This document shows, one piece after another, positions 1-64,000 of a stretch of 64,000 bases of DNA (the first letter of the stretch is position 1; the number at the start of each line of letters is the position of its first letter). The translations under genes and the position numbers were made by a program. The notes under the pieces were generated by a model, which was given only the letters and a program-made list of their open reading frames with translations, did not search any database and was not told where the DNA came from. This DNA comes from an uncultured bacterium (lineage in GTDB: Bacteria; Patescibacteriota; Minisyncoccia; UBA6257; GWB1-50-10). Location: positions 244,994 through 308,993 of the forward strand of contig CAVRNT010000001.1 in assembly GCA_963722655.1 (NCBI GenBank). The letters run 5' to 3'.

Positions 1-1
1 C

Positions 2-178
2 TTGAAGGCCCAACTCCGCATCGCGGACCGTTTGGGCGTCCGCCTCGCCCTCATCTTGGGCCAGAAAGAGGTCTTCGAAGGGACGATCATCGTCCGGGAC
101 ACCGAGACCGGCGCCCAGGAGACGATCGTCACGGAGCACCTGGTGGAGGAGGTGAAGAAAAGATTGAGCAATAAGTGA
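2..178 (+). CDS. 3' end of a class II aminoacyl-tRNA synthetase (anticodon-binding domain), partial
   Basis: Frame-2 translation ...LALILGQKEVFEGTIIVRDTETGAQETIVTEHLVEEVKKRL* resembles the C-terminal HGTP anticodon-binding domain of Gly/Thr/Pro/His-RS; stop TGA 176-178; 5' end is outside the window. Confidence 0.45.
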   Translation: MKAQLRIADRLGVRLALILGQKEVFEGTIIVRDTETGAQETIVTEHLVEEVKKRLSNK

Positions 179-179
179 G

Positions 180-599
180 ATGGAAGATTGTATCTTCTGC
201 AAAATAATCGACAAGGAGATCCCGGCGAGCATCGTCTACGAGGACGATGCGGCCCTTGGCATCCTCGACGTCAATCCGCGCGCTTGGGGCCACACGATGA
301 TTTTGCCAAAAAAGCATTACCCGACTATATTGGATGTGCCTCCGGAGGAGCTCGGGCCGCTCTTGGCCGCAGTGCAGAAGGTGACGGCCGCGATAGAAAA
401 AGCCCTCGCGCCGGACGGTTTCACGATCGGGGTGAACCACGGGAAGGTTTCCGGCCAAGCGGTGCCGCACCTTCACGTCCACATCCTGCCGCGCTTCGAG
501 GGGGACGGCGGCGGGTCTATCCACTCTGTGGTCGGCGCGGCGCCGAAGGAAGGATTGGAAGAGACGCGGGCGCGGATAGTCAAAGCGCTCAACGGATAA
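180..599 (+). CDS. HIT family (histidine triad) hydrolase
   Basis: 139 aa with the HLHVHILPR histidine-triad motif and a CxxC N-terminus, typical of HinT-like proteins. Confidence 0.85.
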   Translation: MEDCIFCKIIDKEIPASIVYEDDAALGILDVNPRAWGHTMILPKKHYPTILDVPPEELGPLLAAVQKVTAAIEKALAPDGFTIGVNHGKVSGQAVPHLHVHILPRFEGDGGGSIHSVVGAAPKEGLEETRARIVKALNG

Positions 600-643
600 A
601 AAGGGTCGAACAAGCGAAACATTTAAAAATTCCAACATAAACC

Positions 644-865
644 ATGGCATTAGAGATCAGAAAAAGGAAGGGCGAGAACACCAACGCCTTCATCTACCGC
701 TTCAATAAGCGCATTCAGCAGAGCGGCGTCTTGAAGGAGGTGCGGAAGAGGCGGGCTCACGGCCGCCCGGAGAACAAGCGGAAGCGCCGCAAGCGCGCGC
801 TCTACCGCATCGGGAAGCAAAAGGAGCTCGCGAAGCAAAGGAAACAAGGCTACAAGTACAAATAA
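644..865 (+). CDS. rpsU: 30S ribosomal protein S21
   Basis: 73-aa basic protein with an S21-like pattern (FIYRFNKRIQQSGVLKEVRKRR...); conserved rpsU-yqeY neighbourhood. Confidence 0.85.
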   Translation: MALEIRKRKGENTNAFIYRFNKRIQQSGVLKEVRKRRAHGRPENKRKRRKRALYRIGKQKELAKQRKQGYKYK

Positions 866-880
866 GGTCCATTCCTCTAA

Positions 881-1348
881 ATGAGCGAAGGTCTTTTGGA
901 GAAAATAAAAGCCGACACGCTCGCTGCTATGAAAGGCGGTGACGCGGTTCGCCTCGGCACTCTGCGCCTCCTCTCGGCCGCCTTGCACAACCGCGAGATC
1001 GAGAAGCGGACGAAAGGGCAGAGCGACGTCCTCTCAGCCGACGACGTTTTGGACGTCTTGCGGCGCGAGGCCAAAAAGCGCCGTGAGGCCATCGAGTTCT
1101 ATATTAAAGGAGGTCGGTCGGAGCTGGCCGAGAAGGAGACCAGCGAACTCAAGGTCCTCGAGGGATACTTGCCGCCGTCCTTGGACCCGGCGGAGGTCAA
1201 ACGCTTGGTCGCGGAGGCGGTCGCCGAAGTGAAGCCCCAAGGGCCGAAGGATTTCGGCAAAGTGATGGGCGCGGTGATGAAGAAGGCCGGCGGCCGAGCG
1301 GATTCGAGCGTCATTTCGGCCGCCGTGAAGGAGGTCCTGGGCGCATGA
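881..1348 (+). CDS. yqeY: GatB/YqeY domain protein
   Basis: 155 aa similar to the YqeY family (LKGGDAVRLGTLRLL...GPKDFGKVMG) immediately after rpsU. Confidence 0.8.
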   Translation: MSEGLLEKIKADTLAAMKGGDAVRLGTLRLLSAALHNREIEKRTKGQSDVLSADDVLDVLRREAKKRREAIEFYIKGGRSELAEKETSELKVLEGYLPPSLDPAEVKRLVAEAVAEVKPQGPKDFGKVMGAVMKKAGGRADSSVISAAVKEVLGA

Positions 1349-1773
1349 AGGCGGTGAAGCGGGTGACCGTGACGGCCTTGGACCGGAAGGACAGACCTTG
1401 GGAGAAACGTCTCGAGGTTTTTGGTTTAAGAGCGCTCAAAGCGGCGGGCCTTAAAGGCGCCGCCTTTGACGTTTACCTCGCCCCGGACGGGGTGATGCGC
1501 GCGCTGAACAGGCGGTACCGGAAGAAGGACAAGCCGACGAACGTCCTGAGCTTCGGGAGCGCCGCACGTTTCCCCCGGCCGGATCTGGGGCCGGGAACAC
1601 GCTACCTCGGCGAGATATTTTTGGACCCCGGTTACATCGCGGCCCGGGGCGGGAATGTCGAGCGCCTCTTTGTACACAGTTTTCTTCACCTTTTGGGATA
1701 TACGCACAGGCGGAGAGATGATAGAATGAAGATGGAAAAAAAGGAAAGATGGCTAATCTCATCACTGGGTTAG
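1345..1773 (+). CDS. ybeY: rRNA maturation endoribonuclease YbeY
   Basis: HSFLHLLGYTH zinc-binding motif (HxxxHxxGxxH) and NVLSF motif; overlaps the yqeY stop. Confidence 0.85.
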   Translation: MKAVKRVTVTALDRKDRPWEKRLEVFGLRALKAAGLKGAAFDVYLAPDGVMRALNRRYRKKDKPTNVLSFGSAARFPRPDLGPGTRYLGEIFLDPGYIAARGGNVERLFVHSFLHLLGYTHRRRDDRMKMEKKERWLISSLG

Positions 1774-2972
1774 ATATCGGTTCGTCCGAGATCAAGTGCG
1801 TGGTGGCGGAGACGAAGAAGGGCGGCGTGCTCTCGGTCGTCACCGCCTTCAAGCAGCCGTCGGCCGGCATCCGACACGGCGTTTTGGTGGATGCGGAGGA
1901 CACCTTGGGGGCGCTCGACGCCGTCGTCTCCGACCTCGGGAAGATCTCGAAGGCGGCGACGAGAAACGTCCTCGTCAACTTTCAAAGCCCGGAGGTCCGG
2001 GCCCGCACCTCGCGGGGCGTTGCCGCTGTCGCGCGGGCGGACAAGGAGATCCAAACCGACGACGTGGACCGGGTGACCCAGGCCTCGCGGGCCGTGAAGA
2101 TGATGCCGAACTCCGTCATCCTCCACAACGTCGTCAAGGAATATTTCGTGGACGAGATCGGCGACATCATCGACCCGCTCGGGATGACTGGGAGCCGGCT
2201 CGAGGTCGTGACCTTGATCGTCGAGGGTTTCGCCCCGCAGGTGAACCCGCTCCTCAAGGTCCTCGAGAAACTGCGGGTGGGCGTTTCGGGCGTCATCTTC
2301 AATCCGCTCGCCTCCGCGAACGCGGTCCTTTCCAAAAAGCAGCGCGAGCTCGGGGTCCTCGTCGTCGACTTCGGCGCGGGGACGACCTCCTTGGCCATCT
2401 TCGAGGAGGGCAAGGCCCTCCATGTGAAGAGCATCCCCTTGGGCTCGGCCTACGTCACGAACGACGTCGCGATCGGACTCAAGACCTCCATCGACCTCGC
2501 GGAAAAGCTCAAGACGACCTACGGCTCGGCGATCGCGAAGGAGGTGAACCGCCGGGAAATGGTGAAGCTTTCGGACGTGGACGGCCGGACGGAGGGGGAG
2601 GTCTCCCGCCATTTCCTCGCCGAGATCATCGAGATCCGGCTTGCGGAAATCCTCGGCCTCGTGAATAATGAGCTCAAGGTTTTGGGCCGCGACGTCCAGC
2701 TGCCGGCCGGGGTCGTGGTGACGGGCGGCGGCAGCAAGTTGCCGGGCCTCTTAGACCTCGTGAAATCCGAGCTCAAGTTGCCGGTCCAAATGGGTTTGCC
2801 GAACCTCGCGCCCTTCGAGATAATGAACCCGACTCACCAGGAACTGATGGACGATCCGGAATTCGCTTGCGCGGTCGGTCTCACTCTTTGGGGCCAGCTC
2901 GAGGGGCGGCGACCGCAGGCGAGCTGGAGCGCCACCGGACTCAAGGGATTTTTGAAGAATTTGATACCGTAA
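1749..2972 (+). CDS. ftsA: cell division protein FtsA
   Basis: N-terminal GLDIGSSEIKCVV actin-fold phosphate-1 motif and GGGS phosphate-2 motif; lies upstream of ftsZ. Confidence 0.85.
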   Translation: MANLITGLDIGSSEIKCVVAETKKGGVLSVVTAFKQPSAGIRHGVLVDAEDTLGALDAVVSDLGKISKAATRNVLVNFQSPEVRARTSRGVAAVARADKEIQTDDVDRVTQASRAVKMMPNSVILHNVVKEYFVDEIGDIIDPLGMTGSRLEVVTLIVEGFAPQVNPLLKVLEKLRVGVSGVIFNPLASANAVLSKKQRELGVLVVDFGAGTTSLAIFEEGKALHVKSIPLGSAYVTNDVAIGLKTSIDLAEKLKTTYGSAIAKEVNRREMVKLSDVDGRTEGEVSRHFLAEIIEIRLAEILGLVNNELKVLGRDVQLPAGVVVTGGGSKLPGLLDLVKSELKLPVQMGLPNLAPFEIMNPTHQELMDDPEFACAVGLTLWGQLEGRRPQASWSATGLKGFLKNLIP

Positions 2973-3014
2973 AACTCATATTTAAATCTTTGAATATTTA
3001 AACCTTTCGCACCA

Positions 3015-4229
3015 ATGTCCAAGAAAAAACACAGAAGATCGAGATCCAAACCGTCGAGCAGGTCAAAGACCTCCCAAAGTTCCGGCGGTCTCACGAAGAT
3101 CATCGTCGTCGGTCTCGGCGGCATGGGCGGGAACGCCGTGACGCGGATGATGGAAAGCGATCGCCCGCGGGGCGTGGAGTTCATCGCCGTGAACACCGAC
3201 GCGCAGGATCTGGATTACGCGACGGCCCACAAGAAGCTCTACATCGGCCGGGCGCTCACGCGGGGGCTCGGGGCCGGAATGAATCCCGAGATCGGCAAAC
3301 AAGCGGCCGAGGAAAACCGCTCGGAGATCGGCGAGGCGATTGAGAACGCCGACGTCGTCTTCATCACCGCGGGCATGGGTGGCGGCACGGGCACGGGCGC
3401 CGCGCCCGTCGTCGCGGAGATCGCCAAAGAAAAGGGGATTCTCACGATCGCGGTCGTCACGAAACCCTTTGCTTTCGAAGGAGCGCAGCGGACGACGATC
3501 GCCCAAGAAGGCTTGGCTCGCCTTAAGGAGAAGGTGGACGCGCTCATCGTCATCCCGAACGACCGAGTTTTCACTTTGATTGACAAGGACACTTCCGTGA
3601 TGCGGGCCTTCGCCTTCATCGACGAGATATTGAAGCAAGGCATCAAGGCCATCGCCGAACTCGTGAACACCCCCGGCATCGTGAACGTGGACTTCGCCGA
3701 CATCAAGTCGATATTGAAGGAGTCGGGGACGACCTTGATCGGCATCGGCACGGCGTCGGGCCAGGACCGGAGCGTGAAGGCCGTCGGGAACGCCGTGAAC
3801 TCTCCGCTCCTCGAGGTCTCGATGGAAGGAGCGAAGGGTGTCCTCTTCTCGATCGCCGGCGGCCGGGACCTCAAGATGTCCGAAGTGAACGACATCGCGA
3901 AGACCATCGCCGGTTCCCTCGATTCTAACGCCCGGGTCATCTTCGGGGCCTATTACGACCGGGGACTCAAGGACAAGGCGATCAAAGTGACGGTCATCGC
4001 GACCGGCTTTAACGGTATGTTCTCGGATAGACGGGGAATGCCGACCCTCTTCATGGCGAACGAAACTAAGAAAACCGATTCGAAGATCGCCGATGTTACA
4101 CCGATCGGTGAAACACTGGACCTCGGAATGGCTGAAGGTAAGGAAAGGATAGTCAAGGGAGGAGGCGGCAAGGTGGAAGGAGGCGAGGCCTGGGAGATTC
4201 CGACGTTCCTCCGAAAGAAAAAGAGATAG
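3015..4229 (+). CDS. ftsZ: cell division GTPase FtsZ
   Basis: Tubulin signature GGGTGTG, NTDAQ motif, basic N-terminal extension and C-terminal conserved tail. Confidence 0.9.
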   Translation: MSKKKHRRSRSKPSSRSKTSQSSGGLTKIIVVGLGGMGGNAVTRMMESDRPRGVEFIAVNTDAQDLDYATAHKKLYIGRALTRGLGAGMNPEIGKQAAEENRSEIGEAIENADVVFITAGMGGGTGTGAAPVVAEIAKEKGILTIAVVTKPFAFEGAQRTTIAQEGLARLKEKVDALIVIPNDRVFTLIDKDTSVMRAFAFIDEILKQGIKAIAELVNTPGIVNVDFADIKSILKESGTTLIGIGTASGQDRSVKAVGNAVNSPLLEVSMEGAKGVLFSIAGGRDLKMSEVNDIAKTIAGSLDSNARVIFGAYYDRGLKDKAIKVTVIATGFNGMFSDRRGMPTLFMANETKKTDSKIADVTPIGETLDLGMAEGKERIVKGGGGKVEGGEAWEIPTFLRKKKR

Positions 4230-4288
4230 CTGTCAAGGAAAGCTGGACAAAGGTCCGGCTTTTTTGTTTGCCGTGATGTTATCCACCA

Positions 4289-7150
4289 TTGCGGTTTGCG
4301 GGCCGGCTTTTAGAATTGACTATGTCGTTTAAATTTCCAAATTCTATGTCCACCGCGAAGAGAGCCGCGCGCGCGGCAAAGGGAAAAGGGGAGGAGAAAA
4401 AGGTCTCGAAGCGGTTCGCCGTGCCGCTCAAGCGGTTCTTCACGCAGGCGAACGTCGACCCCTTCGACGAAGTGCGGTGGGTGAAGTGCGATGCGGTCGT
4501 CGGTAGCGGAGAAAAGAAGGTCTTCGAACAAAAGGACGTCGAGTTCCCGGATTTTTGGTCGCAGAACGCCGTGAACATCACGGTCGCGAAATATTTCCGC
4601 GGCCAGCTCGGCAAACCCGAGCGCGAAAACAGTTTGAGACAGATGATCGGCCGGGTCACCAACGTCCTGCGCGCCTGGGGCGAGCGCGGCGGTTACTTCA
4701 CCGGTCCCGGGCAAGCGCAGATCTTCGAGGACGAGCTCAAACATCTTTTGGTCCACCAGCAGGGTTCCTTCAATAGTCCGGTTTGGTTCAACGTCGGCTC
4801 GCGGGAGAACCCTCAATGTTCCGCCTGCTTCATTCTCAGGGTGGAGGACGAGATGAGCGACATCTTGGATTGGATCAAGACGGAAGGAATGATCTTCAAA
4901 GGCGGCTCCGGCGCGGGCGTGAATCTCTCGAACCTGCGTTCGAAGCTCGAACCGCTCTCTGGGGGCGGCTACGCCTCCGGTCCGGTCTCCTTCATGCGCG
5001 GGGCGGACTCCGTTGCCGGCATGATCAAGTCCGGCGGCACGACCCGCCGGGCGGCGAAGATGGTCGTGATGAACATCGACCATCCCGACGTGATAGATTT
5101 CATCCGCGCTAAAGCGGAGGAGGAGAAAAAAGTGCGGGCGCTCATGGAGGCCGGCTACAACATGGCGGATTTGAACAACGACGCCTGGAACTCCATCCAA
5201 TATCAGAACGCCAACAACTCCGTCCGCATCACCGACGACTTCATGGAGGCGGTCGAGAAGGACGGCGATTGGCAGACCCGCTTCCGCGTCTCGGGCAAAA
5301 TCGCCCAAACCTACAAGGCCCGCGAGGTCTTGGAGAAGATCGCCGAGGCGGCCTGGGAATGCGGCGACCCGGGCGTCCAGTTCGACACCATCATCAACAA
5401 GTGGCACACCTGCCCCTTGTCCGGCCGCATCAACGCCTCCAACCCCTGCAGCGAGTACATGCATTTGGACAACTCCGCCTGCAACCTGGCCTCGATCAAT
5501 CTTCTGAAGTTCTTGAACGCGGACGGCACCTTCGACGTCAAGGCCTTCAAGCAGGCGGTGGACGTCTTCATCTTGGCCCAAGAGATCATCGTCTCGGGCT
5601 CGAGCTACCCGACGGAGAAGATCGCCGAAAACGCGCATGATTTCCGGGAACTGGGGCTGGGCTTCGCCAATTTGGGGGCCCTCCTCATGACCAAAGGCCT
5701 GGCTTACGATTCCGAAGGCGCCAGGGCCTTAGCCGGGGCGATCGCCTCCTTGATGTCCGGCGAGGCCTACCGAATGTCATCGGAGATTGCCGCGCGCATC
5801 GGGCCTTTTGCCGGCTACGCCCTGAACCGCGAACTGATGCTCCGGGTCATCAAGATGCACGACGCGGAATCCAATAAGATAGATGCCGCCGTTTTGGACG
5901 ACAAAAAGCTGGGCGCCGAAGCCCGGAAGGTCTGGGACGAGGCGCTCGAGGCGGGCGAAAAGAACGGCTACCGCAACTCTCAGGTCACGGTCATCGCCCC
6001 GACGGGGACCATCTCCTTCATGATGGACTGCGACACGACGGGCATCGAACCGGATTTCGCCTTGGTCAAGATGAAGCAGCTCGTGGGCGGCGGCTGGATG
6101 AAGATCGTGAATGAGAGCGTCCCGCCGGCCTTGAAGAACCTAGGTTACGGCACGGCGGAGGCGAAGGCGATCATGGACTACGTGCGGGAAAGCGGCACGA
6201 TGGAAGGCGCGCCCGGATTCAAAGAGGAACATCTACCGATCTTCGACTGCGCCGTCCGCTCCGGCAAGGGGACGCGCTCCATTTCCTGGAGAGGCCACGT
6301 GCGCCTCGTGGGCGCGGTCCAGCCCTTCATCTCGGGCGCGATCTCGAAGACCTTCAACATGGCGAGCGACGTGACGAAAGAGGAGATCGAAGAGGCCTAC
6401 GTGATGGCCTGGAAGTTGGGCATCAAAGCCTTCGCCGTCTATCGCGACGGCTCCAAGGCGACCCAGCCCTTGAACACCTCTGAGAAGAAGGACGGTAAGA
6501 AAAGCGACAAGGCTCTCGGCGACGGCGTTTCCCGCCGGAAGTTGCCGACGACCCGAGTTTCCGAGACCCACAAGTTCGCCATCGTCGGCCACGAAGGCTA
6601 TCTGACCTACAGCATGTACGACGACGGGATGCCGGCCGAGATCTTCATCCGGATGTCGAAGCAAGGGAGCACGCTCTCGGGGCTCCTCGACGCCTTCGCC
6701 ATCTCGGTCTCGATGGCCCTCCAGTACGGCGTGCCCTTCAAGGCCTTGGCCCACAAGTTCATCTACAGTCGCTTCGAACCGGCGGGCTTCACCGAGAACC
6801 CCCAGATCCGGATCGCGACGAGCATCATCGACTACATCTTCCGCTACCTCGCTTTGCGGTTCATGACCGCCGAGGACCTCGCGGAGTTCGGAATGACCCA
6901 AGCCCTCGAGGGCCACGATGTCCATACCGTGAAATTGGAGGCGCCGAAGACGGTCGTGATCGACGCCAAACCCGCCGAGGTCGACGAAACCGCCAATGGT
7001 GGAGGCGAATCGCTCTATTCGGCGTCAGCGAATAAGTCGGGTACGGTGCTTGCCGAGACGGTCTGCAAGAACTGCGGCGGCATGATGGTCCGCACGGGCA
7101 CCTGTCTCACCTGCCTGCAGTGCGGCAGCTCGTCTGGCGGCTGCTCTTGA
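4289..7150 (+). CDS. nrdJ: adenosylcobalamin-dependent ribonucleoside-diphosphate reductase (class II RNR)
   Basis: 953 aa with class II RNR hallmarks (NSPVWFNVG, CSACF active-site region, C-terminal Cys-rich CKNCGG...CLTCLQCG tail); start may be the ATG at 4322. Confidence 0.85.
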   Translation: MRFAGRLLELTMSFKFPNSMSTAKRAARAAKGKGEEKKVSKRFAVPLKRFFTQANVDPFDEVRWVKCDAVVGSGEKKVFEQKDVEFPDFWSQNAVNITVAKYFRGQLGKPERENSLRQMIGRVTNVLRAWGERGGYFTGPGQAQIFEDELKHLLVHQQGSFNSPVWFNVGSRENPQCSACFILRVEDEMSDILDWIKTEGMIFKGGSGAGVNLSNLRSKLEPLSGGGYASGPVSFMRGADSVAGMIKSGGTTRRAAKMVVMNIDHPDVIDFIRAKAEEEKKVRALMEAGYNMADLNNDAWNSIQYQNANNSVRITDDFMEAVEKDGDWQTRFRVSGKIAQTYKAREVLEKIAEAAWECGDPGVQFDTIINKWHTCPLSGRINASNPCSEYMHLDNSACNLASINLLKFLNADGTFDVKAFKQAVDVFILAQEIIVSGSSYPTEKIAENAHDFRELGLGFANLGALLMTKGLAYDSEGARALAGAIASLMSGEAYRMSSEIAARIGPFAGYALNRELMLRVIKMHDAESNKIDAAVLDDKKLGAEARKVWDEALEAGEKNGYRNSQVTVIAPTGTISFMMDCDTTGIEPDFALVKMKQLVGGGWMKIVNESVPPALKNLGYGTAEAKAIMDYVRESGTMEGAPGFKEEHLPIFDCAVRSGKGTRSISWRGHVRLVGAVQPFISGAISKTFNMASDVTKEEIEEAYVMAWKLGIKAFAVYRDGSKATQPLNTSEKKDGKKSDKALGDGVSRRKLPTTRVSETHKFAIVGHEGYLTYSMYDDGMPAEIFIRMSKQGSTLSGLLDAFAISVSMALQYGVPFKALAHKFIYSRFEPAGFTENPQIRIATSIIDYIFRYLALRFMTAEDLAEFGMTQALEGHDVHTVKLEAPKTVVIDAKPAEVDETANGGGESLYSASANKSGTVLAETVCKNCGGMMVRTGTCLTCLQCGSSSGGCS

Positions 7151-7171
7151 TCGCTGGCTATTTAAGAATGA

Positions 7172-7203
7172 AAAACCCGCCCGAAGAGGCGGGTTTTTTT
7201 GTC
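7172..7203. terminator. bidirectional rho-independent terminator shared by nrdJ and the convergent tRNA-Lys
   Basis: aaaaaCCCGCCcgaagagGCGGGttttttt: GC hairpin flanked by an A-run and a T-run. Confidence 0.75.
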
Positions 7204-7274
7204 CCCCGGACAGGATTCGAACCTGTGACCCACTGCTTAAAAGGCAGGTGCTCTACCAACTGAGCTACCGGGGG
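7202..7274 (-). tRNA. tRNA-Lys (anticodon TTT)
   Basis: The reverse complement folds as a cloverleaf CCCCCGGTAGCTCAGTTGGTAGAGCACCTGCCTTTTAAGCAG...GGTTCGAATCC...CCGGGGGA; anticodon loop CTTTTAA; CCA is not encoded. Confidence 0.85.
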
Positions 7275-7291
7275 AAACTCGAGCAATTATG

Positions 7292-7320
7292 ATTATATTC
7301 GCCCGTTTGGCAAATTTCAA
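7292..7320 (-). promoter_or_regulatory. sigma70-like promoter for tRNA-Lys
   Basis: On the minus strand: TTGAAA, a 17-nt spacer, then TATAAT, about 17 nt upstream of the tRNA 5' end. Confidence 0.45.
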
Positions 7321-7355
7321 CGATTATGGTATTAAGAAACCAGTTGTTTAACTGA

Positions 7356-7745
7356 TTGGGAGGCAACATGACCATAGATGAGCTAAGAGAGAAGGTCATT
7401 TTGAAGGCTCGGTCCGATGGATTGCGGATGGTCGGCATCCTGCGGCAGGATATCGTGGACGATATCCTCGTCTATCTTCAAGGCAAAGGATCTATATTCT
7501 TTTACCTCGAGACCGAAGCCTTTAGTTGGGCCGACCTCATAGACGGCGTTGATTTCTACATCGTAGTCATCAAAGAACGCTATATCGCCATTCCTATTTC
7601 GGTGACCGGCCCATTCTGGATAAAAAGCCATCTAGAACGTCATCCGGACGTGCCGGTGGTCTCCGTGGACCTGCGCAAGGGCCTGGCCAAGGCCAAAGCG
7701 CTCGCCACTAAGAGGATCTTGAGGATAATCGAAGCGGCGCGTTGA
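7356..7745 (+). CDS. hypothetical protein
   Basis: ORF of 125-129 aa with a GGAGG-like RBS (tgggaggcaacATG at 7368) and its own terminator; no recognised domain. Confidence 0.5.
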   Translation: MGGNMTIDELREKVILKARSDGLRMVGILRQDIVDDILVYLQGKGSIFFYLETEAFSWADLIDGVDFYIVVIKERYIAIPISVTGPFWIKSHLERHPDVPVVSVDLRKGLAKAKALATKRILRIIEAAR

Positions 7746-7771
7746 AATTCTGACGCGCCGCCATTTTTTAC
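7734..7771 (+). terminator. rho-independent terminator
   Basis: GCGGCGCGttgaaattctgaCGCGCCGCcatttttt; a second hairpin plus T7 lies at about 7789-7826. Confidence 0.6.
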
Positions 7772-7907
7772 ATCACACCGCAATTCAAGCGCCCAGCTTT
7801 ACACGGGGCGGTTTTTTTATTACATAGCGAAGCGAGTGATACGCAAAGGCGAAGCGTTCGAGCATCCGAGCGAGCGACGGCAACGAAGGGGCTGAATGCT
7901 TCGGGGC

Positions 7908-7936
7908 TTGCCCCATATGAACACCCTTTATATAAT
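7908..7936 (+). promoter_or_regulatory. sigma70-like promoter for tRNA-Asn
   Basis: TTGCCC, a 17-nt spacer, then TATAAT, about 26 nt upstream of the tRNA 5' end. Confidence 0.45.
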
Positions 7937-7962
7937 TAAAACGTTGTCTCTGGACAATGTAT

Positions 7963-8034
7963 TCCCCGGTAGCTCAGTGGTAGAGCGGCGCTCTGTTAAA
8001 GCGATGGTCGTAGGTTCGAATCCTACCCGGGGAG
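7963..8034 (+). tRNA. tRNA-Asn (anticodon GTT)
   Basis: Cloverleaf TCCCCGG-TA-GCTC-AGTGGTA-GAGC-G-GCGCT-CTGTTAA-AGCGA-TGGTC-GTAGG-TTCGAAT-CCTAC-CCGGGGA-G; anticodon GTT is flanked by U33 and A37. Confidence 0.85.
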
Positions 8035-9618
8035 CATTACTGGATTTCGGGCATACAAATGCCCGATTTTCTTTTTATTCGCGTGCTTTTTAGCAGGTTC
8101 TAACCCTGCGGATATTTCTTGCGCTTCTTTTGCCGCAGTTTGTATCGGGAACAGCAGATTATCCAAAGAAACACTCAATTTTTTGTCTTTTAGGGTGAGG
8201 TCCGAACCTAACGCCATAAAAATCCCTTTTTTCACTTCCATATCCTTCGTGGTAGCGAATATCTGCCGGGCCTTCTCTGCGAAGTTAAGGCCGCGCTCAG
8301 CAATTTCAAGCCAGTTCTCAACGCGCTTATCCGTATCTTTAAGCAGTTCCTGAAGCCGCTCTTTCTCCGCGAGTATTGTTTCCTTCTTGCTTTTGAACTC
8401 GTCCTCGGTAATCTCGCCGTTGGCACGCATATCAATCAAATTGTCTCCTCTACGTACGCACGCCTCGTATTCACGCCTCTGGTTGCCGTAAATGCGCTCC
8501 CGGTCCTCAACCTCCTTCTCGTTCATCTGCCGCAATCGCGCCATCGCCCACTCCTTGAAATCGGTTGGGATTTCAAGCTTGGCAAGCTCGGCGGTAATCT
8601 GCTTTTCAAGCTCGTCCTTCTCTATGGCCTGTTGCGTGCAATTCGGGTCCCTGCGTTTGGTGCAGTGATAGTAGGTGTAGTGATGCACATTGCCGTTTTT
8701 CTGGTGCTTCATTTTTTCCTCGGCGGTAATCATCGCACCGCACTCGCCGCAATGTATCGGCCCGCGATATACGATGTCGCGCTTTTGCCCTCGCGGTTGC
8801 GAACGCCTGCCGAGCAGAAACTGTATCCGGTCATACTCCTCTCGCGTAATCATCGGCTTGTGTATGCCCTTATGCCATTCTCCGCTTCCCACCGGATATT
8901 CAAACTCCCCGTAATAGAATGGGCGGGTTAGAAGCAGATAGATATTACTTCTGCTAAAAGGTTTGCCGTTAGGCATACGAAGGCCCCAATCTTTCGTTGC
9001 TATCTCCAAAATGCGCGGCGGCGTGTATTTACCAGTAAGCATCAGGTCAAATATCTTCCGCACAATATCAAAACGCTCCGGGTCTTCGTGAATGGTTTTG
9101 TATCCTTTCTCCCCGTATTTATCGTTCAAGTAGCCAACGGGAGCCGGTGCAGGATAAATGCCCATACGCGCCTTCTGCCCTAGTCCGCGTTTCACATCGC
9201 GTCCTTTCTTTGCGCTCTCGTATTGCGATTGTGAGAGCGCCATTTGAAGCATCCAAATACCCTCGGGTGTGTTCTCAAAGTGATAGGTTGCGAGCTTGAG
9301 GTCTTCTATAACCCCAGTGCGTATCATATAGGTAATTTCGCCAGCGTCTTTCTCGTTGCGCGAGAGACGGTCTGGATGCCACGCAACCAATCCGGTCCGC
9401 TCGCCGCTTTTTATCCGTTCAAGCATATCCGCGAACGCGGGGCGATTGAACGGCTTGAACGCGCTCGCCTTATCTTCCACAAACTCAACGTCCAATTTTC
9501 CGAACACTTCATTGAGCTTGTCTTTCTGCGCGGGGATGGACAACGCTTGTCTCTCCTCGCCCTCGGTGGATTTTCTTACATACGCGAAGTATTTAATTTT
9601 ATTTGTGTCTTTACTCAT
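8023..9618 (-). CDS. large serine recombinase (serine integrase)
   Basis: MSKDTNKIKYFAYVRKSTEGEE gives the catalytic Ser in a resolvase-type N-domain, followed by a recombinase domain and a Cys-rich zinc ribbon (HCGECGA...YYHCTKRRDPNC) and a coiled-coil; about 531 aa; stop overlaps tRNA-Asn. Confidence 0.85.
   Translation of the reverse strand: MSKDTNKIKYFAYVRKSTEGEERQALSIPAQKDKLNEVFGKLDVEFVEDKASAFKPFNRPAFADMLERIKSGERTGLVAWHPDRLSRNEKDAGEITYMIRTGVIEDLKLATYHFENTPEGIWMLQMALSQSQYESAKKGRDVKRGLGQKARMGIYPAPAPVGYLNDKYGEKGYKTIHEDPERFDIVRKIFDLMLTGKYTPPRILEIATKDWGLRMPNGKPFSRSNIYLLLTRPFYYGEFEYPVGSGEWHKGIHKPMITREEYDRIQFLLGRRSQPRGQKRDIVYRGPIHCGECGAMITAEEKMKHQKNGNVHHYTYYHCTKRRDPNCTQQAIEKDELEKQITAELAKLEIPTDFKEWAMARLRQMNEKEVEDRERIYGNQRREYEACVRRGDNLIDMRANGEITEDEFKSKKETILAEKERLQELLKDTDKRVENWLEIAERGLNFAEKARQIFATTKDMEVKKGIFMALGSDLTLKDKKLSVSLDNLLFPIQTAAKEAQEISAGLEPAKKHANKKKIGHLYARNPVMLPG
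8045..8077 (+). terminator. tRNA-Asn terminator hairpin encoded inside the recombinase 3' coding region
   Basis: TCGGGCATacaaATGCCCGA followed by ttttcttttt. Confidence 0.55.
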
Positions 9619-9771
9619 ATGAAAAACCCGAAAGGGACGGTCTGGTTGACCCGATATGTGCAATCGCAAGGACTGACAGCATAGCGGCAGACCGCCCCTT
9701 CCGGGCCACTATGCTTTTTGGTAATAAAAATGCCTTGCGTGTCTTCGTACATAATCGGGTCAACATTATCA

Positions 9772-10959
9772 TTATACGCCGTTTTCCAATGAATCCAAGT
9801 TAATGGGCTCAAACCGCTTAAATGCCTCATCAATAAAGGCGATGGTATTGGAATATGGCAACCCGTGCGTAAGCTCGGCAGAGGCCTCAATTTTGCGCGT
9901 TAGGCGCTCGCTGTGGTCCGTATTCCATACGCTGAATATGGCTCTGCGCGTCTCCTTCGCTCCGTGGTCTTGTATGGTCCGCGCCAATCCGTAAGAAGTC
10001 AGCGCCCGGTTCATACTATGCGCCTCGCCGCCGAGCTTCTTCGCCTGTGAAAATATGTGCAAGAGCAATGCTAAGTCATCAGTGGGGCCAAGAAGCGCGA
10101 GCTGGTTTTCCGGCCGCCGGATAAGCCCGTGCCAAGAATTAAGTATTATTGTTTTGCAAAGGTTTGGGGTGAAAAGGTCTTTGAAAGCAATAAATGTTTT
10201 TGGATTTCTCCCCAGTGCGGCATTTATCTCGCGCATCACCGTCTGCCCCTTTTTAAGCCGGTATTCATACCGAAACACCTCTTGTTTCTGCAATCCAAAG
10301 CGTTCAATTATGGCTCGTTCGTAATCAATGCGCCCCTTATCTTTGCGTTTTATTTTCGGGCGCATAGCATCCGCAATTTTGTCGTAAAAAACCCGTTCAA
10401 CTGTGCCCGAGTAGATATGAAGCACCCGCCCGTTTTTGAACTCAACTTTTGTAATGTCCACTACCTTGCTTATATCCACGCGCTGGAGTTCCGCCAGTGC
10501 CTCCTGCATTCGTATGTCTCGTGGCAGTGGCACGTTCTTGCAGAAATGGACCGCCGAGACATAGGCACTAGCCACTATATTGCTCTCAATCGCTATACCA
10601 ACGCTATTTAGCGCTTCTTTGAAAGCGTAAAGCACCTTATCAAAATCAAGTTCGGACACCTCCTGCAAGCTGTTTCTATTAAGCAGTTTCGGTACCGAGA
10701 ACTCGGCCTTGAGGATATACCGCACGGCATCGCGGCTTTCGGTAAGCGCCTCAAGAACTTCTACTCTCGGCCGGTAGCCGTTCTGATAAGGCGGCTTCAA
10801 GATAAAACGCCGGAGGTAGGGATGGGTAGATTGCTGGGATTGTTTTTCGGTCTGCGAAAGCTGAAAATAATTACGTTTTGAGAACTCGGGTAGAAACCAC
10901 GATAGCTCCGTAATTTGAAACTTATCCGCTCCGTAGATTTTGATAATGACCGTATCCAT
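9772..10959 (-). CDS. hypothetical protein with Rep_trans-like motifs (rolling-circle replication initiator / MobT-type relaxase family, tentative)
   Basis: 395 aa; segments ...GRVLHIYSGTVERVFYDKI... and ...EVFRYEYRLKKGQ... resemble the Rep_trans motifs (YxGsr..lRiYdK and wRvEiElk); lies next to the integrase as in IMEs/ICEs. Confidence 0.45.
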   Translation of the reverse strand: MDTVIIKIYGADKFQITELSWFLPEFSKRNYFQLSQTEKQSQQSTHPYLRRFILKPPYQNGYRPRVEVLEALTESRDAVRYILKAEFSVPKLLNRNSLQEVSELDFDKVLYAFKEALNSVGIAIESNIVASAYVSAVHFCKNVPLPRDIRMQEALAELQRVDISKVVDITKVEFKNGRVLHIYSGTVERVFYDKIADAMRPKIKRKDKGRIDYERAIIERFGLQKQEVFRYEYRLKKGQTVMREINAALGRNPKTFIAFKDLFTPNLCKTIILNSWHGLIRRPENQLALLGPTDDLALLLHIFSQAKKLGGEAHSMNRALTSYGLARTIQDHGAKETRRAIFSVWNTDHSERLTRKIEASAELTHGLPYSNTIAFIDEAFKRFEPINLDSLENGV

Positions 10960-11065
10960 AGTCGTTTTTAATGTTGTCGGTGTTTTTCAAGGAATCCGCT
11001 CCGTAGATTTTGATAATGACCGTATCCATAGTCGTTTTTAATGTTGTCGGTGTTTTTCAAGGAAT
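10924..11065. repeat. perfect 70-bp tandem duplication (2 copies) covering the start and upstream of the Rep_trans-like gene and the 3' end of the 70-aa ORF
   Basis: 10926-10995 and 10996-11065 are identical (ccgctccgtagattttgataatgaccgtatccatagtcgtttttaatgttgtcggtgtttttcaaggaat). Confidence 0.95.
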
Positions 11066-11250
11066 CCTTTAGTGGTTGGCGCAGGATTTTGCGCGTTTTT
11101 TTGTTCGCTTGCGACTGCACGGCTTACCACTTCAACCAAACGGATAAGCCGCAAGCCCTTTTCAAGTGCCTGCTCCTTGGTTATCTCAACCCCAAAATGC
11201 TTTTTATAAAGCATCTGGAACTCGGAAATGTTTTTGTCGGTAAGGTCCAT
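11038..11250 (-). CDS. small hypothetical protein (70 aa)
   Basis: ORF MDLTDKNISEFQMLYKKHFGVEITKEQALEKGLRLIRLVE...; predicted helical and possibly DNA-binding; its C-terminus lies in the tandem repeat. Confidence 0.4.
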   Translation of the reverse strand: MDLTDKNISEFQMLYKKHFGVEITKEQALEKGLRLIRLVEVVSRAVASEQKNAQNPAPTTKGFLEKHRQH

Positions 11251-11367
11251 AGTTATTCGCTGTTCATTGCGTCCCTACCCTATATGCTGAAAAATCAGCG
11301 AAATAAAAAAACGTTGTAATAACGGGGGTTCTTGGATACGCTGGAAAGAAAAAAGCCTTCTGATTTT

Positions 11368-13275
11368 TCAGAGGGCTTCTTCCTCATCATCTTCCTCACC
11401 GCCTTCAATCGCCTCATTTTCATTAAACCTACCACCTTGAGGCCAGATTTCTTCTTTTCTTAAAACTGGTTCCGGTAATATGGCGAACTTTGGTTTATAG
11501 CGGTCGTGTATATCGTGGAATGGTTCATCGTTAGTTTTGAAAATCTCCTTTAACCACTTCACGAGTAATTTTTTCGCTTGCTGGACATTGTTCACAGATA
11601 AGGTTTTGTTTTTTGTAATCATTGGACGCATATTTTCTGCTGATGCATATTTGAAATCACTTGCCGATAGCGTGGATAAGGCACATAGAAAACCCCATTG
11701 CCGGTCTGGCTTCTGCTGGCGCTTACCGACAAAAAAACGAAGTTGAATGTAATCGGCAGTTATGATGTGGCTATTGTCATAAAAAATCTCAATCTCTTGC
11801 CGCCCTTCTTTTATCTTGAGTGTAACTTTCTCCCATTGGACCGGCTCTGGGAATGACAGCTCAATTGGCGACTCTCGCTTTTTACTCTTTGCATTAGGAG
11901 CTTCTCCTACAAATCTGACCGGCACTTCTGGCATAGCTGTGATTTCAATTTTCTGCACCGTTTGTTGAATCTGCTGGTTGTTTGGAGCAAAAGACATATT
12001 TTTGAGGCTCCTAACAATTGCTTCATCAAGTGCATCAATAATTTTTTTGCTTTTACCTTGCCATTTTTCTTCTGCCGAAATATCAATCAAATCCTTCTTC
12101 TCGCTACCGGCGACTCTCGTTGCGTTTGCAATACGCTCAATAAGCTTGGAGCTCTTCTTCATCTCTTTACTTATCTCTGTAGCGTCTGGTTTCAACGCAG
12201 ATATTTTGAGAAGAAATGCGCTTACGAGGTCTGAAGGACTTTCCGCTTTTTTTGCCTTCGCTTCAATATGAGCTGTTGCAAGTGAAGTAAATGGTCGCGC
12301 ATAGGTTTCTTTAAGGGGGTCAAGCTTGCCCCATTCTACCATCTCCTCAACTTTTCCAATGATTTCAAGATATAACCCCTCAAGCTCTTTATGGTCCAAA
12401 GCTTTATTATTTTCGTACGCGTTTACCAAAATAATCAATTGGCTCCAAAACACCCACAATCGCGCTATATCTTTAGGAGACCACACTTTATATGCCACCA
12501 GTTCAACATCTTTGCCATCCGAATCCGTCCACTCGTTAATCCCCAAATCCAACGCTTCTTCTGTGGGACCTATGTATAGTTTCCCATCTTTAATTTGTAT
12601 GCGGTCATATTTTAGCCATCCGTTATATTTCTCCTGCGTTTCTTTAGCTTTTGTCTCATCTCCCTCAAAAAATAATGGATGGACGGCTTCTTCAATGACT
12701 TTATATAAGGCCCGGCGGACCTTCTGGTTTGATGAGGTGTTTAACACTCGGAAAGCGCTGAAAAGCATCCTCCACTTGGTGTTTGGATACACAATAATCG
12801 TTGCTGGAGCACCACGCTCTTTAAGCAAATCAATAAGCTCTGGCCCAGTTTTGCGCTCGGCAATGTCTTTTGCAATAAGTTCAAGTGTTTGTGCGCGGAT
12901 TACCCCATCGTTATTCCTATCACTCAATAACTTCTTTATTTTCCCTCTGTCTGAAATGCGCAGATATGTCTTCAGAGGATGGACAGTTTCTATACCGCCG
13001 CTTTTGACAATTTCAACTTCAACCTTCATCCCCGGTCCCTTTTGCTCGGAGATTTTGATGCCACCCATATTTTCCAAGAAACGCCAGAATGAATTATTGT
13101 TTATCAGCGTCTCGGTGCTTTGGGGCTCGCCGGGGAAATGATTGATTATACTTACCTCGGTATCGGTTTCATCAGCCCAAGTTTTTTCGGCAATATCAAT
13201 AAGGCTTTCCAGATAGCGGAATATCTGGGGCGTAAAATCAAAGGGAAGTTTTTCTTTATCGTAGTAGAAGGCCAT
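11368..13275 (-). CDS. large hypothetical protein (about 635 aa), no recognisable domain, acidic C-terminal tail
   Basis: Long uninterrupted ORF in an AT-rich island (unlikely to be spurious at this GC); ATG at 13275 or TTG at 13320; ends ...EGGEEDDEEEAL; divergent from the Type III mod. Confidence 0.55.
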   Translation of the reverse strand: MAFYYDKEKLPFDFTPQIFRYLESLIDIAEKTWADETDTEVSIINHFPGEPQSTETLINNNSFWRFLENMGGIKISEQKGPGMKVEVEIVKSGGIETVHPLKTYLRISDRGKIKKLLSDRNNDGVIRAQTLELIAKDIAERKTGPELIDLLKERGAPATIIVYPNTKWRMLFSAFRVLNTSSNQKVRRALYKVIEEAVHPLFFEGDETKAKETQEKYNGWLKYDRIQIKDGKLYIGPTEEALDLGINEWTDSDGKDVELVAYKVWSPKDIARLWVFWSQLIILVNAYENNKALDHKELEGLYLEIIGKVEEMVEWGKLDPLKETYARPFTSLATAHIEAKAKKAESPSDLVSAFLLKISALKPDATEISKEMKKSSKLIERIANATRVAGSEKKDLIDISAEEKWQGKSKKIIDALDEAIVRSLKNMSFAPNNQQIQQTVQKIEITAMPEVPVRFVGEAPNAKSKKRESPIELSFPEPVQWEKVTLKIKEGRQEIEIFYDNSHIITADYIQLRFFVGKRQQKPDRQWGFLCALSTLSASDFKYASAENMRPMITKNKTLSVNNVQQAKKLLVKWLKEIFKTNDEPFHDIHDRYKPKFAILPEPVLRKEEIWPQGGRFNENEAIEGGEEDDEEEAL

Positions 13276-13399
13276 TGTAATTATTAACTTCAATCTACTG
13301 CTTTTTGCTGATTTTCTCAACGATTTTATGCTAAACTGAAATTACAACTAAATATGCGATAGAGGCCTAACCCCCGTGAGCAAAACTCCGAGGTATGGC

Positions 13400-13545
13400 A
13401 CACATAAGCCCCATCCCTGATACTAAACTCCGCGTTTAGCAACTCAGGGATGGGCTATGTCTCCGAAAGGAGGTGTAGGGCCGAAAGGTCTAGCTAGCGC
13501 GGAGTTTCGTGCTTCTCGCTAGCGACATAGCAACCCATCCCTCTA
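13400..13545 (+). promoter_or_regulatory. structured leader / operator region upstream of the Type III mod gene
   Basis: 11-bp stem CCCATCCCTGA/TCAGGGATGGG with a nested hairpin CTAAACtccgcGTTTAG; second hairpin GCTAGCG...CGCTAGC; AAACTCCGCG and CGCGGAGTTT are mutually complementary; CCCATCCCT occurs three times; strong AAGGAGGTG SD; 21-codon uORF 13457-13522. Confidence 0.4.
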
Positions 13546-15272
13546 TGTCCAAAAAATTAAAATCACAATCAACCATTCCGGCTGTAGCCGCTAAGCCGAA
13601 ATACGACAACTGGTCCAAAGAGCAACTTATTGACGAGGTGGCACGGCTTCGCAAGCGCAAGAAATACGGGCTTGTCTGGGAAGAAAAGCTAGAAAATGTC
13701 GTTGAGCAATGCAAGACAGAATTGCCGGTGCTCAAAGAAGTGAAAAATAAAGCGATTGCGAAAGATAAAAATGGCCCTGTGAACATTCTCATTGAGGGAG
13801 ACAATTACCACGCCTTATCGGTTTTGAATTACACCCACAAAGGCAAGATTGATGTCATCTACATTGACCCGCCATATAATACCGGCGCGCGTGATTGGAA
13901 ATACAACAACGATTATGTGGACGTTAACGACCAGTGGCGACATAGCAAATGGATTTTAATGATGGAGCATAGGTTACAACTGACAAAAAAACTTCTATCT
14001 CAAAACGGATTCATTATATGTGCAATTGACCATAACGAACTTTTCGCGCTTGGTCTTTTGATGGATGAGATTTTTGGTGAAAGTAATAGGTTGGGAACGA
14101 TTACAGTTGTGCACAAGCCAGAAGGAAGACAGTTCGCTAATTTCTTTAGTCCGTCAAATGAGTTTATGTTGGTGTATGCCAAAAATAGAACTTCGGCACA
14201 ATTTGAGAACATCGTTTTAAGTAAAGAGAAGGCGGATGAGTTTGACCTAGTAGATGAGAAGGGAAAGTACAAACTTCAGAACTTCATAAGATTGACTGAT
14301 GGTAAATATAGTTTGCGGAAAAATAAACCCGAGGGATATTACCCCATTTATGTAAGTAATGACTTAGCACATTTCAGTTTAACTAAAAAGAAGGGATACG
14401 ATGAAACACTGCCCATCACGAACAAGGGCGTGGAAAGAGTTTGGAAAACTTTTGGAGATACTTTTATGGATAAGGTAGGCAATGAGGCAATCGTGGCAAA
14501 AAGAGAAAACGGGAAAATAGTATTATACGAAAAATTAAGGCCGAGTGAAGTTCTGGTTACGCATTGGATTAAGAAACAGTATCACGGGTATCACTTTGGC
14601 ACGAAGTTATTAGAAACGATTTTAGGCAAAAAGTTGTTTGATTTCCCCAAATCTCTTTACTTGGTTCTAGATATTTTGAAACTTACCACAAGAAGAAACG
14701 CTATAATTTTAGATTTTTTCGCTGGCTCTGGCACTACTGGGCACGCTGTCCTTGAATTGAATAAGGAGGACGGTGGTAATCGCCGGTTTATTCTCTGCAC
14801 GAACAACGAAAATAACATCGCCACAGAAGTTTGTTATCCACGCGTAGCAAAAGTAATTGATGGATATAAAGATGCGGCGGGGAAAACAATTGCTGGTATC
14901 AAAAGCAATCTCAAATACTTCCGCACGGCATTTGTGGGCGCAGAGCCGAATGACAAAAACAAAGAAGCCCTAACTAAGAAGGCAACTGAAATGCTTTGTA
15001 TGCGCGAGGACACTTTTGAGTCGGTAAAAGAAACGGGTGCGGTAAAGATATTCAAAAACTCAAAACAGCATACCGGCATTATCTTTGATGAGGATGCTAT
15101 CCCTGCGTTAAAAAAAGAAATTGTGAAGATTGACGGCGCGTGGAGCATCTATATCTTCTCTCTTGGCGATGACACTTTTGAGGACGAGTTTGAGGATATG
15201 AAACAAAAGATAACCGTTGCGCCGATACCCGAGGCGATTTTGCGGGTCTACCGGCGCATATTCAAACCATAA
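13509..15272 (+). CDS. mod: Type III restriction-modification system methyltransferase (Mod), N6-adenine DNA methylase
   Basis: IYIDPPYNTG (DPPY motif IV), FAGSGTTG (motif I), ILIEGDNYHAL N-terminal motif typical of Type III Mod / Type IIG methylases; GTG start at 13509 (GGAG SD) or ATG at 13545. Confidence 0.8.
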   Translation: MLLASDIATHPSMSKKLKSQSTIPAVAAKPKYDNWSKEQLIDEVARLRKRKKYGLVWEEKLENVVEQCKTELPVLKEVKNKAIAKDKNGPVNILIEGDNYHALSVLNYTHKGKIDVIYIDPPYNTGARDWKYNNDYVDVNDQWRHSKWILMMEHRLQLTKKLLSQNGFIICAIDHNELFALGLLMDEIFGESNRLGTITVVHKPEGRQFANFFSPSNEFMLVYAKNRTSAQFENIVLSKEKADEFDLVDEKGKYKLQNFIRLTDGKYSLRKNKPEGYYPIYVSNDLAHFSLTKKKGYDETLPITNKGVERVWKTFGDTFMDKVGNEAIVAKRENGKIVLYEKLRPSEVLVTHWIKKQYHGYHFGTKLLETILGKKLFDFPKSLYLVLDILKLTTRRNAIILDFFAGSGTTGHAVLELNKEDGGNRRFILCTNNENNIATEVCYPRVAKVIDGYKDAAGKTIAGIKSNLKYFRTAFVGAEPNDKNKEALTKKATEMLCMREDTFESVKETGAVKIFKNSKQHTGIIFDEDAIPALKKEIVKIDGAWSIYIFSLGDDTFEDEFEDMKQKITVAPIPEAILRVYRRIFKP

Positions 15273-15275
15273 AAT

Positions 15276-23582: not shown

Positions 23583-23659
23583 CCTCCCCGCCACGCCAAT
23601 AAAATAAGAAAGCTCCGCGCGGGGCGCGGAGCGATGAAAGGCACGTTATCTCGGCCTAA

Positions 23660-23971
23660 CTAAGGCGGCCGTTCGTGAAGCCGCTCATAATCGAGTAGCG
23701 GCTCAAAGACGCATGGCGGTTTGTTCCGATGGCAGGAGCGCTCCAATGAGCCGCGCCTGCGAATGTCGCCGACCGGCGGCGAGTAGAAGCCGAGGTCTAG
23801 GACGGAAATATCCGGCAACGACAGCCGAATTTCTTTAAGTGGCGGGAATGCCAGCTCGTCAACAAGGGCAATGGGCGATTTTTTTATCGCGGCATCCATT
23901 GCCCTGATGGACCGAATGACGTCAATAAAGTCGTCATCCAGGCCGAAGATCATCACGAAAAGATTTCTCAA
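23660..23971 (-). CDS. hypothetical protein
   Basis: 103 aa; TTG start 6 nt after a strong AGGAGG SD; bidirectional terminator hairpin CTCCGCGCggggCGCGGAG downstream (23617-23635). Confidence 0.45.
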   Translation of the reverse strand: MRNLFVMIFGLDDDFIDVIRSIRAMDAAIKKSPIALVDELAFPPLKEIRLSLPDISVLDLGFYSPPVGDIRRRGSLERSCHRNKPPCVFEPLLDYERLHERPP

Positions 23972-24068
23972 TTCGGTCCTCCTGATGTTTAACCGCCTAC
24001 TTTTGAAATTTTAATGAACTAAAACGCGGTTGGAAGAATACGACCGAACGGCAAAATTGTCAACCCGG

Positions 24069-25424
24069 TCAAATGCTCCCGAGGTCCACGGATTCAAGCG
24101 TTTGGCCTTTGAGGAAGAACAGGTTCGAGCCGCTCAAATAGAATTTGGAGACGCCGTCCGAGATAATACTCGTGTTCTGGGGCGTCCGGTCGCCGAGTTC
24201 GACGACCGAGAGCGTGCCGCCCGCGAGCGTTAGGCCGTAGCCGGGATAGTCGGGGAGCCAGGCGAAATCGTCCGGAGCGCCGCCCGGGACGGCCACGGTC
24301 CAGTTCTCGCCGGCGGTGAATTGGTCATCGTTCCAGTAATCCTTGATGGCGAGGATCGAGAGTTGGCCGCCCGAGGAAAGGAGCGCCAACCGCTCCTCGC
24401 CCGGCGAGAGCCAGAAGTCGGCGACGCCTTTTGTGAGCGGCAGGAGCGTCTGGCCGCTCCGGTCGTATTCGGAGAGCGTACCGTCCTTTTGGAGCATGAA
24501 AAGTGTACCGCCCTCGGGCGTCACGGCCATCTTCGAGATGCTCGCCGCATCGATGGGAAATTCGTTCGTCGTCTGAAGGAGCAGATTGAAGATATCGAGC
24601 GTGCTCGAAGCATCGAGCGCGAAGACCTCGTTCTCGCTCACGGCCATGGCGGCGATGCCGCCAGTCTTGAAAAGGAGCGTTAGTTTCATCTGGCGCAGGT
24701 CCAACAGATAGACGGCCTTGGCCGAAGAGATGATGAGCCGGTTGCCGCTGAAGGGATGGAAGAAAACCCCGCTTATCGGCACCGTGCCCGTGAGGCCGAG
24801 CTGGGTTTGGCGCAAAGCGTTGAAGAGGTCGGTGACGTTCACAGCGTTCTCCGGTTCCGATAGATTTATCCAGAAGTAGCTCTGGCCGTCGGTCGTGACG
24901 ATGGCATTGCTCGATTGGTCGCTTAAAACCACGCTTTTCCCCTGGAGCGTGCTTCCGTCCAAGCGGAGCGCGCCGGACCGGTTTTGAAGGATGGCGCCGG
25001 CACTGGTCAGCCAGAAATCGGGGACGGTGCCAGTCGCGGCGGATCGGATCGGCCAAGCATCCGGCCAAAGCTCGATCTGCGAGGCCGAGGTGACGAGGCC
25101 GGAATCCACCGAGAGGTTCTCGGTCCACGCGGCGTAACCGTCAGAGGCGACGCGGACGCCGTAGTTGCCGGGAACGAGGTTGGGAATGAAGACGCCGCTC
25201 GAGAGGAAGCCGGCGCTCGCGGTCTGGAGCTTACCGTCCAGATATATCTGGGCGCCGCGGGGCGCGAACTTCAAAAAGAGCGCGCCGGTCTTCTCCACCC
25301 GGAATGTCTTAAGGTTCAAGACCCAGCCGCCCGCGGAAAGGGCGAGGTAGCCGCCGAGGAGGATGAAAACGGCGACGAGGGCGTAAAAAAAGAGGCGGCG
25401 GGTCCTTATTCGCATCAAAGACAT
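24069..25424 (-). CDS. membrane-anchored PEGA-domain protein with beta-propeller-like repeats
   Basis: N-terminal TM helix, then PEGA-like segment KFAPRGAQIYLDGKLQ...GNYGVRVASDGYAAW, then a repetitive beta-rich C-terminus. Confidence 0.55.
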   Translation of the reverse strand: MSLMRIRTRRLFFYALVAVFILLGGYLALSAGGWVLNLKTFRVEKTGALFLKFAPRGAQIYLDGKLQTASAGFLSSGVFIPNLVPGNYGVRVASDGYAAWTENLSVDSGLVTSASQIELWPDAWPIRSAATGTVPDFWLTSAGAILQNRSGALRLDGSTLQGKSVVLSDQSSNAIVTTDGQSYFWINLSEPENAVNVTDLFNALRQTQLGLTGTVPISGVFFHPFSGNRLIISSAKAVYLLDLRQMKLTLLFKTGGIAAMAVSENEVFALDASSTLDIFNLLLQTTNEFPIDAASISKMAVTPEGGTLFMLQKDGTLSEYDRSGQTLLPLTKGVADFWLSPGEERLALLSSGGQLSILAIKDYWNDDQFTAGENWTVAVPGGAPDDFAWLPDYPGYGLTLAGGTLSVVELGDRTPQNTSIISDGVSKFYLSGSNLFFLKGQTLESVDLGSI

Positions 25425-25487
25425 CTTACATCACAGCTTGAAATAAGGAAGTTGAAATTCCGCCCGGCAGGGAGTAAATTGATTCTG

Positions 25488-26495
25488 ATGTTCATCAGGA
25501 AGATCGGAATAGATCTAGGCACCACCAATACGATCGTCTTTTTGCCCAACCACGGGATCGTCATCAACGAGCCGACCGTGGTCGCCCTCCGCAAGCCCGA
25601 CAACGCGGTCCTTGCCGTCGGGGCCGAGGCCAAAGAGATGGTCGGCCGCACGCCGGACGACATCGTGACCTACAAGCCCCTCAAGGACGGCGTCATCGCC
25701 GAGTACTACGTGACCCAGGCGATGCTCAAATATTTCATCACGAAGAGCGTGGGCTCTTGGAACGTCTTCCGCCCCGACGTTGTGATCTCCGTGCCCGCCG
25801 GCATCACCTCCACCGAATACCGCGCCGTGATGAACGCCGCGAAGGAGGCGAGCGCCAAGGAGGCCTATCTCGTCAAAGAACCAATATTGGCTGCGCTTGG
25901 CGCCGGCATTCCCATCCACTCCGCGGAGGGGAACATGATCGTGAACATCGGCGGCGGGACGACCGAAGTGGCCGTGATCTCCTTGGGCGGCATCGTCACC
26001 TGGGCCTCGCTCCGCGTCGCCGGGAACCGCTTCGACCACTCGATCACCGAATACATCAAGAAGAAGTACGGCCTCGCGATCGGCGAGACGACGGCTGAGA
26101 ACGTCAAGATCGCGATCGGCACCGCCCTCCAGAACCGCAATAAGATGGAGATGAAGATCCGCGGCCGCGACCTCTCTTCGGGCCTGCCCAAGGACCTCGT
26201 CATTAACTCGAACGAGATCGCCGAGGCGGTGAACCCGCATCTCGTGGAGATCATGGGCGCGGTCCAGTCCGTCTTCAACGTCACGCCGCCGGAACTCGCC
26301 GCCGACATCATGGAAAAGGGCATCATCCTTTCGGGCGGCAGCGCCCAGCTCCGGGATATCGAGGAGTTCTTCAAGCGCTCTTTGGGCGTCGCGGCCTACG
26401 TCGCCGAGGAGCCCATCCTCTGCGTTTCGAAGGGCACGGCGATCATTTTGAACCATTTGGACGTCTACAAAAGGACCCTCCTCAACAAGCGCTAA
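25488..26495 (+). CDS. mreB: rod shape-determining protein MreB
   Basis: IGIDLGTTNT, VNIGGGTTEVAV, LSGGSAQLRDIEEF actin-fold motifs; 335 aa. Confidence 0.9.
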   Translation: MFIRKIGIDLGTTNTIVFLPNHGIVINEPTVVALRKPDNAVLAVGAEAKEMVGRTPDDIVTYKPLKDGVIAEYYVTQAMLKYFITKSVGSWNVFRPDVVISVPAGITSTEYRAVMNAAKEASAKEAYLVKEPILAALGAGIPIHSAEGNMIVNIGGGTTEVAVISLGGIVTWASLRVAGNRFDHSITEYIKKKYGLAIGETTAENVKIAIGTALQNRNKMEMKIRGRDLSSGLPKDLVINSNEIAEAVNPHLVEIMGAVQSVFNVTPPELAADIMEKGIILSGGSAQLRDIEEFFKRSLGVAAYVAEEPILCVSKGTAIILNHLDVYKRTLLNKR

Positions 26496-26498
26496 CCG

Positions 26499-27257
26499 AT
26501 GCTCTTCGGCTACGACTCCAAGACCGCCGCTTTCAAAAGGCTCATCCGGGAGGACAAACTTTCCCACGCCTACCTTTTTTACGGCGACGAGGGGATAGGC
26601 AAGAAGACCTTTGCCCGCCTCTTCGCCGCGGCGGTCGAGACGGGCAAATGGGAAGGATCGCGCGCGCCACTCATCGACGCCCTCTTTTTGGAACCGGGCG
26701 AAAACGGCAGCTTGGGCATCGAGGCCGTGAACGGCGCGAAGAACTTCCTCTACCAAAGACCGATCGCCTCGCCCAAGCGCTTCCTCCTCATCGGCCAATC
26801 GGAAGCCCTCACCCCCGAGGCCGAGGGGGCGCTCCTCAAGGTGGTCGAAGAGCCGCCGGAGCACGCGCTCATCGTCTTCGTGGCGCGGAGCCGAGAATTC
26901 TTCCTGCCGCCGCTCCTTTCGCGCTTGGAGAAGGTCTACTTCCCGCGGCTCTCGGTCAAAGAGGTGGAGAGATTTTTGAAGGAAGAGAAAGGGGTGATGG
27001 GCGAAACGGCCAAACGCGTCGCGAGCCAATCCTTCGGGAGCATAGGCCGGGCGCTTGCGGTCATCGAGGGCGTTAAGCCCGATCCCGAGGACGTCCTCGC
27101 CGAACTGCGCTCCGAGATCGTCCGGCTCTATCGGGCGGACGTCCGGAAGAACGCCTCGAAGCTCCGCTGGCTCCTCGAGCGCGAAACGCTCATTTCGCGG
27201 TATAATCTGAACATGAACCTGCAGAAGAAGGCCATCCAGGAAACGCTCAACGGTTAA
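26499..27257 (+). CDS. holB: DNA polymerase III delta-prime-like subunit (AAA+ clamp-loader family)
   Basis: HAYLFYGDEGIGKKTFARLFA P-loop-like segment and sensor regions; 252 aa. Confidence 0.65.
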   Translation: MLFGYDSKTAAFKRLIREDKLSHAYLFYGDEGIGKKTFARLFAAAVETGKWEGSRAPLIDALFLEPGENGSLGIEAVNGAKNFLYQRPIASPKRFLLIGQSEALTPEAEGALLKVVEEPPEHALIVFVARSREFFLPPLLSRLEKVYFPRLSVKEVERFLKEEKGVMGETAKRVASQSFGSIGRALAVIEGVKPDPEDVLAELRSEIVRLYRADVRKNASKLRWLLERETLISRYNLNMNLQKKAIQETLNG

Positions 27258-27269
27258 AAATTCGAAGAT

Positions 27270-27824
27270 TTGAACATGGACTATCTCGATAATTTAAAGA
27301 AAGAGACGGCCAAATTAATAGATAGCTTCAAGAAGGCCGTCTCCGGCATCCGCACCGGGCGGCCGCAAGCGGCCCTCGTCGAGGACCTCCGGGTGGACTA
27401 CTACGGCCAGACGCTGCCCGTAAAGCAGGTGGGGACGATCGGCGTCCAGCCGCCGCGCGACATCGTCATCCAGGCCTGGGACAAGAACGCCGTCCCCGCG
27501 ATCGCCAAGGCCATCGAGTCCTCGACCTTGAACCTCTCGGCCGCCGTCGAGGGGAACATCGTCCGGGTCCATCTGCCGGAGCTCTCGGCCGAGAGGCGCG
27601 AGGAGCTCAAGAAGCACGTGGGCAAGCTCACGGAGGAGCACCGCATCGAACTGCGGCGGGTCCGCGACGAGGCCAAAAAGCAGACCGACGCGCTTTCCGA
27701 CAAAGGGGAGTTCAGCGAGGACGACAAGTTCCAGGCCCGGGAGGAGATCCAAAAAGAAGTGGACCGCGCGAACGATGAGTTTCAGAAGATCTTCGACGCG
27801 AAGATCAAGGAAATAAGCGAATGA
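27270..27824 (+). CDS. frr: ribosome recycling factor
   Basis: 184 aa; RRF signature ...IRTGRPQAALVEDLRVDYYGQTLPVKQVGTI... Confidence 0.9.
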   Translation: MNMDYLDNLKKETAKLIDSFKKAVSGIRTGRPQAALVEDLRVDYYGQTLPVKQVGTIGVQPPRDIVIQAWDKNAVPAIAKAIESSTLNLSAAVEGNIVRVHLPELSAERREELKKHVGKLTEEHRIELRRVRDEAKKQTDALSDKGEFSEDDKFQAREEIQKEVDRANDEFQKIFDAKIKEISE

Positions 27825-28882
27825 TCACCCTCATCGTCATATTAAGCCTCGCGGTCCTGGTCCTGCTCCACGAATTCGGCCACTTCATCGTGGCCAAACT
27901 TTTCAAGATGCAGGTGGACGAGTTCGGCATCGGCTTTCCGCCGCGCCTCTTGAAAAAGAAGATCGGCAAGACGCTCTACAGCTTGAACCTCCTGCCCTTC
28001 GGCGGCTTCGTGAAGATATACGGCGAGGAAGGGGAGAAGGACGTGAAGCGGAGCGAGCGGGGTTTCAACGAACGTAAGGGATGGCAGAGATTCCTCACCG
28101 TCATCGCGGGGGTCTGCATGAACTTCCTTCTCGGCTGGGTCATATTGAGCGTCGTTCTCATGATCGGCGCGCCCTCGCACCTCGTGGTCGCGGACGTCCT
28201 GCCGAACTCTCCGGCCGCCTCCGCCGGCATCCAAAGCGGCGACGTGATGCTTGGGGTCACATCCGGTGGCCAAACGCTCGCCGACCCGATCGACGTGAAC
28301 GCCTTCGTGGATTTGGTGAAGGCGAGCGAGGACAAGAACGTTTCGCTCGAGATCGGCCGCGGGAAGGAAACACTGAACCTCTCTTTGGAGAAGCGGGTGC
28401 CCGCGCCGCCCGGGGAAGGCCAACTCGGCGTTTCCTTGGCCGACGTGGGCTTCGCTGCCGAGCCCTTCTTCAAAAGCTTGGGCGACGGTTTCACCGAGAC
28501 CCTGAATATCATCGGCCTGACCTTCACCGGACTTTACACCGTCGTTGCCGGGCTGTTCGCGGTGGGCGGGAGCGCCCTCCAAGGGATCGCGGGGCCGGTC
28601 GGCATCGTCTTCCTCGCCTCGCAGGTCACCTCATTGGGCGTCGTCTATTTCCTTCAGCTCCTCGCCTTGATCTCCGTGAACCTGGCCGTCTTGAACCTTC
28701 TGCCCTTTCCGGCCCTGGACGGCGGCCGGGCGCTCTTCATTTTGATCGAGAAAATAAAGGGTTCTCCGGTGCCGAAAATTGCGGAAAACTGGATTAACGG
28801 TCTCGGGTTCATCGCGCTTATAATACTCATGGTGTTCGTGACGGCCCACGATTTAAGCCGTTTCCTCAACTGGAACATATGA
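27821..28882 (+). CDS. rseP: RIP metalloprotease RseP (site-2 protease)
   Basis: HEFGH zinc motif in TM1, PDZ domain, LDGG motif near the C-terminus. Confidence 0.85.
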   Translation: MITLIVILSLAVLVLLHEFGHFIVAKLFKMQVDEFGIGFPPRLLKKKIGKTLYSLNLLPFGGFVKIYGEEGEKDVKRSERGFNERKGWQRFLTVIAGVCMNFLLGWVILSVVLMIGAPSHLVVADVLPNSPAASAGIQSGDVMLGVTSGGQTLADPIDVNAFVDLVKASEDKNVSLEIGRGKETLNLSLEKRVPAPPGEGQLGVSLADVGFAAEPFFKSLGDGFTETLNIIGLTFTGLYTVVAGLFAVGGSALQGIAGPVGIVFLASQVTSLGVVYFLQLLALISVNLAVLNLLPFPALDGGRALFILIEKIKGSPVPKIAENWINGLGFIALIILMVFVTAHDLSRFLNWNI

Positions 28883-29853
28883 GAAACGGGACAAGAAAAA
28901 GAAAAAAGATAGCGGTGATGATGGGCGGACCTTCGCCCGAGCACGAGGTGTCGCTCAAGAGCGGCCAGAACGTCCTGAAGCATCTCAACCCGGAAAAGTT
29001 CGAGAGCTTCGAGTTCGTCATTCCGAGAAGCGGGGAGTGGCCGCTCCCGGCGGATGACCTGCGCGCCCGGGCGGACGTTGCCTTCATTGCGATGCACGGT
29101 CCGTACGGCGAGGATGGGACGGTCCAGCATATTTTGGAAATGATGCCGTTGCCCCACACCGGCTCCTCGGCCGCCTCATCCGCCTTGGGGATGAACAAGT
29201 TCATCTCTCTCCGGCACCTGGCCGATCACGGAATTTTGGTGCCGCGGACGCTCCTTTTCCACCGCCTGGAGTGGCAGCTGGACCGAGCGGCCGTTTTGCA
29301 GAAGATAAAATGGTATTTGGAAAAACCGTGGGTCGTGAAGCCCAATCGCGGCGGCTCAAGCATCGGTGTGCGCATCGCTCCCGAACCCGACGATCTTTTC
29401 CATGCGCTGGAGGCCGCTTTTACGGCCGACCCCGACGTCATCGTGGAGCCATTCATCTCCGGGAGGGAATACACCTGCGCGGTCTTGGACTCCGGTTTGC
29501 CGGGGACGGCCTTCGCCTTGCCGGTCACGGAGATCGTTCCGCAAAAGAGCCTGTTCTTTGACTACGAGGCCAAGTACACGCCGGGCGCTTCGCTCGAGAT
29601 CACTCCCGCCCGTGTGCCGCAATCGTATAAGACCGCTTTCCAGAGGATCGCGCTCCAAGCGCACCACGCCTTGGGCTGCCGGGGATTTTCGCGGACGGAC
29701 ATGATATTGGGGAAGGACAAAAAGATCTACGTTTTGGAAGTGAACACCATCCCGGGTCTCACTGAAAATTCTCTTCTTCCCAAGGCCACCGAGGTTTACG
29801 GTCTGCCGATGGAGAAGGTATTGGACATCGTGATAGAAGCGGCGCTGAGATAA
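28879..29853 (+). CDS. ddl: D-alanine--D-alanine ligase
   Basis: ATP-grasp; IAVMMGGPSPEHEVSLKSG N-terminal motif, KPNRGGSSIGV, EVNTIPG. Confidence 0.85.
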   Translation: MRNGTRKRKKIAVMMGGPSPEHEVSLKSGQNVLKHLNPEKFESFEFVIPRSGEWPLPADDLRARADVAFIAMHGPYGEDGTVQHILEMMPLPHTGSSAASSALGMNKFISLRHLADHGILVPRTLLFHRLEWQLDRAAVLQKIKWYLEKPWVVKPNRGGSSIGVRIAPEPDDLFHALEAAFTADPDVIVEPFISGREYTCAVLDSGLPGTAFALPVTEIVPQKSLFFDYEAKYTPGASLEITPARVPQSYKTAFQRIALQAHHALGCRGFSRTDMILGKDKKIYVLEVNTIPGLTENSLLPKATEVYGLPMEKVLDIVIEAALR

Positions 29854-29994
29854 CAAGAACAAGCGACAAGGGACAAGAAACAAGCATGACGGCCGCTATT
29901 GACGAAATAGCGTTCTTTGGCGTATAACTTCGGTGAAATCAGGGAAGCTGATTTCAAGAGTTTCGTTATTTTCAAACTTAAAAGGAGATAATCA

Positions 29995-30507
29995 ATGGTA
30001 CAGTCTTTTCTACACCGTCATCCAGTGCTATCTATATTAGCTAGCGTTGCTGTAGGCGGCATTATTTCCGGAGTAATTGTATTGCTTGCAATCCTGACTA
30101 ATAACCAGGGAAAAGAAACACCATTTTCTAAGGAAAAAGTTTCTTTCATCAACACAGGACTCATTGTCGGCAAGCCGGTCGTGTACGAGATATCTCCCAA
30201 CTCCTTCATCAAGGTGAAGGTGGCATGGAACGGCCTAAACGGACATGAACCGCCGGGGATGCTGGACGTTTTGGTATCGACGCCAAAATCCGCCGATCTG
30301 TCGATAATGCAGTATCTGTCGCCCGGCAAGAAGATCTATTTCTACGTGGTGAACGTGACGCAGCAGATGCGCCAGCCGCCTTACGGTAGCAGCACTTTGA
30401 TCGGCATCGATATTCCCGAGATGGACGTGCTCGCGGCGGTGAAGGCCGATTCGGTCCAGGTCGTGGAAAGCGCGGCCGCAAAACAAAAACCGCCGAAATT
30501 TCCGTAA
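29995..30507 (+). CDS. membrane-anchored hypothetical protein
   Basis: 170 aa; good promoter (TTGACG-18-TATAAC), a 5'UTR hairpin and an AAAGGAG RBS; locally lower GC. Confidence 0.5.
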   Translation: MVQSFLHRHPVLSILASVAVGGIISGVIVLLAILTNNQGKETPFSKEKVSFINTGLIVGKPVVYEISPNSFIKVKVAWNGLNGHEPPGMLDVLVSTPKSADLSIMQYLSPGKKIYFYVVNVTQQMRQPPYGSSTLIGIDIPEMDVLAAVKADSVQVVESAAAKQKPPKFP

Positions 30508-30518
30508 ATATTCCATGA

Positions 30519-30556
30519 GGCACAGGCCGTGCGCAAGCAAATTGCGTGCGGCCTTT
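30519..30556 (+). terminator. rho-independent terminator
   Basis: GGCCGTGCGCAAgcaaaTTGCGTGCGGCC followed by tttttcttt. Confidence 0.6.
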
Positions 30557-30568
30557 TTCTTTGTTAAT

Positions 30569-31837
30569 ATGGCTCCGATGAGGCAATCGGAGCTTTTCTC
30601 GAAGACGGCCAAGGACTTCCCCAAGGACGAGGTGGCCATAAACGCCCAGTATCTCATCCGGGCGAATTTCGTCGCCAAATTGATGGCCGGCGTTTATTCC
30701 TTCATGCCCCTGGGCCTCCGGACCTTGGACAAGATAATGGCGATCATCCGGGAGGAGATGAACGCGCTCGGCTCGAGCGAGATCTTGATGCCCGCCCTCC
30801 ATCCGCGCTCCATTTGGGACGCGACCGGCCGGTGGGAGACGATGAAGAAAGTGATGTACCAGTTCAAGGACGAGGGCGGCCACGAGTTCGGCCTCGGACC
30901 GACCCACGAAGAGGTCGTCGCCATCTTGGCCAAGGGCATCATCGGCTCCTACGCCGATCTGCCGATCTCGACCTACCAGATCCAGATGAAGTTCCGGAAC
31001 GAGCCGCGGGCCAAGTCGGGACTCATCCGCGGGCGCGAGTTCATCATGAAGGACCTCTACAGTTTCCACGCCGACGAGCAATCCTTAGACGAATTCTACG
31101 AGCGTTCCAAGAAGGCCTATTTGAACGTCTTCGAGCGCTGCGGGCTCAAGGCCTACGTGACCGAGGCCTCGGGCGGCGATTTCACCAAGAACTTCTCGCA
31201 TGAATTCATGGTGGAGACCCCGGCGGGCGAGGACGAGGTCCTCTTGTGCCGACTCTGCGGTTTCGCCCAGAACCAGGAGATCGCGGAGGTCAAAAAAGGC
31301 GCCCGCTGCCCCAAGTGCGAGAGCGGCGTTTTGGAAAAAGTGACGGCCGTCGAGGTGGGGAACATATTCAAACTGGGGACGAAGTTCTCGGAGGGGGCGA
31401 ACCTGTACTTCAAGGACAGGACCGGGGCCCAAAAGCCCGTCATCATGGCCTCCTATGGCATCGGCGTCGACCGCCTGATGGGGACTATCGTCGAGGTCCA
31501 TCACGACGAGAATGGCATCATCTGGCCCGAGGCGGTGGCCCCGTACCAGGTCCACCTTCTGCGCCTCGGCGACGAACCGGAGCTTCAAAAATTCGCGGAG
31601 GCGGCCTATAATCAGCTCACGAAATCCGGGGTCGAGGTGCTCTACGACGACCGGGGCAAAATTTCGGCCGGCGAGAAGTTCTTCGACGCCGACCTCATCG
31701 GGCTGCCGTACCGCGTCGTCGCGAGCGGCAAGACGATGGTCCAGGAGAAAGTGGAAGTGAAAAAGCGCGATGAAAAGGAGAGCAAGCTGATGAAAGTGGA
31801 AGAAGTGACGAAATATTTAAAGATCCAAAGACAATGA
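30569..31837 (+). CDS. proS: prolyl-tRNA synthetase (short form lacking INS editing domain)
   Basis: Class II motif 2 FRNEPRAKSGLIRGREFIMKDLYSF; ProRS N-terminus MRQSELFSKT..; CxxC...CxxC zinc knuckle; C-terminal anticodon-binding domain. Confidence 0.85.
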   Translation: MAPMRQSELFSKTAKDFPKDEVAINAQYLIRANFVAKLMAGVYSFMPLGLRTLDKIMAIIREEMNALGSSEILMPALHPRSIWDATGRWETMKKVMYQFKDEGGHEFGLGPTHEEVVAILAKGIIGSYADLPISTYQIQMKFRNEPRAKSGLIRGREFIMKDLYSFHADEQSLDEFYERSKKAYLNVFERCGLKAYVTEASGGDFTKNFSHEFMVETPAGEDEVLLCRLCGFAQNQEIAEVKKGARCPKCESGVLEKVTAVEVGNIFKLGTKFSEGANLYFKDRTGAQKPVIMASYGIGVDRLMGTIVEVHHDENGIIWPEAVAPYQVHLLRLGDEPELQKFAEAAYNQLTKSGVEVLYDDRGKISAGEKFFDADLIGLPYRVVASGKTMVQEKVEVKKRDEKESKLMKVEEVTKYLKIQRQ

Positions 31838-32862
31838 TCTTCAAGAAAACATTGGGCATCGATCTCGGGACGGACACCACTCAGGTGTACCTCAAGGGGA
31901 CGGGGATAATTTTAAGCGAACCTTCGATCGTCGCCTTCAACAACCGGACGAACCGCGTGGTCGCGGTCGGCAACGACGCGAAGCGGATGCTCTCGCGCAC
32001 CCCGGCCCACGTCACCGCCCTCCGGCCGATGGTCGGCGGCGTGATCGGCGATTTCGATATGGCGAAGGAGATGATCGAGCGCTTTTTGAAGGACAAGCGC
32101 ATCCCGTGGTCTTGGCTCACTTCGACGATTGTCTCCGTGCCCACGAACCTCACGGAAGTGGAACGGAAATCGGTCGAGGACCTCCTCCGCGAGGTGGGGG
32201 TCGGCGAGGTCCATCTCGTGGAGCAGCCGATTGCGGCGGCCTTGGGGAGCCGGCTTACCATCAACGAGCCGACGGCCTACCTCATCGTCGATATCGGCGC
32301 CGGCACGACCGACATGGCCATCATCTCGATGGACGGCATTGTGAAGTCGCGCCGCCTCAAGATCGCCGGCGACTATTTGGACCAAGAGATAATGAAGAGT
32401 GTCCGGGACGAGTTCCGGCTCTTCGTCGGCGAGCCGACGGCCGAGGAGATCAAGATCGCGGTTGGCGCCGCCGTACCCCAGTCGGAGCACCTTGAGCTCG
32501 TCATCCGCGGCCGGGACGCTTCGACCGGCCTCCCGCGCGAGATGGTCATCAAGGACACCCAAGTCCGGCCTTGGATAACGCGGACCCTTAAGGCCCTCGT
32601 TGAGGCCTTGAAGGATCTTATTGACGAGACGCCGCCGGAGCTCGTGGGCGACATCTACAAGAACGGCGTCTATCTTTGCGGCGGCGGCAGTCTGCTCCGG
32701 GGCATCGATCAGCTCTTCCAAAAGGAAATCGGCGTCGAGGTGCGGATCGTGGACGAACCGCTCCTTTGCGTCGCCCGCGGGACGGGCCTCATCGCCGAGG
32801 ACCTGCGGACCTACGGGAACCTCCTCGACAACTTCGCGAGCACCAAGGTGATCAACCTATGA
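31834..32862 (+). CDS. mreB: MreB-family actin homolog (second paralog)
   Basis: LGIDLGTDTTQV, VDIGAGTTDMAI, LCGGGSLLRGID motifs; directly upstream of mreC/mreD. Confidence 0.85.
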   Translation: MIFKKTLGIDLGTDTTQVYLKGTGIILSEPSIVAFNNRTNRVVAVGNDAKRMLSRTPAHVTALRPMVGGVIGDFDMAKEMIERFLKDKRIPWSWLTSTIVSVPTNLTEVERKSVEDLLREVGVGEVHLVEQPIAAALGSRLTINEPTAYLIVDIGAGTTDMAIISMDGIVKSRRLKIAGDYLDQEIMKSVRDEFRLFVGEPTAEEIKIAVGAAVPQSEHLELVIRGRDASTGLPREMVIKDTQVRPWITRTLKALVEALKDLIDETPPELVGDIYKNGVYLCGGGSLLRGIDQLFQKEIGVEVRIVDEPLLCVARGTGLIAEDLRTYGNLLDNFASTKVINL

Positions 32863-33575
32863 GGTCGTTCAAGGTCTTGGTCTTGGGCCTCGCCGCGGTT
32901 ATAGTGCTCGGCTTGGCCTTTTGGGGGAGGGATGCCATTCTCGTTTTCTTCAATAACTTACGGCTGACCTTCACGGGGGCCGCCGATCCGAACTTCAACT
33001 ATCAAAATTTCAGCGCCTTGGAAACGGAGAATGCCGGCCTCAAGGCGGAACTTTCGAACTACTTGCGCTTCAAGAACGCCACCGGCACGCCCGTCTTCGG
33101 CGGTGGCCGGTACGAGTACCTCTCGGCCGAGGTCCAATCCGACTATCCCTTCAATGATTACGCGGCGATCGTGATCGGCGCGGGCGCGAAGGATGGATTG
33201 AAGCCCGGCATGCCGGTCCTCGAAGGCGACGGCGTCCTCATCGGGAAGGTCAACACCGTCTCGGGGAGTCAAAGCGAAGTGGAGACCATCTTCGACCCGG
33301 CTTGGCGGAGCGCCGTCGTCATCGGTTCCGGCCGGACGAAGGCCCTGCTTTCGGGCGGCACCACGCCGAATTTGGACCTCATCCCCAAGAACGCGGGGGT
33401 CCAGACGGGCGACCAAGTTTTGAGCATCGCGACCGATCTACCCATCGATCTACTAGTCGGGGGGATCTCGTCATTGAGCGCCAATCCTTCTGGGCTTTGG
33501 GCCAAGGCGACCTTGACCCTCCCGTGGGAACCGGGGAACTTGGACAAGATCTACGTCGTCACCAATTTCCCGTAG
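32859..33575 (+). CDS. mreC: rod shape-determining protein MreC
   Basis: N-terminal TM, coiled-coil, beta-rich C-domain (GMPVL..DGVLIGKV); start overlaps the mreB2 stop; position in the mre operon. Confidence 0.7.
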   Translation: MRSFKVLVLGLAAVIVLGLAFWGRDAILVFFNNLRLTFTGAADPNFNYQNFSALETENAGLKAELSNYLRFKNATGTPVFGGGRYEYLSAEVQSDYPFNDYAAIVIGAGAKDGLKPGMPVLEGDGVLIGKVNTVSGSQSEVETIFDPAWRSAVVIGSGRTKALLSGGTTPNLDLIPKNAGVQTGDQVLSIATDLPIDLLVGGISSLSANPSGLWAKATLTLPWEPGNLDKIYVVTNFP

Positions 33576-33578
33576 CCG

Positions 33579-34064
33579 ATGGCCGACATTTGGAAAATAG
33601 CCGTCTTCATCCTCCTCCTCGCCGCCGCGCTATTTTTGAGCGGCGCCCGTTTCATCTCCTTCGGCGGAGTCGCGCCGGACCTTCCGCTGCTCCTCTTCTT
33701 GCTCCTCTTCTTCCGGACGGAGGTCGGCCGGTCCTTGAAGCCTCTCACCTTCCTTTTCCTCATCGCCGCCTACCTCTTGTTCGCTCTGGTGATCTTCCGC
33801 TTTTGGTTTGCTCCGGCGCTCCTCCTCGGAGTCATCATCGCCATCCTATTCTTTTTTGGGCGGCGCTTGACCGGCGAGGCCTTCATCGATTTCATCATCG
33901 CGCTCGCTGTCGGGACGGTGGTCTTTTACGGTCTCGGCGCCGCCTTCTTCCACCGGCCGCTTTTGCCGTTCACGGCCGGAATGGAATTTCTGATCACTGC
34001 GGTCTTGGGCGCCATATTATGGTTCCCGGTCAGCTGGTTGGGTAAGATATTGCCGAGAAGATAA
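33579..34064 (+). CDS. mreD: rod shape-determining protein MreD (putative)
   Basis: 161-aa polytopic membrane protein between mreC and mrdA. Confidence 0.5.
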   Translation: MADIWKIAVFILLLAAALFLSGARFISFGGVAPDLPLLLFLLLFFRTEVGRSLKPLTFLFLIAAYLLFALVIFRFWFAPALLLGVIIAILFFFGRRLTGEAFIDFIIALAVGTVVFYGLGAAFFHRPLLPFTAGMEFLITAVLGAILWFPVSWLGKILPRR

Positions 34065-34067
34065 AAG

Positions 34068-35945
34068 ATGAAAAAGAACGAGATCGAATTGGAGGATATT
34101 TTGACGGACCACGCCGCCGAAGAAGACTTCGTCGAGGTACCGGTCGGCGACCGGGCCTTCCGAACGATGATGCTCCTCGCGCTCGTCCTCTCGCTCGTCG
34201 TCGTCTATCAAGTCCTCTATCTGAACGTCTTCCAGGGGAGTTTTTACGACCACCGGGCGCTCGTCAACATGAGCGATCCCAACGTGCAGATCGCGCCGCG
34301 GGGCATCATTTACGACCGGACCGGCAAGGCATTGGTCCAAAACGTCACCTCCTTCAACGTTTTTTTGACGCCGGGGTCGCTCCCCGATGACCCGTCGGCG
34401 CGTTCGGCGATCATCGCCCAAGCGGCGGGCATATTAGGTTTGGACCAGAACGCCATCCTTGAGGAGCTCGGCGCCAAGGACTGGAGCTTGAGCGACAAAC
34501 TGCCCCTCAAGGAGGACGTGAACCACGACGAGCTTGTCGCCCTTTCGGCCGCGAACCTCGCGGGCGTCGACGTCGAATCCGGCTTCAAACAGTCGCCCGT
34601 CACGCCTCTCGATCTTTCGCACGTTTTGGGATACACGGGGCTCGTCGGCGAGAGCGACCTTAAGGCGAACCAGGACCTCACGGTCGATGACCAGGTCGGC
34701 CGGGCCGGGCTCGAGGCGGAGTATGACGCCTATCTCCGGGGGACGGACGGCGAAAAACTGGTCCTCTCGAACGCCGCCGGCAAGGCCCAAACCGAGCGCA
34801 CCGTCCGCTTGCCCTCGCCCGGCGACGACGTCACGACCTACATCGACGCGGGACTTCAGGAATATTTCTATAATGACCTCCAAGCGGACATCCGCGCGTT
34901 GGGCCGGCAGATCGGCGTCGGCTTGGCCTTCGATCCGCAAAACGGCGAGGTGCTCGCCCTTTTCAACATCCCGTCATACGATCCGGGCAACGTTGCGGCG
35001 TCCTTGAACGGGCCGAACCAACCCCTCTTCGACCGGGCGGTCGCCGGTCTCTACAGCCCCGGCTCGACGATCAAGCCGCTAGATGCGGTCGGCGCCTTGG
35101 CTTCCGGCATCTTGAACCCCGATCACCAGATCTTCTCGCCGGGCTACCTCGACGTGCCGAACCCCTACGACCCGACGCATCCCAGCCGCTTCTTGGACTG
35201 GCAGTACCAAGGCTGGGTGGACCTCTACTCGGCGCTCGCGAAGTCGAGCGACGTCTACTTCTACGAGGTGGGCGGCGGTTTCGGCGATCAGACGGGACTC
35301 GGCATCACCCGCCTCAAGGAGTGGTGGCAGAAGTTCGGTTTGGGGGAGCCCACCGGCATCGACCTGCCGGGCGAAGCGAGCGGATTTTTGCCCGACCCGG
35401 CCTGGATGAAGAGTGCGAAGGGGGAGGACTGGCTTTTGGGTGACACCTTCAACGTCTCGATCGGCCAGGGCGACCTCACGGTCACGCCCGTGGAACTTTT
35501 GAACTACATCTCGGCCATCGCAAACGGCGGCAAGCTCTTCGCGCCGCGGGTGATGGAGAAGATCACCGATGCCGAGGGGAACGTCATTGCGGAAAGCCAG
35601 CCCAAGGTCCTCTCCGACCTCTCCGCCGAGATTGGACCCTACCTCAAGGACGTCCAGCAGGGGATGCGCGACGCCGTCACGAAACCCTACGGCACGGCCT
35701 ATCTGCTTCACGACCTGCCGCTCCCGGTCGCCGCGAAGACCGGTTCGGCCCAGGTCAAGAACAACACCGAGACGAACGCGCTCTTCGTCGGCTACGCCCC
35801 GGCGAATGACCCCCAGATCGCGCTACTCATCCTCGTCGAGAATGCCAAGGAAGGGAGCTTGAACGTCGTGCCGGTGGCGAGGGACGTTTTTTCGTGGTAT
35901 TATCAAAACCGGATATTGAACCAAGCGAAATCGACCAATGGATAA
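34068..35945 (+). CDS. mrdA: penicillin-binding protein 2 (peptidoglycan D,D-transpeptidase)
   Basis: SPGSTIKP (SxxK), SSD (SxN), KTGSA (KTG) motifs; N-terminal TM; follows mreBCD. Confidence 0.85.
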   Translation: MKKNEIELEDILTDHAAEEDFVEVPVGDRAFRTMMLLALVLSLVVVYQVLYLNVFQGSFYDHRALVNMSDPNVQIAPRGIIYDRTGKALVQNVTSFNVFLTPGSLPDDPSARSAIIAQAAGILGLDQNAILEELGAKDWSLSDKLPLKEDVNHDELVALSAANLAGVDVESGFKQSPVTPLDLSHVLGYTGLVGESDLKANQDLTVDDQVGRAGLEAEYDAYLRGTDGEKLVLSNAAGKAQTERTVRLPSPGDDVTTYIDAGLQEYFYNDLQADIRALGRQIGVGLAFDPQNGEVLALFNIPSYDPGNVAASLNGPNQPLFDRAVAGLYSPGSTIKPLDAVGALASGILNPDHQIFSPGYLDVPNPYDPTHPSRFLDWQYQGWVDLYSALAKSSDVYFYEVGGGFGDQTGLGITRLKEWWQKFGLGEPTGIDLPGEASGFLPDPAWMKSAKGEDWLLGDTFNVSIGQGDLTVTPVELLNYISAIANGGKLFAPRVMEKITDAEGNVIAESQPKVLSDLSAEIGPYLKDVQQGMRDAVTKPYGTAYLLHDLPLPVAAKTGSAQVKNNTETNALFVGYAPANDPQIALLILVENAKEGSLNVVPVARDVFSWYYQNRILNQAKSTNG

Positions 35946-36396
35946 GAACTATTTGACGCAGGAGCGCTATGACGCGCTCGTCGCGGAGCTCGGGAAGCTC
36001 AAGACGGAGGGGAGGCAGGCGGTTGCCAAGCGCCTCAAGTTCGCTAAGGAGCTCGGCGACCTTTCGGAGAACGCCGAGTACGAATCGGCCCGGGAGGAAA
36101 AGGCGGACCTCGAAAAGAAGATCGTCCAGCTTGAAGCGCTCCTCCAGAACGCCTCCATCATCAAGGGAGGGAACGGCGGCGACGTCGTGAAGGTCGGCTC
36201 CAAAGTGAAGCTGACAAAGGGGGAGACGACCTTGGAGTACACGGTCGTCGGTTCGAACGAGGCGGACCCTTTGAAGGGCCTGATCTCGAACTCATCCCCT
36301 TTGGGCAGGGAGATATTGGGCAAGCGGAGCGGCGACCAGGTGGCCGTCCAGACGCCGAAGGGACTCATCCAGTACCAGATCGTCTCCGTCCTCTAA
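35938..36396 (+). CDS. greA: transcription elongation factor GreA
   Basis: 152 aa; N-terminal coiled-coil LTQERYDALVAEL..., C-terminal FKBP-like domain. Confidence 0.85.
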   Translation: MDKNYLTQERYDALVAELGKLKTEGRQAVAKRLKFAKELGDLSENAEYESAREEKADLEKKIVQLEALLQNASIIKGGNGGDVVKVGSKVKLTKGETTLEYTVVGSNEADPLKGLISNSSPLGREILGKRSGDQVAVQTPKGLIQYQIVSVL

Positions 36397-36407
36397 ATTT
36401 TTTCCGT

Positions 36408-37850
36408 ATGTTGGAAGATCTCATCCAAGACAGGCGGCGGAAGCTCGACCGTTACGGCGAGGAGGTGGCCTATCCGGCGCGCGTGAGAAGAACGATGAAC
36501 ATCGCCGCGGCGCTCGAAAAGTTCGCCGCGCTCGCGCGGGCCAAAAAAAAGGTCTCGCTCGTGGGGCGGCTCATGTCCGTGCGCGACCAGGGGAAGATCA
36601 TCTTCGCCGATCTTAGAGACGAAGGCGGGGCGATCCAAATCCTCATCAAAAAGGACGAGACGAAGGATTTTGCCCGCCTGCGCTCGGCGCTCGACGCCGG
36701 GGACTTTTTGAGCGTCACGGGCGTTCTGACGAAGACCAAACGCGGGGAAAAGAGCATTGCGGCCAAAGAGGCAACGCTCGCCGCGAAGGCCCTCCGGCCG
36801 ATACCCAAGGAGTGGTTCGGCCTGGAGAACGAAGAGGTCCGCCTCCGCAAACGCTATTTGGATTCGATCTTGAACCCGGAGCTGCGGGGACTTTTCGCCA
36901 AGAAGAACCTTTTTTGGCAGACCGTCCGCCAGTTCCTCGCGGGCGAGGGATTTTTGGAGGTGGAGACGCCGGTTTTGGAAGGCGTGCCGGGCGGGGCCGA
37001 GGCCGAGCCGTTCATCACGCACCACAATGCGCTCGGCCGCGATTTCTATCTGCGCATCTCGTTGGAACTGCCTTTGAAGAAGATGCTCGTCGGCGGCTTC
37101 GAGAAGGTCTTCGAGATCGGCCGCATCTTCCGGAACGAGGGGATCGACCGCGAGCATCTGCAGGACTACTCCCAGATGGAGGTCTATTGGGCCTACGCCG
37201 ATTACAACGAGATGATGGCCTTGATGGAAAGGCTCTATAAAAAACTAGTGAAGGGTGTTTGCGGGTCGCTCAAGACCAAAAGCGGCGAGGTGACCATCGA
37301 TTGGGGCAAAAAGTGGCCGCATTACGGTTACTTCGAACTTTTCAGAAAATATTCCGGCCTCAATCTCAATAAGGCCTCGGTCAAGGACCTAAAGCGCAAA
37401 GCGAAGGAGCTGAAGGTCGCTTTCGACCCGAAATCCGGCAAGGGACGGCTCATCGACCTCATTTACAAAAAGACCGTCCGGCCGAAGCTCATCCAGCCCT
37501 GTTTTCTCGTCGACCCGCCGGTCGAGATCGAGCCCTTGGCGAAGCGCGTGCCGGGCGAGCCGGAAAAGGTGGAGCGTTTCCAAATAATGGCGGCCGGCAC
37601 GGAACTCGGGAAAGGGTTCTCGGAACTGAACGACCCGGTGGACCAGCGGAAGCGTTTCGAAAACCAGGCGGAGCTGCGTAGTGAGGGCGACAAGGAGGCT
37701 CAGATGACGAGCGAGGATTTCCTGGAGGCCTTGGAGTACGGGATGCCGCCGGCGGCCGGCTTCGGCGTTTCGGAAAGGCTCTTTGCGGTCATAGTGGACA
37801 AGCCGGTGCGGGAGACGGTCTTCTTCCCGCTGATGCGCGAAGAAAAATGA
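36408..37850 (+). CDS. lysS: lysyl-tRNA synthetase (class II)
   Basis: OB-fold N-domain, motif 2 FRNEGIDREH, motif 3 GTELGKGFSELND. Confidence 0.9.
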   Translation: MLEDLIQDRRRKLDRYGEEVAYPARVRRTMNIAAALEKFAALARAKKKVSLVGRLMSVRDQGKIIFADLRDEGGAIQILIKKDETKDFARLRSALDAGDFLSVTGVLTKTKRGEKSIAAKEATLAAKALRPIPKEWFGLENEEVRLRKRYLDSILNPELRGLFAKKNLFWQTVRQFLAGEGFLEVETPVLEGVPGGAEAEPFITHHNALGRDFYLRISLELPLKKMLVGGFEKVFEIGRIFRNEGIDREHLQDYSQMEVYWAYADYNEMMALMERLYKKLVKGVCGSLKTKSGEVTIDWGKKWPHYGYFELFRKYSGLNLNKASVKDLKRKAKELKVAFDPKSGKGRLIDLIYKKTVRPKLIQPCFLVDPPVEIEPLAKRVPGEPEKVERFQIMAAGTELGKGFSELNDPVDQRKRFENQAELRSEGDKEAQMTSEDFLEALEYGMPPAAGFGVSERLFAVIVDKPVRETVFFPLMREEK

Positions 37851-37854
37851 TCAA

Positions 37855-39111
37855 ATGTTGGATGTTAATTTAATCAGGGAAAAACCGGAGATCGTGAAGG
37901 AAGGCGTCGCGAAGAAGAACGCCGATCCGAAGATCGTGGACAAGTTCCTGCGCCTCGACGCCGACTGGCGGGTGCACACGAAGATCCTGGACGAGCTCAA
38001 GGGAGAGCAGAATGCCGTGAGCGAGGAATTGGCCAAGGAGCAGAAGGCCGACCTAATCAGCAAGGCCCAGCTCCTCAAGAAACGCATCACGGACATCGAG
38101 GCCGAGCGGGCGACGCTCGCCGGCAAGCGCGACGAACTCCTCGCCCGTTTGCCGAACCTGCCCTTCCCGGACGTCACGGTCGGCAAGGACGAGAGCGGCA
38201 ACAAGGTCATCCGCGAAGTGGGCAAGAAGCCCGATTTCGATTTTAAGCCACTGGATTATCTCGCCCTCGGCGAGAAGCTCGGCCTCATCGACGTCAAAAA
38301 GGCGGCGGCGGTCGCGGGCTCCCGCTTCGGGTATCTTTTGGGCGACGCGGTGCTTTTGGAATTCGCCCTCGTGAAGCTCGCGCTCACGACCCTTGCCAAA
38401 GAGGGCTTTACGCCCGTCGTGCCGCCGGATATGATCCGCGGCGAGGTTTATATGGAGATGGGTGCGCTCTCCGCGAAGGACAGGGAAGAAAGATATTACC
38501 TGCCCAAGGATGAACTTTATCTCATCGGTAGCGCCGAGCACACGCTGGGGCCGCTCCATATGGGGGACGTCTTGGACGAGAAAGACCTGCCGAAGCGCTA
38601 CGTCGGTTTTTCCGCCTGCTTCCGGCGCGAGGCCGGTTCGTACGGCAAGGACACCAAGGGCATCCTCCGCGTCCACCAGTTCGACAAGGTGGAGATGTTC
38701 TCCTTCGCCAAGCCCGAAGGCTCCGAGGAAGAACACAAGCATCTCTTGGGCTTTGAGGAAAAGCTGATGCAGAAACTGGAACTGCCTTATCGGACCCTTG
38801 AGATCTGCACCGGCGACATGGGCTGGGTCGGGGCGCGGCAGTACGACGTCGAGACCTGGTTCCCGAACCAAGGGGCGTATCGTGAGACCCACTCCTGCTC
38901 CAACACGACCGATTTCCAAGCGCGGGGGATCAACGCCAAATACAAAACGAAGGGCGGCAAGAAAGAGTTCGTCCACACCTTGAACGCGACCGCCTTCGCG
39001 ATCGGCCGGATGCTGGCCGCCATTTTCGAGAACTATCAGACGAAACAGGGGACGATCCGGGTGCCCAAAGTCCTCGTCCCGGACGTCGGCAAGGAAGAGA
39101 TCGGCGCTTAA
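37855..39111 (+). CDS. serS: seryl-tRNA synthetase
   Basis: N-terminal coiled-coil MLDVNLIRE..., class II motifs FRREAGSYGKDTKGILRVHQF, GDMG. Confidence 0.9.
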   Translation: MLDVNLIREKPEIVKEGVAKKNADPKIVDKFLRLDADWRVHTKILDELKGEQNAVSEELAKEQKADLISKAQLLKKRITDIEAERATLAGKRDELLARLPNLPFPDVTVGKDESGNKVIREVGKKPDFDFKPLDYLALGEKLGLIDVKKAAAVAGSRFGYLLGDAVLLEFALVKLALTTLAKEGFTPVVPPDMIRGEVYMEMGALSAKDREERYYLPKDELYLIGSAEHTLGPLHMGDVLDEKDLPKRYVGFSACFRREAGSYGKDTKGILRVHQFDKVEMFSFAKPEGSEEEHKHLLGFEEKLMQKLELPYRTLEICTGDMGWVGARQYDVETWFPNQGAYRETHSCSNTTDFQARGINAKYKTKGGKKEFVHTLNATAFAIGRMLAAIFENYQTKQGTIRVPKVLVPDVGKEEIGA

Positions 39112-39117
39112 AAGAAT

Positions 39118-39732
39118 ATGAAATTCCTGCGCTGGATATTCTATCTTGCGCTCGCCGCCGCTATCATTTACGGCGCCTATCTCGTTTACATGAAATGGGT
39201 GAACGGTGAGCCCATCTCCAGTTTGTGGCGGACGGCGAAAGAATACGCTTCGAGCACCGAAAGCGCGGTGAATTCCACGACCAAGACGGTGAACGCCGTC
39301 CAGACCGGCATCGCAAGTGCCACAGACGCCTTCGCCGCCGCCAAAACGTCAATTGGCGGCGTTTTGAGCGGCCTCGGGAGCGCCATTGAGGATCTCGGGA
39401 CCGGAATTTCAGGCGCGACCTCAACCTCTCCGGTTGCGGCCGCCCCGTCTCCGACGGTCGGCCCGGCACCCGCTCCGTCGAGCGGCGCTTTTCTCGTCCC
39501 GCCGCCGCCCGCGACCGTGACGACGGCCGTCGGGGCCCCGCTCTACTTTTCCCTGAACAGCGGCCAAAGCTATTCGATCTCGTGGGGGGACGGCGCAACG
39601 GACGCCGGCAGCTTGAACGCGAGCGAAGTCACCGTCGTCAAGCACTCGTGGTCCGCCGCCGGCGACTACATCGTGAAGGTCACGATCGACGCGAGCTCTT
39701 ACACTTTTCCCATCCGCGTTTATAATCAGTAG
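39118..39732 (+). CDS. membrane-anchored protein with PKD-like domain
   Basis: N-terminal TM, Ala/Pro-rich linker, C-terminal SISWGDGATDAG...DYIVKVTI (WGDG PKD motif). Confidence 0.55.
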   Translation: MKFLRWIFYLALAAAIIYGAYLVYMKWVNGEPISSLWRTAKEYASSTESAVNSTTKTVNAVQTGIASATDAFAAAKTSIGGVLSGLGSAIEDLGTGISGATSTSPVAAAPSPTVGPAPAPSSGAFLVPPPPATVTTAVGAPLYFSLNSGQSYSISWGDGATDAGSLNASEVTVVKHSWSAAGDYIVKVTIDASSYTFPIRVYNQ

Positions 39733-40533
39733 GTGATGCACGGTGGATACCAAGTGGGTCTTGTCTCCCGGCCGCGGCGGAAGCGCCGCCTTTTTTGGCT
39801 GATCTTTGGCGTCGGCGCCTTGCTCGTCGTTCTCGTCGGCGGTCTCTTTTACGCCCTGCGGAACGTCGCGTGGTTTCAGGTGGCCAAGTTCGACGTCACG
39901 GGGACGAGCTTGCCGGCCGACTCGGTCTTGAGCGCGCTCAAGGTCGCCGAAACGGGCAGCGGTTTACGCGGCCTCCTTGGCTCGGCGAACATCCTCTTTT
40001 GGCAGTTCGGCCGGCAGCCGGACGTTTCACTCAGCTTGCCCCTCGTCGCGAGCTTGGGGATCGAGCCGGACCTCTTCGCCCGGACCGTGAAGGTTTCGGC
40101 GACCGACCGGACGCTCTGGGGAATGGTCTGCGAATCGGGTGGAGTGACCTGCTACGGCGTTGACCAAAACGGCATCGTTTTCGCGCACGTTCCCCAAACG
40201 GAAGGGGTCTTGATACTCAAGGTAACGGACGCGAACGACCGGGCACTCATCCTCGGGGAGCCGTTTCTGCCTTCGCCCTCGTGGCTTCAGAACTTCATGG
40301 GCGTCCTGAACACCCTCGCCACGAGCGGTTACCCGGTCGCGAGCATCGCGATCGACGACTTCACGACGCACGCGTGGCACGCGACCCTCGCTTCGGGCCA
40401 GACGATGGATTTCAGCCTCGATTTCGTCCCGGCGAACTTCCGTTCGGTGCTTTCAGAGCTTAAGACCGAAATCAACTTCGCGAAGACGATGGACATCGAC
40501 TTCAGCGTCCCGCAGAGAATCTACTACAAATAA
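39733..40533 (+). CDS. FtsQ/DivIB-like cell-division protein (POTRA), putative
   Basis: Basic N-terminus, single TM, then FQVAKFDVTGTSL.. POTRA-like segment. Confidence 0.45.
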   Translation: MMHGGYQVGLVSRPRRKRRLFWLIFGVGALLVVLVGGLFYALRNVAWFQVAKFDVTGTSLPADSVLSALKVAETGSGLRGLLGSANILFWQFGRQPDVSLSLPLVASLGIEPDLFARTVKVSATDRTLWGMVCESGGVTCYGVDQNGIVFAHVPQTEGVLILKVTDANDRALILGEPFLPSPSWLQNFMGVLNTLATSGYPVASIAIDDFTTHAWHATLASGQTMDFSLDFVPANFRSVLSELKTEINFAKTMDIDFSVPQRIYYK

Positions 40534-40534
40534 A

Positions 40535-40966
40535 ATGGAAAAAGGAGTAGATTGTACCGGCATTACGATCGTCTTCTTCTGTCATGATGGGCAGGGAAAT
40601 TTCCTTTTTGGAAAAAGAGGGGCTAATGCTCGGGACGAAAATGGGTGCTGGGATGTTGGCGCCGGCGCATTGGAATTTGATGAAACGGTAGAGAACACGC
40701 TCCGCCGCGAAGTCAAAGAAGAATACTGCACTGATGTACTGGGTTACGAATTTTTGGGCTTTCACGACGTCCATCGGGAGTCCAAAAGCAGAAAGACCCA
40801 TTGGGTCGCCTTGGTTTTTAAAGTGCTTATTGACCGCGACAAGGTCAAAAATGGTGAGCCGCACAAGCTTGATGAAATCGGTTGGTTCAAATTGAATAAC
40901 CTTCCCCAGCCGCTCCATTCGCAGGGACCGGAGTTCCTTAAGCTCTTCAAGGACAAGTTACTTTAG
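40535..40966 (+). CDS. NUDIX hydrolase
   Basis: Nudix box GAGALEFDETVENTLRREVKEEY; GC is noticeably lower than its neighbours. Confidence 0.75.
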   Translation: MEKGVDCTGITIVFFCHDGQGNFLFGKRGANARDENGCWDVGAGALEFDETVENTLRREVKEEYCTDVLGYEFLGFHDVHRESKSRKTHWVALVFKVLIDRDKVKNGEPHKLDEIGWFKLNNLPQPLHSQGPEFLKLFKDKLL

Positions 40967-42781
40967 GTAATACACGAATATCGACGTGCCCACGCGGTAA
41001 TCGGGAGTCGGTACGCCGCCCAAGCCCGGCTGGAGTGGCTTCGCGAGGACGAGCCAGGAATAGGTGTCCGCGCTGTCACGGGTGACGCTCCCGCCCAGAG
41101 AATTTACCGCGCCCTCGAGCGTGTTCACCGAGACGGCGAGATAATGGATGCCTTGAGAGCGCGGGTCGCCTTGCTTGGACGACCAGTCCACCTCTTTGTC
41201 GCCCAAGTAATACTTCGGGTTCCCGCCGCCGAAGTAGTCCACGGCGATCTTCTGGATGTCATGCTCCTCGACGAAGGTCACGAGCCGCTTCAGGTCCTGC
41301 CCCCAGTCGTAGTTGGAGTCGTCGACGATGCGGTAACCATTTATCGTCCCGCCCGCGAACTCGTTGAAATAGGAGAGGAAATACGGGTAGGCGAAGGCGG
41401 TCTCGGCGCCCGCCCAGACGATAAGGACGATCAAAATGCTGCCCGCGACCCGCGCGGTCCTTTGGCCGCTTTCCGCGAAGAAGGATTTCAAGCTGCCGGC
41501 GGCCAAGACATAGAGCAGGGGAATGGTCGGTAAAAGGTGCCGGATGCCGATGTTCAGAGGGCTATGAATGCTGTAGGCCCAGTAGACGATGACGGTCAAT
41601 ATCATCGCGAATTCGGCGAGGTGGGTGCCGATGTAGTCGGCGAAGCTTTTGAAGCGCCCGCTCCGAAAAATTTTAGCGAAGAACCGCCGCAAGCCGAAGA
41701 CGAGGCCCAAAAAGACGATGACGAGCGCCGGGATGGTCTCCTTGAGGCCGAAAAGGACGGGGAAGTAGTTCCACCAGCCGGCATTCGAGACCTGGCCGAG
41801 GAAGTAATCGGTGTTGCCACCAGCGGAACGGGTGAAGGCCATCAAGACCCCGAGGAAATATTGGGCGATGGGGCGGGTCGCAACATTTCCCGCGATAGCG
41901 ATCTCGGCGTTCGCAACGGCCTTCACCTGGAAGCCGCTCATAATAGAAGTCGTATCGGAGACCTGTTTCTCCATCGGATAGTTCCAAGTGAAGACGAAGT
42001 AGACGGCGTAGATAACGGCGAGAGCGATGAGGAAGATGAGAAGAATCCTGCCGATGAATTTGAAGAACTCTTTCGGCCGGAACCTCTTTTTGCGGATCCA
42101 TTCACCGATCCAGAAGAAGATAAAGAGGAGGACAAAGAGGGGGATGAGGAGGGCCGTAGAGAACTTGGCGAGTTCGGCGACGCCCAGCAGCAGTCCGGCG
42201 ATCACGATCCGGCCGGCGGTCGGGCGCTCCAAGAATCGGACGAAGCTCCAAAGGCCGATCAGGAAACCGAAGGCGGCCGCCATGTCGGTCGTCACGTAAT
42301 GGCCGTGAGCGAGAACGGTCGGGGAGAGGGCGAAGAGGAAGGTTGGTAGGAGCGCCCAAAGCGGGCCGACGAGGGCGCGCGACCAGAGGTAAACGATGAG
42401 GATCGTGATGAGCGTGAGGATGATGGGGAAGAGCCGCGCCGTTTGGACGATCTGGTCGGCATTGTTGCCCGACTGGTACAAAAATTGCGTGCCGACGTCC
42501 CATTCGCCGTTCACGTCGGTCTGCCAGTGGACGCTCGCTGTCGGGAAATTTAGCTTCAAGGTAAGGAGAGGCAGAGTGGCGAGAGCTTTGAGGAGCGGAG
42601 GATGCTCGGGGTTCAGCCGGTAGTCCAAGAAGCGGGCGTAGCCGTACCCGGCCGGGATGTGGGCCAGCTCGTCCATCGTGGCCGATTCCCCTTGGGAAAC
42701 GGTGAACATCAAAAAGGCCGCGGCGGCGAGAATTAGGACAAGGGGAAGGATCTTTAAAGCAGCGCTGGGCTTGAAGGACAT
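40958..42781 (-). CDS. ArnT/PMT-like (GT39/GT83) polyprenyl-phosphate-dependent glycosyltransferase
   Basis: 607-aa polytopic membrane protein with an N-terminal DELAHIPAGYGYARFL...PPLLKAL motif characteristic of ArnT/PMT_2. Confidence 0.7.
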   Translation of the reverse strand: MSFKPSAALKILPLVLILAAAAFLMFTVSQGESATMDELAHIPAGYGYARFLDYRLNPEHPPLLKALATLPLLTLKLNFPTASVHWQTDVNGEWDVGTQFLYQSGNNADQIVQTARLFPIILTLITILIVYLWSRALVGPLWALLPTFLFALSPTVLAHGHYVTTDMAAAFGFLIGLWSFVRFLERPTAGRIVIAGLLLGVAELAKFSTALLIPLFVLLFIFFWIGEWIRKKRFRPKEFFKFIGRILLIFLIALAVIYAVYFVFTWNYPMEKQVSDTTSIMSGFQVKAVANAEIAIAGNVATRPIAQYFLGVLMAFTRSAGGNTDYFLGQVSNAGWWNYFPVLFGLKETIPALVIVFLGLVFGLRRFFAKIFRSGRFKSFADYIGTHLAEFAMILTVIVYWAYSIHSPLNIGIRHLLPTIPLLYVLAAGSLKSFFAESGQRTARVAGSILIVLIVWAGAETAFAYPYFLSYFNEFAGGTINGYRIVDDSNYDWGQDLKRLVTFVEEHDIQKIAVDYFGGGNPKYYLGDKEVDWSSKQGDPRSQGIHYLAVSVNTLEGAVNSLGGSVTRDSADTYSWLVLAKPLQPGLGGVPTPDYRVGTSIFVYYLK

Positions 42782-42825
42782 TTGGTATAATTATAGCAAT
42801 AAGCGGCGCTACGATAAGATTATCT

Positions 42826-43632
42826 ATGGATAAAAAACGAACGGAATCCGGTTTCTCCTTGGTGGAGCTTTTGATCTACATCGCAATCTTCGCCATCACG
42901 GCGGTCTTTATGGTTGCCATTCTCACGACCATCACCCGCATTCAGAACCGCCAATCCACCCAGAACGCGGTGGCGAGCCAGATCGATTTTGTCTCGAATG
43001 AAGTGACCCAGCTCGTCCACACCTCGAGCTTTGTCGACATGACGGTCGGCTCTGCGACCACCACCTTGAAGCTCCGGATGCCGCAGGCCGTCTACGACCC
43101 GACCTTGGTCTATTCGTCCGGCACGGCGATTTATCTTGCCCAAGGGACGAGCTCACCGGTCGCCCTCACGAACTCCACTGTCACGGTCGGGAATTTCCAG
43201 GCGACCAAGTACGAGAACCCCGGCGGGCCGGCGGTCGTCCAACTGGACATTAGTATGACCTACAACTCCACGAACCCGCAGGCGGCGGTCACCCAGACAT
43301 TGGACACGGCGATCGCCCGGGTCTCGGCGGCCTCGTTCGATTCCTCGGTCTATCCGACGGCCACGGGCACCATTACCATCGGCACCTCCCAGAACCCGTG
43401 GTACACTGGCTACTTCAACAACAACGTGACGATCGGCGGCCAGTACGGCCAGATCGCGCTCGGGACGACCTTCTCCGGTTCCACGAACGTCCTGCTCAAG
43501 GTGAACGGCAACATCGGCTTTTCGGCGACGGGGCAGGGGATCATCCTCTACGCGCCCAACGGCACCTCCTGCTTCCTCCTCGGCGTCTCGAACTCCGGCA
43601 TCGTGACGACCTCGACCATCACCTGCCCGTAG
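42826..43632 (+). CDS. type IV pilin-like protein (prepilin-type N-terminal cleavage/methylation domain)
   Basis: SGFSLVELLIYIAIFAI class III signal motif (G|FxLxE). Confidence 0.75.
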   Translation: MDKKRTESGFSLVELLIYIAIFAITAVFMVAILTTITRIQNRQSTQNAVASQIDFVSNEVTQLVHTSSFVDMTVGSATTTLKLRMPQAVYDPTLVYSSGTAIYLAQGTSSPVALTNSTVTVGNFQATKYENPGGPAVVQLDISMTYNSTNPQAAVTQTLDTAIARVSAASFDSSVYPTATGTITIGTSQNPWYTGYFNNNVTIGGQYGQIALGTTFSGSTNVLLKVNGNIGFSATGQGIILYAPNGTSCFLLGVSNSGIVTTSTITCP

Positions 43633-43742
43633 TCAGATCCGTTTCCGCCGGACCGGACTTGTCTACCCGGTCTTTTTAGTACATACTTTTCAAAAGCACC
43701 CCACAAAAGAATAAATCTGACAAAATAAACTTGGAGGTTTCC

Positions 43743-44246
43743 ATGAATTTTCTGATCGTCCTATTCCTGATCGTTGCCGCTATTTTCTCCCGTTTTCTGC
43801 CGCATCCCCCGAACTTCACACCGGTCATCGCCGTGATGTTATTCTCCGGAACGTATTTTAAAAAAGGATACGCTCTGTTCATCCCGCTCACGGTGATGCT
43901 CGTAAGTGACGCCTGCATTGGCTTTTATGATGTCTGCATGATGGTCGCTGTCTACGCGTCACTCGGCCTTGTAACCCTCTTCGGCGCCGCTTTGAATAAA
44001 AGGTTCGCGTTCAGTGGAGTGATGTATTACTCGCTTCTCGGATCGATCCTGTTCTTTATTGTGACCAACTTCGCCGTCTGGGCCTTCGGCTCGATGTATC
44101 CGATGACGTTTGCTGGTCTGGTCGAATGCTACACCCTCGCCATTCCGTTCTTCGAGAACGCTCTTGGGAGCACGCTTGTCTACGGAGCCGTGCTCTTCGG
44201 GATATACGAATTGAAGAAAGCCGTTTTTGAAATGGCTCTTGCTTGA
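43743..44246 (+). CDS. polytopic membrane protein (possibly ECF-type S-component-like)
   Basis: About 168 aa with 5 TM segments; RBS GGAGGtttccATG; followed by a strong terminator. Confidence 0.45.
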   Translation: MNFLIVLFLIVAAIFSRFLPHPPNFTPVIAVMLFSGTYFKKGYALFIPLTVMLVSDACIGFYDVCMMVAVYASLGLVTLFGAALNKRFAFSGVMYYSLLGSILFFIVTNFAVWAFGSMYPMTFAGLVECYTLAIPFFENALGSTLVYGAVLFGIYELKKAVFEMALA

Positions 44247-44269
44247 GTGTCCATCGGAAACAGATCTCT

Positions 44270-44307
44270 ACCCCACACCATAACATTCGGTGTGGGGATT
44301 TTTTTGA
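44270..44307 (+). terminator. rho-independent terminator
   Basis: CCCCACACCataacattcGGTGTGGGG followed by attttttt. Confidence 0.7.
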
Positions 44308-44357
44308 CAATCCGTCCAATGAGCGTTAGGTTAGGGAGAGGAAATTAAGAAAGGACG

Positions 44358-45365
44358 TTGATCAAAATGAACAATGGCATGAAGAGGTTCAAAGGCCCGG
44401 ATGGACTAAAACAATACCTAAGCCCCCAAGGGTTCAATGGTTCAATGGTCGAATTGCCTCTGGCGTTCAACCCGTTTTACGAGGACGGCGTTCGCATTTC
44501 GGCGATGATTTTATACAACAACCCAACGCTGAGCGGAAAATTCTTCCCGGCCGCGAACATGCTCCAGAAGGCGAAGGAAAGCGGGAAGTTGACCGGTAAA
44601 AAGGTGGTGAAGGAGGCATCGAGTGGGAACATGGCCGGGTCGTTCGGGATGCTTTCGTGGTCCTATGGCATAGAGAGGGTGGTGGCGATCGTCCCGCCAA
44701 ACATAGCGGCCGGCAAGAAGAAGCTGCTTGAGGTTCTCGGATTAGAGGTTATCGTCGATTCCAACGGCATTGAAAAGGCCAAAGAACTGAATTCTCAAGA
44801 TGAGATCAATTTGTGGCAATACGGGAATTCCGATAACCCGGCCGGTTACGAGGAATTCCTCGCGCCGGAGCTCTGGGAACTCTCCGAAGGTAAAATATCC
44901 CTTTTTGTCGCCGGTCTCGGTACGACGGGAACGATGCAGGGTGTCGCCAATTATCTCAAGAAACTGAAAGCGCCGACCAAGACGCTCGGCGTCATCACGT
45001 CTCCCGGGGAAATAGTGCCTGGCGTTCGCACCGACGAGCGGCTGAAAGAGGTCAGCTTTGATTGGAAAGATTCCGTCGACTTTACGACCTACGTCGGGAA
45101 AGACGATTCGATGGTCTTGAGTTTGGCGCTTAGTCGTATGGGGCTCTTGGCCGGTCCCAGTTCCGGTTTCGCTCTGGCGGGCCTGCTCCAGTTCATCGCG
45201 GAAAATAAGACAAAGCTGGACGATCTCAGGAACGCGGACGGGGAAGTGGATACGATGTTCATCTGTTTCGACACTTTACTGCCCTATCTTGACGATTATC
45301 TTCCGTACGTGCCGGGCCTGAAGGATCGTTTAGTGAAATATTTCGGATCGCTGAAGCGGACTTAG
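44358..45365 (+). CDS. PLP-dependent enzyme, cysteine synthase/CBS (fold type II) family
   Basis: NPTLSGKFF (PLP-Lys region, compare NPsgSvKDR) and KEASSGNMAGSFG (compare vEaTSGNTGIALA); lower GC than flanks. Confidence 0.5.
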   Translation: MIKMNNGMKRFKGPDGLKQYLSPQGFNGSMVELPLAFNPFYEDGVRISAMILYNNPTLSGKFFPAANMLQKAKESGKLTGKKVVKEASSGNMAGSFGMLSWSYGIERVVAIVPPNIAAGKKKLLEVLGLEVIVDSNGIEKAKELNSQDEINLWQYGNSDNPAGYEEFLAPELWELSEGKISLFVAGLGTTGTMQGVANYLKKLKAPTKTLGVITSPGEIVPGVRTDERLKEVSFDWKDSVDFTTYVGKDDSMVLSLALSRMGLLAGPSSGFALAGLLQFIAENKTKLDDLRNADGEVDTMFICFDTLLPYLDDYLPYVPGLKDRLVKYFGSLKRT

Positions 45366-45393
45366 GTCCGCTTTTTTTTATAATGCAGGGGAC

Positions 45394-46197
45394 GTGCTAT
45401 ACTCCAAAGATATGAAGATCTCTCCCAAGAACATTGTTGTGACCGTCGTAACGGTCATCGTCGCCCTCCTCGTCATTTATTTTTGGGGCACGGCGCCGGC
45501 CCCAAAGATCGCCCCACTGGGGGATTTTACCGTCGCCTCGACGACCTTGAGCGATAGCGGAATGATCGCCGGGCAAAGTTACACCGTGACCGTCTACTAT
45601 CCGGTCGTCTCCGGCGCCCAGAATGCCGCGACCTTCAATGCCTACGCTTTAACACTCGTCCGGAGCCAGGTGGACGATTTTAAGACGGCCGTTTCCCAAA
45701 GCGACGTTTCCAATCTACCGCCAGAGATCAAAAACCTCGCGAACACGTTCAACATCCGGTATTCGGTTGACGGCACCTCGACCGACTACGTGAGCGTCCT
45801 CTTCGGTTCCGAAACTTACCTGCTCGGTATGGCCCATCCGGCACACCTCTTAACCTCGTTGAACGTCGACCTGCGGAGCGGCGCCGTCATCGGCCTCACC
45901 GACCTTTTCAAGCCCGGCAGCGATTATTTGCAAAAGCTTTCCGACATTTCCACGGCCGATCTTTTATCCCAGATCCAGAGCGGTGAGTACGGTTCGACGC
46001 CCGACTTCCTTTCCCAGACGGGCGGCGCCTCGGCCAGTGCCGATAACTTCCAGGTCTTCGGTCTTTCGCCCCAAGGCCTCGTCATCCACTTCCAGGATTA
46101 CCAGGTCGGTCCCGGCGCCGCCGGCCCCGCAACCGTCGTCATTCCTTACGGTGACCTGAAGGACGTCGCCGCCCCCGGCGGGTTTCTAGATAAATAA
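45394..46197 (+). CDS. membrane-anchored DUF3298/DUF4163-like protein
   Basis: N-terminal TM; domain architecture reminiscent of RsiV/PdaC N-terminal domains. Confidence 0.4.
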   Translation: MLYSKDMKISPKNIVVTVVTVIVALLVIYFWGTAPAPKIAPLGDFTVASTTLSDSGMIAGQSYTVTVYYPVVSGAQNAATFNAYALTLVRSQVDDFKTAVSQSDVSNLPPEIKNLANTFNIRYSVDGTSTDYVSVLFGSETYLLGMAHPAHLLTSLNVDLRSGAVIGLTDLFKPGSDYLQKLSDISTADLLSQIQSGEYGSTPDFLSQTGGASASADNFQVFGLSPQGLVIHFQDYQVGPGAAGPATVVIPYGDLKDVAAPGGFLDK

Positions 46198-46199
46198 CG

Positions 46200-46955
46200 A
46201 TGAAATTGATCTTCAACAAAGTGACAACCTTCTCCCGCATCTTCGCCATCATCATAATGGTCGCCTTGCCGTTCTGGGGTTTCTACGTCGGCTACGAGTA
46301 CGGTCTCGTCCAAGTGCCGGCCGCACCCGTGAGTGGTTCCACCCTCTCGAATGCGGCACCCGTGATGTCCTACGGGACGGCCTCGGGCACCGTCGTTTAC
46401 GCGCCCTTCGAGCCGAAGACCTACTCGACGAGTTTCTACAGTAAGGGCGTCGGGCCGCTCTACTCCTACTCCTTTTCTTATCCGCGCGATTTTGGTCTCG
46501 CGACCGGCGACCAGGCCTCGGCCGGGAGTTTCTTGATGGATGCCGCCCAAGTTTCTGTCCGCACGCCGTCGGACGCTTTCCAAAATCCCAAGTCCAATTT
46601 CGGCGATGCGTCCTTCGTCGTTTCCGTCGCCTCCGGCGCAACCGCCATTGCCGATTGTTACGACATGCCGCAAGGGGCGCGCGGCGGCACTGCCGCAACG
46701 TCCACCGTGACGGTGAACGGCCAGCAATTCGTGGCGTCCGCGACGACTGGCGTCGGCGCGGGGCAGATCTACGACTCCCGGATCTACCGAACCGTCTTCA
46801 ATAACTTCTGCTTCGAAGCCGCGCTCACGGTCCACACCGGGAACATCGGGATGTACACGCCCGGCACCGTCGTCCAGTTCGACGAGAGTAAGGCCTTCGG
46901 CGTTTTGGGTACGATCCTGAACTCTCTAAAGATCAGCACGAGCACTTTGCAGTGA
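46200..46955 (+). CDS. membrane-anchored hypothetical protein
   Basis: 251 aa with an N-terminal TM and a Ser/Thr/Gly-rich extracytoplasmic domain. Confidence 0.4.
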   Translation: MKLIFNKVTTFSRIFAIIIMVALPFWGFYVGYEYGLVQVPAAPVSGSTLSNAAPVMSYGTASGTVVYAPFEPKTYSTSFYSKGVGPLYSYSFSYPRDFGLATGDQASAGSFLMDAAQVSVRTPSDAFQNPKSNFGDASFVVSVASGATAIADCYDMPQGARGGTAATSTVTVNGQQFVASATTGVGAGQIYDSRIYRTVFNNFCFEAALTVHTGNIGMYTPGTVVQFDESKAFGVLGTILNSLKISTSTLQ

Positions 46956-46958
46956 GAA

Positions 46959-47177
46959 ATGAGGATCTTCGTTAAGGTCAAACCGAACGCGAAAGCGGAA
47001 CGGGTCTCGCGTCTGGATGAGAATCATTTTTCGATATCGGTGAAAGAATCGCCTAAGGAGGGGCGGGCGAATACGGCGGTCGTAAGGGCGCTCGCGGCAG
47101 AGCTCGGAGTTGCGCCGTCGCACATCGCTCTCGTCTCCGGCGCGGCATCGCGCGAAAAAGCGTTCGAAGTAAATTAA
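46959..47177 (+). CDS. DUF167 (YggU) family protein
   Basis: 72 aa; MRIFVKVKPNAK....VSGAASREKAFEV pattern of YggU. Confidence 0.7.
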   Translation: MRIFVKVKPNAKAERVSRLDENHFSISVKESPKEGRANTAVVRALAAELGVAPSHIALVSGAASREKAFEVN

Positions 47178-47749
47178 GAAAGCGCCGCGATCACTTCGGC
47201 GGTCTTTTTGACCAAGCCGATGCGGGGGAAAACGGTCTTGAAGACGAAGTTGTGTTCCTCCGCGCTCATCGCCGCGCAGGCGTCCTCGACCAAGATTTGG
47301 TCGTAACCGTATTCATAGGCGAAACGGGCGGTGCTCTCGACGCCGATATTCGTCGAGATACCGCAGAGGATTATCGTTCTCACGCCGCGGCGGCGCAGTT
47401 CCAAGTCGATCTCCGTGCCGTAAAAGGCGCCCCACTGGCGTTTGGTGATGACGAGATCGCCCGGCTGCGGTCCCATCTCGGGGACGATCTCGGCCCAATC
47501 CGGCGGAGGCGTCGGCCGCTGCATTTGGACGTCAGCGGCCGGGTGGAGGGCGTCTTTGCCGTCCGGCGAAGGAGTTACGCGCACTAGGAAGACCGGCATC
47601 CCGTTTTTGCGGCAAGCGTCGGCGAGCGCGGCAGCGTTCCTCACGACCTCCGCTCCGGAGTGAGGCGCCCGCTCACCGGAGACGATGCCTTTTTGGAGGT
47701 CGATGACGACCAAGGCGGTCGTCATCCTGTCTATTTTGGTTTCGTTCAT
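47174..47749 (-). CDS. isochorismatase-family cysteine hydrolase
   Basis: ALVVIDLQ and ILCGISTNIGVESTAR motifs. Confidence 0.8.
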   Translation of the reverse strand: MNETKIDRMTTALVVIDLQKGIVSGERAPHSGAEVVRNAAALADACRKNGMPVFLVRVTPSPDGKDALHPAADVQMQRPTPPPDWAEIVPEMGPQPGDLVITKRQWGAFYGTEIDLELRRRGVRTIILCGISTNIGVESTARFAYEYGYDQILVEDACAAMSAEEHNFVFKTVFPRIGLVKKTAEVIAALS

Positions 47750-47750
47750 A

Positions 47751-48320
47751 TCAGTTAATACGGAAGAAATAGCCGATTGCGACGCCGACGGCGATTGCGA
47801 TACCTCCCAAAAGGAGCATCTCCAGTCCTTTCTTCCAGAGATTTAGCTTGACTAATTTGGCGTTCACGATGCCCAAGATGAAGAGCGTGATGAGGGAAAG
47901 GACGACCGAGACGATGAAGCCGACGCTTTGAACCGCGACGATGTACGGAAAGAGAGGAATGAAGCCGGCAACGGCGAAGGAGAGGAACATAATGACCCCG
48001 TCCTTGAATGAGCGGCGGACCGCCCTCTTGTTCTCCTCGGAAAGATATTCGGCGCCGGAGTGCTCCGAAAGGAAGCTGCCGACTGCCATGGAAAAGGCCT
48101 CGACGAAGAGGTAAATCATCCCGGTCCCGAGGATCGCGCCGCGCGAGGCGCCGGCGGCGTCGAGCCCCGCGAGGAGGCCGACGGTGGAGACCAAGCTGTC
48201 CTCTACGCCGAAGGTGAAGCTCCGAATGTATGAAGCGAAAGATTGCTTTTCCTCCTCTAACATCTTCCTTATCTTATCATAAAAAGCGATAATGTATTCA
48301 TGTTTTGGAGGATCGGTCAT
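47751..48320 (-). CDS. VIT1/CCC1 family iron/manganese transporter
   Basis: FGVEDSLVSTVGLLAGL motif plus C-terminal TM bundle. Confidence 0.75.
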   Translation of the reverse strand: MTDPPKHEYIIAFYDKIRKMLEEEKQSFASYIRSFTFGVEDSLVSTVGLLAGLDAAGASRGAILGTGMIYLFVEAFSMAVGSFLSEHSGAEYLSEENKRAVRRSFKDGVIMFLSFAVAGFIPLFPYIVAVQSVGFIVSVVLSLITLFILGIVNAKLVKLNLWKKGLEMLLLGGIAIAVGVAIGYFFRIN

Positions 48321-48971
48321 CGGGGAGCGGCGGGGTACGAACCGGAGAACACCTTACGGTCTTTCCGGCGCGCGCTCGAGATCGGCGTGGATATGATCGA
48401 GCTCGACGTTCGCCGCACGAAGGACGGCAAGGTCGTCGTCATCCACGACGACACGGTGGACCGGACGACGAATGGCAGCGGCGCGATCGGCGAGATGACG
48501 CTCGCCGAGATAATGGAGCTGGACGCCGGCCGGGGAGAAAAGATACCGACGCTCGACGAGGTCCTGGACCTCGTGAAAGGTAGGGTGCCGCTGGATATCG
48601 AGATCAAGGACAAGGGTCTCGGCGCAGAAGTTGGCCGGCTCCTCACGCAACGTATCGAAAGTAGAGCAAAGCCGAAAGATCTCGTCGTTTCTTCTTTCCT
48701 ACCGCGCGAGCTCGCGGCGGGGAATTTCCCCGATCTGCAGCGCATTCTGCTCGTCGAGAACGGCTCGGATGATGACATCAAGTCCGCAATCGCGCTGCGC
48801 GCTTGGGGCATCGGTCCAAAAGCCGAAAAGATAGACGAGGAGTTCCTCAAAGAAGCGCACGATGCCGGGTTGCAGGTGCTTGCGTGGACGGCCGACGAAC
48901 CGCCGCTCATCGCTAAGCTCAAGAAACTCGGCGTGGACGGAATTTTCAGCAATTTTCCAGACCGGCTATGA
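48300..48971 (+). CDS. glycerophosphodiester phosphodiesterase
   Basis: IGHRGAAGYEPENTL and MIELDV motifs (GDPD). Confidence 0.85.
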   Translation: MFWRIGHRGAAGYEPENTLRSFRRALEIGVDMIELDVRRTKDGKVVVIHDDTVDRTTNGSGAIGEMTLAEIMELDAGRGEKIPTLDEVLDLVKGRVPLDIEIKDKGLGAEVGRLLTQRIESRAKPKDLVVSSFLPRELAAGNFPDLQRILLVENGSDDDIKSAIALRAWGIGPKAEKIDEEFLKEAHDAGLQVLAWTADEPPLIAKLKKLGVDGIFSNFPDRL

Positions 48972-49300
48972 AGATCTGGAACGCGACCAAGGGAATAGCG
49001 CTTTCGGAGAACGTCCTGGTCTTAAAGACGCTCGCCGAGAAGGCGAGCGGCCTCATCGACGTGGAGGAGCCGCACGCCGCCTTCTTCAAGACCCGTTTCG
49101 GCGTTCACACCTTCGGGATGAGCCGGCCGCTCGACTGCCTGATTTTGGACGATTTGAACCGCGTCCGCCGGATCAAGGAGAACTTGCAGCCGAACAAAAT
49201 GTTCTTCTATCCGCCGGTTTGGAAGAACGTGGTGGAGCTCCCGGCGGGGACTGTCAGGATGACAGGAACGGAGGTAGATGATAAAATCGAAATAACATGA
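48968..49300 (+). CDS. DUF192 domain protein
   Basis: 110 aa; GL...EEPHAAFFKT...HTFGMSRPLDCLILDD pattern. Confidence 0.65.
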   Translation: MKIWNATKGIALSENVLVLKTLAEKASGLIDVEEPHAAFFKTRFGVHTFGMSRPLDCLILDDLNRVRRIKENLQPNKMFFYPPVWKNVVELPAGTVRMTGTEVDDKIEIT

Positions 49301-49737
49301 AAAACAATATGCCGATAATCATCGTCGCGTTAGTTCTCGTCGTTATCATCGTGGTTTTGGTCATCGTCTTCGGACAAAAGCCGGCGACGCAGCCGACTAG
49401 TGGTCTCCAGATTACGGACGTGACCATGGGTACCGGGACCGTCGCCGAGGCGGGGGATACCGTCACCGTTAACTATGTCGGTTCGTTCCCCAACGGTCAG
49501 GTCTTTGACGCCTCCGCCGATCACGGTACGAGCGGCTTCGCTTTCGTCCTCGGGGCGGGCGATGTCATCAAGGGCTGGGATGAAGGCGTTTTGGGAATGA
49601 AGGTCGGCGGCGAGCGAAAGCTCGTCGTGCCGCCGGAACTGGGCTACGGTGCGCAGGGCGCGGGAGGCGGCGTCATCCCGCCGAACGCGACGCTCGATTT
49701 CGATATCACTCTCCTCAACGTCCAGAAGGCGCAATAA
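49297..49737 (+). CDS. FKBP-type peptidyl-prolyl cis-trans isomerase (membrane-anchored)
   Basis: N-terminal TM then FKBP domain (VTVNYVGSFPNGQVFDAS...GAGDVIKGWDEGVLGMKVGGERKLVVPPELGYG). Confidence 0.85.
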   Translation: MKNNMPIIIVALVLVVIIVVLVIVFGQKPATQPTSGLQITDVTMGTGTVAEAGDTVTVNYVGSFPNGQVFDASADHGTSGFAFVLGAGDVIKGWDEGVLGMKVGGERKLVVPPELGYGAQGAGGGVIPPNATLDFDITLLNVQKAQ

Positions 49738-49820
49738 TCCCGCACCGCACATTCTGCCAGTCGGGCGCTCCGGCCCGCTAGACCAAGTCCTACCCTCCTG
49801 GCAGAATGTGCGGTGCGGGA
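49738..49820. repeat. perfect 23-bp inverted repeat with a 37-nt spacer
   Basis: tCCCGCACCGCACATTCTGCCAG ...37 nt... CTGGCAGAATGTGCGGTGCGGGa in the convergent intergenic region FKBP / DUF378. Confidence 0.9.
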
Positions 49821-49837
49821 ATTACGGTCGAAACAAA

Positions 49838-49868
49838 AAACCCGCCCATGAGGCGGGCTTTTCGTTCC
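49838..49868. terminator. bidirectional rho-independent terminator
   Basis: aaaaaaCCCGCCcatgaGGCGGGcttttcg. Confidence 0.7.
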
Positions 49869-49877
49869 AAATTGGTT

Positions 49878-50105
49878 TTAGGCCTGCGGCATCGCCGCCG
49901 ATCTCTTCCCGGAGAAGAGGAAACTAATCCCCCAGAGACCGGAAATGCCGACCAAGATGTAAATGATGGTCGAAATGACCGACCCCATCCCGAAGATCGC
50001 GTCCACGACGTTGAAGTTAAAGACCCCCACTAACCCCCAGTTTATGGAGCCGATAACCATCAAAAGCATCGCGATCCATTTGAGCGTTGACATTTGTTGG
50101 TTCAA
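49878..50105 (-). CDS. DUF378 family small membrane protein
   Basis: 75 aa; INWGLVGVFNFNVVDAIFG motif. Confidence 0.65.
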   Translation of the reverse strand: MNQQMSTLKWIAMLLMVIGSINWGLVGVFNFNVVDAIFGMGSVISTIIYILVGISGLWGISFLFSGKRSAAMPQA

Positions 50106-50168
50106 TTTTTTTTCGGCCTTTGCTCCATTATATCATAACGGCGCGAAAAAATGGCATAATGAAAGCGA

Positions 50169-51434
50169 ATGTCATTGTGGAAGGACCTCAAAAAGATCGG
50201 CCAAAGGGTGGGGCCGGGGATAATCACGGGCGCCTCGGACGACGACCCGTCGGGCATATCGACCTACCTCCAATCCGGCTTCGCCTTCGGCTTCAAGACG
50301 CTCTGGCTCGCGCTCATCAATCTCCCGTTCATGATCTCCATTCAGGAGATGTCGGCCCGTCTCGGCTACGCGACGGACAAGGGTCTCGCGCGGCTCATCA
50401 AGGAGCACTTCCGGCCGTGGGTGCTGTATTCGATCGCCGGGGCCGCCGTGATCGTCATCACGGTAAACATCGGCGCCGATCTCCTCGCCGTCTCCTCGGT
50501 CCTCGAGGAGCTCTTGGGCGTCACCCGGGCCTTCTGGCTACCCCTCGTCGCGCTCACCATTCTCTTTTTCACCGTCGTCCTTTCCTACCCTAGGTTCGCC
50601 GCCGTCCTCAAATGGCTCACCCTCTCGCTCCTCTTCTACGTCGCGGTCGTCTTCTTCATTCACATCGATTGGCTCACGGCCCTTGAGGCGACCGTCATCC
50701 CGCAGGTCACCTGGACCAAGGACTTCGCGCTCCTCTTCGCCGCCTTCTTCGGCACGACCGTCTCGCCGTACCTCTTCTTCTGGCAGGCGGACGAGGAGGT
50801 GGAGGAACGCGATGAGGTCACGCGGGAGAAAAAGCTCAAGCGTTTCCTCGTGACCAAGAACGAATTGAAGCATCTGCGGCGCGATACGACCATCGGGATG
50901 GTCTTTTCAGAGGTCGTTACTTGGTTCATTGTCGTCGCAGCCGCCGGACTTTTCTTCGTTGCCGGACCCCAGATCATCACGAGCTTCGCGCAGGCCTCGA
51001 CGGTGCTTAGACCGCTTCTTGGACCCTTCGCCTTCCTCGCCTTCGCATTGGGCATCGTCGGCACGGGACTCCTTGCCATCCCGGTCCTCGGGGGCAGCGT
51101 GGGCTATGTCTTGGCGGAGATCTTCAACCTCAAAGAGGGGATGAACAAGACCTGGCGCAAGGCGCGCGGCTTCTATCTCGTCATCATCGGCGCGACGATA
51201 ATCGGTCTCGCGATGAACTTCTTGAACTTGGACCCAATTCGGCTCCTCATCACCACGGCGGCGCTTTACGCCGTCATCACCCCGCCCCTCGTCTGGCTCA
51301 TCGTGAAGCTCGCAAACAAGAAAAGTGTGCTGGGGGAGAGGGTCAATACGCCGTGGGCCAACTTCTGGGGATACGCCACCCTCCTCTTTTCGGTCTTCGT
51401 GGCCGTCACATATCTCGCGGTGACTTTCTTGTGA
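50169..51434 (+). CDS. NRAMP-family divalent metal cation transporter
   Basis: GPGIITGASDDDPSGISTY N-terminal signature, 11 predicted TM segments. Confidence 0.65.
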   Translation: MSLWKDLKKIGQRVGPGIITGASDDDPSGISTYLQSGFAFGFKTLWLALINLPFMISIQEMSARLGYATDKGLARLIKEHFRPWVLYSIAGAAVIVITVNIGADLLAVSSVLEELLGVTRAFWLPLVALTILFFTVVLSYPRFAAVLKWLTLSLLFYVAVVFFIHIDWLTALEATVIPQVTWTKDFALLFAAFFGTTVSPYLFFWQADEEVEERDEVTREKKLKRFLVTKNELKHLRRDTTIGMVFSEVVTWFIVVAAAGLFFVAGPQIITSFAQASTVLRPLLGPFAFLAFALGIVGTGLLAIPVLGGSVGYVLAEIFNLKEGMNKTWRKARGFYLVIIGATIIGLAMNFLNLDPIRLLITTAALYAVITPPLVWLIVKLANKKSVLGERVNTPWANFWGYATLLFSVFVAVTYLAVTFL

Positions 51435-51447
51435 TACAATCTGAATT

Positions 51448-52776
51448 ATGAAGATCGACCCTAAACTTCCGACCGGCTTTAAGGACTACCTGCCCGAAGA
51501 GGCCCGGGCGCGGGAGAAGATCCTCGGGAAGATCAAGGAGCAGTTCGAGCTCTTCGGCTTTGCGCCACTTGAAACGCCGGGCCTCGAAAGGGAAGAGGTG
51601 CTGACCGGAGGCGACGAGAATTTCAAAAAACAGATATTCAAGGCGGGCCTCCCGGGAATGAAGGAAAAACTGGCTCTGCGTTTCGACCTCACAGTGCCTC
51701 TCGCGCGCGTCGCCGCCGCCTATCCGAACGCGATCCAGAAGCCCTTCAAGCGTTATCAGATCGGCGAGGTCTGGCGGGGCGAACGACCCCAGGCCGGCCG
51801 CTTCCGCGAGTTCCTCCAGTGCGACGCGGACATCGTTGGCGCGCCGGGGGTGCTGGCCGACGCCGAGATCGTGAACCTCATTTACCGCGTGATGGGCTCT
51901 TTGGGTTTCCGCAATTTCCTTATCCGCTTGAACGACCGCAAGCTCCTGAACGGCCTGGCCGCCTACGCCGGATTCCCGGCGAAGAAGGTGCCGGACGTTC
52001 TGCGGGCCATCGACAAGCTCGACAAACTCGGCTGGGGAGAGGTCAAAAAGGAGCTGACCGAAAAGAGCGGCGCGAATCTCGGCAAAAGTTCCATCGAGGC
52101 CGTGAAGCGTTTTTTGGATATAGAAAGCGGTAGCAAGGGAGCGCTTTCGGACGTCAAAAAGCTCTTCGCCGGTTCGAAGGAGGCCCAGGAAGGCATTGAT
52201 GAGTTGATCGCTCTCCAAAGGGCGCTCCTAGCCCTTGGCGTGCCGGAAAAGAACTGGACCATCGACTTTTCCGTCGCCCGCGGCCTCGGGTATTACACCG
52301 GCCCGGTCTTCGAGACGGTCCTGCCGGAGGCGCTCCAGTTCGGGAGTGTGATGTCCGGCGGCCGTTACGACGGCCTTATCGGTCGCTTCGGCGGCGTGAA
52401 CGTTCCGGCGACCGGCGTTTCGGTGGGCTTGGACCGGCTCTTCGCCGCGATGAAGGGGCTGCGGATGATCGGGGATGGCGGAGAAGCGGGCGTGCTCGTC
52501 TTGAACTTCGACCCGGCAGCGACGGAGGTCTGCCTCGGCGTTTTGAGCGACCTCCGCGACGCTGGCGTAACGGCCGAAATCTATCTGGGGAACGAAAAGA
52601 CACTCACGGGCCAATTGGCCTACGCCGTGAAGCGCGATTATCCCGTCGCGGTCATATTGGGCGGCGCCGAGATGCAAAAGGGCGTCGCGCAGGTGAAGGA
52701 CCTCCGCCGCCGCGACCAGAAGACCATGGCGCTTGGGAGCGTCCCGGCCCACGTCCAGGTGCTGCTTGGGAAATAA
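51448..52776 (+). CDS. hisS: histidyl-tRNA synthetase
   Basis: Class II motifs (RFREFLQCDADIVG motif 2, GGRYDGL motif 3) plus C-terminal anticodon-binding domain (VLVLNFDP...AVILGGAEMQKGVAQVKDL). Confidence 0.85.
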   Translation: MKIDPKLPTGFKDYLPEEARAREKILGKIKEQFELFGFAPLETPGLEREEVLTGGDENFKKQIFKAGLPGMKEKLALRFDLTVPLARVAAAYPNAIQKPFKRYQIGEVWRGERPQAGRFREFLQCDADIVGAPGVLADAEIVNLIYRVMGSLGFRNFLIRLNDRKLLNGLAAYAGFPAKKVPDVLRAIDKLDKLGWGEVKKELTEKSGANLGKSSIEAVKRFLDIESGSKGALSDVKKLFAGSKEAQEGIDELIALQRALLALGVPEKNWTIDFSVARGLGYYTGPVFETVLPEALQFGSVMSGGRYDGLIGRFGGVNVPATGVSVGLDRLFAAMKGLRMIGDGGEAGVLVLNFDPAATEVCLGVLSDLRDAGVTAEIYLGNEKTLTGQLAYAVKRDYPVAVILGGAEMQKGVAQVKDLRRRDQKTMALGSVPAHVQVLLGK

Positions 52777-52777
52777 G

Positions 52778-53422
52778 ATGAACCGAGAGGAAAAGATCGT
52801 CGCTCTCGCGAAATTGAAGAAAGAACTCGCCGAAAACGAGAACCTCCCGCTCCGCGAGGCGAAACTCGTCGTGGGGGAGGGCGACCCGGAGTCCGAAGTG
52901 ATGTTCATCGGCGAAGCGCCGGGGTTCTATGAAGACAAGTTGGAGCGGCCGTTCGTCGGCCGGGCGGGGAAGCTGCTCGACAAATTGGTTGAGGATAACG
53001 GCTGGAAGAGGAGCGATGTCTACATCACGAACATTGTGAAGCGTCGGCCGCCAGGGAACCGCGACCCGGAGGCGGAAGAACTCGAGGCCTATCGGCCTTA
53101 CCTCGCGCGCGAGATAGAGATACTGGACCCGAAGATCATCGCTCCCCTCGGGCGGTATTCGATGAACTACATCTTGCCGAACGCGAAGATCTCCCAAGAC
53201 CACGGCCGGGTCTTCTGGTGGGGAGATCGGCTCGTCATTCCTTTATACCATCCGGCCGCCGCGCTCCGCTCCACGAGCGTTTTGGAAGAGCTTGAGAAGG
53301 ATTTCAAAAAGTTGAAGGTCCTGCCCGGCAAATATGCCGAGTTCCTCGCCGAGCGGAGGGAGAAGCAAAAGACCAATCCCGCCGCGAGCTTCGAAAAGAA
53401 GGAGCAGGAGAAGTTGTTTTAA
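52778..53422 (+). CDS. uracil-DNA glycosylase, family 4
   Basis: GEGDPESEVMFIGEAPG and PFVGRAGKLL motifs; start is 2 nt after the hisS stop. Confidence 0.85.
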   Translation: MNREEKIVALAKLKKELAENENLPLREAKLVVGEGDPESEVMFIGEAPGFYEDKLERPFVGRAGKLLDKLVEDNGWKRSDVYITNIVKRRPPGNRDPEAEELEAYRPYLAREIEILDPKIIAPLGRYSMNYILPNAKISQDHGRVFWWGDRLVIPLYHPAAALRSTSVLEELEKDFKKLKVLPGKYAEFLAERREKQKTNPAASFEKKEQEKLF

Positions 53423-53490
53423 CTGTCCTTGACCGATGCCGCCCTAAGGCGGTATTTTTATGGCAGCTAATAAAAATATAGGAGGACGAA

Positions 53491-54396
53491 ATGGTCGATA
53501 TGATCACAAGAAAGGATATACCCTGCTGGTATGAAATTGGTTGGGATGCCAAAAAGACGGCCTTCATCTTGAGGATCCATAAGGACTTTATTCGTAATGC
53601 CGGCACCATTAAAAGTAGTGCTCCGATCTTGGCGGAGTTGATGAAAAAATTCAAATTCAGTTCGTTCGCCGGAGATCTTGCTGGCAAGTTTCTTGGGTTC
53701 GATAAAGTGCTCAAAAACATAGGCGAGGCGGACGGATTCATCAGCTTCATTGGCCGGGTGCCCGTAACCGAAAGGAAAACGGATAAAAAGTGCCAATACT
53801 GCAATGGATCGGGTAGGGATCCGATCTTGGAATGGAATAAATGTTGGCGTTGCAAAGGACAGAAATATGAAATCTCGGACGAGAGGAAAACAACTTATGC
53901 CCTTTCTCTAAGCTTGGAAGTTTTTGTGAATTTTGCATTTAGCCCCAAACGGCACACTTCGTCCAAGTCGGTCCAGCTTATGCAGGTGGGTCTTGTGTTA
54001 CGGCATGAGCCAGATCGCGCGGTTGTCGGCATTGGCGGCGAGATCAGTCGCGCATTGCATAATTGGATTCGGTCTCTCGGAGAGAACGTTGAGCTGGAGG
54101 AATCTTCCCTTGCGATGAAATCGGCTTGGTTCAAAATGCGTCCGTTCAGCAAGTCGGTTTACGATAGGCGAGATTACACCGCTGTCATTCGGGATGTAGG
54201 ATTTGTCTCTATGGATTGCCCCGGTGACGCTTGCGGAGTATTCACTGACCGTGATTATCCGAATGACGAAGGTGGTTGCAGATTAGCGGATCACAACGTC
54301 GATACCGTCTTCCAGCAATTAACGCTCCTTGCCGGGCTTGCGGCTCTCAACACCAAAGCCCGCAAAGAAATGCAAAACGGTCTCACTTCATTGTGA
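53491..54396 (+). CDS. hypothetical protein with zinc-ribbon motif
   Basis: 301 aa with CQYCNGSG...CWRCKG (CxxC-x15-CxxC); AT-richer than flanks; terminator hairpin upstream at about 53433-53460. Confidence 0.45.
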   Translation: MVDMITRKDIPCWYEIGWDAKKTAFILRIHKDFIRNAGTIKSSAPILAELMKKFKFSSFAGDLAGKFLGFDKVLKNIGEADGFISFIGRVPVTERKTDKKCQYCNGSGRDPILEWNKCWRCKGQKYEISDERKTTYALSLSLEVFVNFAFSPKRHTSSKSVQLMQVGLVLRHEPDRAVVGIGGEISRALHNWIRSLGENVELEESSLAMKSAWFKMRPFSKSVYDRRDYTAVIRDVGFVSMDCPGDACGVFTDRDYPNDEGGCRLADHNVDTVFQQLTLLAGLAALNTKARKEMQNGLTSL

Positions 54397-54417
54397 GACC
54401 TTTTATTTTCCACTAAT

Positions 54418-56391
54418 ATGGGTGGAATGGATTGGAGAAGATCGCTGAACGACGCCCAGCGCCTGGCGGTCGAGACGACCGAAGGGCCGGTCCTCGTGAT
54501 CGCCGGCGCGGGTTCCGGCAAGACGCGGGTCATCGAATACCGCGTTTTGAATTTGCTCGAAAAGGGCGTCGCGCCCGAGGAGATCCTCCTTCTCACCTTC
54601 ACTAAAAAGGCGGCCCGAGCGATGCTCGAGCGCGCCGCTTCGCACGACGGCCGGGCGGCCTACGTCCAGGGCGGCACCTTCCACTCCTTCGCCTACGGAA
54701 TTTTGCGCCGGCATGGAGCGCGGCTCGGCATCTCAAGTCGGGCGACGGTCTTGGGCGAAGGCGATGCCCAAGAGGCGGTCGGCCGGGCGCTCACGCGCCT
54801 AGGCTTTGGCGGCAAAGGCGACGACCATTTCCCCAAGAAGGCGACGGTCGCGAGGATCTTGAGCGCCGCCCGGAATCGCGCGACGTCCATCGCGGAAGTT
54901 TTGGACGATGAATATCCGCATTTTGCCCAGTATGCCGGGCAGATCGAGGCGATTGGCGAGGAATACGCGCGGTACAAGAAGAAGTTCGGCTATTTGGATT
55001 ACGATGACCTTCTGGTTTTGACCGTTGAGCTCCTCCGCGATGATGAGGCGCGGGAACTCGTCGCCGGTAAGTACCGCTACATCATGGTGGACGAGTATCA
55101 GGACACGAACCCTGCCCAGGGCGAGATCACTGAGCTTCTGGGCCGTAGGCACCGGAACGTAATGGTCGTGGGCGACGACGCCCAGAGCATCTACCGCTTC
55201 CGCGGCGCCTCGCACGAGAACATCATGCGCTTCCCGGAAAAATTCTCCGGCTGCAAGGTCTTGAAGCTTGAGGATAATTACCGAAGCGTCCAGCCCATCC
55301 TGGACCTCGGGAACGCCATCCTCGCCGATATGCCGAAGAAGTTCGCGAAGACGCTCAGGGCCACGCGCCAAGGGAGAGAACCCCCTCAACTTCTTTATTT
55401 CGAGGATGCCGAGACGGAGGCGGAACATATCGTGGGCGAAGTTGTCTCTCTGAAGCGCCGAGGTGCCGGGCTCAAGGACCAAGCCGTCCTTTTTCGTTCC
55501 TCTTACATCTCGATCCCGCTCCAAGCGGCCCTCGCTCGGGCCGGAGTGCCTTTCCGCGTCTACGGCGGTCTCAAGTTCTACGAAATGGCCCATGTGAAGG
55601 ACGTCTTGGCCTTCCTCCGCGTCGCGGCGAACTCGAAGGACGAGATCTCCTGGCACCGTGTCCTCACGCTCCTCCCGGGCGTGGGGGAACGGACCGCGGC
55701 GGGGATCTATGCGGCGGTCTCCGGCGGTGGGCGCGGCACATTCCGCGAAAAATTAGAGAAGGCCTCCGGGAAAATCTCCGCCGATATGTTCAAGATAGTT
55801 TCCCTCTTGGACGAAGCCGCGGAGGACGCGCCCGGGAAGTCATTCCGCCTCATCCTCAAGGGTTATCTGCCCTTTATGCGCGAGAAGTTCGACGACTGGC
55901 CAATGCGCCTCGCCGACCTCGAGGTCCTTGCGGACATCGCGGAGGAGTACAAAAGCGCCCGCGACCTTTTGACCGATCTCGCCTTGGAGACGCCGGAGCG
56001 CGCGGAGCGGGGGAACGAGCACGAGGAAACGCTCACGCTCTCGACGATCCACTCCGCGAAGGGCTTGGAGTGGAAAGTGGTCTATCTCTTGGGTGTCGAG
56101 GAAGGGGTCCTACCATCCAAGATGGTAAGGAAGGACGAGGAGGTGGAGGAGGAAGAGCGCCTGCTCTACGTCGCCGTGACCCGCGCCAAGGATCGGCTGA
56201 CGCTTCTTTTTCACTTGGAAGGCCGGGAAAGTGGTAACTTACCGTTCAACCGGTTATCAAGATTCCTCACTCCGCCCGAGATCGGCGATCTTTTAGGCCA
56301 GCGCGACCTCTCGGGTCTCGGCCTCGCCGCGAAGATAAAGGCGGAGAATGAAAGTGATGGCCTGGAGACCGAGGATTTCGTGGATTATTAG
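54418..56391 (+). CDS. uvrD: ATP-dependent DNA helicase, UvrD/PcrA/Rep family
   Basis: AGAGSGKT Walker A, DEYQDTN, SF1 helicase motifs throughout 657 aa. Confidence 0.9.
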   Translation: MGGMDWRRSLNDAQRLAVETTEGPVLVIAGAGSGKTRVIEYRVLNLLEKGVAPEEILLLTFTKKAARAMLERAASHDGRAAYVQGGTFHSFAYGILRRHGARLGISSRATVLGEGDAQEAVGRALTRLGFGGKGDDHFPKKATVARILSAARNRATSIAEVLDDEYPHFAQYAGQIEAIGEEYARYKKKFGYLDYDDLLVLTVELLRDDEARELVAGKYRYIMVDEYQDTNPAQGEITELLGRRHRNVMVVGDDAQSIYRFRGASHENIMRFPEKFSGCKVLKLEDNYRSVQPILDLGNAILADMPKKFAKTLRATRQGREPPQLLYFEDAETEAEHIVGEVVSLKRRGAGLKDQAVLFRSSYISIPLQAALARAGVPFRVYGGLKFYEMAHVKDVLAFLRVAANSKDEISWHRVLTLLPGVGERTAAGIYAAVSGGGRGTFREKLEKASGKISADMFKIVSLLDEAAEDAPGKSFRLILKGYLPFMREKFDDWPMRLADLEVLADIAEEYKSARDLLTDLALETPERAERGNEHEETLTLSTIHSAKGLEWKVVYLLGVEEGVLPSKMVRKDEEVEEEERLLYVAVTRAKDRLTLLFHLEGRESGNLPFNRLSRFLTPPEIGDLLGQRDLSGLGLAAKIKAENESDGLETEDFVDY

Positions 56392-56454
56392 CTAAAAAGT
56401 TCGAATCCTCTCCTGTGCGCTCGGCGTTAAGAGATGGGCCGATTTTTGGTCAAT

Positions 56455-56483
56455 TTGACGGTATTTTGAGCGCCGGGTAAAAT
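56455..56483 (+). promoter_or_regulatory. sigma70-like promoter of the glutaredoxin gene
   Basis: TTGACG, a 17-nt spacer, then TAAAAT, followed by an AGGAGG RBS region. Confidence 0.5.
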
Positions 56484-56532
56484 GAGGAGGAAAAGAGGTA
56501 AAAAGGTCGCTTCAATTTTTTCACCGTAAAAA

Positions 56533-56769
56533 ATGCCCAACGTCACGATCTACACGACGCCCAGCTGCGTTTTTTGCAAAATGACGAAGTCCTTCTTCCA
56601 GGCGAACGGCGTGAAGTACGAGGAAAAGGACGTCGCGGAAGATATCGCGGCGCGCGAGGATATGGTCCGAAAGTCCGGCCAGCTCGGCGTGCCGGTCATC
56701 GACGTCGGCGGCGAGATCGTCGTCGGTTTCGACAAGGAAAAACTTTCGGAACTCCTGAGCATCAAGTAG
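56533..56769 (+). CDS. glutaredoxin-like protein (NrdH/YruB type)
   Basis: 78 aa thioredoxin fold with CVFC redox motif and GVPVI motif. Confidence 0.8.
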   Translation: MPNVTIYTTPSCVFCKMTKSFFQANGVKYEEKDVAEDIAAREDMVRKSGQLGVPVIDVGGEIVVGFDKEKLSELLSIK

Positions 56770-56833
56770 AACCTCGAATATCTTGGAACGGCCGCTGGAA
56801 AGGCGGCTGTTTCCATTCTATAATGGCTGGCAT

Positions 56834-58360
56834 ATGGCGAAATTAAAGACGCTCGCGTCGAAGATCTGGAAATTTTTGAAGCGGCCCTACGGCTGGGGCG
56901 GCGTCGTGGTTTTGGTGCTCATATATCTCGTCTTCTTCAGTCACGGTGCCGAGCCATCTCAGACGATGATCATCGAAAAGGGGACTATCGCCCAAACCGT
57001 CATCGTGACGGGGCAGGTGACGGCCGCGAAGAACGTCTCGCTCGCTTTTGAGCAGACCGGCAAGGTAGCGCGCATCTACGTGAAGGAAGGCGATCCGGTG
57101 ACGGTCGGCGCGGCCTTGATCGCCGAGGACAGCAGCGTGGCGGCGGCCCAGTTGGATAAGGACCAAGCGAACCTCGCGGCCGCCCAGGCGAATCTCGCGA
57201 TCCTCCAGGCGGGTGCAACGCCGCAGGACGTCGCGGTCGCGCAGTCGGAGCTCCAAAACGCCGCGACCACTCTCGTCTCCACCATCAAGAACGCCTACGC
57301 CTCGGCCGACGACGCGGTGCACAACCAGACTGATTCGATGTTTACCAGCCCGCGCACCAATCCGCAGCTCGTGTTCAACCCCGGTGACCAGCAGCTCACG
57401 ATAAACGTCCAGACTGAACGGCTGGCGCTCGAAGGTGCGCTCACGAACTGGCAATCGGGGGTCGCCGCCCTGACCTCGGCGAGCGACCTCGCTTCCGCCG
57501 CCGCGGCCGCGAACGCCGTCTTGGTCCAGGAACAATCGTTCCTCTCCGATGCCGCCGCGGCGGTGAACGAAGCATCTCCCGCCACCTCGCTTTCCCAGGC
57601 GACCATCACGGCTTGGAAGGTCAATATCGCCTCGGGCCGGACGGAGGTCAATACCGCGATTGCGAACCTCGCCGCGGCCGCGACCGCCTTCGTTGTGGAC
57701 CAAAAACAGCTCGTTTTGAAGCAGGCGCCGCCGACCGCTGACCAAGTGGCGGCCTCGCAGGCGGCCGTCGCCCAAGCGCAAGCCCAAGTGGAATTGGACC
57801 AGGCCGCTCTCGGCAAGACCGTTCTCCGCGCCCCCTTTGACGCCCTCGTCACGAACGTCGTCCCCCAGGTCGGCGAAACGATGACGGCGGGCGAGGACGC
57901 CGTGGACCTGATCGGAGAGAACAGCTTACAGGTCGAGGCCTACGTGCCGGAGGTGGACGTCGCTAAGCTCGCCGTGGGCGACAGCGCCTCGATGACCTTT
58001 GACGCCATCCCTAACGAAACGTTCACGGGCAAAGTCGTCACCATCTATCCGGCTGAGACCGTGATAAATGGCGTCGCCAACTACAAGATTGAGGTGGCCT
58101 TCGACCAGATGGACCCGCGCTTCAAGAGCGGCCTCACGGCCAATCTCACGATCGAGACGCTCAAAAAAGAGAACGTCGTCATACTGCCGCAGACGGCCTT
58201 GATCGAGAACGACCAGGGGACCTTCGCCGAGAAGATGGAGAACGGCCAGCCCGTCCAGGTGCCGGTCACGCTCGGCGTCCGCGACGAGAACGGGAACGCC
58301 GAAGTGCTCTCGGGCATTAGTGAAGGTGACCAGGTGGTGAACATCGGCTTGAATCCGTAA
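56834..58360 (+). CDS. efflux transporter periplasmic adaptor (HlyD/MacA family)
   Basis: N-terminal TM, long Ala/Gln-rich coiled-coil hairpin, beta-barrel and lipoyl-like domains; upstream of ABC genes. Confidence 0.75.
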   Translation: MAKLKTLASKIWKFLKRPYGWGGVVVLVLIYLVFFSHGAEPSQTMIIEKGTIAQTVIVTGQVTAAKNVSLAFEQTGKVARIYVKEGDPVTVGAALIAEDSSVAAAQLDKDQANLAAAQANLAILQAGATPQDVAVAQSELQNAATTLVSTIKNAYASADDAVHNQTDSMFTSPRTNPQLVFNPGDQQLTINVQTERLALEGALTNWQSGVAALTSASDLASAAAAANAVLVQEQSFLSDAAAAVNEASPATSLSQATITAWKVNIASGRTEVNTAIANLAAAATAFVVDQKQLVLKQAPPTADQVAASQAAVAQAQAQVELDQAALGKTVLRAPFDALVTNVVPQVGETMTAGEDAVDLIGENSLQVEAYVPEVDVAKLAVGDSASMTFDAIPNETFTGKVVTIYPAETVINGVANYKIEVAFDQMDPRFKSGLTANLTIETLKKENVVILPQTALIENDQGTFAEKMENGQPVQVPVTLGVRDENGNAEVLSGISEGDQVVNIGLNP

Positions 58361-59064
58361 TGCTTTCCGTCACCGATCTCGAAAAGACCTACCGGAACGA
58401 AGGCACTGAAACGCAGGCCCTCGTCGGCCTCTCTTTCAACATCAATAAGGGGGAGTTTGTAGCCATCATGGGCCCTTCCGGTTCCGGCAAGTCCACCTTG
58501 CTCCATATTCTGGGGTTTTTGGACCGACCGACCGGCGGCGAGTACGTCTTCAGCGGCAAGAAGATGGACGAACTCTCGGACGAGGAGCTCGCGCGGGTGC
58601 GCAATAAGGAAATGGGCTTCATCTTCCAGGATTTCAACCTCTTGGGTCACGCCACGGTCTACGAAAATGTCGAACTGCCGCTCCTTTATTCCACGAGCAC
58701 GCCGCCCGAGAAGCGCCGGATGCTCGTCGAAGGAGCCGTCACTGCCGTCGGCCTCGCGGAGAAGCTCAAGGTGGAGGCCGGCAACCTTTCGGGCGGCCAA
58801 AAGCAGCGGGTCGCGATCGCCCGAGCGCTCGTGACCGGACCGACCGTGATCTTCGCGGACGAGCCGACCGGTAACCTGGACTCGCATTCCGGCGCCCAGG
58901 TGATGGAGATCTTGCGCGACCTCAACAAGGGCGGCCACACCGTCATCCTCGTGACCCACGAGACCTACACCGCCGAGTTCGCGAACCGCATCCTGCGGCT
59001 CAAGGACGGCCTCCTCGAAAGCGATGAGCCGATCATTAAGCGACGCGACACTTTCTTCAAATGA
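58360..59064 (+). CDS. ABC transporter ATP-binding protein (MacB/LolD-like)
   Basis: GPSGSGKST Walker [16 protein letters not shown] signature, Walker B ILVTHE. Confidence 0.9.
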
Positions 59065-60305
59065 CCTTCAAGGACATTTTGCACACTGGTCTCCGAAGTG
59101 TCCGCCACGCACGGATGCGCTCCTTTCTCACCATTTTGGGCATCGTGATTGGCATCTCCTCGGTCATCATCCTGATGTCCGTGGGCACCTCCGCCCAAGA
59201 CCTGATTTTCAACGAGGTGCAGAGCATCGGTTCCGACCTCATCTTCGTCATCCCCGGTGCGACCCTGTCCTCGCGCTTTTCCGCCCCGGCCTCGGCCTTC
59301 GGCGTCGTGACGAAGACCCTGGTGCAGAAGGACGTCGACTCCCTGGAAAGGGAACCTTCGATCGTCGCCGTCGCGCCGGCGGTCTACGGGCAGGGAACGA
59401 TCGTCTACGGCAACAACAACGTCACCATCTCCTATCAGGGCGTGACGGCCGATTTCTTCCCGATGCGGAACTTCAAGGTCGCCTCTGGCCGGCTCTTCAA
59501 TGTGACGGACGTCCAGGGCGGGAACCGCGTCGTCGTCCTGGGGAGCAAGATCGCGAAGACGCTCTTCAATGATTTTAATCCCGTAGGCAAGTACGTCCGC
59601 CTGGCGAATACCCCGCTCCAGGTCATCGGCGTCTTGGGCAGCCAAGGGGTCGGCCCCGGTGGCGTCGATCAGGACCAGATCGCCCTCGTGCCGATCACGG
59701 TCGCCCAGAACCAGCTGATCGGCATCAACTACTTCAACATGGTGACGATCCAAGCGAACGCCACCTACAATATGGATTTCGTGAAATCGCGGGTCGTCTC
59801 CGATCTGCGCCAGAGCCACAGCATCACTGACCCGACGAAGGACGACTTCACGGTGGAGACCCAGCAGGACGCCCTTTCCATTTTGGGCAACATCACCTCC
59901 ATCATGACCGTCTTTCTCGCGGCCATCGCCTCCATCTCGCTCCTCGTGGGCGGCATCGGCATCATGAACATCATGCTCGTCTCGGTCGTGGAGCGGACGC
60001 GGGAGATCGGCCTGCGGAAGGCCGTGGGCGCAACGAACAGCGACATCCTGAAGCAGTTCCTATTGGAATCGATGCTCCTGACCTTCCTCGGAGGAGCGAT
60101 CGGCATCGCCTTGGGGGCGCTCGTCGACGTTTTGGTCTATCTGGTCCTCAAGGCCGTTCTCTCGACCGGATGGGTCTTCGCCTTGCCGCTCTCGGCCGTC
60201 ATCCTCGGAGCCGGCGTCTCGATGGCGATCGGCATCATCTTCGGCTTCTATCCGGCGCGCCAAGCGGCGAGAAAAAGCCCCATTGAAGCCTTGCACTATG
60301 AATGA
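59061..60305 (+). CDS. ABC transporter permease (FtsX/MacB family)
   Basis: N-terminal TM, large periplasmic MacB_PCD, C-terminal FtsX 4-TM bundle. Confidence 0.85.
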   Translation: MTFKDILHTGLRSVRHARMRSFLTILGIVIGISSVIILMSVGTSAQDLIFNEVQSIGSDLIFVIPGATLSSRFSAPASAFGVVTKTLVQKDVDSLEREPSIVAVAPAVYGQGTIVYGNNNVTISYQGVTADFFPMRNFKVASGRLFNVTDVQGGNRVVVLGSKIAKTLFNDFNPVGKYVRLANTPLQVIGVLGSQGVGPGGVDQDQIALVPITVAQNQLIGINYFNMVTIQANATYNMDFVKSRVVSDLRQSHSITDPTKDDFTVETQQDALSILGNITSIMTVFLAAIASISLLVGGIGIMNIMLVSVVERTREIGLRKAVGATNSDILKQFLLESMLLTFLGGAIGIALGALVDVLVYLVLKAVLSTGWVFALPLSAVILGAGVSMAIGIIFGFYPARQAARKSPIEALHYE

Positions 60306-60461
60306 TTCATATAGGGGTACCACCTTGCTTTTTTAAGGAAAGTTATGGCATAATAATCTTATGTTCGAAAAGCTGGAATTCTGGCTTTTTATCTTTCTGG
60401 CTTTCGCGCTCCTCTACGTCGGATACGTTCAGGTGCACGGCTGAAAAGGAAAAAGACCGGA

Positions 60462-60497
60462 ACAAAAAATCGCGCCTTAAGCGCGAGTTTTTGTTTT
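60462..60497. terminator. bidirectional rho-independent terminator
   Basis: aaaaaaTCGCGCcttaaGCGCGAgtttttgtttt. Confidence 0.65.
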
Positions 60498-61970
60498 CAG
60501 AGAGACCTTCTTCTTTGACGTCGGTCTGACCGGCGGTTTCTCGGTAGCCGCGGGCGGTTTCGTCTCGAAGGCGTTCTTCTCGAAGGCCGCGACCACGCTC
60601 TGCGGAATCTCGCCGTTAAAGGGAATGAATATTTTGACCCAATCTTCGATCGGCGTCACTTGGATGTTCAAGCCGGACTTAGTTGTCTCCTTTTCGAGCG
60701 CGTCCGCGAGACCATTCATCTTCTCCTTCTTTACCAACCCCAGGAAGTGAGTGGTCAGGAATTCAAAATAACCATTGGGCTGACGCCAGACAGGGTTGCC
60801 TTTTTTGTCCTTCGGCGCTTCCGAGGCTATCGCCGGCAAACCTCCGACGAGCTTGTCCGCCTTTCCGTTCTCATCGCTTCGGACGTATATAATCCGACCT
60901 AGATTGCTCTTATTGGCTACGCTCGTCCCTTTTTCCAGGAATTCCCGCGATTTCGTGATGCTCTCTTTCTGTTTGTCGATGATGCTCTTGCCGCGCGCGT
61001 CCTTTTCATCCATGCGGTATTTAGCGATCATCTCCGGCGAGAGCTTGGCGGCGGCGCGGATGAACAACTGTTCCCGCATTTCTTTTTTGGATCCGGCGAA
61101 ATCCCTCGGATCGAATTTCACGTCGGCCGTCATCTCCTTGAGCATCGCCGTGAGCGTCTCGGTATCCAATAGCCGATTGATCTTGAAAAGGGTGATATCA
61201 TTTTCGTCGTAGAAATTCCGTTTTGCGCCCTCGAGCCATTCGCCGCGCTCCACGATCTCGGTGAACGTGAATGGAGGCAACAGATCTCTTTTCCCCTCTG
61301 CGCTCAAACGATTGTAGCGTCCCATGCGGCGCAGCGTGTCGAAGACGGCCATCGTCGGACTTTCCAGCTGGCCGTTCGGACCGTTAGAAACTATCAAGCT
61401 TTTTTTCAGAAGATTCTTGGGAAGTTCGTTCTCCCTGCCCGCTTCGTAAAATCTGATCTGGCTTTCGTCCTTGGCGACACCGGCCTTCTCGAGGGCCATC
61501 TTTTGAAGCCCGAAGCTGATGCCTCCCGGATTGGCTATTTTCGATTCGTGGCGCCGGAAATCATACCGAACGTACCCGGGGAAAAGGAAGTTCTCGTAGC
61601 GTCGGTCGAACGTTTCGCGCAGTCGGTCCTGAAATATGCGGTCTCTGCGGAACGGTTCGTAGTCCATCAATGGGTCCACGATCTTTTCTTTGAGATAATA
61701 GAGCTGGGAGGCCTCTGGGTTGTCAGTGAGGTCCTCTTCTATCTCTCGACGGGTTTCGACGGCGCCGAGGCGCGTGGCCTCGGATCTGCCGTGGACCATC
61801 ACGTCGAACTGGAAGCCGATATTGCGGTCCTCGTTCTCCTGATGCTCCGTGATCGCCTCGATCTCCTCCGGCGTCGGCGTTTCCTGATTGAACGATGGTT
61901 CGGGGAAGCGCTCTTTCATACTGTCCACTATAGGCCGCTGGCGCTCCTCGGTCAAAGTGGTAGAATGCAA
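60477..61970 (-). CDS. hypothetical protein (497 aa), no recognised domain
   Basis: Long ORF with a charged N-terminus and a basic Pro-rich C-terminal tail (...KPPVRPTSKKKVSLKTKTRA). Confidence 0.5.
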   Translation of the reverse strand: MHSTTLTEERQRPIVDSMKERFPEPSFNQETPTPEEIEAITEHQENEDRNIGFQFDVMVHGRSEATRLGAVETRREIEEDLTDNPEASQLYYLKEKIVDPLMDYEPFRRDRIFQDRLRETFDRRYENFLFPGYVRYDFRRHESKIANPGGISFGLQKMALEKAGVAKDESQIRFYEAGRENELPKNLLKKSLIVSNGPNGQLESPTMAVFDTLRRMGRYNRLSAEGKRDLLPPFTFTEIVERGEWLEGAKRNFYDENDITLFKINRLLDTETLTAMLKEMTADVKFDPRDFAGSKKEMREQLFIRAAAKLSPEMIAKYRMDEKDARGKSIIDKQKESITKSREFLEKGTSVANKSNLGRIIYVRSDENGKADKLVGGLPAIASEAPKDKKGNPVWRQPNGYFEFLTTHFLGLVKKEKMNGLADALEKETTKSGLNIQVTPIEDWVKIFIPFNGEIPQSVVAAFEKNAFETKPPAATEKPPVRPTSKKKVSLKTKTRA

Positions 61971-61972
61971 AT

Positions 61973-62200
61973 ATGTTAGACCTATTGAACAGCAACGGTT
62001 GGTTGTGGTATGTGTTGATGCTTTGGGTCCTGCCTTGGAAGGGTGTCGCCCTTTGGAAGGCGGCCCGCCGGAGGGACTTATGGTGGTTCATCATCCTCCT
62101 CATCGTGAACACGCTCGCGATCTTGGAGATCCTCTACATTTTCATCTGGAACAAGCGCCCCCTTAAGGCGCCTGCCTCGGAAGCCAAGACGGAAGAGTAG
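61973..62200 (+). CDS. small membrane protein (DUF5652-like)
   Basis: 75 aa; WYVLMLWVLPWKGVALWKAARR motif and 2 TM segments. Confidence 0.5.
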   Translation: MLDLLNSNGWLWYVLMLWVLPWKGVALWKAARRRDLWWFIILLIVNTLAILEILYIFIWNKRPLKAPASEAKTEE

Positions 62201-62312
62201 CCGCCAATGAAAGGACTTTTTGTTTCCTTGATGGCGCTCATTGTCTTCCTTTTAGGCGTCTATTTCTTGTTCGGCGGACTGCTCCGCCGTTTTTCCTGAT
62301 GAACATCGGCTT

Positions 62313-63161
62313 ATGATCTCAATAAGACGGATTTACGACAAAAGCGCCCCGCGAGGCGGTTACCGCGTCCTGGTGGACCGGCTTTGGCCGCGGGGCGTCT
62401 CCAAAAAAGAGGCCAAGCTGGACCTTTGGTCCAAGGAGATCGCCCCGATGGAAGGATTGCGGAAATGGTTCGGTCACGCGCCGGCGAAATGGCCGGCCTT
62501 CCGCAAGAAATATATCGCGGAGCTCAAGGGAAACCTGATGATGGTGGAGTTACTGCGGGCCAAGTTGGCGGGGGAAAAGAGCGTCACGTTGCTTTTCGCC
62601 GCGGAGGACGAGAAACGGAACAACGCCGTCGTCCTCAAGGAGTTCCTGAAGAGCGGCCCGCGCTTCAGGCCCAAACCCGCGCACTTGAAGGTCGGCTCGA
62701 TCGCTCCGGAGATCGAACTGCCGGACCAAAACGGGGAATGGCACAAGCTTTCCTACCATCGGGGCGGTTGGGTTCTCGTTTATTTCTATCCCAAAGACGA
62801 CACGCCGGGGTGCACCAAAGAAGCATGCCTGATCCGCGACTACTTCCCGGATTTTCGGAAACTGAAGGCCAAGGTCTTCGGCGTAAGCGTCGATTCCGTC
62901 CTAAGCCACGCCAAATTCGCCAAGAAGTACAAATTACCCTTTACGCTTCTCGCGGATGAGGGAAAGCTCGCCGTTCGGGCCTACGGCGTTTGGGGCAAGA
63001 AAAAGTTTATGGGGCGCGTTTACGAGGGAACGCTCCGCACCTCCTTCCTCATTGATCCCAAAGGCAAGATCCGGAAGATCTACCGGAACGTGAATCCGGC
63101 CATCCATGCCTCCGAAGTTCTCTCCGACCTCCAAAAAATTATCGAGGTTCAACCTCGATAA
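62313..63161 (+). CDS. DUF488 domain fused to Bcp-type peroxiredoxin (AhpC/TSA family)
   Basis: N-terminal YRVLVDRLWPRG (DUF488) and C-terminal VLVYFYPKDDTPGCTKEAC peroxidatic-Cys motif with LADEGKLAVRAYGV. Confidence 0.75.
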   Translation: MISIRRIYDKSAPRGGYRVLVDRLWPRGVSKKEAKLDLWSKEIAPMEGLRKWFGHAPAKWPAFRKKYIAELKGNLMMVELLRAKLAGEKSVTLLFAAEDEKRNNAVVLKEFLKSGPRFRPKPAHLKVGSIAPEIELPDQNGEWHKLSYHRGGWVLVYFYPKDDTPGCTKEACLIRDYFPDFRKLKAKVFGVSVDSVLSHAKFAKKYKLPFTLLADEGKLAVRAYGVWGKKKFMGRVYEGTLRTSFLIDPKGKIRKIYRNVNPAIHASEVLSDLQKIIEVQPR

Positions 63162-63167
63162 TTTTCC

Positions 63168-63440
63168 ATGGTTAAAACGTACGAAGTTAAAATCTACGGC
63201 CGGGTGCAGGGCGTGAATTTCAGGAGGAGCGCCGCTTGGCGCGCCGGGAGGCTCGGCGTCGTCGGTTTCATCCGGAATGAACCGGACGGAGGCGTCTTCA
63301 TCGAAGTGGAAGGGGACGAAGAGCGGCTCCAAAAGTTCCTCAACTGGTGCAAGAAGGGATCACTCATCGCGCGCGTGGACCGCATCGACGTGGTGGAGAT
63401 AGCGACAAAAGAATACAAAGAGTTTAGGATAGAAAGATAG
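63168..63440 (+). CDS. acyP: acylphosphatase
   Basis: 90 aa; VQGVNFR and GFIRNEPDGGVFIEVEG motifs. Confidence 0.85.
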   Translation: MVKTYEVKIYGRVQGVNFRRSAAWRAGRLGVVGFIRNEPDGGVFIEVEGDEERLQKFLNWCKKGSLIARVDRIDVVEIATKEYKEFRIER

Positions 63441-63442
63441 CA

Positions 63443-64000
63443 GATGCCCAACGGTCAGCGGATCAGAAATCTCTATAATCCCGATTCGGACGAGCCCTAC
63501 AAGGTGAGTCGTTCCAAGATCGAGTTCTTCACGGAGTGTCCGCGGTGCTTTTATTTGGACCTGCGATTGGGCGTCGGGCGCCCCTCGCTACCCGGTTTCG
63601 CCTTGAACAGCGCCGTGGACGCGCTTCTCAAGAGAGAGTTCGACATCCACCGGGCGGAAGGGACGACCCATCCGCTGATGAAGGCCTACGGCATCGACGC
63701 GGTACCTCTCGCGCATGATTCGATAAGCGAGTGGCGCAACAACTTCAAGGGCATCCAGTTCTACCACGCGCCGACCGGCTTCGTTGTCTTCGGCGCGGTG
63801 GACGACATCTGGGTGAACCCGAAGGGCGAGGTCATCGTCGTGGATTACAAGGCGACGAGCACTTCGGCGACGCTCACCTTGGAGACCGAATACCGCCAGG
63901 CCTACAAGCGTCAGCTCGAGATCTACCAGTGGCTTTTGCAACAGAACGGCTTCAAAGTGGCGAAGACCGCCTACATCGTCTACGCGAACGGCGACAAAGA
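63443..64000 (+). CDS. PD-(D/E)XK nuclease family protein (Cas4/RecB-like fold), 3' partial
   Basis: CPRCFYL Cys motif, D...VVDYKAT (D-x-K) nuclease core; continues past the window end. Confidence 0.55.

What the first reader, a model, noticed from the sequence alone, without database searches (positions are those of the whole stretch)
10924..11065. Perfect 70-bp tandem duplication spanning the start of the Rep_trans-like gene
Two identical 70-bp copies (10926-10995 and 10996-11065) duplicate the first 34 nt of the 395-aa ORF plus its upstream region, and overlap the 3' end of the 70-aa ORF. The upstream copy creates an out-of-frame second ATG. Perfect identity implies either a very recent duplication or an iteron-like repeat. 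Its position directly 5' of a putative rolling-circle initiator / relaxase gene is where double-strand origins, oriT nick sites or copy-control repeats are usually found.
Basis: seen in the sequence. Interest (0 to 1): 0.6.

Follow-up and report, generated by a model that had tools for sequence, protein, structure and literature searches.

The report
Recent duplication at a Rep origin
A perfect 70-base tandem duplication begins exactly at the edge of a 26-base DNA signal conserved in front of a rolling-circle-type replication gene in a widespread family of integrated mobile elements of Patescibacteria, and the same edge is a repeated breakage-and-joining point in relatives, so it is most likely the element's nick site.

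Summary
Window 10924-11067 holds 2.06 perfect copies of a 70-nt unit, the only sizeable tandem repeat in 64 kb. It is a derived, recent duplication, not an iteron array: the closest relatives (79% protein identity, four metagenomes) and about 70 other relatives have one copy.

A 26-nt motif, GGnTTCCTTGAAAnnnRCCGACAACA, lies 9-12 nt before the rep ATG in essentially all relatives. Conservation stops abruptly at its 5' GG. The window's unit starts exactly there. So do two independent tandem duplications (18 nt in L034, 133 nt in L142), a 56-nt deletion (L131), and context switches where 100%-identical rep modules carry unrelated upstream DNA.

My best reading is that the motif is the initiator's origin or nick region and the duplication is a by-product of nicking or strand transfer at it (about 0.5). 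Plain slippage, an assembly artefact, or another recombinase remain possible. No read data were available.

The parts
10924..11067 (-). Perfect tandem duplication: 2.06 copies of a 70-nt unit. On the gene (minus) strand the unit reads GGATTCCTTGAAAAACACCGACAACATTAAAAACGACTATGGATACGGTCATTATCAAAATCTACGGAGC.
   Evidence: TRF; sequence; only large tandem repeat in the window.
11042..11067 (-). Copy 1 of the conserved 26-nt motif GGATTCCTTGAAAAACACCGACAACA. This is the upstream copy, next to the small ORF, and it contains the last codons of the 70-aa ORF.
   Evidence: The motif is present once per locus in relatives, and conservation stops abruptly at its 5' GG.
10972..10997 (-). Copy 2 of the 26-nt motif, 12 nt before the true rep ATG. 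The new junction GAGC|GGATTCC lies at 10998/10997 and is ambiguous within GGAT (10994-10997).
10924..10927 (-). GGAT inside rep codons 11-12 (GCG GAT). This is the microhomology or pseudo-site that forms the right end of the duplicated segment.
   Evidence: the repeat extends 4 nt beyond two full units.
9772..10959 (-). 395-aa gene for a rolling-circle-initiator-like protein (Rep_trans fold). Y192-D-K, D2, S88, N142 and E232 are invariant across the wider family.
10921..11029 (-). Decoy ORF created by the duplication: 35 codons (12 rep codons, then out of frame), overlapping the true rep ATG at 10959.
11038..11250 (-). 70-aa ORF, a conserved partner gene found upstream of rep in most relatives. 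It has no Pfam family. Its stop lies in motif copy 1.
8023..9669 (-). Large serine recombinase (Resolvase, Recombinase and Zn_ribbon_recom domains) directly downstream of rep. Its ORF runs 13 nt into the tRNA.
7963..8035 (+). tRNA-Asn (GTT), which marks the island boundary. Relatives abut tRNA-Asp, Gln, Asn, Glu or His in the same way.

Best explanation
What it is. The repeat is a real, very recent tandem duplication inside an integrated mobile island of about 12 kb with low GC (about 8.0-20 kb of the window). The island is carried by a Patescibacteria-type genome next to tRNA-Asn. Its core module is: small ORF, 26-nt motif, rep, large serine recombinase, tRNA.

Shown. The 26-nt motif GGnTTCCTTGAAAnnnRCCGACAACA is a family-wide cis element. 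The nucleotide just 5' of its GG is a recurrent endpoint of rearrangements: three independent tandem duplications, one deletion, and several swaps of the upstream DNA.

Inferred. The motif is the recognition or nick region (double-strand origin and/or oriT) of the Rep_trans-fold protein encoded right behind it. After serine-recombinase excision, the protein would nick at or next to A|GG (the strand is not resolved) and start rolling-circle replication or transfer.

Inferred origin of the duplication. After a nick at the motif edge, the 70 nt downstream were copied. Then the end was rejoined at a look-alike site, GC|GGAT, in rep codons 11-12. This could be aberrant Rep-catalysed termination or strand transfer, or nick-stimulated slippage on the GGAT microhomology. 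Either route yields motif...GGAGC|motif...GGAGC|GGAT.

Inferred consequences. The island now has two directly repeated candidate origins 70 nt apart, an arrangement expected to be unstable, which fits its perfect identity and its rarity. It also has a decoy ATG and a 35-codon ORF between the small ORF and rep, which probably lowers Rep translation.

My confidence by layer: real and recent duplication about 0.85; motif is a cis element and its edge a recombination hot spot about 0.9; hot spot caused by Rep nicking about 0.5.
For: - Repeat: perfect and unique in the window.
- Copy number: single copy in the closest relatives L037-L040, which come from four data sets.
- Motif: present in 36 of 36 loci chosen by protein similarity. 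It is within about 40 nt of the ATG in 35 of them; in L033 (as in the metagenome locus L090) it lies upstream of an inserted small ORF. It occurs once per locus.
- Sharp edge: mean pairwise identity is 0.31 in the 40 nt upstream, 0.90 in the motif and 0.64 in the first 60 coding nt.
- Not coding-driven: upstream ORFs stop in different frames and places.
- Upstream variety: 20 unrelated upstream contexts among 69 loci.
- Same endpoint, duplications: L034, 18 nt x2.2, 100%; L142, 133 nt.
- Same endpoint, deletion: L131, clean 56-nt deletion relative to L012 and L118.
- Same endpoint, context swaps: L007 versus L013/L045 are 100% identical over the first 400 nt from the GG (99.6% over the 3.04-kb match that runs to tRNA-Asp) and unrelated from the base before it. 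L007 and L013 versus L132 are 100% identical over the 118 nt available. L130 versus L144 behave likewise (99.8% over the first 400 nt; 95.8% over the 1,253-nt BLAST match).
- In L013 the junction cuts a DGR target gene.
- Contig L040 starts exactly at the GGG.
- No other perfect tandem duplication with period 15 nt or more exists in the rep loci.
- Literature: the dso usually lies upstream of rep, and cassette junctions in RCR plasmids drop from near-perfect identity to none across one base pair (PMC5703833). A Rep_trans-type relaxase performs strand transfer in vitro, and Rep_trans bind sites lie just downstream of the nick (PMC9371924).
- The host encodes a UvrD/PcrA-type helicase.
Against: - No nicking, replication or read data exist.
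- The canonical Rep_trans/MOBT nick signature (CT'AA in the loop of a GC-rich hairpin) is absent. The window's unit has no significant structure, and only about 15% of relatives have a hairpin next to the motif.
- Almost nothing 5' of the proposed nick is conserved (A at -1 in 74%). Known RCR origins usually need some sequence on both sides for termination.
- The window duplication has a 4-nt microhomology, so ordinary slippage explains it on its own.
- L142's second copy runs off the contig end.
- The window protein matches no Pfam model, and Foldseek and sequence profiles find no solved Rep. The catalytic-Tyr equivalence was not verified by superposition.
- L034 and L142 were found partly through motif searches. 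This ascertainment does not, however, affect where the duplications start.
Confidence: 0.5

Rival explanations
1. Ordinary replication slippage or microhomology-mediated duplication on the two GGAT tetranucleotides, unrelated to Rep. In this reading the 26-nt motif is a regulatory element for rep and recombinase expression (an operator, a 5'-UTR or a translation signal). The shared endpoints arise because conservation, and hence recombination between diverged elements, simply begins there.
For: - There is a 4-nt microhomology at the window junction and a 3-nt one in L034.
- The motif lies 9-12 nt before an ATG that has no Shine-Dalgarno sequence.
- The known Rep_trans nick architecture is absent.
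- There is no hairpin in the unit.
- Homologous exchange between elements that share only the core module would also make identity start at the module edge.
Against: - Three duplications of different lengths (18, 70 and 133 nt), one deletion and several swaps all end at the same nucleotide, in elements with different flanks.
- L142 shows no microhomology relative to its near-identical relative L159.
- In L013 the junction truncates a gene.
- No sigma-70-like promoter is predicted at the motif, and a -10 position would fall in the variable spacer.
- The motif occurs nowhere else in the window.
Confidence: 0.22
2. Assembly artefact: the genome has one copy (or a different number of copies) and the assembler or scaffolder produced the tandem pair.
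For: - Identity is perfect and the source is a metagenome-assembled contig (P0001 comes from a single 379,531-nt contig).
- No reads were available.
- Relatives are single-copy.
Against: - De Bruijn assemblers tend to collapse tandem repeats, not create them.
- 70 is not a usual k-mer or overlap length.
- The junction sits on a 4-nt microhomology at a site where independent assemblies from other studies show analogous junctions (L034, L142, L131).
- There are no other such repeats in the 64 kb.
Confidence: 0.08
3. Unequal site-specific recombination by the adjacent large serine recombinase (or another recombinase), using the motif as a secondary site and GGAT-containing pseudo-sites on a sister copy.
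For: - A serine recombinase is encoded 1.3 kb away in every locus.
- The endpoints are sharp and repeated, as expected of a site-specific enzyme.
Against: - Serine-recombinase sites are about 40-50 bp with two-fold symmetry around the crossover. Here only one side is conserved and there is no dyad.
- The recombinase's own junction is at the tRNA end, where a different conserved box is seen.
- The pseudo-sites share only about 3 nt with the motif.
- No copy of the tRNA end or a second site is found in the window.
Confidence: 0.07
4. A functional iteron-like or copy-control repeat: the two copies are maintained because two binding sites are needed for origin function or for rep regulation.
For: - The position is directly 5' of the initiator gene.
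- Each copy carries the full conserved motif.
Against: - About 70 distinct relatives, including the closest ones, have one copy.
- Half of the unit is the 5' end of the rep coding sequence.
- The upstream copy creates an out-of-frame decoy ORF.
- The three duplications known differ in length (18, 70 and 133 nt), so no unit is conserved.
Confidence: 0.03

Closest known systems
Double-strand origins of Rep_trans rolling-circle plasmids (pT181/pC221) and oriT of MOBT relaxases (ICEBs1 NicK, ICESt3 RelSt3)
   Same: - The cis site lies next to the initiator gene.
- If the nick is on the rep-sense strand, the conserved sequence lies just 3' of the inferred nick, like the ICRIII bind site (PMC9371924).
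- Like MOBT elements, this one is integrated and carries a recombinase.
   Different: - There is no CT'AA nick in a GC-rich hairpin loop, and no inverted repeat in the conserved site.
- The protein fails the Rep_trans Pfam model and lacks the N-terminal HTH of MOBT relaxases. Its model starts with a beta strand at residue 3.
- The hosts are Patescibacteria, not Firmicutes.
- The partner is a large serine recombinase and the element sits at a tRNA.
Filamentous-phage gene II protein (Pfam Phage_CRI / G2P N-terminal) and the f1 plus-strand origin
   Same: - This is the only Pfam family that relatives reach above the cut-off.
- From my own knowledge of f1: the gpII recognition sequence lies mainly 3' of the nick, and little 5' sequence is needed for initiation. 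That matches the one-sided conservation seen here.
   Different: - No phage genes are present, and the motif gives no hit in IMG/VR contigs.
- The window protein itself does not reach the model.
- The f1 nick lies in a hairpin, which is absent here.
Nick-site-associated illegitimate recombination and cassette exchange in rolling-circle plasmids (pC194/M13 deletions; qacC and lnuA cassettes bounded by the dso)
   Same: - Rearrangements have one end fixed at a single nucleotide next to the initiator's site.
- Identity drops from about 100% to none across one base pair. This is as described for RCR plasmid cassettes (PMC5703833; PMC5037232).
   Different: - Those cases are small plasmids of Firmicutes with HUH (Rep_1) or Rep_trans initiators and mapped nick sites.
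- Here the element is integrated and the nick is only inferred.
- Tandem duplications, rather than deletions, are the most visible product.
IS91/ISCR/Helitron-type rolling-circle transposons (one-ended transposition from an ori end)
   Same: - One conserved end lies next to the initiator-like gene, with variable DNA beyond it.
- The motif even contains GTTC and CTTG, the IS91 target tetranucleotides (my own knowledge), in some variants.
   Different: - The protein is not an HUH Y1/Y2 transposase.
- The other end of the unit is always the same tRNA junction next to a serine recombinase.
- The small-ORF partner lies upstream in 45 of 69 loci, so the unit is not hopping freely.
Iterons of plasmid origins
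   Same: Direct repeats immediately upstream of an initiator gene.
   Different: - There are only two copies, which are perfect.
- The unit is 70 nt and half coding.
- Relatives are single-copy.

Membership tests
Rep_trans / Phage_CRI rolling-circle initiators (PF02486, PF05144) | Match to the Pfam model above the gathering score | tested here: not met
   The window protein gives 0 Pfam families at E up to 1. Relatives do reach the Phage_CRI cut-off of 21.7 bits: P0101 26.0, P0190 31.4, P0205 22.2 bits. One distant relative reaches Rep_trans at 20 bits against a cut-off of 29.6.
Rep_trans / Phage_CRI rolling-circle initiators (PF02486, PF05144) | Rep_trans fold, as in the RepD/RepDE and Geobacillus Rep structures | tested here: met
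   [not shown]
Rep_trans / Phage_CRI rolling-circle initiators (PF02486, PF05144) | Conserved catalytic tyrosine | tested here: inconclusive
   Y192 and K194 (in FYDK) are invariant, and D193 nearly invariant, in 49 sequences down to 20% identity. Equivalence to RepC Y188 / RepD Y191 (numbering as quoted from PMC5703833) could not be checked, because no superposition output was available and the profile did not reach the PDB Rep sequences.
Rep_trans / Phage_CRI rolling-circle initiators (PF02486, PF05144) | Origin with the nick (CT'AA) in the loop of a GC-rich hairpin and an inverted-repeat bind site just downstream | tested here: not met
   The unit has no significant structure. The motif has no dyad and no CT'AA. 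A hairpin next to the motif is present in only about 15% of relatives, with non-conserved loops. The definition is taken from PMC9371924.
Rep_trans / Phage_CRI rolling-circle initiators (PF02486, PF05144) | Site-specific nicking with a covalent 5'-phosphotyrosyl adduct | not testable with these tools
   This needs biochemistry.
MOBT relaxase of an integrative mobilizable or conjugative element | N-terminal HTH domain plus Rep_trans domain | tested here: not met
   The model begins with a beta strand at residues 3-9, with no N-terminal helical domain. There is no HTH Pfam hit.
MOBT relaxase of an integrative mobilizable or conjugative element | Association with a coupling protein or T4SS, in cis or in the genome | not tested
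   The 25 window ORFs scanned against Pfam include no T4SS or T4CP gene. The rest of the genome was not available. Patescibacteria commonly carry MPF_FATA-like T4SS without known relaxases (PMC12102498).
Iterons (origin or copy-control direct repeats) | Several short (about 17-22 bp) direct repeats conserved in number and sequence among related replicons | tested here: not met
   There are two copies of 70 nt in the window only. About 70 distinct relatives are single-copy. The duplications in L034 and L142 have different lengths.
Large-serine-recombinase attachment site (attP/attL/attR) | A site of about 40-50 bp with imperfect two-fold symmetry around a central dinucleotide, conserved on both sides in attP | tested here: not met
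   Conservation is one-sided: 0.19 bits per position upstream against 1.78 in the motif. The full motif is retained in all contexts, and the recombinase junction at the tRNA has a different conserved box.
IS91/ISCR rolling-circle transposon | HUH Y-transposase with ori-IS and ter-IS ends | tested here: not met
   The fold is Rep_trans-like, not HUH. The distal end is always the tRNA junction next to the serine recombinase.

The most novel reading that the evidence does not exclude
The 395-aa protein family has 891 representatives at 50% identity. It is almost all unannotated and is typically linked to a large serine recombinase at tRNA genes. In the most novel reading it is a previously unrecognised, Patescibacteria-wide branch of Rep_trans/gpII-fold nickases. 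It would act as the replication initiator and/or the 'missing' relaxase of small integrated mobilizable islands. Its nick site would have a new architecture: a 26-nt single-sided recognition sequence, nicked at its 5' edge, with no hairpin. Rep-catalysed strand transfer at that site would then drive cargo exchange, deletions and tandem duplications such as the one in this window.
Probability: 0.35. Interest if true: 0.75.

Novelty: new variant of a known kind. Interest (0 to 1): 0.6.

Why it matters
The duplication alone is a small, probably transient mutation. It nevertheless points to one nucleotide where DNA is repeatedly broken and rejoined in a widespread, undescribed family of mobile islands in Patescibacteria (CPR bacteria).

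These bacteria carry conjugation-like type IV secretion systems, yet almost no recognisable relaxases have been found in them. [quoted passage not shown]

A divergent Rep_trans-fold protein with a sharply defined 26-nt site gives a directly testable candidate. A nicking assay needs only an oligonucleotide and the purified protein.

The finding also offers a mechanism for how these islands swap cargo (restriction-modification systems, toxin-antitoxin genes, DGRs, reverse transcriptases) next to a constant rep-recombinase core.

Tried and rejected
- PHROGs and NCBIfam scans of the rep, small-ORF and 650-aa proteins gave nothing meaningful.
- phmmer and two profile searches against PDB sequences returned only chance uS4 and TFIIB matches.
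- The afdb50 library was unavailable.
- BFVD gave two unnamed viral proteins at probability 1.0 that I could not interpret.
- Exact-sequence look-up of the window's own protein found no contig. The cluster look-up gave no name. The source organism and its reads therefore stayed out of reach.
- The motif scan of IMG/VR gave 0 hits.
- The metagenome motif scan was only partly specific: 84 of 121 matches were chance hits in unrelated coding DNA.
- I searched for a second copy of the tRNA-Asn 3' end as a far att site and found none.
- I considered that the motif mimics the tRNA T-arm and so acts as an att site. I rejected this after comparing motifs and tRNAs locus by locus.
- At first I read L090 as a recombination junction at the 3' edge of the motif. 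I rejected this: it is a 67-aa ORF inserted between motif and rep, as in L033.
- RNAalifold on the hairpin subgroup predicted nothing because of alignment gaps. A direct stem search replaced it.
- The promoter scan found no sigma-70-like site at the motif.
- GC skew follows gene orientation and says nothing about an origin.
Full report
**1. The observation**

Tandem Repeats Finder reports window 10924..11067 as 2.1 copies of a 70-nt unit with 100% matches, no indels and score 288. The generic repeat finder gives the same pair. It is the only tandem repeat above score 60 in the 64-kb window.

The genes here lie on the minus strand:
- tRNA-Asn, 7963..8035 (+).
- A 548-aa large serine recombinase, 8023..9669 (Resolvase, Recombinase, Zn_ribbon_recom).
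- The 395-aa ORF, 9772..10959.
- A 70-aa ORF, 11038..11250.
- A 650-aa ORF, 11368..13320.

On the gene strand the region reads ...AAA|GGATTCCTTGAAAAACACCGACAACATTAAAAACGACTATGGATACGGTCATTATCAAAATCTACGGAGC|GGATTCC...GGAGC|GGATAAG.

Each unit therefore carries about 36 nt of upstream DNA plus the first 34-36 nt of the 395-aa gene. The repeat ends on a 4-nt microhomology (GGAT). The upstream copy contains the last codons of the 70-aa ORF. It also creates an out-of-frame ATG that opens a 35-codon ORF overlapping the real start.

**2. The gene behind it**

The 395-aa protein matches no Pfam, PHROG or NCBIfam model and no PDB sequence. It has 260 close homologues, nearly all unannotated and from Patescibacteria MAGs. 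A profile search finds 891 representatives at 50% identity.

Two of 28 close relatives and three of nine distant ones reach Pfam Phage_CRI (the G2P N-terminal domain of filamentous phages). Three of these five are above the gathering score. One distant relative gives a sub-threshold Rep_trans hit.

Across 49 sequences down to 20% identity, D2, P64, S88, N142, Y192, K194 and E232 are invariant. Y192-D-K sits on a strand-to-helix turn. 'Rep_trans-like' is thus supported at fold level. Family membership by sequence model is not met for this protein.

**3. The element**

tblastn of the window's proteins against 36 loci from GTDB genomes shows a conserved module. It consists of a Type III restriction-modification system on the other strand, a 650-aa protein, the small ORF, sometimes one more small ORF, rep, and the large serine recombinase. 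The recombinase gene ends at, or a few bases inside, the 3' end of a tRNA on the opposite strand. The tRNA is Asp, Gln, Asn, Glu or His, depending on the lineage.

In the window the segment from about 8 to 20 kb has 39-50% GC, against about 61% for the flanks. It carries Type III mod and res genes and a SocA/Panacea antitoxin-like gene. The flanks are housekeeping genes: ftsA, ftsZ, a class II ribonucleotide reductase and aminoacyl-tRNA synthetases. This is an integrated mobile island.

**4. The conserved motif**

I printed -140..+45 around the rep start of the 36 loci selected only by protein similarity. This exposed a 26-nt DNA motif, GG[A/G/T]TTCCTTGAAA[nnn]RCCGACAACA. A TTCCAAGAAA variant occurs in the most distant clade. 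The motif lies 9-12 nt before the ATG in 35 loci. In L033, and in L090, it sits upstream of a 67-aa ORF inserted before rep. It occurs once per locus.

A pattern scan of JGI metagenome contigs returned 121 matches on 120 stretches. Of these, 37 are followed by the rep gene. The rest are chance matches in unrelated coding DNA. IMG/VR viral contigs gave none.

In 65 distinct instances, mean pairwise identity is 0.31 in the 40 nt upstream, 0.90 in the motif and 0.64 in the first 60 coding nt. Information content is 0.19, 1.78 and 1.07 bits per position respectively. These instances were picked with a pattern, so the motif figures are partly circular. The protein-selected set shows the same picture.

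Upstream ORFs end in different frames and places. In the window the ORF reads through the motif; in the closest relative it stops at the TGA inside CCTTGAAA. The conservation is therefore not due to coding.

The motif is not a general promoter. No sigma-70-like site is predicted there, a -10 position would fall in the variable spacer, and the motif occurs nowhere else in the window. It has no dyad symmetry, and the window's unit has no significant fold (z +0.46).

**5. The duplication is derived and recent**

The closest relative (P0002, 79% identity) is seen on four contigs from four data sets. All have a single copy...CCCAGCA|GGGTTCCTTGAAAAACACCGACAACATAAAAAACGCCTATGGATACAGTC.... About 70 distinct relatives are single-copy. 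Iteron-like function is therefore not supported.

**6. The key result: a shared endpoint**

The window's unit begins exactly at the 5' GG of the motif. The same is true of several other events.

a) L034 is a Sungiibacteriota MAG with 41% protein identity. It has a perfect 18-nt tandem duplication, GGATTCCAAGAAATTTTA x2, followed by GGACAACA.

b) L142 is a JGI contig. A second motif copy starts 133 nt after the first, joined to rep codon 32 (...GAATATGC|GGATTCC...). The near-identical L159 continues with AGAATT at that point, which means no microhomology. The contig ends 31 nt into the second copy.

c) L131 has a clean 56-nt deletion relative to L012 and L118. It removes the end of the small ORF and joins ...CGTCCGA(A)|GGATTCC.

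d) L007 and L013/L045 are 100% identical over the first 400 nt from the GG, and 99.6% identical over the 3,043-nt match that runs to the tRNA-Asp. From the base before the GG they are unrelated. L132 provides a third context: the 118 nt available are 100% identical to L007 and L013. L130 and L144 behave likewise: 99.8% identical over the first 400 nt from the GG, 95.8% over the 1,253-nt BLAST match.

e) In L013 the DNA abutting the motif is the 3' part of a DGR target gene whose 5' part is missing.

f) Contig L040 starts exactly at the GGG. This is what a unitig does when several upstream contexts meet one shared segment; that reading is my inference.

Altogether there are 20 unrelated upstream contexts among 69 loci. 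45 of the loci carry the small-ORF or DUF5659-type neighbours.

No other perfect tandem duplication with a period of 15 nt or more exists in the rep loci. A duplication that contains the motif could start anywhere upstream of it, yet all three start at the same base. That coincidence does not depend on how the loci were found.

**7. Interpretation**

A fixed rearrangement endpoint at one nucleotide, next to the gene of a rolling-circle-type nickase, matches what is described for RCR replicons:
- Resistance cassettes are bounded by the dso nick site (PMC5037232).
- Nick-site-anchored deletions in pC194 and M13 are known from the older literature. This is my own knowledge and I did not read those papers here.
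- The dso usually lies upstream of rep.
- A Rep_trans-type relaxase catalyses strand transfer in vitro, and Rep_trans bind sites lie immediately downstream of the nick (PMC9371924).

I therefore infer that the motif is the initiator's recognition region and that the nick falls at or next to A|GG.

A simple scheme reproduces the window's anatomy. The protein nicks at the motif edge. The 3'-OH is extended through the motif and the first 36 nt of rep. A second cleavage and joining occurs at the look-alike GC|GGAT in codons 11-12. The new strand is thereby ligated to the displaced old strand, giving motif...GGAGC|motif...GGAGC|GGAT.

The secondary sites used in the four events begin GGAT, GGAC, AGAA and AGAC, so they all read RGA after the break. 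The mirror-image scheme on the other strand fits equally well. In that scheme the 26 nt lie 5' of the nick, as in classical relaxase sites. The nicked strand is therefore unresolved.

Nick-stimulated slippage on the GGAT microhomology is an equally acceptable variant of the same idea.

**8. What speaks against it**

- No biochemical or read evidence is available.
- The known Rep_trans/MOBT signature (CT'AA in a GC-rich hairpin loop) is absent.
- Only 10 of 65 instances have a perfect inverted repeat of 7 bp or more abutting the motif, against 1.5% of shuffles. The arms differ between loci, so that hairpin is real in one subgroup, but the window lacks it.
- Hardly anything is conserved 5' of the proposed nick.
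- The window event alone is fully explained by slippage.
- The catalytic-Tyr equivalence is unverified.

Rivals and my weights:
- Slippage plus a regulatory motif: 0.22.
- Assembly artefact: 0.08.
- Unequal recombination by the serine recombinase: 0.07. This is disfavoured because the conservation is one-sided and has no dyad, and because the recombinase's own junction at the tRNA carries a different conserved box.
- Functional iteron: 0.03.

**9. Consequences in this genome (inferred)**

Two direct copies of a candidate origin 70 nt apart should be unstable if the protein is active. Initiation at one and termination at the other would delete the unit again. This fits the perfect identity of the copies and the rarity of such duplications (3 of about 70).

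In the single-copy state, the stop of the small ORF lies 8 nt before the rep ATG. After the duplication, that position is occupied by a decoy ATG and a 35-codon ORF that runs over the true start. Rep translation is therefore probably reduced.

**10. Novelty**

I found no description of this element family or of the motif in the searchable literature.

A 2025 survey found MPF_FATA-like T4SS throughout Patescibacteria but only 109 relaxase homologues, one of them MOBT. [quoted passage not shown] In Firmicutes, MPF_FATA systems work with Rep_trans-type (MOBT) relaxases.

The family found here is a candidate worth testing. No T4SS gene was found among the ORFs scanned in this window, and co-occurrence was not examined.

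I rate the finding as a new variant of a known kind: an RCR-initiator origin or nic site with a different architecture, in a new host group. Interest is moderate to high, because the inference is directly testable with one protein and one oligonucleotide.

Noticed in passing
L007:4925-4965, L012, L008, L021, L055, L139, L142:2295-2329 (gene strand, just 5' of the motif): In one subgroup (10 of 65 instances, against 1.5% of shuffles) a 7-10-bp perfect inverted repeat ends 0-2 nt before the motif. The arm sequences differ between loci (CACAGCAATC, TGCACAGCAT, AACAAGCAG, CACGACAT, GCACGGCA), so the pairing is maintained by compensating changes. One arm lies in the C-terminal codons of the small ORF. 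The window lacks this hairpin.
   Followed up: partly
L013:2799-5008: A diversity-generating retroelement lies directly upstream of the motif. It consists of a 346-aa reverse transcriptase, a 117-aa Avd-like four-helix protein, a template-like repeat, and a target gene whose 5' part is cut off exactly at the motif edge.
   Followed up: partly
L037:792-3776 (also L038, L039): In the closest relative's island, the window's 650-aa gene is replaced by a 757-aa RVT_1 reverse transcriptase, an HTH_17/MerR-like (excisionase-type) gene and a DUF5659 protein. Cargo next to the constant rep-recombinase core therefore varies strongly.
   Followed up: no
L090:6897-7100 and L033 (about 4720-4995): A 67-aa ORF (…ITEFIELL(I/L)ETY…) is inserted between the motif and rep in two distant elements. 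The motif therefore need not touch the rep start.
   Followed up: partly
window 8023-8100; same position in L001-L037: The serine recombinase ORF runs 13 nt into the 3' end of tRNA-Asn. Between recombinase and tRNA, relatives share a short hairpin followed by a box (A/G)TCCAnnAnT just outside the tRNA. This is probably the recombinase's own att arm. No copy of the tRNA end exists elsewhere in the window.
   Followed up: partly
window about 8000-20000: A low-GC island (39-50%, against about 61% in the flanks) carries Type III mod (13509-15272) and res (15276-17513) genes, a SocA/Panacea antitoxin-like gene (17562-18038) and several ORFs without any family. Its far boundary was not located.
   Followed up: partly
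L007:8005-10765 versus L013:8005-8049: About 2.7 kb lie between tRNA-Asp and tRNA-Met in L007 but only 45 nt in L013. This is a second insertion at the same tRNA cluster.
   Followed up: no
window 11079-11104 (+) and 11346-11377 (-): A terminator-like hairpin plus T-run sits on the plus strand inside the 70-aa gene, antisense to it. By eye there is also a hairpin plus T-run right after the stop of the 650-aa gene on the minus strand, AAGCCCTCTGAAAAATCAGAAGGCTTTTTT, which would separate that gene from the small-ORF/rep/recombinase operon.
   Followed up: no
window 54418-56391 (+): The host encodes a UvrD/PcrA-type helicase. This is the helicase class that Rep_trans initiators recruit in Firmicutes.
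   Followed up: no
[not shown]
   Followed up: no

What the first reader, a model, noticed from the sequence alone, without database searches (positions are those of the whole stretch)
9772..10959. 395-aa protein next to the integrase shows Rep_trans / MobT-like motifs
Two segments match the characteristic conserved blocks of the Rep_trans family, which includes pT181 RepC/RepD and the MobT relaxases of Tn916/ICEBs1-type elements:
- ...GRVLHIYSGTVERVFYDKI... matches Y-x-G-s-r...l-R-i-Y-d-K
- ...EVFRYEYRLKKGQ... matches w-R-v-E-i-E-l-k

Together with the serine integrase this would make the island an IME-like element able to replicate or be mobilised after excision.
Basis: inference. Interest (0 to 1): 0.55.

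Follow-up and report, generated by a model that had tools for sequence, protein, structure and literature searches.

The report
gpII-like initiator of CPR integrative elements
The 395-aa gene encodes an unclassified, distant relative of the DNA-nicking replication initiators of filamentous phages (gpII) and pT181-type plasmids (RepC/RepD); with the adjacent serine integrase it forms the conserved core of a widespread family of small integrated mobile elements in ultra-small CPR/Patescibacteria bacteria.

The parts
9772..10959 (-). 395-aa gpII-like (Rep_trans-fold) initiator. The catalytic crescent domain spans about residues 1-255 and the C-terminal all-helical domain about residues 260-395. 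Predicted catalytic Tyr192; K194, D197, R230, E232, D2 and H138 are conserved.
10972..10997 (-). Conserved cis motif GGATTCCTTGAAAAACACCGACAACA, proximal copy; the conserved TTCC core begins 35 nt upstream of the rep ATG. Candidate binding or nick site (ori/oriT) and/or operator for the initiator.
11042..11067 (-). Second, identical copy of the motif, created by the 70-bp duplication. It overlaps the last codons of p70.
10924..11067 (.). Perfect 70-bp tandem duplication (2.06 copies). It covers the last 27 nt of p70, its stop codon, the 8-nt spacer and the first 32 nt of rep. The junctions fall at GGAT microhomology, and the upstream rep start reads into a 36-codon frameshifted ORF.
11038..11250 (-). 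p70, a small helical protein of unknown function. It is the conserved upstream partner of the initiator (about 60% of loci) and has a conserved core of about 45 aa.
9616..9774 (-). Conserved structured non-coding element that fills the rep-stop to int-ATG spacer. It has an outer stem P1, inner stems P2 and P3, and an apical loop that pairs with a 3' tail next to the int start (a pseudoknot or an alternative fold).
8023..9618 (-). Large serine recombinase (integrase), 531 aa from the ATG at 9618. Its 3' end overlaps the 3' end of tRNA-Asn.
7963..8035 (+). tRNA-Asn(GTT). This is the integration junction at one end of the island.
11368..13320 (-). p650, an accessory protein of unknown function. 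Its C-terminal ~170 aa are shared with the C-terminus of an RVT_1 (reverse transcriptase) protein that occupies the same position in the closest relatives.
13509..17513 (+). Cargo: a Type III restriction-modification system, Mod (13509-15272) and Res (15276-17513).
17562..18461 (+). Cargo: a SocA/Panacea-domain antitoxin-like gene (17562-18038) and its partner (18054-18461, weak NsnC-like hit).

Best explanation
The gene encodes a metal-dependent DNA nicking-joining enzyme that uses a tyrosine nucleophile. It has the crescent fold of the Rep_trans superfamily and is a distant, unclassified branch of the filamentous-phage gpII ('II/X') initiators. It is the replication or DNA-processing module of a roughly 12-kb integrative element inserted at tRNA-Asn. 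Proposed cycle: (1) the adjacent large serine integrase excises the island as a circle; (2) the initiator binds, probably through its C-terminal helical domain, and nicks one strand at a cognate site, most likely the 26-nt motif conserved just upstream of its own start codon, becoming covalently linked to the 5' end through Tyr192 (predicted metal ligands D2, H138, E232); (3) the free 3'-OH primes rolling-circle synthesis by host polymerase and a PcrA/UvrD-type helicase, which maintains or amplifies the excised circle and yields single-stranded copies that could also be exported; (4) the enzyme rejoins the displaced strand. The structured element between rep and int either sets integrase expression relative to rep translation or acts as a single-strand origin. 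Shown here: fold, homology, conservation of catalytic residues, synteny with the integrase, the two conserved cis elements, and chromosomal integration. Inferred: nicking activity, the identity of the nick site, excision, replication, and the role of the spacer element.
Against: The window protein itself has no Pfam, NCBIfam, PHROGs or PADLOC hit. The strand-6 Asp that binds the metal in Rep_trans aligns to His138, and the Arg at -2 from the Tyr is absent, so the chemistry may differ. No circular (excised) copy was found among 53 plus 16 complete contigs, and every long contig shows the element integrated. The motif sits at a nearly fixed distance from the ATG (32-35 nt in 71 of 81 loci), which would also fit a purely regulatory site. 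The closest relatives, L009 and L011, lack the spacer element. The far end of the island and its att sites were not mapped. No 3D coordinates were available to check the active-site geometry.
Confidence: 0.65

Rival explanations
1. The protein acts mainly as a conjugative relaxase (a functional analogue of MOBT). It nicks an oriT, possibly the upstream motif, and pilots the excised island as ssDNA through the host's chromosomal MPF_FATA-type T4SS. The islands would then be true IMEs. This is not exclusive of a replication role.
For: In Firmicutes, MPF_FATA systems work with Rep_trans-fold relaxases that double as replication initiators, and many streptococcal IMEs carry only an RCR-type relaxase plus an integrase, some of them serine integrases and some with no coupling protein (PMC5704250). 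[quoted passage not shown] The island has no T4SS or coupling protein of its own. The family escapes PF02486, so it may be missed by the relaxase profiles used in that survey; this was not tested here.
Against: The closest family is phage gpII, which is a replication initiator and not a relaxase. The protein has no N-terminal HTH domain of the kind described for MobT relaxases (my knowledge; secondary structure). No coupling protein or T4SS gene lies near it in any locus examined, and the 64-kb window has none. There is no evidence that the Patescibacteria T4SS transfers DNA.
Confidence: 0.2
2. The island is an integrated filamentous phage (inovirus-like prophage) or a remnant of one, and the protein is simply its gpII replication protein.
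For: gpII is the closest family, across both the N-terminal and the 'X' regions. Inoviruses have been predicted in CPR hosts and can carry serine recombinases (PMC6813254). The filamentous phage phiRSM integrates into a tRNA 3' end using a serine recombinase (PMC3218068). Two unnamed viral proteins match the model by Foldseek at E about 1e-05.
Against: No pI/Zot-like ATPase, coat protein or other phage structural hit appears in the island. The conserved core across about 100 loci is only DUF5659-p70-rep-int, and the rest is variable defence cargo. There is no relative among 2.9 million IMG/VR contigs and no tblastn hit in 50,697 phage records.
Confidence: 0.07
3. The protein no longer cleaves DNA. 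It would be a domesticated sequence-specific DNA-binding protein, for example a regulator or directionality factor for the neighbouring integrase, acting at the conserved upstream motif.
For: The strand-6 acidic metal ligand is replaced by His, and the Arg at -2 is missing. The motif lies at a fixed distance from the ATG, as an operator would. No episomal form was detected. The gene is tightly coupled to int.
Against: The nucleophile Tyr, the Lys at +2, the strand-11 Arg-x-Glu and the strand-1 Asp are invariant or at least 90% conserved across sequences as divergent as 21% identity. That pattern is expected for catalysis, not for binding alone. His can also serve as a metal ligand.
Confidence: 0.08

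Closest known systems
Filamentous-phage gpII / 'II/X family' replication initiators (Pfam PF05144 Phage_CRI + PF05155; M13/f1 gene II protein)
   Same: The profile-profile match gives E 5.5e-07 over 253 columns covering both the catalytic and the C-terminal regions. Motif spacing is nearly identical (2/83/135/175/189/228 against 3/89/139/177/194/241). Equivalents of Y197, K199, E202, R243 and E245 are all conserved. Both proteins begin directly with strand 1 (MDT.. and MID..) and both lack the Arg at -2 from the Tyr.
   Different: The window protein does not reach any PF05144 threshold, and only 28 of 121 relatives do. Identity is about 15%. The strand-6 Asp is replaced by a conserved His. The genetic context is an integrative element with a large serine integrase and defence cargo in Patescibacteria, not a phage genome with coat and assembly genes. 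No internal gene-X-type start was examined.
pT181-family RepC/RepD and RepSTK1 (Pfam PF02486 Rep_trans; PDB 4cwc, 4cij)
   Different: There is no PF02486 hit. R189 (the -2 Arg) is absent. Strand-6 RxDxAxD is replaced by AVHFCKN. The strand-9/10 hairpin is 4 residues shorter, and there is a 17-residue insertion before strand 11. The protein is chromosomally integrated rather than plasmid-borne (no hit in 72,556 plasmids).
MOBT relaxases (NicK of ICEBs1, Orf20 of Tn916, RelSt3 of ICESt3) and streptococcal IMEs with RCR-type relaxases
   Same: In both cases a protein of the Rep_trans-fold superfamily serves an integrated element, and such proteins act as both relaxase and replication initiator. 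Some of these IMEs have a serine integrase and no coupling protein (PMC5704250).
   Different: This is not a PF02486 member. It has no N-terminal HTH domain and no adjacent TcpA/FtsK-like coupling protein or T4SS genes. The hosts are Patescibacteria, not Firmicutes.
Actinomycete integrative and conjugative elements (pSAM2-type AICEs) and phage phiRSM
   Same: These are small tRNA-integrated elements that combine an integrase with a rolling-circle initiator used after excision. phiRSM pairs a filamentous-phage replication module with a serine recombinase at a tRNA 3' end (PMC3218068).
   Different: AICEs use RepSA-type or other initiators and carry an FtsK-like Tra protein. phiRSM is a complete phage with a small resolvase-type recombinase. 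Here there is neither a tra gene nor virion genes, and the recombinase is a large serine integrase.

Membership tests
Rep_trans (PF02486) | Match to the PF02486 profile at or above the gathering score | tested here: not met
   No hit even at E<=10 for the window protein. Only 4 of 121 relatives hit, best E 5e-05.
Rep_trans (PF02486) | Crescent-shaped pseudo-twofold beta-sheet catalytic domain | tested here: met
Rep_trans (PF02486) | Strand-10 catalytic Tyr with Lys at +2 and an acidic or amide residue at +5 (RepD Y191, K193, E196) | tested here: met
   Y192 and K194 are invariant, and D197 is at least 90% conserved in A1.
Rep_trans (PF02486) | Arg at -2 from the catalytic Tyr (R189) | tested here: not met
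   Position -2 is V190. The Arg lies at -3 and is not conserved.
Rep_trans (PF02486) | Strand-6 R-x-D-x-A-x-D motif (R140, D142, A144, D146; D142 is a metal ligand) | tested here: not met
   The aligned segment is A136-V-H138-F-C140-K-N142. H138 and N142 are conserved.
Rep_trans (PF02486) | Metal ligands on strand 1 (D46) and strand 11 (E214), with R212 | tested here: met
   D2 is at least 90% conserved, E232 is invariant, and R230 is at least 90% conserved. This rests on sequence only; 3D proximity was not checked.
gpII / Phage_CRI (PF05144 + PF05155) | Match to the PF05144 profile at or above the gathering score | tested here: not met
   The window protein has no hit. Its relative P0101 (60% identity) scores 26.0 bits against a cutoff of 21.7, and 28 of 121 relatives hit at E<=0.01.
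gpII / Phage_CRI (PF05144 + PF05155) | Homology to gpII across the N-terminal and C-terminal (X) regions | tested here: met
   hhalign of A2 against A4 gives probability 92.3% and E 5.5e-07; window residues 79-357 align with gpII 85-364.
gpII / Phage_CRI (PF05144 + PF05155) | Family-invariant residues Y197, K199, E202, R243 and E245 | tested here: met
   These align to Y192, K194, D197, R230 and E232.
gpII / Phage_CRI (PF05144 + PF05155) | Encoded in a filamentous-phage genome (coat proteins, pI/Zot ATPase) | tested here: not met
   There are no such genes in the island or in the conserved core. IMG/VR and the phage collection give no hits.
MOBT relaxases | PF02486 domain preceded by an N-terminal HTH domain (the feature is from my knowledge of RelSt3 and NicK) | tested here: not met
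   There is no PF02486 or HTH hit, and the model starts with strand 1 at residue 3.
MOBT relaxases | Encoded beside a TcpA/FtsK-like coupling protein and an MPF_FATA T4SS | tested here: not met
   No such genes occur in the island, in the other large window ORFs scanned (the remaining ORFs of the 64-kb window were not scanned), or in any neighbouring gene set.
MOBT relaxases | Site- and strand-specific nicking of an oriT, required for transfer | not testable with these tools
   This needs biochemistry or genetics. A candidate site exists.
Integrative and mobilizable element (IME) | Own integrase and integration at a specific site | tested here: met
   A large serine recombinase abuts tRNA-Asn, and relatives sit at other specific sites, including tRNAs.
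Integrative and mobilizable element (IME) | Defined attL and attR ends | tested here: inconclusive
   One end lies at the tRNA-Asn 3' end. No repeat of that end was found (expected for serine integrases), so the far end is placed at about 20.1 kb from GC content only.
Integrative and mobilizable element (IME) | Own relaxase/oriT but no mating-pore genes; mobilised by a helper | tested here: inconclusive
   A candidate relaxase-type protein and a candidate site are present and there is no T4SS. Mobilisation cannot be tested here.

The most novel reading that the evidence does not exclude
This family may be the 'very different relaxase' that a 2025 survey of Patescibacteria T4SSs could not find. 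It is a gpII-like, Rep_trans-fold nickase that escapes PF02486 and so may escape relaxase profiles. It would mobilise small serine-integrase islands loaded with defence genes, through the near-universal chromosomal MPF_FATA T4SS of CPR bacteria, with the conserved 26-nt motif as oriT. The covarying rep-int spacer would be a new cis-regulatory RNA, or a single-strand origin, that couples integrase expression to initiator translation.
Probability: 0.2. Interest if true: 0.85.

Novelty: new variant of a known kind. Interest (0 to 1): 0.62.

Why it matters
CPR/Patescibacteria make up a large share of bacterial diversity, yet their mobile elements are almost undescribed. My literature searches found no description of integrative elements with a serine integrase or a rolling-circle initiator in this group. 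This analysis defines a large protein family (929 clusters at 50% identity) that no source names. It is a deep branch of the gpII/Rep_trans nickases and the core, with a large serine integrase, of a recurrent island type that carries restriction-modification systems, reverse transcriptases and toxin-antitoxin cargo between CPR genomes. It provides two precisely delimited conserved cis elements that can be tested directly in vitro. It also bears on an explicit open question: why nearly all Patescibacteria keep a conjugation-type T4SS when relaxases seem to be absent (PMC12102498). If the protein nicks the conserved motif, that question becomes experimentally tractable. The compact rep-int module and its motif could also seed genetic tools for organisms that currently have none.

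Tried and rejected
1. Single-sequence searches of the window protein against Pfam, NCBIfam, PHROGs, PADLOC and PDB sequences found nothing, apart from spurious uS4 matches to the basic 205-255 segment.
3. hhalign of the narrow profile A1 against single gpII or RepC sequences was uninformative. A2 against RepC aligned only one motif. The RepC homolog search returned only sequences at least 81% identical, so it could not make a useful profile.
4. tblastn against phages and plasmids, and a scan of IMG/VR, found no relatives. The A2 alignment was too diverse for pattern scanning.
5. The 70-bp tandem repeat as an iteron or hairpin origin: rejected. It is a two-copy perfect duplication that includes coding sequence.
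6. A direct repeat of the tRNA-Asn 3' end to mark the far island end: none found.
7. Circular episomal contigs: 0 of 69 tested.
8. A conserved origin-like motif upstream of p70: that region is mostly coding (DUF5659 gene) in relatives.
9. The upstream motif as a canonical sigma-70 promoter: no such site is predicted there, and the TTGAAA to A-rich box spacing is only 13-14 nt (and inspection).
10. The spacer element as a known RNA: no Rfam hit. As an indispensable origin: it is absent from about 40% of loci, including the closest relatives.
11. p650 as a coupling ATPase: it has no family hit, and I saw no Walker A motif on inspection.

Full report
OBSERVATION. The ORF at 9772..10959 (minus strand, ATG start, 395 aa) exists as described. 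It contains both quoted segments: GRVLHIYSGTVERVFYDKI at residues 177-195 and EVFRYEYRLKKGQ at residues 227-239. It lies in a low-GC stretch (0.39-0.50 against about 0.60 in the flanks) running from about 8.0 to 20.1 kb. It sits directly upstream, in gene order, of a large serine recombinase with Resolvase, Recombinase and Zn_ribbon_recom domains. The last codons of that recombinase overlap the 3' end of tRNA-Asn at 7963-8035.

The window protein has no Pfam hit at all, not even to PF02486 at E<=10. NCBIfam, PHROGs, PADLOC and PDB sequences return only noise. Read literally, the stated refutation criterion is met. A single-sequence miss does not exclude remote homology, so I tested further.

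FAMILY. The protein has 260 word-indexed homologs, none named by any source. An exhaustive profile search finds 929 cluster representatives at 50% identity with E<=1e-3, and 686 with E<=1e-10. In a 121-sequence alignment spanning 21-57% identity to the window protein, N142, Y192, K194 and E232 are invariant. D2, T3, S88, P90, K91, H138, K141, N176, G177, D193, R230 and R234 are at least 90% conserved. Genome-resolved loci are Patescibacteria (Adlerbacteria, Kaiserbacteria, Paceibacteria, Nomurabacteria, Saccharibacteria, Giovannonibacteria, Sungiibacteriota), including the closed 0.99-Mb chromosome CP060229.1. The one exception is a truncated copy in a Bacteroidota-labelled MAG.

ACTIVE SITE. 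RepC, reconstructed from pT181, reproduces the residue numbers of the structure paper (D46, R140, D142, A144, D146, T176, Y178, G180, R189, Y191, K193, E196, R212, E214). Six motifs are collinear in the window protein, RepC and M13 gpII: strand 1 (MDT / ..FDAM.. / MID), IEFxxPxKL, strand 6, N-G-x5-Y-x-G, Y-x-K-x-x-[DE], and R-x-E. Y192 aligns with gpII Y197 and RepC Y191. K194, D197, R230 and E232 align with residues invariant in gpII (K199, E202, R243, E245) and with RepC K193, E196, R212 and E214. D2 matches the strand-1 metal ligand. Two Rep_trans features are missing. The Arg at -2 from the Tyr is absent, as it is in gpII. The strand-6 RxDxAxD reads A136-V-H138-F-C140-K-N142, so the metal-binding Asp (RepC D142, gpII D143) is replaced by a conserved His. 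I infer a D2/H138/E232 metal site. This could not be checked in 3D because no coordinates are exposed.

CLASSIFICATION. The protein belongs to the Rep_trans-fold superfamily and is closest to the gpII ('II/X') initiators, but it lies outside both Pfam models. It is not MobT-like in architecture: it has no N-terminal extension or HTH domain, and no neighbouring coupling protein or T4SS.

CONTEXT. Synteny is strongly conserved across about 100 loci from genomes and metagenomes: [variable accessory gene] - [DUF5659 gene] - [p70] - [initiator] - [sometimes a small ORF or HTH_17] - [large serine recombinase] - host genes. A homolog of the window's integrase lies directly downstream in about 29 of 36 and 36 of 52 loci with enough sequence. 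These are lower bounds, because more divergent serine recombinases such as the one in L001 escape the phmmer threshold. p70 lies directly upstream in about 24 of 36 and 35 of 59 loci. The cargo is variable and rich in defence genes: Type III R-M in the window and in many relatives, reverse transcriptases, and toxin-antitoxin-like pairs. The integration sites differ between loci (tRNA genes, ychF, dnaX, rluA-like), as expected for serine integrases. There are no capsid, coat, Zot-like, T4SS or coupling-protein genes in the window island. The other large window ORFs scanned are ordinary chromosomal genes and include a UvrD/PcrA-type helicase. No relative occurs in 50,697 phage records, 72,556 plasmids or 2.9 million IMG/VR contigs. 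None of 69 complete contigs tested is circular. The elements are thus seen only in the integrated state.

CIS ELEMENT 1, THE UPSTREAM MOTIF. That repeat (10924-11067) is a perfect 70-bp duplication in 2.06 copies. It covers the last 27 nt of p70, its stop codon, the 8-nt spacer and the first 32 nt of rep, with junctions at GGAT microhomology. It is not an iteron array. While comparing p70 tails I noticed that the same DNA is read in different frames in different loci: GFLEKHRQH in some, DSLKSTDNIKN in others. Aligning the -90..+20 region around the rep ATG from 84 non-redundant loci reveals a motif, GG[AGT]TTCCTTGAAA-N3-ACCGACAACA, with a variant GGATTCCAAGAAATTT..[GC]ACAACA in the most divergent clade. 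It is present in 81 of 84 loci at about 2 bits per position, against 0-0.3 bits just upstream, and it begins 32-35 nt before the ATG in 71 of 81 loci. All 94 matches in 1.19 Mb of locus sequence, both strands, lie on the sense strand immediately upstream of rep. The window holds exactly two copies (the duplicated pair) where 0 are expected by chance. The duplication begins exactly at the motif's 5' edge, and L041 has an independent tandem duplication of the same motif. No sigma-70-type promoter is predicted at the motif. The motif shares the words GTTCC[AT][AT] and GAACAACA with the gpII-binding core of the M13 origin. That resemblance is too short to quantify and I treat it only as a lead. 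This motif is the best candidate for the initiator's cognate site (ori or oriT, possibly doubling as an operator).

CIS ELEMENT 2, THE REP-INT SPACER. The 159 nt from the rep stop codon to the integrase ATG (9616-9774, minus strand) form a nested structure. There is an outer stem P1 (GTTGACCCGAT.ATGT / ACATATCGGGTCAAC) and inner stems P2 and P3. The apical loop (CCCGGAAGGGGCGGTCTG) is complementary to a 3' tail (CAGACCGTCCCTTTCGGG) that ends 10 nt before the int ATG. The same architecture recurs in at least 22 loci in sequence-divergent flavours, for example loop GGGCAACCTTG with tail CAAGGTTGCCC. On a plain MAFFT alignment of 20 spacers, RNAalifold picks the loop-tail helix. For P1 plus the loop-tail helix, 93.6% of cells pair, against 77.4% in shuffles and 35-53% when partners are slid. 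Of 26 pairs, 17 show double compensatory changes, and the covariation score is 0.477 against 0.186, reached by 0 of 500 shuffles. Non-Watson-Crick cells are 37 G.U-type against 4 A.C-type, so it is the gene-sense strand that folds as a single strand. There is no Rfam match. A covariance model finds exactly one copy per locus, always in this spacer, and none in about 40% of loci, including the closest relatives L009 and L011, where rep and int abut. With DNA parameters the P1-P2-P3 rod is the minimum free energy fold (-31.3 kcal/mol, z -5.2). With RNA parameters the long loop-tail helix wins (-57 kcal/mol). P1 always starts about 9-10 nt after the rep stop codon, and the tail ends 1-18 nt before the int ATG. 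That fits an RNA switch coupling int translation to rep translation. A single-strand origin on the displaced sense strand is the alternative. I cannot decide between them.

MECHANISM AND RIVALS. The best-supported reading (confidence 0.65) is a Tyr192-dependent nicking-joining initiator that acts on the excised island to start rolling-circle replication, with host polymerase and a PcrA/UvrD-type helicase. ICEBs1 and Tn916 are precedents, since their Rep_trans-type proteins serve as both relaxase and initiator (PMC5704250). A relaxase role (0.2, not exclusive) is attractive. Patescibacteria almost universally carry an MPF_FATA T4SS, but relaxases were detected in only 103 genomes, and the authors left open that very different relaxases remain to be found (PMC12102498). 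An integrated inovirus (0.07) is disfavoured by the absence of any morphogenesis genes and of any viral-database relatives, even though inoviruses are predicted in CPR (PMC6813254) and phiRSM pairs such a module with a serine recombinase at a tRNA (PMC3218068). A non-catalytic domesticated binder (0.08) is disfavoured by the invariance of the catalytic constellation.

NOVELTY. My literature searches found no description of this family or of these elements. It is a new, deep branch of a known superfamily, in a new host group and genetic context, with two new cis elements. I therefore rate it a new variant of a known kind, of moderate to high interest.

Noticed in passing
window 9616-9774 (minus strand); L015:7180-7320, L023:4792-4951 and 18 other loci: A conserved, covarying structured element fills the rep-stop to int-ATG spacer. 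It has a P1 stem plus a loop-tail helix in pseudoknot topology, and 17 of 26 pairs show double compensatory changes. G.U wobbles outnumber A.C wobbles, so the sense strand folds. There is no Rfam match. It could be a translational coupling switch for the integrase or a single-strand origin.
   Followed up: yes
window 10972-10997 and 11042-11067 (minus strand); upstream of rep in 81 of 84 loci: A 26-nt motif, GG[AGT]TTCCTTGAAA-N3-ACCGACAACA, is conserved as DNA (read in different frames, coding or non-coding) 32-35 nt upstream of the rep ATG. All 94 hits in 1.19 Mb of loci are at that position.
   Followed up: yes
window 10924-11067; L041 about 45-85 nt upstream of the rep ATG at 6001: The window's perfect 70-bp duplication starts exactly at the 5' edge of the motif (GGAT|TCCTTG) and ends at GCGGAT|AAG inside rep codons 10-12. 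L041 has an independent tandem duplication (GGATTCCAAGAAATTTTAG, two copies). Recurrent duplication at this site could reflect slippage, initiator-mediated illegitimate recombination, or, in the window, an assembly artefact.
   Followed up: partly
window 11368-13320 (minus strand); L043:2946-5219: The C-terminal ~170 aa of p650 (residues 478-649) are homologous (E 1e-66) to the C-terminus of a 757-aa RVT_1 reverse-transcriptase protein at the same position in the closest relative elements, while the N-terminal parts differ. It is a modular accessory gene of unknown function with a shared C-terminal domain.
   Followed up: partly
L001, L005, L043-L047 upstream of p70; window 11251-11367: Most relatives carry a DUF5659 (PF18903) gene immediately upstream of p70. 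The window's element lacks it and has 117 nt of non-coding DNA there instead, following a terminator-like hairpin after p650.
   Followed up: no
window 8023-9669: The ORF list starts the integrase at TTG 9669. Conservation of the spacer element and of the N-terminus (MSKDTNKIKYFAYVRKS) across loci puts the real start at ATG 9618. The gene's last 13 nt overlap the tRNA-Asn 3' end, and its C-terminal codons run through a terminator-like hairpin (8044-8075).
   Followed up: partly
window 21585-21980 (minus strand): A 131-aa HTH_17 / excisionase-like protein lies about 1.5 kb beyond the low-GC island, after cold-shock and MGMT-like genes. In some relatives (L001, L003) an HTH_17 gene sits between rep and int. 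It is unclear whether this one belongs to the island or serves as a directionality factor.
   Followed up: no
window 54418-56391 (plus strand): The chromosome encodes a UvrD/PcrA-type helicase, the class of host helicase that Rep_trans initiators recruit.
   Followed up: no
L045 and L047 contig ends; L044 and L046: Several metagenome contigs carrying the element break at or just after the integrase gene, and two end inside tRNA-like sequence. This suggests recurrent tRNA-adjacent integration and population heterogeneity at the junction.
   Followed up: partly
L038 (JBLHQB010000023.1, labelled Patiriisocius sp.): The only non-CPR-labelled genome hit is a truncated copy (query residues 1-310) in a Bacteroidota MAG. 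It could be binning contamination or a decayed horizontal transfer.
   Followed up: no
BFVD entries A0A345MVG1 and A0A345MSC1: Two viral proteins with no name in the available tables match the model by Foldseek (E 1.4e-05 with TM 0.50/0.54, and E 5.4e-05). Their viruses could not be identified with these tools.
   Followed up: no
window 7356-7745 (plus strand): A 129-aa ORF with no family hit lies between tRNA-Lys (7201-7274) and tRNA-Asn, just outside the island.
   Followed up: no

What the first reader, a model, noticed from the sequence alone, without database searches (positions are those of the whole stretch)
11038..13320. Uncharacterised 635-aa and 70-aa proteins divergent from the Type III R-M: candidate novel defence or element-maintenance module
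The 635-aa ORF is AT-rich (so long ORFs here are not GC artefacts). It has no Walker, HEPN, nuclease or methylase motif I can recognise and ends in a strongly acidic tail (EGGEEDDEEEAL). The 70-aa ORF sits directly downstream, and both share a strand with the Rep_trans-like gene and the integrase. The block is placed next to an R-M system and a TA module, the typical context of defence-island genes. No known family could be assigned by eye.
Basis: inference. Interest (0 to 1): 0.7.

Follow-up and report, generated by a model that had tools for sequence, protein, structure and literature searches.

The report
Backbone genes of a mobile island
The two unknown proteins are real, but they are conserved core genes of a small mobile DNA island, common in ultra-small (CPR) bacteria, that carries restriction-modification systems as swappable cargo; the large one most likely binds DNA, and neither looks like a new defence weapon.

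Summary
Both ORFs are real: 635 aa (11368-13275, -) and 70 aa (11038-11250, -). They lie in a 44.5% GC island (host 58%) inserted at tRNA-Asn.

The 635-aa protein belongs to a large uncharacterised family (2,857 clusters at 50% identity), almost all from Patescibacteria/CPR. In 15 distinct loci the order is the same: variable cargo, then the big protein, DUF5659, the 70-aa protein, a replication module and a large serine recombinase. The recombinase abuts a tRNA in 10 of them. The first cargo gene belongs to an R-M system in 9 of 15 (Type III, I or II-like) and is unrelated in the others. So the pair is island backbone, not defence cargo.

Best reading: a DNA-binding regulator of the island, plus a small accessory protein that could be a recombination directionality factor.

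The window copy has a clean deletion of DUF5659 and a 70-nt tandem duplication.

Unexpectedly, the orphan Rfam motif LOOT RNA lies between the big gene and mod. It looks like a cis-acting 5' leader whose hairpin arm is copied just before the methylase start codon.

Interest is moderate.

The parts
7963..8035 (+). tRNA-Asn(GTT); insertion site of the island. Its 3' end is overlapped by the end of the recombinase gene.
   Evidence: ARAGORN and Rfam. The same recombinase-end/tRNA overlap or abutment is seen in 10 related loci.
8023..9618 (-). Large serine recombinase (531 aa from the ATG). It is the last gene of the backbone operon.
   Evidence: Pfam Resolvase 2e-19, Recombinase 8e-10, Zn_ribbon_recom 1e-8. 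It is 88% identical to the L002 recombinase.
9772..10959 (-). 395-aa protein, putative rolling-circle replication initiator.
   Evidence: The window protein has no Pfam hit. It has 260 homologues at 57-79% identity. One carries a precomputed PF05144 annotation, and 2 of 30 hit Phage_CRI/G2P at 8.7e-6. In other loci it is replaced by a 532-aa + 164-aa pair or by an HTH_17 protein + tyrosine integrase.
10907..11046 (.). Tandem 70-nt duplication (62 nt identical) spanning the stop of the 70-aa gene and the start of the 395-aa gene.
   Evidence: the repeat finder family D1; visible in the sequence. It is absent from the closest relative L002. An independent Logan contig ends exactly here.
11038..11250 (-). 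70-aa protein. It has a conserved helical N-terminal ~45 residues (consensus LSDEQIxKFQxLYKxxFGKEISxEEAxExGxxLxRL) and a variable tail.
   Evidence: It is syntenic in 12 of 15 loci and aligned in A8. No Pfam, PHROG or PDB match.
11251..11290 (-). Scar of a ~310-bp deletion that removed the DUF5659 gene. Only its last codons (..ACAGCGAATAA) remain, directly before the 70-aa start.
   Evidence: Alignment with L002. No DUF5659 homologue anywhere in the window.
11368..13275 (-). 635-aa protein, first gene of the backbone operon. The model shows an N-terminal alpha/beta domain (residues 1-110), a helical core (118-388), a disordered linker (389-470), a winged-helix C-terminal domain and an acidic tail.
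   Evidence: Homologues; alignment A1; AlphaFold model with mean pLDDT 70.5.
12112..12924 (-). Conserved helical core (residues 118-388) with the motifs TLELIA, YPNTKWR, HPLxFxGD and PFxxLxxAE. It shows remote, sub-threshold AbiJ_NTD3 similarity.
11464..11871 (-). C-terminal domain (residues ~469-604) with a predicted OmpR/PhoB-type winged-helix DNA-binding fold.
11371..11406 (-). Acidic C-terminal tail EGGEEDDEEEAL. An acidic tail is conserved across the family.
13276..13363 (.). Divergent promoter region between the 635-aa gene and LOOT.
   Evidence: A sigma-70-like site TTGAGA-17-TAGATT lies on the minus strand at 13320-13292. An A/T-rich -10-like hexamer lies just 5' of LOOT in all nine loci. 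These are consensus matches only.
13364..13491 (+). LOOT RNA (Rfam RF03000), transcribed away from the 635-aa gene towards mod.
   Evidence: cmscan 56.4 bits against a gathering score of 46.4, full length. It occupies the same position in 8 other loci of the family.
13492..13544 (+). Leader extension up to the mod start codon. It contains a hairpin (13493-13523) and a copy (13534-13542, CCCATCCCT) of the 5' arm of the long LOOT hairpin (13410-13418). The 3' arm is at 13446-13454.
13545..17513 (+). Type III R-M cargo: Mod (13545-15272) and Res (15276-17513).
   Evidence: Pfam N6_N4_Mtase 2e-31 and ResIII 2e-20. PADLOC MTase_III 7e-81 and REase_III 3e-15.
17562..18461 (+). Toxin-antitoxin-like cargo: a SocA_Panacea protein (17562-18038) and a 135-aa partner (18054-18461).
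   Evidence: Pfam SocA_Panacea 3e-25. The partner hits PADLOC NsnC at 8e-8 and NCBIfam MAG6450_fam at 34 bits, below its 40-bit cut-off.

Best explanation
The two genes are core (backbone) genes of a roughly 12-kb genomic island. The island is integrated at tRNA-Asn by a large serine recombinase and belongs to a family that is widespread in Patescibacteria/CPR bacteria.

The backbone operon reads: 635-aa protein, then DUF5659 (deleted here), then the 70-aa protein, then a replication protein, then the recombinase. Cargo sits on the other side of a divergent promoter. Here the cargo is Type III R-M plus a Panacea toxin-antitoxin pair.

Shown: the synteny, the variable cargo, and a confident predicted winged-helix fold at the C-terminus.

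Inferred: the 635-aa protein is the island's DNA-binding regulator. Its OmpR/PhoB-like C-terminal domain would bind island DNA, most plausibly the divergent promoter region. Its N-terminal and AbiJ-NTD3-like helical parts would act as a sensing or oligomerisation module, and the acidic tail could mask the DNA-binding face. In this way it would control the excision/replication operon that it heads.

More speculative: the 70-aa protein is a small helical partner, and the best guess is a recombination directionality factor for the serine recombinase.

My sub-confidences are: backbone membership 0.9; DNA binding 0.65; transcriptional regulator of the island 0.4; the 70-aa protein as directionality factor 0.2.
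For: Synteny. The order big protein / DUF5659 / 70-aa / replication module / recombinase is conserved in 15 distinct loci, even where the big proteins share only ~25% identity.

Insertion site. The recombinase abuts or overlaps a tRNA in 10 loci.

Cargo. The divergent neighbour varies: Type III R-M in 7 loci, Type I in 1, an MTase-Mrr fusion in 1, and an Hsp70-like pair or unrelated genes in 5.

Composition. The island is a low-GC patch in the window.

Position near the promoter. Proteins that carry this C-terminal domain behind a different N-terminus also sit next to the same intergenic RNA (L029, L057, L086, L116).

Evolutionary rate. Between the window and L002 the big protein is 57% identical, against 77% for the replication protein and 88% for the recombinase. 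Faster change is what one expects of a specificity-determining regulator.

Directionality factors of serine recombinases are small and structurally diverse, so lack of homology for the 70-aa protein is not evidence against that role (PMC12286644).

Against: No operator, binding site or target promoter was identified.

At 635 aa, with an unexplained 390-residue N-terminal part, the protein is large for a simple repressor.

Nothing ties the 70-aa protein physically to the recombinase, and three loci lack it (L007, L013, L014).

No excised circular form was found, and no att repeat was found at the far end of the island.
Confidence: 0.5

Rival explanations
1. Defence or abortive-infection sensor. 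The helical core would be an AbiJ-NTD3-type sensor of invading phage, and the protein would cooperate with, or back up, the neighbouring R-M system, for example by switching on a response when restriction fails.
For: AbiJ_NTD3 is the only recurrent Pfam family among relatives: 4 of 23 and 17 of 102, best E 5.3e-6, always over the HPLxxxGD region. AbiJ-NTD3 is described as a putative sensor fused to HEPN, TIR, REase, kinase and ABC effectors (PMC3710099). The first divergent cargo gene belongs to an R-M system in 9 of 15 loci. The protein evolves fast.
Against: All AbiJ_NTD3 hits are below the 32.5-bit gathering score, and the window protein has none. There is no HEPN or other effector domain; the C-terminus is a winged helix. 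There is no PADLOC hit. The protein stays with DUF5659 and the recombinase when the neighbour is not a defence system (L004, L011, L014, L019).
Confidence: 0.15
2. Replication or segregation protein of the excised island. The winged helix would bind the origin or a centromere-like site and recruit the replication protein or host machinery, as in plasmid RepA-type initiators, DnaD or ScpB.
Against: The top-ranked and most numerous hits are OmpR/PhoB-type regulators, which share the extra N-terminal beta-sheet. The gene persists in L005/L006, where no recognisable replication gene is present and a tyrosine integrase sits in that slot. No iterons or repeats were found near the gene.
Confidence: 0.2
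3. Structural or transfer protein of a virus-like or satellite element, for example a capsid, adsorption or DNA-delivery protein of a small ssDNA element with a gpII-like replication protein.
For: Relatives of the 395-aa protein weakly resemble the replication protein G2P of filamentous phages. The protein is large and its N-terminal part has no known fold.
Against: There is no structural match in BFVD (best E 0.14). No close relatives of either protein were found in IMG/VR contigs. No PHROG hit. No morphogenesis or packaging genes occur in any locus. No circular contigs were found.
Confidence: 0.05

Closest known systems
tRNA-targeting integrative (mobilizable) genomic islands with a large serine recombinase and a rolling-circle-type replication protein, which carry defence cargo. 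SCCmec-like and IME-type islands are examples.
   Same: A large serine recombinase sits at one end against a tRNA gene. The backbone operon is compact. A variable cargo slot is filled mostly with R-M and toxin-antitoxin genes. The composition is foreign to the host.
   Different: The other backbone genes (635-aa family, DUF5659, 70-aa family, 395-aa or 532-aa proteins) belong to no described family. There is no relaxase, oriT, excisionase or repressor of a known type. The hosts are Patescibacteria/CPR. I found no description in the papers I could search.
OmpR/PhoB-family winged-helix DNA-binding domains (Pfam Trans_reg_C), especially one-component members such as CadC and ToxR.
   Same: The predicted fold and topology of residues ~469-604 match. 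The domain is placed at one end of a larger sensor-like protein.
   Different: The window protein has no detectable sequence similarity. There is no receiver domain and no membrane segment. The domain is C-terminal, follows a disordered linker and is followed by an acidic tail.
AbiJ-NTD3 domain (Pfam PF18860) of AbiJ-type abortive-infection proteins.
   Same: Weak, recurrent similarity over the HPLxxxGD-containing helices of the core. The architecture is the same in outline: an N-terminal sensor-like domain followed by an output domain.
   Different: The scores never reach the family threshold. The output domain is a DNA-binding winged helix and not a HEPN, TIR or nuclease effector. The gene is part of a mobile-element backbone.
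LOOT RNA motif (Rfam RF03000; Rfam lists it as 'Gene; sRNA'; my recollection is that it came from the Weinberg et al. 2017 intergenic-region survey, PMC5737381, whose main text does not mention it).
   Same: The window element matches the full model above the gathering score.
   Different: Rfam lists it as a free-standing sRNA. Here, and in 8 related loci, it lies 50-60 nt upstream of the first cargo ORF with no terminator in between. One arm of its long hairpin is duplicated right before the start codon. This points to a cis-acting leader.

Membership tests
OmpR/PhoB-type winged helix (Pfam Trans_reg_C, PF00486) | Fold: an N-terminal antiparallel beta-sheet, three helices with the third as recognition helix, and a C-terminal beta-hairpin wing. 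| tested here: met
OmpR/PhoB-type winged helix (Pfam Trans_reg_C, PF00486) | Sequence match to the family profile at or above its curated score. | tested here: not met
   The window protein has no Pfam hit at E <= 0.1. The domain profile finds no PDB sequence match. Only 2 of 102 relatives hit PF00486, at 5e-5.
OmpR/PhoB-type winged helix (Pfam Trans_reg_C, PF00486) | Sequence-specific DNA binding. | not testable with these tools
   This needs EMSA, DAP-seq or ChIP.
AbiJ abortive-infection proteins | AbiJ_NTD3 (PF18860) match above the gathering score of 32.5 bits. | tested here: not met
   The window protein has no hit. The bit scores shown individually for relatives reach 22.6 at most, and the best E-value in the larger set is 5.3e-6. 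Sub-threshold hits occur in 4 of 23 and 17 of 102 relatives.
AbiJ abortive-infection proteins | C-terminal HEPN (Abi_C) RNase domain. | tested here: not met
   No HEPN or Abi_C hit in the window protein or in the 125 relative entries scanned. The C-terminus is a winged helix.
Known anti-phage defence systems (PADLOC-DB v2) | Match of either protein to any defence-system model. | tested here: not met
   0 families at E <= 0.1 for the 635-aa, 70-aa and 395-aa proteins.
Serine-recombinase integrative genomic island | A large serine recombinase with Resolvase, Recombinase and Zn-ribbon domains at the island edge. | tested here: met
   Present in all 15 related loci.
Serine-recombinase integrative genomic island | Insertion at a defined chromosomal target, with composition foreign to the host. 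| tested here: met
   tRNA-Asn is overlapped by the recombinase gene end. GC is 44.5% against 58.3%. A tRNA abuts the recombinase in 10 loci.
Serine-recombinase integrative genomic island | Identifiable attL/attR sites and evidence of excision. | tested here: inconclusive
   No copy of the tRNA 3' end at the far boundary and no long direct repeats. This is expected for serine recombinases, whose sites share only a short core. No circular contigs were found. The right end (~20.1 kb) is inferred from GC only.
LOOT RNA (Rfam RF03000) | Covariance-model score at or above the gathering threshold over the full model. | tested here: met
   56.4 bits against 46.4, model positions 1-121.
Rep_trans / Phage_CRI rolling-circle initiators (for the neighbouring 395-aa protein) | Profile match to PF02486 or PF05144. 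| tested here: inconclusive
   The window protein has no hit. 2 of 30 relatives hit PF05144 at 8.7e-6, and one relative carries a precomputed PF05144 annotation. No Rep_trans hit.
Recombination directionality factors of large serine recombinases (for the 70-aa protein) | Binding to the cognate recombinase and stimulation of attL x attR recombination. No sequence signature exists. | not testable with these tools
   Only the operon position and small size are consistent. These factors are structurally diverse (PMC12286644).

The most novel reading that the evidence does not exclude
The 635-aa protein, DUF5659 and the 70-aa protein together form a previously unrecognised sensor-regulator module of CPR mobile islands. 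An AbiJ-NTD3-like sensor fused to a winged helix would read phage attack or host state and switch the island between integrated and excising/replicating states. The LOOT leader would separately gate translation of the incoming methyltransferase, so that an R-M cargo can establish safely in a new host. That would be a dedicated 'R-M delivery vehicle' with its own RNA- and protein-based timing controls, in a bacterial group reported to mostly lack CRISPR-Cas (statement in PMC12455944).
Probability: 0.12. Interest if true: 0.75.

Novelty: new variant of a known kind. Interest (0 to 1): 0.5.

Why it matters
Mobile elements of Patescibacteria/CPR bacteria are barely charted. These bacteria are reported to rely largely on R-M systems for defence (statement in PMC12455944).

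This locus defines a recurrent island family that shuttles R-M systems into tRNA genes. The backbone is a serine recombinase, a replication module, the 70-aa protein, DUF5659 and a large winged-helix protein.

It gives a first functional handle, DNA binding, for a protein family of about 2,900 clusters that has no annotation. It also gives a genomic home and a testable cis-regulatory mechanism to the orphan LOOT RNA motif.

It does not reveal a new defence mechanism.

Tried and rejected

Sequence-profile searches of the PDB. The whole family, the core, the C-terminal domain and the 70-aa family all gave nothing meaningful.

My third homology search, with a core-domain alignment, was meant to bridge to genuine AbiJ_NTD3 proteins. 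It returned no scored hits, not even the family itself, so it looks like a tool failure and not a negative result.

Single-protein scans of IMG/VR found no relatives of either the big protein or the 395-aa protein. I therefore rejected the idea that the island is a recognised virus.

I looked for circular contigs and for a tRNA-derived repeat at the far end of the island. Neither was found.

Was LOOT a specific partner of the 635-aa protein? I rejected this. In a LOOT-first scan only about 9 of 75 loci with enough flank have a family member next to LOOT.

Pfam on the 532-aa and 164-aa alternative module proteins gave no hits.

The host organism could not be named. Exact-sequence look-ups return unnamed singleton clusters.

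Literature searches for DUF5659, for LOOT, and for CPR integrative elements with serine recombinases found no description of this element family.
Full report
**1. Observation**

The window carries a low-GC patch from about 8.0 to 20.1 kb. Its GC is 44.5% against 58.3% elsewhere.

On the minus strand of this patch lie four genes:
- a 1,953-nt ORF (11368-13320, 650 aa from TTG; 635 aa from the ATG at 13275);
- a 70-aa ORF (11038-11250);
- a 395-aa ORF (9772-10959);
- a large serine recombinase (8023-9618) whose 3' end overlaps tRNA-Asn (7963-8035).

On the plus strand, transcribed divergently, lie Type III Mod (13545-15272) and Res (15276-17513), a SocA_Panacea protein and a 135-aa partner.

The acidic tail EGGEEDDEEEAL is present. 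Neither protein of the finding hits Pfam, PADLOC, PHROGs or NCBIfam.

**2. Both ORFs are real genes**

The 635-aa protein has 40 homologues in the 90%-clustered collection, with full-length matches at 57-58% identity (P0004, P0005). A profile search of 1.84 billion representatives found 2,857 clusters at E <= 1e-3 and 1,143 at E <= 1e-10. Homologues begin at the ATG, not the TTG.

The 70-aa protein has about 30 distinct homologues among the fetched loci. They share a clear conserved N-terminal 45 residues.

**3. Context decides what they are**

I fetched the contigs of eight homologues and 13 species-representative genome loci and scored their ORFs against the window's proteins. The genome records are almost all Patescibacteria/CPR: Uhrbacteria, Berkelbacteria, Saccharibacteria, Peribacteria, Gracilibacteria and Komeilibacteria.

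In 15 distinct loci the order is the same. The big protein comes first. DUF5659 (PF18903) follows in 13 of 15, and the 70-aa protein in 12 of 15. Next comes a replication-type module, and last a large serine recombinase, present in 15 of 15.

The replication slot varies. It holds the 395-aa protein, or a 532-aa + 164-aa pair, or an HTH_17 protein + tyrosine integrase.

The recombinase abuts or overlaps a tRNA gene in 10 loci.

The order holds even where the big proteins share only ~25% identity (L009).

The divergent neighbour is not constant. It is Type III R-M in 7 loci, Type I R-M in L012, an MTase-Mrr fusion in L013, an Hsp70-like pair in L017, and unrelated or host-like genes in L004, L011, L014 and L019.

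The two genes therefore belong to the backbone of a mobile island, and R-M is its commonest cargo. The 'novel defence module' option is not.

**4. The window copy is slightly decayed**

It lacks DUF5659 altogether. Alignment with the closest relative, L002, shows a clean ~310-bp deletion that leaves only the last codons of DUF5659 in front of the 70-aa start. Identities to L002 are 57% (big protein), 71% (70-aa), 77% (395-aa) and 88% (recombinase).

A 70-nt tandem duplication (10907-10976 / 10977-11046) repeats the end of the 70-aa gene and the start of the 395-aa gene. An independent Logan contig ends exactly there. This fits a genuine repeat, but an assembly artefact is not excluded.

**5. 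What the 635-aa protein looks like**

AlphaFold with a 23-sequence alignment gave mean pLDDT 70.5. The model shows:
- an alpha/beta N-terminal domain (residues 1-110);
- a well-modelled helical core (118-388);
- a disordered linker (389-470);
- a C-terminal domain;
- a disordered acidic tail.

The secondary-structure order is that of this fold: a three-stranded sheet, three helices, then a hairpin. Two distant family members hit Pfam Trans_reg_C directly.

At sequence level the window protein matches nothing. This is a fold-level assignment on a predicted model.

The invariant residues of the domain lie on the third helix and the hairpin. In domain numbering they are K129, L136, F140, P146, F147 and Y154.

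**6. The helical core**

The only Pfam family that recurs among relatives is AbiJ_NTD3. It is hit in 4 of 23 and 17 of 102 members, best E 5.3e-6. The four hits shown in detail all cover the stretch around HPLxxxGD. The hits stay below the 32.5-bit threshold wherever a score was shown, and the window protein has none.

AbiJ-NTD3 was proposed as a sensor domain fused to HEPN, TIR, REase, kinase or ABC effectors (PMC3710099). I treat this as a lead, not as membership. My attempt to bridge to genuine AbiJ proteins failed technically.

**7. Mechanism I commit to**

The 635-aa protein is the island's DNA-binding regulator. A sensing or oligomerising N-terminal part is coupled to an OmpR-like winged helix, and an acidic tail may mask the DNA-binding surface. 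The gene heads the operon that ends in the replication protein and the recombinase, and it faces the cargo promoter. The divergent intergenic region (13276-13363) is therefore the most likely target.

Two observations support this. Proteins with the same C-terminal domain but a different N-terminus also sit beside the same intergenic RNA. The protein also diverges faster than its operon partners.

All functional steps are inferred. No operator was identified.

The 70-aa protein is a small helical protein with no relatives of known function. Its constant place in a recombinase operon makes a directionality factor the best guess, at low confidence. Such factors are known to be diverse (PMC12286644).

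Rival readings are scored separately in the report: a defence sensor, an origin or segregation protein, and a structural protein.

**8. An unexpected neighbour: LOOT RNA**

Rfam's LOOT RNA (RF03000, listed there as an sRNA) matches at 13364-13491 on the plus strand with 56.4 bits against a gathering score of 46.4. This places it between the 635-aa gene and mod.

The same motif lies in the same place and orientation in 8 other loci of the family: L002, L007, L009, L011, L013, L016, L017 and L018. It is absent from L003, L004, L005 and L012 even at relaxed thresholds.

In all nine loci an ORF starts within about 30-60 nt of the end of the search pattern, which reaches about 16 nt beyond the Rfam model (54 nt after the model end in the window). 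No terminator was detected in between in the window, the only locus scanned.

The 5' arm of the long LOOT hairpin (window 13410-13418, CCCATCCCT; 3' arm 13446-13454) is repeated immediately before the start codon (13534-13542; ATG at 13545).

A LOOT-first scan of metagenome contigs returned 120 loci. Among 98 distinct LOOT copies with enough flank, 34 carry a copy of the arm of at least 9 nt downstream, against 4 of 98 in an upstream control. In 32 of these an ATG follows within -3 to +9 nt. There are 24 different arm sequences, and 17 of the 32 downstream ORFs carry the xPPY methyltransferase motif.

Pfam on 52 LOOT-downstream ORFs gave DNA methylases as the top class (13 of 52), plus Mrr_cat in 6. 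The rest were diverse.

In the window the internal arm pairing is favoured by about 9.6 kcal/mol over the pairing of the 3' arm with the start-proximal copy: -78.7 against -69.1 kcal/mol.

My reading is that LOOT, at least in this class, is a cis-acting 5' leader that can occlude or free the start site of the first cargo gene, typically a methyltransferase. This is an inference from covarying repeats, not a demonstrated switch.

LOOT is not specific to the 635-aa family. Only about 9 of 75 LOOT loci with enough flank have a family member next to it.

**9. Comparison and novelty**

The island is a variant of a known kind: a tRNA-targeting island that is moved by a serine recombinase and carries defence cargo.

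Its backbone proteins have no described families. Its hosts are CPR bacteria. I found no paper describing it in the searchable library, though absence there is not proof.

The finding is not a new defence system. It is of moderate interest for three reasons:
- It gives a first handle on a large unannotated family.
- It defines an R-M-carrying island family in CPR.
- It provides a context and a testable mechanism for an orphan RNA motif.

Noticed in passing
window 13364-13545 (+): LOOT RNA (Rfam RF03000) lies between the 635-aa gene and mod. The 5' arm of its long hairpin is copied right before the mod start codon. The same design recurs with 24 different arm sequences in 32 of 98 LOOT loci, often before DNA methyltransferase genes. 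This suggests a cis-acting translational leader and not a trans sRNA.
   Followed up: yes
window 13426-13434 and 13498-13506: The loop of the long LOOT hairpin (AACTCCGCG) is perfectly complementary to a stretch just 3' of the Rfam model (CGCGGAGTT). By eye, matching changes occur in the other loci, so a pseudoknot or a second alternative pairing is possible. I did not test this statistically.
   Followed up: partly
window 10907-11046: A 70-nt tandem duplication (62 nt identical) repeats the stop of the 70-aa gene and the start codon region of the 395-aa gene. It creates a decoy start. It is absent in L002, and a Logan contig breaks exactly here.
   Followed up: partly
window 11251-11290 versus L002 5116-5535: A clean ~310-bp deletion removed the DUF5659 gene, which is otherwise present in 13 of 15 related islands. 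Only its last codons remain.
   Followed up: yes
window 17562-18461 (+): A SocA_Panacea (PanA-type antitoxin) gene is followed by a 135-aa protein that hits PADLOC NsnC and, below its cut-off, NCBIfam MAG6450_fam. This is a likely toxin-antitoxin or defence-associated pair in the cargo.
   Followed up: no
window 18471-20100, including the ORF at 19340-20038 (-): The remaining low-GC cargo holds a 232-aa ORF and short ORFs with no family hits. The right end of the island is inferred only from the GC step at about 20.1 kb.
   Followed up: no
L002 8699-8941 and L014 14655-14884: Group I introns (Rfam RF00028) lie directly after the recombinase gene, where other loci have an ordinary tRNA. These may be intron-containing tRNA genes used as insertion sites.
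   Followed up: no
L006 24-1398 and L007 1-1600: Reverse transcriptase (RVT_1) genes, in L006 with a weak bAvd-like neighbour, lie just beyond the R-M cargo of two related islands. A diversity-generating retroelement is possible.
   Followed up: no
L017 4455-8584 (-): In one island the cargo slot behind LOOT holds an 830-aa Hsp70-family protein and a 543-aa unknown in place of an R-M system. This may be a different defence or conflict system.
   Followed up: no
L009 3671-3877 (-) and L017 450-623 (-): Second, divergent copies of the 70-aa family protein lie at the far (cargo) end of two islands.
   Followed up: no
L034, L069, L080, L101, L113, L121, L131 (LOOT-first loci): An identical LOOT leader followed by the same 375-aa ORF recurs in many metagenome contigs, some over 1 Mb long. 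This is a widespread near-identical copy of unknown function.
   Followed up: no

What the first reader, a model, noticed from the sequence alone, without database searches (positions are those of the whole stretch)
13400..13545. Highly structured leader with repeated CCCATCCCT motifs and mutually complementary segments upstream of the Type III mod-res genes
Between the divergent 635-aa gene and mod lies a structured region:
- an 11-bp perfect stem (CCCATCCCTGA / TCAGGGATGGG) whose loop holds a nested 6-bp hairpin
- a second hairpin (GCTAGCG...CGCTAGC)
- a 10-nt segment of hairpin 1 (AAACTCCGCG) exactly complementary to hairpin 2 (CGCGGAGTTT), allowing alternative folds
- the CCCATCCCT motif three times, two direct and one inverted
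- a very strong AAGGAGGTG SD
- a 21-codon uORF

This looks like a regulatory switch (protein operator or RNA attenuator) controlling R-M expression, which is important when an R-M system enters a new host.
Basis: seen in the sequence. Interest (0 to 1): 0.55.

Follow-up and report, generated by a model that had tools for sequence, protein, structure and literature searches.

The report
LOOT RNA leader before mod gene
The structured stretch in front of the Type III methylase gene is a member of the known but function-less "LOOT" RNA family, and comparison with about 190 relatives shows it is a two-state 5' leader whose main hairpin carries a copy of, and an antisense to, the methylase start-codon region, which makes a role in switching translation directly testable.

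Summary
The region is not an unknown element: window 13364-13491 (+) matches Rfam RF03000 (LOOT RNA; 56.4 bits, cut-off 46.4). LOOT has no assigned function and Rfam types it as an sRNA.

I collected about 190 distinct LOOT elements, nearly all from Patescibacteria (CPR) genomes and groundwater metagenomes. They show three features outside the Rfam model:
- **Tetraloop receptor.** The conserved P1 bases look like an 11-nt GAAA tetraloop receptor, and P3 and P4 carry GAAA loops.
- **Long-range AP:AP' pairing.** The whole apex of the long hairpin P2 (AP) pairs with about 21 nt just after P4 (AP'). This shows strong covariation, is strand-specific, and cannot coexist with a closed P2.
- **Copy of the P2 arm at the start codon.** In about 40% of elements ("class A", including the window) the 5' arm of P2 is copied 0-8 nt before the downstream ATG. 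The arm sequence differs between elements. Class A genes are enriched for R-M methyltransferases (24/71 vs 1/81).

Best reading: a cis-acting, bistable 5' leader gating mod translation. The trigger and polarity are unknown. The "SD" and the uORF are not supported.

The parts
13329..13337 (+). Promoter-like extended -10 (TGCTAAACT). A TATAAT-like box sits 20-35 nt upstream of P1 in most of 103 LOOT loci.
   Evidence: Upstream alignment of 103 loci. The generic sigma-70 scan found no + strand site in the window, so this is an inference from family conservation.
13344..13354 (+). Conserved ACAAYUNAAU-type box (ACAACTAAATA) between the -10 and P1. Probably the 5' end of the transcript; role unknown.
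13364..13491 (+). LOOT RNA core as modelled by Rfam RF03000 (P1, P2 outer and inner, P3, P4).
   Evidence: cmscan 56.4 bits vs gathering 46.4, E = 1.3e-9, full model 1-121.
13365..13399 (+). P1 with internal loop CCUAAC / UAUGG, which resembles the 11-nt GAAA tetraloop receptor (CCUAAG/UAUGG).
   Evidence: Rfam consensus conserves CCUAA and AUGG. The variable receptor pair covaries: A.C 120, C.U 54, C.C 14 of 192. The identity of the receptor motif is from my own knowledge.
13410..13420 (+). 'a': 5' arm of the P2 outer stem (CCCAUCCCUGA), preceded by an A-rich linker.
13421..13443 (+). 'AP': apical segment of P2. It folds locally into the inner hairpin CUAAAC/GUUUAG, or pairs over 18 bp with AP'.
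13444..13454 (+). "a'": 3' arm of P2 (UCAGGGAUGGG). Complementary both to a and to a''.
   Evidence: I4, I6.
13455..13478 (+). P3, a 10-bp hairpin with a GAAA tetraloop (13465-68). It contains the SD-like AAGGAGGUG and the ATG of the non-conserved uORF.
   Evidence: alignment; covariation of P3 (8 of 8 pairs with double changes).
13479..13490 (+). P4, a short hairpin with a GAAA tetraloop (13483-86).
   Evidence: P4 loop GAAA in 192 of 192, but my search pattern required it.
13492..13512 (+). "AP'" (b''): segment complementary to the whole of AP. It overlaps the 5' arm and loop of P5. Outside the Rfam model.
   Evidence: (I1).
13493..13523 (+). P5 hairpin (GCUAGCG...CGCUAGC). It competes with AP:AP'.
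   Evidence: Family test: cognate -12.4 vs non-cognate -9.5 kcal/mol, p = 5e-9.
13524..13549 (+). P6 hairpin GACAUAG / CUAUGUC. Its 3' strand contains the mod AUG and its loop displays a''. Seen only in a subgroup of methylase leaders.
   Evidence: MFE fold. GGCAUAG/CUAUGCC in L147 is a compensatory variant. Not general in class A (p = 0.28).
13534..13542 (+). "a''": direct copy of the P2 5' arm (CCCAUCCCU), 2 nt before the mod start codon.
   Evidence: (D4).
13545..15272 (+). mod, a Type III DNA methyltransferase (575 aa). First gene served by the leader.
   Evidence: Pfam N6_N4_Mtase 1.6e-31; PADLOC MTase_III 6.8e-81.
15276..17513 (+). res, Type III restriction subunit (745 aa). Starts 4 nt after mod.
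   Evidence: Pfam ResIII 2e-20; PADLOC REase_III.

Best explanation
**What it is.** The region is the 5' leader of the mod-res mRNA, about 205 nt long, transcribed from its own promoter and built on a LOOT-family RNA.

**Fold X (the Rfam fold).**
- P2 is closed: arm a pairs with arm a', and the apex forms a small hairpin.
- P5 forms.
- The copy of the P2 arm (a'') just before the mod AUG is not held by a'.

**Fold Y.**
- The whole apex of P2 (AP) pairs with the about 21-nt segment after P4 (AP').
- This cannot coexist with a closed P2, so a' is released.
- The released a' can pair with a'' over the translation start region.

**Why this would control expression.** These genomes rarely use Shine-Dalgarno sequences, so access to the start region is the main determinant of initiation. 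The X/Y balance would therefore set Mod, and probably Res, synthesis.

**Shown here:**
- membership of LOOT;
- the helices and their covariation;
- mutual exclusivity by geometry;
- the cis position of a'';
- the association with methyltransferase genes.

**Inferred:**
- that the leader is co-transcribed with mod;
- that a':a'' forms in the RNA and blocks initiation;
- what drives X to Y. Candidates are slow spontaneous refolding after transcription (a timer), cleavage, temperature or Mg2+, or an unknown factor or ligand.
For: **Membership.**
- Rfam LOOT hit above gathering score.
- 20 of 20 pattern-derived relatives also pass.

**AP:AP' pairing.**
- 15 pairs, 14 of them with changes on both sides, 94.5% of cells paired, versus 37-49% in slide controls.
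- Whole-apex duplex -26.3 vs -15.5 kcal/mol non-cognate, p = 5e-85.
- Better on the transcribed strand in 167 of 171 elements, with 18% G.U pairs.
- The linkers average 0.6 and 1.5 nt, so a duplex of about 18 bp cannot form on a closed P2 loop.

**a'' copy.**
- Exact copies of the P2 5' arm (9 nt or longer) occur 36 times at +41 to +63 nt after P4 (one at +171). They are on the same strand, preceded by AAAA and followed by ATG within 0-8 nt.
- Only about 8 chance-level hits occur elsewhere in 1.32 Mb.
- Orthologous mod leaders (49-66% protein identity) carry different a/a'/a'' triplets.
- In L227, a'' differs from a by two C-to-U changes that keep G.U pairing.

**Energies.**
- Window: X -78.3, Y -60.6, a':a'' -16.6 kcal/mol.
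- Class A mean: X is 8.1 kcal/mol better than nested Y, and a':a'' adds -16.9.

**Gene context.**
- Methyltransferase genes follow 24 of 71 class A leaders versus 1 of 81 class B leaders, p = 1.6e-8.
- A same-strand ORF lies within 300 nt in most class B loci.
- SD-like motifs occur in only about 10% of genes.
Against: - There are no transcript data, so the 5' end, co-transcription with mod and any processing are unknown.
- In nearest-neighbour energies without pseudoknots, fold X dominates in the window. The predicted probability of a':a'' is about 1e-6.
- Y plus a':a'' is a pseudoknot whose energetic penalty I could not compute.
- About 60% of LOOTs (class B) have no a''. The family's core function therefore cannot depend on a''.
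- a and a'' are almost always identical rather than merely both complementary to a'. Only one element shows G.U-compensated differences. That pattern is also what a DNA-level copying process would give.
- The genes downstream of class A leaders are heterogeneous.
- No signal or ligand is identified, and the ON/OFF polarity is not determined. In the window the AUG is also sequestered in P6 in fold X.
Confidence: 0.55

Rival explanations
1. Transcription attenuator. AP:AP' is a long-range terminator helix (A-rich strand plus GC-rich core, then a U-rich tract). A closed P2 and P5 act as antiterminators. The switch would then decide between a short LOOT RNA and read-through into mod. This could act together with the translational mechanism.
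For: - In most family members AP' ends in a conserved CUUUUUGU-type U-run (near-invariant T columns).
- AP begins with an A-rich stretch.
- AP' overlaps the P5 5' arm, as in riboswitch expression platforms.
Against: - In the window the U-run is poor (GAGUUUCGUGCUUCU), and the terminator scan finds nothing on the + strand.
- The 'loop' of such a terminator would be about 70 nt.
- This model does not explain a''.
- Phage-borne LOOTs have a separate canonical terminator further downstream.
Confidence: 0.15
2. Stand-alone trans-acting small RNA (Rfam's type). The neighbourhood of mod would then be incidental or reflect a cis-encoded target.
For: - Rfam types LOOT as 'Gene; sRNA'.
- Class B elements have no a'' in cis.
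- Phage-like contigs carry a LOOT followed by its own terminator and a new promoter.
Against: - In the window there is no terminator between LOOT and mod.
- a'' lies in cis at a fixed distance in 36 or more elements.
- Most LOOTs are followed within 300 nt by a same-strand ORF.
- a' is buried in an 11-bp stem.
Confidence: 0.1
3. Static structured leader or portable promoter-leader cassette that stabilises the mRNA or aids folding, with no switching. On this view a'' is a by-product of how cassettes are joined to genes, for example recombination within LOOT.
For: - Near-identical modules running from about -50 to about +35 to +65 are shared between otherwise unrelated flanks.
- L310 and L311 share the upstream region, LOOT and a'', and then diverge 2 nt after a''.
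- a and a'' are nearly always identical.
Against: - Two mutually exclusive helices are both maintained by covariation.
- a'' is always placed immediately before the ATG and is preceded by the same A-rich flank as a.
- The association with one gene class suggests selection.
Confidence: 0.12
4. DNA-level element: repeats bound by a regulatory (C-like) protein, or inverted/direct repeats used for inversion or deletion (phase variation) of the mod promoter region.
For: - Two direct copies and one inverted copy of a 9-nt motif lie around the start of an R-M operon.
- A serine recombinase is encoded on the island.
Against: - The motif sequence differs in almost every homologue while pairing is kept.
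- The long-range helix is strand-specific with 18% G.U.
- GNRA loops plus a receptor motif and a covariance-model match indicate RNA.
- No HTH or C gene lies next to mod.
- There are no simple-sequence repeats in mod or res.
Confidence: 0.04
5. Leader-peptide (uORF) attenuation using the 21-codon ORF at 13457-13522 and the AAGGAGGTG motif.
For: The ORF and the SD-like string exist in the window.
Against: - The SD-like string lies inside the uORF, not upstream of it.
- The ATG is replaced by CATA in most relatives.
- The region is made of covarying helices with indels that are not multiples of three.
- SD usage is about 10% in these genomes.
Confidence: 0.02

Closest known systems
LOOT RNA motif (Rfam RF03000; Weinberg et al. 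2017, PMC5737381; shown as a 'metagenomic-based RNA' in the Rfam 14 paper, PMC7779021)
   Same: The window sequence matches the full 121-position model above the curated threshold. It has the same six helices, the conserved CCUAA/AUGG bases and two GAAA loops.
   Different: - Rfam types the family as an sRNA and gives no function.
- My recollection, not verified here, is that it was reported only from ocean metagenomes with no classified host.
- Here it lies in a Patescibacteria-type island as a 5' leader.
- It has conserved elements 3' of the model (AP', P5, and in class A a'') that the Rfam model does not cover.
Riboswitch and attenuator expression platforms (sequestrator / anti-sequestrator pairings; pseudoknot 3' strand overlapped by an alternative hairpin, as in ZTP or fluoride riboswitches; from my own knowledge)
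   Same: - A conserved structured core is followed by mutually exclusive helices.
- One strand (a') can pair either with an upstream mimic (a) or with the translation start region (a'').
- Two kinds of downstream arrangement occur on one core (class A and class B).
   Different: - No ligand, and no conserved unpaired pocket recognised.
- The downstream genes share no metabolic theme.
- The conserved bases are explained by a tetraloop-receptor contact.
Kinetically controlled or refolding leaders: phage MS2 maturation-gene 5' UTR and hok mRNA (tac/fbi/ucb alternative long-range pairings; from my own knowledge)
   Same: A long-range alternative pairing decides whether the start region is open. 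A locally formed hairpin made first during transcription competes with a more distant partner of similar stability.
   Different: There is no sequence or structural homology. No antisense partner or processing step is known here.
Known R-M expression control: C (controller) proteins with C-boxes, antisense RNAs in some Type II systems, and simple-repeat phase variation of Type III mod genes (from my own knowledge)
   Same: It sits in front of the first gene of an R-M operon on a mobile island, where timing of methylase versus nuclease matters.
   Different: - No C gene or HTH gene next to mod.
- No conserved operator sequence.
- No repeat tract in mod.
- The element is a structured sense-strand leader that is also used for non-R-M genes.
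11-nt GAAA tetraloop receptor (CCUAAG/UAUGG) of group I/II introns and RNase P (from my own knowledge)
   Same: The window has CCUAAC/UAUGG in an asymmetric internal loop of P1. Two GAAA tetraloops are available to dock.
   Different: The G.U position of the canonical motif is A.C, C.U or C.C here, and the two positions covary. Docking is not shown.

Membership tests
LOOT RNA (Rfam RF03000) | Covariance-model score at or above the curated gathering score over the full model | tested here: met
   56.4 bits vs 46.4, model positions 1-121 of 121, E = 1.3e-9 locally and 6.1e-8 for the whole window.
LOOT RNA (Rfam RF03000) | Helices P1 (two parts), long P2 (outer plus inner), P3 and P4 with GNRA loops, and conserved CCUAA / AUGG bases | tested here: met
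   alignment: all helices present, with a few non-canonical pairs in P1. Helices recovered independently by repeat finding and folding.
LOOT RNA (Rfam RF03000) | Acts as an independent small RNA (Rfam type 'Gene; sRNA') | not testable with these tools
   Context argues for a cis leader in the window: no terminator before mod and a'' at the ATG. No transcript data are available.
Riboswitch | Mutually exclusive structures linking a conserved core to the expression signals of the downstream gene | tested here: met
   AP:AP' versus closed P2 and P5; a' can pair with a or with a''.
Riboswitch | Downstream genes share a pathway that points to a ligand | tested here: not met
   Methyltransferases, nucleases, peptidases, Kelch, FemAB and many secreted or membrane proteins.
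Riboswitch | Specific ligand binding by the RNA | not testable with these tools
   Needs in-line probing or ITC with candidate ligands.
11-nt GAAA tetraloop receptor | CCUAAG / UAUGG internal loop plus a GAAA tetraloop elsewhere in the RNA | tested here: inconclusive
   The window has CCUAAC/UAUGG (10 of 11 bases) and GAAA loops in P3 and P4. The deviating pair covaries across 192 elements. Docking cannot be tested here.
C-protein controlled R-M operon | Small HTH controller gene next to the R-M genes and a conserved palindromic C-box | tested here: not met
   No HTH gene between 13276 and 18461 in Pfam, NCBIfam or PADLOC. The repeat sequence is hypervariable among homologues.
Phase-variable Type III mod (phasevarion) | Simple-sequence repeat tract in or just upstream of mod | tested here: not met
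   Tandem Repeats Finder on 13200-17600 gives only two weak 2-copy rows inside the genes.
Intrinsic-terminator attenuator | GC-rich stem directly followed by a U tract, alternating with an antiterminator | tested here: inconclusive
   Most family members have a CUUUUUGU run at the end of AP'. The window's own run is weak, and no + strand terminator is called.
Leader-peptide attenuation | Conserved short ORF with its own start signals in the leader | tested here: not met
   The uORF ATG is not conserved. The region is made of covarying helices.

The most novel reading that the evidence does not exclude
LOOT may be a widespread Patescibacteria riboregulator class: a self-refolding (timer-like) or factor-responsive bistable 5' leader. 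Its P2 hairpin carries both a mimic of, and an antisense to, the start region of the gene it controls. It would be used preferentially to gate translation of restriction-modification methyltransferases on mobile islands. A more remote variant is that the a/a'/a'' triplet also marks the junction at which R-M cargo genes are exchanged behind a fixed promoter-leader (L310 vs L311).
Probability: 0.3. Interest if true: 0.8.

Novelty: new member of a known kind. Interest (0 to 1): 0.6.

Why it matters
- **LOOT has no assigned function.** In the literature held here it appears only as a structure example.
- **This instance gives it a host and a context.** The host group is Patescibacteria/CPR. The genomic context is the 5' leader of accessory genes on mobile islands.
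- **It gives a concrete, mutation-testable mechanism.** The Rfam model appears to omit a conserved 3' domain, and the RNA has two exclusive folds. In about 40% of cases one fold would free an antisense to the start codon region.
- **If confirmed, it would be a new way of controlling R-M methyltransferase synthesis,** in a phylum where almost nothing is known about RNA regulation.
- **Practical point.** Annotation pipelines that stop at the Rfam match miss the part of the element that touches the gene.

Tried and rejected
- **BLAST of the region against plasmid and phage collections:** no match.
- **Pfam, PADLOC and NCBIfam on the divergent 635-aa gene and the 395-aa gene:** no family. Homologues of the 635-aa protein served only to fetch related islands. 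LOOT is present in one of these (L003). It is absent at the gathering score from L004, L008, L010 and L011, and absent even at E up to 1 in L004.
- **First loose DNA pattern on viral contigs:** mostly chance hits. It was replaced by a stricter pattern.
- **P6 (start-codon hairpin) as a general class A feature:** rejected. Cognate 4.4 vs non-cognate 4.1 bp, p = 0.28. It holds only for a methylase subgroup.
- **Window-specific helix 13454-61:13524-31:** not conserved in the closest relative L147.
- **Lack of SD as a special property of class A genes:** rejected. 10% in class A and 10% in the background.
- **Trans targets of a' in class B contigs:** only chance-level 9-mers.
- **The P2 arm as the recognition site of the downstream methylase:** rejected. 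The same arm (for example CCACTGCGAC, ACTGTTCAGG, CCCAACCAC) precedes different methylase families and non-methylase genes.
- **Target-site duplication of a small mobile element:** rejected. The conserved promoter and P1 lie outside the repeat-flanked part, and the model does not explain a'.
- **Column-wise covariation of P2 outer, P4 and P5 on the MAFFT alignment:** unusable because the hypervariable arms are misaligned. I used per-sequence cognate/non-cognate tests instead, and did not build my own covariance model.
- **Direct repeat of the tRNA-Asn 3' end to mark the far island boundary:** none of 12 nt or longer.
- **Supplement of the paper that described LOOT:** not held.
Full report
**1. 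The observation**

- An 11-bp perfect stem lies at 13410-13420 / 13444-13454, with a nested hairpin in its loop.
- The GCTAGCG/CGCTAGC hairpin lies at 13493-99 / 13517-23.
- The two hairpins are complementary to each other: 13 nt at 92%, 13422-34 vs 13498-510.
- CCCATCCCT occurs at 13410-18 and 13534-42, with its complement at 13446-54.

The + strand folds far better than shuffles (z = -5.7, 0 of 200 shuffles as good). The - strand reaches z = -4.2. The mod start codon is at 13545, in frame with the ORF that ends at 15272.

**2. Identity**

An Rfam scan finds RF03000 (LOOT RNA) at 13364-13491 on the + strand. The score is 56.4 bits against a gathering score of 46.4, over the full model.

In the literature held here LOOT appears in three ways:
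- as a metagenome-derived family imported from the Weinberg/Breaker alignments (PMC7779021);
- as an example with many cross-covariations, about 43 bp in six helices (PMC7657543);
- in a list of R-scape-improved families (PMC11701678).

No functional study was found. The supplement of the paper that described it is not held.

The second hairpin and the third CCCATCCCT copy are therefore outside the model.

**3. Genomic setting**

- mod (N6_N4_Mtase; PADLOC MTase_III) and res (ResIII) follow the leader.
- The divergent 635-aa gene has no family match.
- A tRNA-Asn at 7963-8035 abuts a large serine recombinase gene.
- The stretch from about 8 to 20 kb is 41-50% GC in a roughly 60% GC genome.
- Homologues of the 635-aa protein occur only on Patescibacteria-type contigs. 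There they form a conserved backbone: 635-aa-like gene, DUF5659, small ORFs, a 393-aa gene and a serine recombinase.
- Divergent from that backbone lies variable R-M cargo, either Type III or Type I.
- One of these islands, L003, has a LOOT directly upstream of its mod. Other Type III islands have short intergenic regions or no LOOT.

**4. Collecting relatives**

A DNA pattern built from the conserved P1 bases and the P4 loop gave these results:
- 6 stretches in viral contigs;

After requiring a P2 stem of at least 9 bp, 192 distinct elements remained. Twenty of twenty tested pass the Rfam LOOT threshold, at 52-97 bits.

The genome hits are almost all Patescibacteria/CPR MAGs, with several hits in some genomes. 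The named groups include Paceibacterota, Parcubacteria, Saccharibacteria, Doudna-, Uhr-, Kaiser-, Adler-, Lloyd- and Yanofskybacteria, Peregrinibacteria and Dojkabacteria.

A caveat applies. The pattern fixes some P1 and P4 bases, so conservation of those particular bases in my set is partly by construction. The Rfam consensus shows them independently.

**5. Anatomy across the family**

(a) *Promoter and 5' box.* A TATAAT-like box lies 20-35 nt upstream of P1 and is followed by a conserved ACAAYUNAAU box. This is common to most loci. In the window these are TGCTAAACT at 13329-37 and ACAACTAAATA at 13344-54.

(b) *Tetraloop receptor.* P1 carries CCUAA[A/C] opposite [C/U]AUGG. To my knowledge this is the 11-nt GAAA tetraloop receptor with one altered pair. 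That pair covaries: A.C 120, C.U 54, C.C 14. P3 and P4 have GAAA loops. The invariant bases are thus plausibly explained by a tertiary contact rather than by a ligand or protein site.

(c) *P2 outer stem.* The a/a' stem averages 11 bp and its sequence is hypervariable.

(d) *AP:AP' pairing.* The segment after P4 is conserved (consensus GCGGNGGGCUUUUUGU). It pairs with the apex of P2.
- RNAalifold on 70 sequences chose this helix on its own.
- Explicit counting gives 15 pairs, 14 with changes on both sides, and 94.5% of cells paired. Slid controls give 37-49%, and 0 of 500 shuffles reach the observed values.
- Per-sequence duplex folding shows that the entire apex (21-23 nt) is complementary to about 21 nt starting 2-6 nt after P4. 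The mean is 17.9 pairs and -26.3 kcal/mol, against -15.5 for non-cognate partners (p = 5e-85).
- The pairing is better on the transcribed strand in 167 of 171 elements, because 18% of pairs are G.U.

That asymmetry argues for selection on RNA, not on duplex DNA.

(e) *Exclusivity.* The unpaired linkers between a and the paired apex average 0.6 nt. Those between the apex and a' average 1.5 nt. A loop closed by an 11-bp stem cannot wrap into an 18-bp helix with such linkers. Closed P2 and full AP:AP' are therefore mutually exclusive. This step is an inference from pseudoknot geometry.

(f) *Competing local helices.* AP' also forms the 5' arm and loop of a local hairpin, P5 (cognate -12.4 vs -9.5 kcal/mol, p = 5e-9). 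The inner P2 hairpin is also weakly but significantly supported (-5.7 vs -3.7).

The family therefore keeps two alternative sets of helices:
- fold X: P2 plus P5;
- fold Y: AP:AP'.

**6. The third copy of the P2 arm**

Exact copies of at least 9 nt of arm a were searched over all 1.32 Mb of loci, on both strands.
- 36 lie on the same strand +41 to +63 nt after P4 (one at +171).
- Each is preceded by an A-rich flank like the one before a, and followed by an ATG within 0-8 nt that opens a long ORF.
- Only about 8 other hits were found, as expected by chance.

In the metagenome set 35 of 105 elements are of this "class A". In the genome set 44 of 88 are. The window belongs to this class.

The arm sequence differs between elements. 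This includes leaders of orthologous mod genes at 49-66% protein identity:
- window: CCCAUCCCU;
- L254: CUGUUCAGGU;
- L003: CCACUGCGAC;
- L144: ACCUACGCGAA.

This is three-way covariation. The core of a'' is nearly always identical to a. Only L227 differs internally, by two C-to-U changes that keep G.U pairing with a'.

**7. Genes served**

| Set | Proteins scanned | N6_N4_Mtase | Other notable families |
|---|---|---|---|
| Class A, metagenome set plus the window, L003 and L072 | 33 | 12 | 2 Mrr-type nucleases |
| Class A, genomes | 38 | 9 | 3 N6_Mtase/HSDR_N_2; Mrr, EcoRV, HNH and SNase nucleases |
| Class B | 81 | 1 | mostly secreted or membrane proteins |

- The difference in methyltransferases between the classes is 24 of 71 vs 1 of 81, Fisher p = 1.6e-8.
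- Class A is not exclusive to R-M. Peptidases, Kelch, FemAB and small membrane proteins also occur.
- Most class B elements are still followed by a same-strand ORF within 300 nt. Of the 97 class B loci with enough downstream sequence, 16 have none. LOOT therefore behaves as a leader in general.
- An exception is a phage-like group with its own terminator and a fresh promoter downstream.
- SD-like motifs precede only about 10% of genes in these genomes, in class A and in the background alike. Start-site accessibility is therefore the likely main determinant of initiation.

**8. Energetics**

For the window leader 13338-13575, the minimum free energy structure (-81.8 kcal/mol) contains:
- P1, P2, part of P3, P4 and P5;
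- a hairpin P6 (13524-30 / 13543-49) whose 3' strand holds the AUG and whose loop displays a''.

Forcing a':a'' gives -71.1 kcal/mol.

With a shorter construct:

| Construct | Fold X | Fold Y (nested only) | a':a'' duplex |
|---|---|---|---|
| Window | -78.3 | -60.6 | -16.6 |
| Class A mean | 8.1 better than Y | (reference) | -16.9 |
| Class B mean | 6.0 better than Y | (reference) | none |

In class A the two states thus come out roughly isoenergetic before an unknown pseudoknot penalty.

P6 is not general (p = 0.28). It recurs in a methylase subgroup as GGCAU...AUGCC. The window (GACAUAG/CUAUGUC) is a compensated variant of L147 (GGCAUAG/CUAUGCC).

**9. Interpretation**

The best-supported reading is a cis-acting, bistable LOOT leader.
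- In fold X, a' is held by a.
- In fold Y, the apex is captured by AP', P2 opens, and a' can cover a'' at the start codon.

I think it most likely that a':a'' blocks initiation. On that view the LOOT fold is the permissive state, and refolding or loss of the 5' part shuts translation off. The opposite polarity is possible in the window, because P6 hides the AUG in fold X.

The trigger is unknown. Since P2 is made first, a kinetic window followed by slow refolding is a simple possibility. A factor, temperature, Mg2+ or cleavage are alternatives.

The main rivals are:
- an attenuator in which AP:AP' plus the U-run terminates transcription;
- a stand-alone sRNA;
- a static leader or cassette;
- a DNA-level site;
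- a uORF.

Their evidence is set out under the rival explanations.

**10.

- The AAGGAGGTG string is the paired 3' arm of P3, 70 nt from the ATG, in genomes that rarely use SD.
- The uORF start is not conserved, and the uORF runs through covarying helices.
- No operator-binding protein gene is present.
- No repeat tract for phase variation is present.

**11. Verdict**

The finding is real and is a member of a known RNA family. As an instance it is not categorically new.

Its value lies in what the instance and its relatives reveal about the family:
- a host phylum;
- a cis context;
- a conserved 3' domain with an exclusive alternative fold;
- in class A, a built-in mimic and antisense of the start region, preferentially in front of R-M methyltransferase genes.

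None of this is in the literature I could search. All functional steps remain inferred.

Noticed in passing
window 7963-9669 and about 8000-20000: tRNA-Asn is abutted by a large serine recombinase gene. A 41-50% GC island sits in a roughly 60% GC genome. The backbone (recombinase, 395-aa, 70-aa and 635-aa genes) recurs on Patescibacteria contigs with different R-M cargo (Type III or Type I). No direct repeat of the tRNA end marks the far boundary.
   Followed up: partly
window 17562-18461: A SocA/Panacea-domain antitoxin gene is followed by a 135-aa MAG6450/NsnC-like gene immediately after res. This looks like a toxin-antitoxin or defence pair on the same island. L010 has the same pair near its Type III system.
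   Followed up: no
window 11368-13275 (-): The 635-aa protein has no Pfam, NCBIfam or PADLOC match. About 40 homologue clusters exist, all on CPR-type contigs, and the gene is always the first backbone gene next to the variable cargo.
   Followed up: partly
L003 8699-8941 (-): A group I intron (Rfam, 65.6 bits) lies right after the island's recombinase gene. It is probably an intron-bearing tRNA gene used as the integration site. This fits a 2026 report of group I introns in tRNA-Asn/Asp genes of Patescibacteria (PMC13011429).
   Followed up: no
L072 5791-7071 (-) and 4403-5461 (-): On a viral-collection contig a reverse-transcriptase gene (RVT_1) lies immediately upstream of a class A LOOT. 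That LOOT leads a nuclease-like gene (weak NucS_C hit in L072). The same nuclease family (N-terminus MAIIISxNGKNAV) follows LOOT in L183, L285, L311 and L369.
   Followed up: partly
L135, L141, L172, L207, L219, L242 (for example L135 3686-3900): Phage-like contigs (portal and SU10-type capsid genes) carry a near-identical stand-alone LOOT (arm CCATCCAAGG). It is followed by its own terminator and a new promoter. The same arm occurs as class A leaders of Mod and Mrr-like genes in the MAG loci L310 and L311.
   Followed up: partly
L310 vs L311: Two MAG loci share 225 nt of upstream sequence, the LOOT and a'' (88% identity), then diverge 2 nt after a'' into different R-M genes. This suggests cargo exchange behind a fixed leader.
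   Followed up: partly
window 13344-13354 and the equivalent position in about 100 loci: A conserved ACAAYUNAAU box lies between the -10 element and P1. It has no pairing partner found and no explanation.
   Followed up: no
L197 1-118 and 7287-7422: The same LOOT sequence occurs at both ends of a 7.4-kb contig. This implies a small circular element (plasmid or phage) carrying a LOOT.
   Followed up: no
LOOT-bearing loci in general (725 long ORFs): Only about 10% of genes have an SD-like motif 3-12 nt upstream of the ATG. These Patescibacteria lineages appear to initiate mostly without SD. The start-codon calls were crude.
   Followed up: partly
L007 5083-5193 (-): A SAM riboswitch (45.7 bits, just above threshold) lies on a CPR-type contig upstream of a small gene near a cyclodipeptide synthase gene.
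   Followed up: no
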